Notes under the pieces: generated by a model
The model's input: the letters and a program-made list of their open reading frames with translations, nothing else
Database searches by the model: none
Told to the model about the DNA's origin: nothing
Assembly (NCBI RefSeq): GCF_006345805.1
Contig: NW_021830189.1
Location: forward strand, 1-5,033
Source of the DNA: Octopus sinensis
Lineage: Eukaryota
DNA: 5,033 nt
Direction of reading: 5' to 3'
Shown: positions 1 through 5,033 of the stretch, piece by piece
How positions within the stretch are numbered: the first letter of the stretch is position 1
Layout: each line of letters starts with the position of its first letter
Program-made: the position numbers and the translations under genes

Positions 1-337
1 TTGTTTAAGAGGAAAACTAAACGGACATTTTGTTTTTTTATATTTTTATATATATTTTTTTCTTGTCTTTTTTCTCTCTTTTCCGTGTTAAGTCTGTGGG
101 TGTTGTGAGGGGATGGTGGGTATTGTGGGATCTTGTGGATGATGTGGGCGTGAGGGTGGTGTTGACGGTTGTGGTGGTGGTTCTGTTGAAAGATTCATGC
201 CTCATCTATAAAGGCTGATTGTTATCATTTAGGAATCAAAGAACCATTTTCTTTTCTTTTATCAAAGATAAGTCGAAGATATTCGATACCTTGCGTTCGT
301 CGTCATCACTGCCATTCCTTATCATCGTATTAGAAAT

Positions 338-365
338 AATGATGATGATAATGACGTCGATGATG

Positions 366-411
<46 letters not shown>

Positions 412-418
412 GGTGATG

Positions 419-491
<73 letters not shown>

Positions 492-522
492 CAACAATAA
501 TAATAATAGTAGTAGTAGTAGT
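338..522. repeat. Compound trinucleotide microsatellite (ATG)14-(AAT)22-(AAC)3-(AAT)4-(AGT)5
   Basis: Read directly: ATG x14 at 368-409, AAT x22 at 421-486, AAC x3 at 487-495, AAT x4 at 496-507, AGT x5 at 508-522, with degenerate AAT/GAT units from about 338. Confidence 0.98.
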
Positions 523-805
523 AAGCCTTGATGCAGTACCAGGCAGTGGCTCTCGTGGCTTCTGATTGGAAGTGTTATCATGTACATTGTTTTGTCTTCG
601 TATAAAATGATGGGCTACAGCAAATATTCTGCTCAATACCACATATTTGCTTGTCAGTTGTTTGACCTTAACAGCCTTAATGACTGACAATATGTGCATT
701 TCTGATCACGATCGCAAGTAGTGGGGGAGAATCATAGCCATGTGTCGAGAGGGATTCTTTGGAGTTTAAATAATTCACCTCTGGAAACATGGGTGTTTGG
801 TACAA
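523..805 (+). mobile_element. Partial copy of a dispersed non-coding repeat, flanked by (AAT)n-type arrays
   Basis: 733-805 aligns ungapped with the reverse complement of 4958-5030 (60/73 identical by hand). Complex sequence between trinucleotide arrays. The 5' boundary is inferred from the end of the array. Confidence 0.7.
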
Positions 806-1008
806 TATAATGATAATAATAATATAAAGACGACTGAAATATACGTTTCTCAAGTTCGATCCGATGATCAGCGGAGATAGAGGTCGATGCAAATATGACG
901 ACGATATTACTTAATATTCGATAGATATTTCACTATAATGATGTCAATTTATTTATATATATATATGTATTTCCCTTCTTTATGTTTTCATGTTTGGATT
1001 AACTTTAT

Positions 1009-1042
1009 ACACACACACACACACACACACACATACACACAC

Positions 1043-1090
<48 letters not shown>

Positions 1091-1098
1091 GTATATAT
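1009..1098. repeat. (AC)n-(ATAC)n-(AT)n compound microsatellite
   Basis: AC run about 1009-1044, AT run 1053-1080, degenerate AT to about 1098. Confidence 0.97.
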
Positions 1099-1513
1099 AA
1101 ATGATAGACAATATCAAAACAATGCATAAAACATACACAAAAATAAATGAACGCAAAGAATATAAATTTTTTCAAGAATGAAAAGCAATTCATTTAATAT
1201 TGATCTTTTGGTGATCAGAAAATTTTATTTAAGTTTAAAATAATTCTTGAGTTTGGAACCAGAAGAAAACAAAAAAAAATGAATAAATGAAAATAACATA
1301 AAAATAGAACATTTTAAGTAAATACACAGATTTTAAGTAATTACACAAACAATCAAACAGACAAATAAATAAATAAATAAATAGATACTGAAGAAGGAAT
1401 GAAAAAAAAATGAAAGAGTTGAATAAGGTGAAAAAATAGGATTGAAAAAATATATCGGAGATACTGAAAATTGCATCGCGATATATAGTAAATAAAAGGG
1501 AAATTTAGAAAAT

Positions 1514-1909
1514 ACACACACACACACACCACGCACACACACGCACGCACACAAACACACACGCACGCACACACACACCACACACACTCACACACATATA
1601 TAAGGATATACACACATATATACAATCATACATATATACAGATATACGTATATGCAAACAATTAAAAATATATAGTTATATATAGTTATACATACAAACG
1701 TACATACGTATCTTCGTATTTACACATACATATAAATATATACTCATACGTACACACACACACACATATATATGTAAATGCTTACGTATAAATATATATC
1801 TCTACATACATACAAGTATATATTCATACATAAGTACAAACGTACAACTATAAATACATATATACGTGTAAACATACGAATATATGAACATCTATTAATA
1901 GAAACATAC

Positions 1910-1970
<61 letters not shown>

Positions 1971-1975
1971 ATATA
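1514..1975. repeat. (CA)n/(CACG)n microsatellite grading into degenerate (CATA/TA)n low-complexity DNA and a (TA)n tract
   Basis: CA/CACG units about 1514-1595, degenerate TACA/TATA units to about 1915, near-pure (TA)n about 1916-1975. Confidence 0.93.
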
Positions 1976-2059
1976 CCACGTACACGGTATATTTATTATA
2001 TAGATAGAGTCACATAATCGTATTACAACATTCATACATTTCCATACGCACATACTTTC

Positions 2060-2188
2060 ATGTGTAGTTAGAAGTATGATTCGTAATCATGAGATTTCGG
2101 GTTCGATCCCCAAGAGAATGAGCGCCTTTAACGGCGGTGCCCCAGCATGGTCGCAATTCTCGAGCTTGAACTAGTAAAAGTAAAAGTA
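2060..2188 (+). mobile_element. Short tRNA-derived SINE (tRNA-like head, short body, TAAAAG tandem tail)
   Basis: Box-B/T-arm GGGTTCGATCCCC at 2099-2111. Anticodon-like hairpin ATGA/TCAT (2076-2079/2087-2090) with a 7-nt loop TTCGTAA. No acceptor stem. GC-rich body GGCGGTGCCCCAGCATGG; tail GTAAAAGTAAAAGTA. Confidence 0.65.
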
Positions 2189-2199
2189 CACACAACACA

Positions 2200-2202
<3 letters not shown>

Positions 2203-2233
<31 letters not shown>

Positions 2234-2244
2234 TATATATATAT

Positions 2245-2287
<43 letters not shown>

Positions 2288-2295
2288 TATATATA
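2203..2295. repeat. (TA)n microsatellite, left flank of the hammerhead element
   Basis: Direct reading; a few interruptions, and A-rich just before the element. Confidence 0.97.
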
Positions 2296-2565
2296 CTTAA
2301 AAGAGAGATCTCAGTAAACCACAGCACTTAAACGGAAAACAACGCAGGCAAGAGAAAGAAGTGACGACAATCATTCTATATTAAGTCACCTACGGACGTA
2401 CGTTTCGAAATTAAGTCATAGGAAAGCATAAAAATTAAATAATTATGTGTTACCCGACTACTTTTCTCCTCAGCGTAGACTCTACAATTATGAATAATTG
2501 TGGTATTAAATTGGAGTCACTAGAAGACATCACCCTCACTCATGGTATCAGAGCGAGCGTAAGCC
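2294..2565 (-). repeat. Inverted repeat arm A (left; reverse complement of 2883-3158)
   Basis: TACTTAAAAGAGAGATCTCAG...GAGCGAGCGTAAGCC matches the reverse complement of GGCTTTAGCTCGCTC...GAGATCTCTCTTTTAAGTA, with about 13 differences, mostly 1-nt indels. Confidence 0.98.
2383..2482 (-). ncRNA. Type I hammerhead ribozyme, minus-strand copy; predicted cleavage between 2395 and 2394
   Basis: Minus strand reads GAGUCUACG-CUGAGGA-(stem II)-GAAA-CGUACG-UC/CGUAGGUGACUU. The core is identical to the plus-strand copy; stem I 5' strand lacks one C. Confidence 0.82.
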
Positions 2566-2570
2566 GTGAC

Positions 2571-2666
2571 CTTTTAAGTAGAAAAATAGCCATAACTATT
2601 TGACTGCTATTTCTAAATTCGGTGTGTGGTGAGGCAAATCGTTGCTAAACCCTTAATTACTTAGTA
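2571..2666 (+). repeat. Direct repeat B, copy 1 (tail)
   Basis: CTTTTAAGTAGAAAAATAGCC...CCCTTAATTACTTAGTA equals 3149-3242 except for two 1-nt insertions. Confidence 0.98.
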
Positions 2667-2882
2667 TTACTTAAACTTTCCTCGAATGGGGCTTTTAAAT
2701 GCCGAAATCTACTTGGTGAAATTAATGATTACTCCAAATTAATTGATTTCACCCTATATTATTATTGATAACCATATTTCATCCCAGTAAATGACCGCAA
2801 CATCTTATTCTGGCAGCACGCTGGTGGGAGGAGGATGGTGACATACTTTCATTCACCCTTTGAATTTGGTGGTACTGGTAAT

Positions 2883-3158
2883 GGCTTTAGCTCGCTCTGA
2901 TACCATGAGTTGAGGTGATGTCTTCTAGTGACTCCAAATTTAATACACAATTATTCATTATTGTAGAGTCCTACGCTGAGGAGAAAAGTAGTCGGGTAAG
3001 ACATAATTATTTAATTTTTATGCTTTCCTATGACTTAATTTCGAAACGTACGTCCGTAGGTGACTTAATATAGAATGATTGTCGTCACTTCTTTCTCTTT
3101 TGCCTGCGTTGTTTGCCGTTTAAGTGCTGTGGTTTTACTGAGATCTCTCTTTTAAGTA
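2883..3158 (+). repeat. Inverted repeat arm A (right; ribozyme-sense orientation)
   Basis: Reverse complement of 2294-2565. Confidence 0.98.
2966..3066 (+). ncRNA. Type I hammerhead ribozyme; predicted cleavage after GUC at 3054
   Basis: Stem I CCTACG 2970-2975 / CGTAGG 3055-3060 (alternatively CTACG/CGTAG extended by GAGTC/GACTT across a GT bulge). Core CTGAGGA 2976-2982 (CUGANGA). Stem II 2983-3042 closed by GAAA/TTTC. GAAA 3043-3046. Stem III AC/GT with GTAC loop (3046-3053). C17 at 3054. Confidence 0.88.
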
Positions 3159-3239
3159 AAAAATAGCCATAACTATTTGACTGCTATTTCTAATTCGGTG
3201 TGTGGTGAGGCAAATCGTTGCTAAACCCTTAATTACTTA

Positions 3240-3242
<3 letters not shown>
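3149..3242 (+). repeat. Direct repeat B, copy 2 (3' end of the element)
   Basis: Matches 2571-2666. Its first 10 nt overlap the end of arm A, and it runs directly into (TA)n. Confidence 0.98.

Positions 3243-3303
<61 letters not shown>
3241..3303. repeat. (TA)n microsatellite, right flank of the hammerhead element
   Basis: Direct reading. Confidence 0.97.
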
Positions 3304-3627
3304 CATACACGTTGTAATGTAAGGGGAATTAAGAAGTAAAATAAGTAAAATGCACATTGGAAATTTAAAGACGGCCATGATTGATCGTTAGCCACTACAC
3401 ACATTTTTTCTCTTCTTGTTTCTCTCCTTGTTTTTTTCTGTGTCCCTTTCTGTAGAAGAGCGTAGGCTCGAAATGTAAAATACTTTTTCTATTCCTGAGC
3501 GTTATACTAATACATCTGTTTGTTTTGTACACCACCTGTGTTCGTCTTTTGTTTTTTTCGTAAACTCTCCCTATATATATATCGTAAAGTATATTTGCCA
3601 TCAAAACGTGGCTGACCCGTAAGGGAT

Positions 3628-3654
3628 GATGCTACTCTAGATCTTAGCCCAAAG
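3628..3654 (-). other. U2 snRNA-like 27-nt fragment
   Basis: Minus strand CTTTGGGCTAAGATCTAGAGTAGCATC versus recalled metazoan U2 nt 14-40 CTTTTGGCTAAGATCAAGTGTAGTATC gives 23/27. The rest of U2 is not recognisable. Confidence 0.3.
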
Positions 3655-4237
3655 AGGACATCTTCTCCAGCTGGCTATTGACACATTGTCTGTGCCCAAT
3701 CAGTATTTGCAAAGGGAAATCATCCTTCCCATCTCCAACCTGACTCGATACACACAGACCGGAGTATGCTTGTATGTTCGCATATATATGTATGTTTTTA
3801 TTGCTTATATGCACATAAGTTTGTATGCCTACTTGATATACGGTTGTGTGTTTGTTTGATGTGTGTATTTGTCCGCATTTTCGCTTGTATGCGCATAAAT
3901 CCATACGAATGTGCATTCGTGTACTTGTGTAAATACGAACTCTTACGCAAATATCAATCGCTTATACATGCGACCAATCGTAAGTTACCAGGCGACGGCG
4001 GAAGTAAGCAGACAAGAATAAACAGAAAGAAAAGAGCCCAAAAGATAAAACAAAATTAATATATATCACGCACAATTCCTTGCTCTAATCAATTCCAAAT
4101 ATTTGGTTCACACGATTAACTAAAATGACATCTCTACATATAACCACGGTTTACGAATGCTGAGTCTTTTGGTCTTCCGTATTATTTTGTTTAAACTATC
4201 AATCTGTATCTGTTGTTACTGTTTGTCATTGTTTCAG

Positions 4238-4285
4238 ATGTAGGTGGCGAGTGGATGGAAACTTTTGCGCGTCAGAACAAAACGC
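4238..4285 (+). CDS. Possible 48-nt internal coding exon (phase 1-1), peptide (D)VGGEWMETFARQNKT(R); product unknown
   Basis: T-rich tract ending in TTTCAG (4232-4237), a 48-nt stop-free and relatively GC-rich segment, then GTAAAG at 4286. The donor is weak and no homology is recognised. Confidence 0.3.
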
Positions 4286-4403
4286 GTAAAGATATTTCTT
4301 CCGTTTTTTTTTTACGTTCGGTGTGCAAATACAATCGAAGTTATTTTTTAAATCCTTTTCGAATTGGCAATTTACATTACCAAGTCCTAGAGTCGACGGT
4401 ACT

Positions 4404-4527
4404 GATCAACTGGTAGACTCGCGAGCGCGTCGGACAGAAGGCTTTGAACTATTTGTGCTGATGGCCAATTTTGCTTTCATCCTTTCGACTCAAAAGTTTA
4501 GACCTTGTGCCTATAGAAGAGAGGACT
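4404..4527 (+). mobile_element. Degenerate, internally deleted SINE remnant followed by a simple-repeat tail
   Basis: CpG-rich head CTGGTAGACTCGCGAGCGCGTCGGAC, motif TTTGCTTTCATCCTTTCG, and CCTTGTGCCTATAG immediately before (CTT)n(ATT)n. Resemblance to Octopus SINEs is recalled, not searched. Confidence 0.45.
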
Positions 4528-4536
4528 CTTCTTCTT

Positions 4537-4609
<73 letters not shown>
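4528..4609. repeat. (CTT)13-(ATT)14 compound microsatellite
   Basis: Direct reading: CTT run 4528-4566, ATT run 4567-4609. Confidence 0.98.
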
Positions 4610-4610
<1 letters not shown>

Positions 4611-4727
4611 AGGAACAGTTCTCACTTTAAGATGCCGCATCTTTCGTATTTCAATTTCCAGGCCCTTATATTTACTTAATTTGTCAAATTATTTTACAGA
4701 TATATTTTTATCAGTGGGAACACTTAC

Positions 4728-5033
4728 ATTATTATTATTGGGTGAGAGAGCATTGCATGCCATCAAAGTGACACCGGGGTAAAATATACGAAGCCCAGTA
4801 TACCCATGATGACTACCCATATAATAATGGTACACCAGGCACATGCATCACAACCATATGTGCGCGACATGGTGATGTGGGGCCCAGTTAAAATTTTTTT
4901 CAGGTCGAGTACCCCATCCTGCTCAAAAGGTCCCTGAATGAGGGTTGTTTAAGAATGTTGAACGAAACACCAATGTTTCCAAAGGTGAATTATCCAAACC
5001 TCAAAGAATTCCTCTTAACATATGGTTATGTTG
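4728..5033 (-). mobile_element. Second copy of the dispersed repeat seen at 523-805, with an (AAT)4 3' tail; truncated by the window edge
   Basis: 4958-5030 is the reverse complement of 733-805 at ~82%. The minus strand ends ...CTCTCTCACCC-AATAATAATAAT (4739-4728). Confidence 0.7.

Follow-up and report, generated by a model that had tools for sequence, protein, structure and literature searches.

The described systems closest to the locus reported here are the non-LTR retrozymes of metazoans and the hammerhead-bearing Penelope-like elements (PLEs). In the available text of the two retrozyme reports (Cervera & de la Pena 2020, PMC7229834; Li, Clavereau & Pollet 2026, bioRxiv 10.64898/2026.07.22.740005), retrozymes are ORF-less units of 51-972 bp, found as tandem arrays and commonly also as monomeric genomic copies, that carry a type I hammerhead with a helix II of about 4 bp, a short helix III and a palindromic loop, and that are proposed to depend on PLE machinery. 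Low GC content and a highly self-paired RNA of the ribozyme strand are described for them in the available text of PMC7229834. In metazoans, the type I hammerhead takes a form in which helix III is short and its tetraloop palindromic (PMC4209133).

Hammerhead PLEs with (TA)n targeting (Hydra and Neptune clades; Craig et al. 2021, PMC8557442) are about 3-4 kb in length, encode an RT/GIY-YIG ORF, and insert as partial tandems that give a pseudo-LTR, with an upstream inverted 5'-truncated copy, an extension or 'tail' of 30-40 bp at one end, a hammerhead near the 3' end and no poly(A). Among PLEs, those of the Naiad, Hydra and probably Neptune groups prefer a (TA)n target, and a hammerhead is always present in Hydra elements (PMC8557442). 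Work in vitro on Poseidon PAc of Anolis carolinensis (Frangieh et al. 2024, PMC11167929) identified the PLE tail as the sequence between two RT start sites, which in PAc lie inside the ORF with a tail of 30-40 bp, the RT start being 85-92 nt downstream of the hammerhead cut, and established that the PLE protein cleaves and extends both strands of an AT-rich target. Nonautonomous PLEs are known from the Chlamys group, such as MRC1 of Chlamydomonas (PMC8557442); these are ORF-less, have pseudo-LTRs and head-to-tail insertions, and have 3' ends in common with autonomous families. Unlike the present element, however, they occur in green algae, belong to the N-terminal-EN clade, generally have no canonical hammerhead and target (CA)n or (C)n.

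The window analysed is a 5,033-nt stretch of Octopus sinensis DNA (contig NW_021830189.1, positions 1 to 5,033). It contains a non-coding insertion of 950 bp inside a (TA)n microsatellite, and the layout A'(inverted)-B-C-A-B proposed for this insertion in the first-pass annotation was confirmed. The two halves of the presumed target flank it as an (AT)n tract at 2203-2295 (TRF period 2, 47.5 copies, 88% matches) and a (TA)n tract at 3241-3307 (TRF period 2, 34 copies, 93% matches). The left arm, A' (2294-2571, minus strand), is an inverted, 5'-truncated copy of A (2877-3158, plus strand); in a gapped alignment of its reverse complement with A, 269 of 284 columns were identical (94.7%), and the remaining 15 comprised 8 substitutions and 7 indel columns. 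An ungapped repeat comparison resolved the arms into 129 nt at 99% and 94 nt at 86%. Since the innermost 13 nt contain four of the eight substitutions, the inner end of the arms can be placed only to within about 13 nt. Between the arms lie 305 bp of ordered sequence.

The direct repeat (2571-2667 and 3149-3243) was identical in 95 of 97 columns (97.9%), with two 1-nt indels, a repeat length of 95-97 bp and a period of 576-578 bp. It opens with CTTTTAAGTA, the final 10 nt of arm A, and therefore forms a seamless run over the A/B border. The upstream copy (plus strand) consists of these 10 nt and B1, and the downstream copy of 3149-3158 and B2 (3159-3243, plus strand), so that a partial tandem yielding a pseudo-LTR is present at the locus, with the inverted copy directly adjoining the upstream pseudo-LTR. 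Segment C (2668-2876, plus strand) is unique and non-coding, begins with TTACTTAAAC, and has no repeat partner, ORF or Pfam match. The inverted arms of about 275 bp and the direct repeat of about 95 bp, placed after the left arm and at the right terminus, were thus as the first-pass annotation had them; the unique spacer was also found, but at 209 bp instead of 216 bp, a difference of boundary choice. In total, the insertion holds A' followed by 1.17 head-to-tail units (10 nt of A, B, C, A, B) of a repeat unit of about 578 nt with the order B-C-A and a GC content of 36.7%.

The two outer ends of the insertion are both element 3' ends that abut (TA)n in like manner, as AAGTA followed by (TA)n and TAGTA followed by (TA)n. 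That of A', ending ...CTCTTTTAAGTA, faces outward to the left tract. On the right, direct-orientation A has a 'no-tail' 3' terminus at 3158 (...TTTTAAGTA), and an alternative 3' terminus is found at 3243 (...ACTTAGTA); the intervening B2 is interpreted, following PMC11167929, as a one-sided 'tail'. Segment B, of about 85 nt, occurs at the right outer end but not at the left, and its length is roughly twice that of published tails. The sequence TTACTTA is common to both sides of the B-C junction, where B ends in TTACTTAGTA.

Each arm carries a complete type I hammerhead core, from which self-cleavage is predicted. The right copy (2970-3060, plus strand) scored 24.0 bits against Rfam Hammerhead_1 (E 4.5e-4 in a 131-nt search). 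Its parts are, in order, CCUACG (helix I), CUGAGGA, a helix II bounded by G10.1 and C11.1, GAA, the helix III element A-C(GUAC)G-U, and C17; cleavage is predicted after C3054, and the downstream strand of helix I, CGUAGG, follows. The invariant core of RF00163 is complete (C3 U4 G5 A6 N7 G8 A9, G12 A13 A14, A15.1-U16.1 and H17), with CUGAGGA at 2976-2982, GAA at 3043-3045, A3046, U3053 and C3054 on the plus strand and a matching core on the minus strand of the left arm. The three helices stand in type I order with helix I open: helix I (CCUACG/CGUAGG) has 6 bp, helix II is closed by G2983-C3042 and three further pairs, and helix III has 2 bp (A-U, C-G) and a palindromic loop, GUAC. The copy in the inverted arm (2389-2479, minus strand) scored 20.1 bits (E 0.009), also matched the structural descriptor, and has a predicted cleavage site between 2395 and 2394; relative to the right copy, it lacks one C in helix I and carries one G>C substitution in helix II. 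The two copies are almost identical, and the helices consequently have no covariation support.

A 56-nt insertion in helix II brings both scores under the gathering score of 34, and neither copy was detected in wider Rfam searches. Helix II of metazoan and PLE hammerheads usually comprises 4-8 bp; here, it is extended into a 60-nt arm (2983-3042, plus strand), an imperfect hairpin with paired ends that is closed by GAAA:UUUC. The fold of this arm (MFE -11.6 kcal/mol, z -2.2, 7 of 200 shuffles as good) was only modestly better than that of shuffles. The only CTGANGA sites in the element are those at 2976 (plus) and 2473 (minus), and a structural descriptor that matches both hammerheads gave no match on either strand when the whole window was shuffled 2000 times with dinucleotides preserved. 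From the cut site after 3054, it is 104 nt to the no-tail end and 189 nt to the tail end. The first-pass annotation had cited type I hammerheads in the pseudo-LTR as a feature of PLEs; here the ribozyme motif was found in both arms and, in a departure from PLEs (PMC8557442), lies in the inverted repeat A and not in the direct repeat B. Whole-window Rfam matches were confined to a sub-threshold tRNA and to miRNA-like hits of low complexity on TA/TG repeats; all were treated as artefacts.

A strong RNA secondary structure was specific to the hammerhead strand. On the plus strand, region 2790-3150 folded at -113.7 kcal/mol with a z-score of -5.58, and none of 100 shuffles was as good; the minus strand had a z-score of -1.39. 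When the 578-nt unit was folded as a circle, the z-scores were -5.96 (plus) versus -1.26 (minus). In RNA of the ribozyme polarity, 64% of the bases were paired. The hammerhead is enclosed by a long-range plus-strand stem of 51 bp, including 9 G.U pairs, in which 2793-2854 pairs with 3073-3134. Of the stem mismatches at the DNA level, seven give G.U pairs on the plus strand and one would do so on the minus strand. The 3' part of C forms one side of this stem; because C joins a stem specific to the hammerhead strand, it is suggested to be a functional part of a non-coding RNA and not an arbitrary remnant of truncation.

As the first-pass annotation had stated, the element has no coding capacity: no frame of 2280-3260 stays free of stops for more than 54 codons, and a Pfam search returned no match at E<=1. 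In the same frames and the same Pfam search, no telomerase-like RT or GIY-YIG ORF of the kind carried by autonomous PLEs was found.

With somewhat more confidence than doubt, the locus is read as a single insertion, into a (TA)n microsatellite, of an ORF-less unit of Penelope type that is about 578 nt long and similar to a non-LTR retrozyme. By analogy with the insertion hallmarks drawn from PMC8557442 and PMC11167929, five features appear to fit a PLE: the layout, the outward orientation of both 3' ends, a putative tail on one side, insertion into (TA)n, and a distance of about 100 nt between hammerhead and 3' end. Insertion anatomy in the PLE style had been claimed at the outset, and the hallmarks that can be checked at a single locus were observed, namely the partial tandem, the adjacent inverted 5'-truncated copy, (TA)n and the hammerhead near the 3' end, together with a one-end extension that would be the tail but has roughly twice the published length; poly(A) is lacking here as in the hammerhead PLEs (PMC8557442). 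The two 3' termini fit the two RT start sites of PAc with the tail between them, the outward 3' ends on both sides fit its cleavage and extension of both target strands, and the target is AT-rich in both cases, with 104 nt from cut site to presumed start here versus 85-92 nt in PAc (PMC11167929). In contrast to the PLEs of 3-4 kb, the present insertion has 950 bp, no ORF in which start sites could lie and a tail of about 85 nt. Against the reading as a Penelope-type unit, the evidence comes from one locus, the hammerheads score under the Rfam threshold and lack covariation, helix II is far longer than usual, each strand has one hammerhead, the tail exceeds the published 30-40 bp, and TTACTTA could mark a template jump instead of a native contiguity of B and C.

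The proposed mechanism is drawn from PLE biochemistry (PMC11167929) and PLE anatomy (PMC8557442). Tandem master copies would be transcribed to give an RNA template, and a PLE RT/GIY-YIG protein acting in trans, from the kind of autonomous partner that the first-pass annotation had put forward for a minimal non-autonomous element, would nick both strands of AT-rich target DNA. Reverse transcription could then start from either of two internal RNA sites, at ...TTTTAAGTA (no tail) or at ...ACTTAGTA (with the 85-nt tail B). Priming by one target strand would produce the inverted copy A'. The second strand would prime synthesis on a multimer or a circle; with more than one unit copied, B would be duplicated as the pseudo-LTR. 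With its 2-bp helix III and the ACGUACGU palindrome, the hammerhead would act as a dimer and cut multimeric RNA after C3054, and this cleavage could free a unit-length RNA capable of circularising, as in retrozymes. The present locus, with one hammerhead per strand, is probably inert; in a read-through transcript, its arms would pair into about 280 bp of double-stranded RNA.

The first-pass annotation had also suggested that the family might be undescribed. This can stand for the family at most: ORF-less, hammerhead-bearing, PLE-dependent elements are already published as non-LTR retrozymes, as the available text of PMC7229834 and bioRxiv 10.64898/2026.07.22.740005 makes clear, and the locus is an example of that concept and not a new class. 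As described in the available text of the two reports, retrozymes resemble the present element in the lack of an ORF, the type I hammerhead with short helix III and palindromic loop, and the proposed dependence on PLEs; the reported unit lengths include its 578 nt, and its low GC and self-paired ribozyme-strand RNA agree with those of PMC7229834. It differs from the retrozymes of the same text in having 1.17 units with one hammerhead per strand in place of a tandem array, and a helix II of about 60 nt, with no evident loop1-loop2 contacts, in place of about 4 bp. Because there is one hammerhead per strand, the locus falls outside the tandem retrozyme definition (at least 2 hammerheads in the same orientation) and would count as a 'monomer'. 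The inverted copy and the one-sided tail are not mentioned for retrozymes in the available text of either report. In a tentative proposal, towards which we lean less than away, the element may be the first observed copy of a distinct retrozyme family, with a helix II arm of about 60 nt and a strand-specific, quasi-rod RNA of 578 nt. The inverted copy, the one-sided 85-nt tail and the (TA)n target together would then give direct evidence, at the genomic level, that retrozyme RNAs integrate in the PLE manner, on two strands and from two start sites.

The main rival explanation, judged rather unlikely, invokes no dedicated non-autonomous family. The insertion would be a heavily 5'-truncated, dead-on-arrival copy of an autonomous PLE, with C-A-B as the last 575 nt or so (3' UTR/pLTR) of a 3-4 kb element, 2571-2667 as a shorter copy produced by a template jump, and A' as the usual inverted truncated copy. 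All PLE hallmarks listed above fit such an origin equally well, and the 7-nt microhomology stands exactly at the B-C junction (TTACTTAGTA / TTACTTAAAC), as a template switch predicts. Such a history, however, takes one template switch more than the copying of a tandem or circular 578-nt template. Also against it, no ORF or RT/GIY-YIG trace is seen in C or downstream of the hammerhead, and C contributes to the long stem of the hammerhead strand, which suggests a functional segment more than a truncation remnant.

An origin at the DNA level is considered improbable. Under it, the locus would be a foldback or long-TIR transposon (MITE), or an inverted and tandem duplication generated by replication template switching in unstable (TA)n, and the hammerhead would be fortuitous. 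Inverted repeats of 280 bp around a 305-bp spacer have the general form of such structures, and (TA)n tracts are fragile. TA-rich targets are also typical of Tc1/mariner-type MITEs, and no second copy was found in the metagenome and viral contigs or the bacterial and archaeal genomes searched. A TIR DNA transposon had been named by the first-pass annotation as the alternative that would overturn its reading; this alternative, together with a foldback element, was rejected because the true ends are not inverted repeats, the left end (TACTTAAAAGAGAG) and the reverse-complemented right end (TACTAAGTAATTAAGG) having just 4 nt (TACT) in common; a TA target-site duplication would be masked by the (TA)n tract. 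Were the arms taken as the ends instead, the match between the sequences that follow them on the left and on the right would have to be coincidental. A full three-helix hammerhead core, seen in 0 of 2000 shuffles, also argues against a fortuitous motif, and a strand-asymmetric, G.U-rich stem would be unexpected from a history at the DNA level alone.

Twin priming of the L1 type likewise produces an inverted 5' segment and a direct 3' segment by priming on both strands, and is in this respect similar. In L1 twin priming, adjacent and essentially non-overlapping parts of one RNA are copied and a poly(A) end is left. Here, by contrast, the inverted and direct copies overlap across the full 280 nt, each starts from a defined internal site and poly(A) is absent; twin priming was therefore rejected. 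An assembly artefact, in the form of a chimeric palindrome or a mis-join in a region rich in repeats and microsatellites, is very improbable and was rejected, since, although PLE-type inverted and tandem structures do cause assembly problems (PMC8557442) and long (TA)n runs stand on either side, the arms differ by 5% (15 of 284 columns) and enclose an ordered 305 bp, whereas palindromes that arise as artefacts normally have identical arms with nothing between them, and the structure is internally coherent with unique sequence on both sides.

If the element does represent a distinct family, a ribozyme, an RNA fold and the scars of PLE integration (both strands primed, two start sites) would be found together at one small locus. 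This would help to tie animal retrozymes mechanistically to PLEs, a link for which the arguments to date are co-occurrence and the similarity of pLTRs. The range of shapes accepted for the type I hammerhead would also grow, because the long helix II escapes standard Rfam thresholds and most descriptors. For annotation, the locus shows that default ribozyme scans overlook elements of this sort, which can be misread as foldback or TIR elements. Current understanding is not overturned.

Further copies were sought in sequence collections that comprised no animal genomes. An exact 22-mer from the hammerhead had no match in metagenome or viral contigs, and two more 21-22-mers had none in viral contigs. 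A degenerate hammerhead pattern returned 17 metagenome-contig loci, which were rejected as chance matches because they had only the pattern's 13-mer in common. Among bacterial and archaeal genomes, a 21-mer gave one exact match, in a Thermodesulfobacteriota MAG; it was also rejected, with no homology past the 21 nt and about 0.3 matches expected by chance in 596 Gb. At the protein level, the 54-aa element peptide had no word-sharing candidates in the searched collection, ten ORFs of the window had no exact match there, and a 613-aa concatenate of stop-free peptides from the window repeats had no match at E<=0.01. Literature searches for the helix III string and for shrimp or cephalopod PLEs gave nothing pertinent, the first matching an unrelated bacterial context and the second mostly shark ecology. 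The element is flanked by SINE-like repeats, which we suspect to be similar to cephalopod SINEs.

The insertion was delimited at 2294-3243 (950 bp), with the order inverted left arm A' (2294-2571, minus strand), 10 nt of A, B, unique spacer C (2668-2876), right arm A (2877-3158, plus strand), and a second B (3159-3243). By gapped alignment, the reverse complement of the left arm and the right arm were identical in 269 of 284 columns (94.7%), the remainder being 8 substitutions and 7 indel columns; an ungapped repeat tool reported 129 nt at 99% and 94 nt at 86%. The direct repeat (2571-2667 versus 3149-3243) was identical in 95 of 97 columns, the only differences being two 1-nt indels, and begins with CTTTTAAGTA, which is also the final 10 nt of arm A, so that the repeat runs unbroken over the A/B border. 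The inverted arms and direct repeat described in the first-pass annotation were thus confirmed, as was the reported lack of coding capacity: the longest open frame has 54 codons, and Pfam searches of all stop-free stretches of the element gave nothing at E≤1. The unique spacer, put at 216 bp in that annotation, is present and measures 209 bp, and no partner for it was found within the window. Tracts of (AT)n (2203-2295) and (TA)n (3241-3307), located with TRF, directly adjoin the two ends. A 7-nt direct repeat lies exactly at the B/C junction (2658-2677; B ends in TTACTTAGTA and C starts with TTACTTAAAC) and could be either the mark of a template switch or a native part of the unit.

As read from the sequence, the layout corresponds point by point to the insertion anatomy of Penelope-like elements (PLEs). 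PLE insertions are frequently 5'-truncated and form partial tandems that yield pseudo-LTRs, frequently with an inverted 5'-truncated copy beside the upstream pseudo-LTR and a one-ended 'tail' of 30-40 bp; their hammerheads sit near the 3' end, canonical ones are always present in Hydra PLEs, and the preferred target of Naiads and nearly all Hydra families is (TA)n (PMC8557442). In AT-rich DNA, both target strands are cut and extended by purified PLE protein, and reverse transcription begins at two adjacent internal RNA sites, the stretch between them being the tail (PMC11167929). Both outer ends of the present insertion are outward-facing element 3' ends, the left one (reverse complement) terminating in CTCTTTTAAGTA and the right one in AATTACTTAGTA, each followed by (TA)n, with the like endings AAGTA and TAGTA. 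Segment B (3159-3243) sits between the two termini and, like the PLE tail, is found at one end only, although it is longer (~85 nt, versus the published 30-40 bp). The direct part, 2571-3243, comprises 1.17 units with a period of 576-578 bp, which gives a B...B pseudo-LTR, and the predicted cut site lies 104 nt from the no-tail terminus, compared with 85-92 nt in the anole element Poseidon PAc (PMC11167929).

The motif CTGANGA occurs at just two sites in the element, one per arm (2976-2982, plus strand; 2467-2473, minus strand). On the plus strand, the predicted hammerhead consists of the helix I 5' side CCUACG (2970-2975), the core CUGAGGA (2976-2982), helix II (2983-3042, closed by G2983 and C3042), GAA (3043-3045), helix III (3046-3053, A-C [GUAC] G-U), C3054 at position 17, and the helix I 3' side CGUAGG (3055-3060); all invariant core positions and the conserved G10.1-C11.1 pair are present. 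A short helix III with a palindromic loop is the usual metazoan type I form, thought to act as dimers (PMC4209133). Helix II is atypical, being a 60-nt imperfect hairpin with paired ends (MFE -11.6 kcal/mol, z -2.2, equalled by 7 of 200 shuffles), and because of this insertion the Rfam Hammerhead_1 scores were low: 24.0 bits for the right copy (plus strand; E 4.5e-4 in a 131-nt search) and 20.1 bits for the left (minus strand; E 0.009), against a gathering score of 34, with neither copy detected in wider Rfam scans. A descriptor (≥5 bp in helix I, CUGANGA, a stem of ≥4 bp in helix II closing at most 70 nt, GAAA, short helix III, UH) matched these two copies and nothing else in the window, and gave no match in 2000 dinucleotide-preserving shuffles scanned on both strands; the hammerhead is therefore a true motif rather than a chance match, and a predicted ribozyme. 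The two copies are too similar to yield covariation. An exact 21-nt match to the stretch from CUGAGGA to the helix II start was noted in a Thermodesulfobacteriota MAG contig (JAXHUM010000061.1, 4818-4838); the similarity ends there, and chance is a plausible explanation given the database size.

In comparisons with shuffles, far better folding than expected by chance was seen for the hammerhead strand alone. For 2790-3150, the plus strand gave -113.7 kcal/mol (z -5.58, equalled by none of 100 shuffles) and the minus strand z -1.39; for the 578-nt unit folded as a circle, the values were z -5.96 and z -1.26, respectively. The chief contributor is a predicted 51-bp stem pairing 2793-2854 (end of C) with 3073-3134 (end of A), which encloses the hammerhead and includes 9 G.U pairs on the plus strand. 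Seven of its DNA mismatches are of the type giving G.U on the plus strand and one of the minus-strand type, an asymmetry that points to RNA of hammerhead polarity and could reflect selection for RNA pairing or RNA-level base changes, A-to-G or C-to-U, before reverse transcription.

We consider it rather probable that the element belongs to an ORF-less PLE-type family. A serious rival, though a doubtful one, is an autonomous PLE that was heavily 5'-truncated and to which a template jump added a second, shorter copy. The 7 nt TTACTTA, shared by the B terminus and the C start, would suit such a jump; against this reading are the need for one extra template switch, the absence of any trace of coding sequence, and the participation of C in the strand-specific stem. 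The 5% divergence between the arms, and the 305 bp of ordered sequence separating them, make an assembly palindrome unlikely. L1 twin priming leaves a poly(A) end and is not known to duplicate one stretch in both orientations; it does not fit this element, in which 280 nt occur in either orientation and poly(A) is absent. A TIR or foldback DNA element is contradicted by the true ends, which have just 4 nt in common, and ending it at the arms instead would leave the identity of the sequences after the left and right arms unexplained.

Within the PLE-type reading, the closest match in function and form is the non-LTR retrozyme. Retrozyme units have no ORF, are low in GC and highly self-paired, and carry type I hammerheads; their reported consensus lengths span 51-972 bp, single-unit (monomer) copies occur commonly, and an origin from PLE pLTRs is argued (PMC7229834; bioRxiv 10.64898/2026.07.22.740005). 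The element differs in its long helix II, 85-nt tail, and clear PLE-type inverted copy, and since the locus lacks the tandem arrangement that defines retrozymes it is termed retrozyme-like and not a proven retrozyme. The first-pass annotation, which proposed a non-autonomous PLE hammerhead element, thus largely identified the kind correctly, but such elements have been described in print before, and the novelty is at most that of a new family. No second copy was found by exact and degenerate DNA patterns in metagenome and viral contigs and bacterial and archaeal genomes (no animal genomes included), by peptide look-ups in collections without animal genomes, or by literature string searches.

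The most likely mode of formation of the locus is as follows. Transcription of tandem copies would supply the ORF-less element RNA, and a trans-acting PLE RT/GIY-YIG protein would nick a (TA)n tract on both strands. Priming of cDNA on one strand at the no-tail site would give the 278-nt inverted copy, and priming on the other strand at the tail site would copy a multimeric or circular template over more than one unit length. Acting as a dimer, the hammerhead would cleave multimeric RNA, and unit-length RNA able to circularise may result, as has been shown for animal retrozymes (PMC7229834). The locus, with a single hammerhead motif per strand, is probably inert; a read-through transcript would form a double-stranded RNA of ~280 bp.

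The window is AT-rich, non-coding, and dense in microsatellites and dispersed-repeat fragments. A tRNA-related SINE-like fragment (1976-2202) lies between (AT)n 1906-1975 and (AT)n 2203-2295; its tRNA-like part (2051-2121) scored 20.9 bits with Rfam tRNA, short of the gathering score of 29; ARAGORN called no tRNA. The fragment lies just upstream of the element and seems to be a second, unrelated insertion into the same (TA)n tract. Another dispersed repeat, with no relation to the hammerhead element, forms an inverted pair 4.1 kb apart (733-808 and 4955-5030; 62 of 76 nt, 82%), of which the right copy reaches the window end and is probably longer. Rfam miRNA-like matches (mir-3149, mir-297, and others) fell on low-complexity tracts, far under their gathering scores, and were rejected. 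Microsatellites, of the types (ATG)n/(AAT)n, (AC)n, (AT)n, and (CTT)n/(ATT)n, are very dense (360-520, 1000-1100, 1508-1600, 1906-1975, and 4525-4612), and most 'inverted repeats' reported by the repeat tool are accounted for by (AAT)n near 420-510 and (ATT)n near 4560-4610.

What the first reader, a model, noticed from the sequence alone, without database searches (positions are those of the whole stretch)
2966..3066. Intact type I hammerhead with a 2-bp stem III and palindromic loop (dimer-cleaving type)
Seen: all core elements in correct order and pairing (CUGAGGA, GAAA, GUC cleavage triplet, 6-bp stem I CCUACG/CGUAGG). Stem III is only A-U and C-G around GUAC, inside the self-complementary octamer ACGUACGU (3046-3053). 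Established: PLE-associated and newt/satellite-type hammerheads with such short palindromic stem III cleave efficiently as dimers. Inference: this ribozyme needs a second sense copy (tandem or in trans), which this inverted locus does not supply in cis.
Basis: partly seen in the sequence, partly recalled or inferred. Interest (0 to 1): 0.9.

Follow-up and report, generated by a model that had tools for sequence, protein, structure and literature searches.

The report
Retroelement-borne hammerhead ribozyme, inverted pair
The hammerhead self-cleaving RNA motif is really there, but it is the ordinary kind carried in thousands of copies by Penelope-like/retrozyme retroelements of animals, here sitting in a head-to-head double insertion inside a (TA)n microsatellite.

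Summary
A complete type I hammerhead lies at 2970-3060 (+): helix I 6 bp, CUGAGGA, helix II, GAAA, a 2-bp helix III inside the palindrome ACGUACGU, and GUC with the cut at 3054/3055. A structural descriptor finds it and a second copy at 2480-2388 (-). It finds nothing in 2000 shuffles. Rfam Hammerhead_1 aligns over its full length to both copies, but at 24.0 and 20.1 bits, below the gathering score of 34. A 56-nt insert in helix II is the obvious cause.

The ribozyme belongs to a non-coding unit of about 576 nt. One copy (2573-3243, +) is 1.16 units long. A 5'-truncated copy (2571-2296, -) abuts it head to head. The 3' ends face outward into (TA)n. This matches the published insertion signature of Penelope-like elements and their non-autonomous derivatives. 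The unit RNA is strongly self-paired only in the ribozyme's polarity (z -5.6 against -1.7).

"Dimer-cleaving" is plausible thermodynamically but not established. Published invertebrate hammerheads with a 2-bp helix III plus tetraloop cleave well as monomers. A read-through transcript of this locus buries the ribozyme in a hairpin of about 275 bp. No homologues could be retrieved, so there is no covariation evidence. Verdict: new member of a known kind, low to moderate interest.

The parts
2203..2295 (.). Left half of the (TA)n microsatellite that received the insertion
   Evidence: TRF: (AT)47.5. It abuts the 3' end of the inverted copy.
2296..2571 (-). Inverted, 5'-truncated copy of the element (segment A only). 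Its 3' end ...CTCTTTTAAGTA runs into (TA)n.
   Evidence: Inverted repeat arms 2350-2478/2971-3099 (99%) and 2478-2571/2877-2970 (86%); pairwise alignment.
2388..2480 (-). Second hammerhead copy. It has a 1-nt deletion in the 5' strand of helix I (pairing kept, with G-U pairs) and a G-to-C change that unpairs one distal helix II pair.
   Evidence: Descriptor hit; RF00163 at 2389-2479, 20.1 bits, full model; alignment.
2573..2667 (+). Segment X: the 3'-terminal part of an upstream unit, forming a pseudo-LTR-like direct repeat with 3149-3243
   Evidence: Direct repeats D2/D3, spacing 576-577 nt, identical apart from two 1-nt differences.
2668..2880 (+). Segment M: single-copy part of the unit. 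It holds a local hairpin at about 2715-2755 and the 5' strand (2781-2854) of a long-range helix.
   Evidence: Folding of the permuted unit.
2881..3148 (+). Segment A: the part of the unit shared with the inverted copy. It carries the hammerhead.
2970..3060 (+). Type I hammerhead: helix I 2970-2975/3055-3060; CUGAGGA 2976-2982; helix II 2983-3042; GAAA 3043-3046; helix III and palindrome 3046-3053; GUC 3052-3054; predicted cut 3054/3055
   Evidence: Direct reading; descriptor and shuffles; RF00163 24.0 bits, model 1-45; centroid fold shows helices I and II.
3073..3144 (+). 3' strand of the ~60-bp interrupted long-range helix with 2781-2854 (51 Watson-Crick and 9 G-U pairs)
   Evidence: sense z -5.6, antisense z -1.7.
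3149..3243 (+). Segment X': 3' end of the direct copy. It extends about 85 nt beyond the point where the inverted copy ends (a candidate 'tail').
3241..3307 (.). Right half of the (TA)n target microsatellite
   Evidence: TRF: (TA)34.

Best explanation
The motif is a genuine hammerhead ribozyme sequence of the canonical metazoan type I design: helix I 6 bp, helix II 4 bp then an extension, and a 2-bp helix III inside a palindrome. It is carried by a non-coding retroelement unit of about 576 nt, of the kind described as non-LTR retrozymes or non-autonomous Penelope-like-element (PLE) derivatives. Inferred life cycle: at master loci the unit is transcribed as multimers. The hammerhead cuts after GUC (equivalent to 3054/3055), helped by double-hammerhead pairing of neighbouring units through ACGUACGU. 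The released, highly self-paired 576-nt RNA may then be circularised by a host ligase. It is copied into DNA by a PLE reverse transcriptase/GIY-YIG endonuclease, which nicks AT-rich DNA on both strands. This locus is the product of one such event in a (TA)n tract. Two cDNAs were primed from the two sides of the break, giving copies joined 5' to 5' with their 3' ends outward: a 276-nt truncated copy on the minus strand and a 671-nt (1.16-unit) copy on the plus strand. The two copies end at two different internal 3' sites (...AAGTA and ...TTAGTA). At this locus the ribozyme is a passenger. A read-through transcript would fold into a hairpin of about 275 bp that hides it. Only separate sense transcripts, or RNAs from other copies, could cleave. 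Shown: the motif, its duplicate, the repeat architecture, the (TA)n flanks and the strand-specific RNA folding. Inferred: the PLE dependence, the twin-priming origin, and cleavage itself.
For: Motif and significance. Architecture: the inverted arms and the 95-nt direct repeat with 576-nt spacing, flanked by (TA)n on both sides. No ORF with a Pfam domain and no tRNA in the window. The unit RNA is strongly self-paired only in the ribozyme polarity: circular MFE -157.3 kcal/mol against shuffles at -122.6 +/- 6.2 (z -5.6), while the antisense gives -111.9 (z -1.7). The long helix has 9 G-U pairs. GC is 36.6%. Literature match: PLE insertions are 5'-truncated, form partial tandems (pLTRs), often have an adjacent inverted 5'-truncated copy, carry a variable 'tail', and prefer microsatellites, with (TA)n observed for the Naiad clade (PMC8557442). 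A purified PLE protein nicks AT-rich DNA, extends both strands, and starts reverse transcription at two internal sites (PMC11167929). Minimal hammerhead pairs on opposite strands 100-700 bp apart have been reported (PMC4209133). Animal retrozymes carry canonical type I hammerheads, have low GC and are highly self-paired (PMC7229834). They have been proposed to be PLE derivatives (bioRxiv 10.64898/2026.07.22.740005). Dimer thermodynamics.
Against: This is a single locus. No other copy of the unit was retrieved from any collection. Unit length, tandem origin, copy number and helix covariation are therefore untested. No reverse transcriptase or GIY-YIG sequence is in the window. The unit (576 nt) is longer than the 170-400 nt reported for animal retrozymes. 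The candidate tail (about 85 nt) is longer than the 30-40 bp reported for PLEs. The Rfam score is below the gathering threshold. The inner part of the inverted repeat is 86% identical and the outer part 99%, which a single simultaneous insertion from one template does not predict. PLE hammerheads cleave poorly in vitro, and cleavage was dispensable for insertion in vitro.
Confidence: 0.7

Rival explanations
1. Obligate-dimer ribozyme. The monomer is inactive, and cleavage happens only when two sense copies pair through ACGUACGU and swap helix I strands. This locus would then be catalytically silent unless supplied in trans.
For: Helix III is destabilising in the monomer (+1.0 kcal/mol), and the hammerhead fold (-17.4 to -18.5) is not the MFE (-21.1). 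The dimer MFE of -52.0 has the double-hammerhead topology, and the explicit double hammerhead scores -49.4. The literature reports that short palindromic helix III ribozymes cleave as dimers (PMC4209133; PMC6765202).
Against: PMC7229834 describes a 2-bp helix III plus tetraloop as the usual invertebrate form, and the coral and mussel ribozymes cleave as monomers (kobs about 0.8 and 0.1 per min). Even the 2-bp axolotl variant shows 22% monomer cleavage in one hour. Nearest-neighbour energies ignore the tertiary contacts that stabilise the active fold.
Confidence: 0.35
2. Foldback or MITE-type DNA transposon with ~276-bp terminal inverted repeats, inserted at a TA site. The hammerhead-like sequence would be an inherited or accidental passenger.
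For: Long, nearly perfect inverted arms directly flanked by TA-rich sequence. No coding capacity.
Against: The structure is asymmetric. The 95-nt segment X' lies outside the right arm and repeats X, which lies inside next to the left arm; this is a tandem, not a TIR, feature. RNA folding is strand-specific and G-U rich on the ribozyme strand. The complete ribozyme motif is not expected by chance. No target-site duplication can be read in (TA)n.
Confidence: 0.08
3. Hairpin-RNA locus. The head-to-head pair is transcribed through and processed into small RNAs that silence the element family, and the ribozyme is irrelevant at this locus.
For: Read-through transcripts of either strand are predicted to form a duplex of about 275 bp (-540.7 and -515.6 kcal/mol for 948 nt).
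Against: There is no expression data, no promoter evidence and no conservation data. Such structures arise automatically from PLE-style inverted insertions, so no selected function needs to be assumed.
Confidence: 0.1
4. Chance resemblance: not a ribozyme, only a fortuitous set of short boxes in AT-rich repeat DNA.
For: The Rfam score is below the gathering threshold, and the motif was missed in the default wide scans. The two copies are duplicates and therefore not independent. There is no covariation.
Against: 0 hits in 2000 shuffles. The full-length Rfam alignment has all pairs canonical, and helix III matches the family consensus ACGcgCGU. G10.1-C11.1 and the 6 bp/4 bp helix lengths are typical of canonical animal hammerheads. 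The motif lies on the strand on which the unit RNA is structured and in a PLE-type insertion.
Confidence: 0.04

Closest known systems
Canonical type I hammerheads of animal non-LTR retrozymes (Cervera & de la Pena 2020, PMC7229834)
   Same: Type I topology, helix I 6 bp, helix II 4 bp at its base, and a 2-bp helix III capped by a palindromic tetraloop. The host unit is non-coding, low in GC and highly self-paired. A more-than-unit-length arrangement is present.
   Different: Loop 2 is replaced by an extension of about 50 nt in helix II. The unit is about 576 nt, against 170-400 nt. Only 1.16 units are present here, not an array. Loop 1/loop 2 tertiary contacts could not be assessed. Expression and circularity are unknown.
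Hammerheads of Penelope-like elements and the PLE insertion architecture (Cervera & de la Pena 2014, PMC4209133; Craig et al. 2021, PMC8557442; Frangieh et al. 2024, PMC11167929)
   Same: Palindromic short helix III and G10.1-C11.1. Partial tandem (pLTR-like repeat), an adjacent inverted 5'-truncated copy, insertion in (TA)n/AT-rich DNA, and two alternative 3' ends ('tail'). Pairs of minimal hammerheads on opposite strands 100-700 bp apart have been reported.
   Different: No RT/GIY-YIG ORF in the window. [quoted passage not shown] The candidate tail is about 85 nt, against 30-40 bp.
Newt/salamander satellite 2 and axolotl HHR_Amex1 hammerheads (dimer-dependent)
   Same: Type I, very short helix III with a palindromic loop, and predicted double-hammerhead pairing.
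   Different: Those have a 1-bp helix III and sit in large tandem arrays of about 330 bp. This one has 2 bp and is in a dispersed, inverted insertion.
Rfam RF00163 Hammerhead_1
   Same: Full-length alignment to all 45 model positions with all pairs canonical. The helix III consensus ACGcgCGU is close to ACGUACGU here.
   Different: 24.0 and 20.1 bits against a gathering score of 34. There is a 56-nt insertion where the model has about 10 nt.

Membership tests
Hammerhead ribozyme, type I (RF00163) | Core C3 U4 G5 A6 N7 G8 A9 between helices I and II | tested here: met
   CUGAGGA at 2976-2982 (N7 = G), directly between helix I and G10.1.
Hammerhead ribozyme, type I (RF00163) | G12 A13 A14, A15.1-U16.1 pair, and H17 (not G) at the cleavage site | tested here: met
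   GAAA 3043-3046, A3046-U3053, C3054.
Hammerhead ribozyme, type I (RF00163) | Three helices around the core with helix I open (5' and 3' ends in helix I), and a G10.1-C11.1 pair | tested here: met
   Helix I 6 bp, helix II closed by a hairpin with G2983-C3042, helix III closed.
Hammerhead ribozyme, type I (RF00163) | Score at or above Rfam's gathering threshold (34 bits) | tested here: not met
   24.0 bits (+ copy) and 20.1 bits (- copy). No hit at all in the wider scans. A 56-nt insert in helix II is the evident cause.
Hammerhead ribozyme, type I (RF00163) | Helices supported by covariation among homologues | tested here: inconclusive
   Only two copies are available. Their differences are a 1-nt deletion that keeps helix I paired through G-U and one disruptive change in distal helix II. 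No homologues were found.
Hammerhead ribozyme, type I (RF00163) | Mg2+-dependent self-cleavage 3' of position 17 | not testable with these tools
   Needs in vitro transcription.
PLE 'min-HHR' (Cervera & de la Pena 2014) | Palindromic positions 15.2-16.2 and loop 3 | tested here: met
   ACGUACGU 3046-3053 is self-complementary. The predicted octamer duplex is -9.8 kcal/mol.
PLE 'min-HHR' (Cervera & de la Pena 2014) | [quoted passage not shown] | tested here: not met
   G10.1 follows A9 directly. Helix I is 6 bp. Helix II is 4 bp before an internal loop. The design is the 'canonical' one described in the same paper.
PLE 'min-HHR' (Cervera & de la Pena 2014) | Located in the pLTR of an element encoding RT plus GIY-YIG endonuclease | tested here: not met
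   No such ORF in the 5-kb window. The ORFs are low-complexity, and 10 of them give no Pfam hit. An autonomous partner elsewhere in the genome cannot be tested.
PLE-type insertion architecture (Craig et al. 2021; Frangieh et al. 2024) | 5'-truncated copy or copies in partial tandem, giving a pseudo-LTR | tested here: met
   X 2573-2667 repeats at 3149-3243, spacing 576-577 nt.
PLE-type insertion architecture (Craig et al. 2021; Frangieh et al. 2024) | [quoted passage not shown] | tested here: met
   The minus-strand copy 2571-2296 abuts the plus-strand copy starting at 2573.
PLE-type insertion architecture (Craig et al. 2021; Frangieh et al. 2024) | Insertion into microsatellite or AT-rich DNA | tested here: met
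   (AT)n 2203-2295 and (TA)n 3241-3307 flank the composite.
PLE-type insertion architecture (Craig et al. 2021; Frangieh et al. 2024) | Optional 30-40 bp 'tail' caused by two reverse-transcription start sites | tested here: inconclusive
   The two copies end at different 3' positions about 85 nt apart...AAGTA and ...TTAGTA. The length differs from the published tail, and this is a single locus.
Animal non-LTR retrozyme (Cervera & de la Pena 2020) | Short tandem repeats (150-450 bp), each with one type I hammerhead | tested here: inconclusive
   1.16 copies of a 576-nt unit on one strand. There is no array in the window.
Animal non-LTR retrozyme (Cervera & de la Pena 2020) | Low GC, highly self-paired unit RNA | tested here: met
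   GC 36.6%; circular MFE z -5.6 in sense and z -1.7 in antisense.
Animal non-LTR retrozyme (Cervera & de la Pena 2020) | Expressed as linear and circular RNA of unit length | not testable with these tools
   No transcriptome of the source organism is available.
Foldback/MITE DNA transposon | Symmetric terminal inverted repeats bounded by a target-site duplication | tested here: not met
   The right end carries an extra 85-95 nt (X') that duplicates an internal segment. A target-site duplication cannot be read in (TA)n.

The most novel reading that the evidence does not exclude
The ~50-nt extension of helix II and the strand-specific ~60-bp long-range helix would define a previously undescribed, larger (~576 nt) class of invertebrate retrozyme. 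In this class the ribozyme is embedded in a rod-like RNA, and head-to-head insertions such as this one would double as hairpin-RNA sources that feed small-RNA silencing of the family.
Probability: 0.1. Interest if true: 0.5.

Novelty: new member of a known kind. Interest (0 to 1): 0.25.

Why it matters
Taken alone, the locus adds one more example to a very large known class: hammerhead ribozymes carried by Penelope-like elements and retrozymes. Its value is illustrative. In one 950-bp stretch it shows the partial tandem, the adjacent inverted truncated copy, two different 3' ends and a (TA)n target. These are the features recently tied to PLE proteins that nick and extend both DNA strands. It also shows that default Rfam scans can miss real hammerheads with long helix II inserts, so genome counts of such ribozymes may be underestimates.

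Tried and rejected
- Rfam scans of the whole window (E<=1) and of 2350-3100 (E<=10) gave no hammerhead hit. Only the 111-113-nt scans recovered it. The miRNA-family hits lie in TA/CA microsatellites far below threshold, and I dismissed them as artefacts.
- Homologue searches all came back empty:
  - The gapped hammerhead pattern in metagenome, viral and prokaryotic genome contigs.
  - A 25-mer from segment X in metagenome contigs.
  - Exact look-ups of two window ORFs.
  - A six-frame chimeric protein query of the whole unit against 5.8 billion proteins.
  - A literal search for the helix III sequence in the paper library, which gave one irrelevant primer hit.
- The supplement of PMC4209133 and the paper by Lunse et al. 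(PMC5785218) are not held, so no sequence-level comparison with published PLE hammerheads was possible.
- I considered that the tRNA-like fragment at 2051-2121 might be a pol III promoter for the element. I rejected this because it is separated from the element by the (TA)n tract and lies outside the repeat structure.
- I considered a larger palindrome spanning the whole window and rejected it. The order of microsatellite and repeat fragment differs on the two sides.

Full report
**1. The observation.**
- Helix I is CCTACG 2970-2975 paired with CGTAGG 3055-3060.
- CTGAGGA lies at 2976-2982 and GAAA at 3043-3046.
- The self-complementary octamer ACGTACGT lies at 3046-3053. In it, A3046-T3053 and C3047-G3052 close the loop GTAC.
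- The triplet GTC lies at 3052-3054, so the predicted cut is between 3054 and 3055.
- Helix II (2983-3042) opens with the canonical G10.1-C11.1 pair and 4 bp (GAAA/UUUC). It then continues through an internal loop into a long hairpin (-11.6 kcal/mol alone).
- Four further pairs (GAGU 2966-2969 with ACUU 3063-3066) can close helix I beyond a 2-nt bulge.

**2. Is it more than chance?** I wrote a type I descriptor requiring helix I of at least 5 bp, helix II of at least 3 bp, both core boxes, A15.1-U16.1 and H17. It hits exactly two places: 2970-3060 (+) and 2480-2388 (-). It gave no hit on either strand of 2000 dinucleotide-preserving shuffles of the window.

Rfam at first gave nothing, neither at E<=1 for the window nor at E<=10 for 2350-3100. 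When only 111-113 nt were submitted, RF00163 Hammerhead_1 aligned over its whole length (model 1-45) to both copies, with no non-canonical pair. The scores were 24.0 bits (E 3.8e-4) and 20.1 bits (E 7.7e-3). Both are below the gathering score of 34 bits. The alignment shows a 56-nt insertion where the model has about 10 nt, which is the evident reason for the low score. An E-value of that size would have been listed in the wider scans, so I read the earlier misses as filter losses. The family consensus for helix III (ACGcgCGU) is the same kind of palindrome as ACGUACGU here.

**3. Surroundings.**
- The minus-strand copy belongs to a long inverted repeat: arms 2350-2478/2971-3099 at 99% and 2478-2571/2877-2970 at 86%. 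Aligned, the arms span 2296-2571 and 2882-3158.
- A 95-nt direct repeat (X 2573-2667, X' 3149-3243) has a spacing of 576-577 nt.
- Both X copies begin with CTTTTAAGTA. The minus-strand copy ends exactly after this decamer.
- The composite is flanked by (AT)n 2203-2295 and (TA)n 3241-3307.
- The layout is therefore: (TA)n, then an inverted 5'-truncated copy (276 nt, 3' end outward), then a direct copy of 671 nt (1.16 units of 576 nt, 3' end outward), then (TA)n.
- The window has no tRNA gene, only low-complexity ORFs, and no Pfam domain in ten ORFs tested.

**4. RNA properties.**
- As a monomer, the hammerhead fold (-17.4 to -18.5 kcal/mol) is slightly less stable than the MFE (-21.1). Helix III costs +1.0 kcal/mol.
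- Two sense copies are predicted to form a dimer of -52.0 kcal/mol with the double-hammerhead topology: intermolecular helix III of 8 bp and swapped helix I strands. The explicit double hammerhead scores -49.4.
- A transcript reading through the locus on either strand folds into a hairpin of about 275 bp (-540.7 and -515.6 kcal/mol) that buries the ribozyme.
- The 576-nt unit, permuted to start at the cleavage site and folded as a circle, reaches -157.3 kcal/mol against -122.6 +/- 6.2 for shuffles (z -5.6). Its reverse complement reaches only -111.9 (z -1.7).
- The difference comes largely from an interrupted ~60-bp helix between 3073-3144 and 2781-2854 with 9 G-U pairs. The structure is therefore specific to the ribozyme's polarity, as expected for an RNA-level feature and not for a DNA palindrome.

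**5. Comparison with what is known.**
- Cervera & de la Pena 2014 (PMC4209133) describe canonical animal type I hammerheads. They have helix I of 6 bp, helix II of 4 bp, and a 1-2 bp helix III capped by a small palindromic loop.
- The same paper places minimal hammerheads in PLE pseudo-LTRs and notes pairs of them on opposite strands 100-700 bp apart.
- Craig et al. 2021 (PMC8557442) list the PLE insertion hallmarks. They are strong 5' truncation, partial tandems forming pLTRs, an adjacent inverted 5'-truncated copy, a variable tail, and microsatellite targets. (TA)n was the target observed for the Naiad clade, which lacks canonical hammerheads.
- Frangieh et al. 2024 (PMC11167929) show that a purified PLE protein nicks AT-rich DNA and extends both strands. 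It also starts reverse transcription at two internal template sites, which explains the tail. Hammerhead cleavage was not needed for insertion in vitro.
- Cervera & de la Pena 2020 (PMC7229834) describe animal non-LTR retrozymes. They are low in GC, highly self-paired and 170-400 nt long, and they carry canonical type I hammerheads.
- A 2026 preprint (10.64898/2026.07.22.740005) argues that these retrozymes are non-autonomous PLE derivatives.
- The locus fits this picture feature by feature. The exceptions are the longer unit, the longer candidate tail, the long helix II extension, and the absence of any coding partner in the window.

**6. The dimer question.** The claim that the ribozyme needs one is not established. 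According to PMC7229834, a 2-bp helix III capped by a tetraloop is the usual invertebrate form, and the coral and mussel retrozyme ribozymes cleave efficiently as monomers. The 1-bp amphibian form was the weakest as a monomer. The 2-bp axolotl form cleaved only slightly better (22% in one hour), and both did much better as dimers. My energy calculations favour dimerisation, but they ignore tertiary contacts. The two copies point away from each other. Divergent transcription from the centre would therefore give two sense RNAs able to pair in trans. This is inference only.

**7. What could not be done.** No homologue of the unit was found in metagenome, viral or prokaryotic contigs, by exact ORF look-up, or by a six-frame protein search. 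Copy number, unit boundaries, covariation and the autonomous partner therefore remain untested. The two copies in the window differ in the ribozyme in two ways. A 1-nt deletion keeps helix I paired through G-U pairs. A G-to-C change unpairs one distal helix II pair. This says nothing either way.

**8. Verdict.** This is a real hammerhead motif of a well-known class, in a retroelement insertion with the known PLE/retrozyme architecture. I rate it a new member of a known kind, with interest 0.25. The most novel reading not excluded is a larger rod-like retrozyme class whose head-to-head insertions also act as hairpin-RNA loci. I give that about 10% probability.

Noticed in passing
window 2781-2854 and 3073-3144: Strand-specific long-range helix of about 60 bp (51 Watson-Crick, 9 G-U) within the 576-nt unit. 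The sense fold has z -5.6 and the antisense z -1.7.
   Followed up: yes
window 2051-2121: tRNA-like fragment on the + strand with a B-box-like GGTTCGATCCC. Rfam tRNA scores 20.9 bits, below the 29-bit threshold, and ARAGORN finds no gene. It is probably a tRNA-derived SINE remnant just upstream of the (TA)n tract.
   Followed up: partly
window 730-805 and 4955-5033: Two fragments of another dispersed repeat in opposite orientation, about 80% identical. The second is cut by the window end.
   Followed up: partly
window 336-508, 1009-1099, 1514-1975, 2203-2295, 3241-3307, 4527-4609: Very high microsatellite load ((ATG)n, (ATA)n, (AC)n, (AT)n, (TCT)n, (TTA)n) with GC 22-40%. This is typical of some SSR-rich invertebrate genomes. 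The source organism was not identified.
   Followed up: no
window 987-1109, 1589-1992, 3240-3310: Rfam miRNA-family matches (mir-3149, mir-297, mir-1277, mir-568, mir-4012) at 24-36 bits against thresholds of 75-100. All lie in TA/CA microsatellites and are artefacts of low complexity.
   Followed up: yes
window 2960-3070 and 2378-2490: Rfam scans of 5 kb and 751 nt miss a hammerhead that a ~110-nt scan finds at 24 bits. Ribozymes with long helix II inserts are likely under-counted in routine annotation.
   Followed up: yes
window 2478-2571 vs 2877-2970 and 2350-2478 vs 2971-3099: The inner third of the inverted repeat is 86% identical and the outer part, which includes the ribozyme, is 99%. 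This uneven divergence is not explained. Possible causes are different template RNAs, gene conversion, or constraint on the ribozyme-containing part.
   Followed up: no
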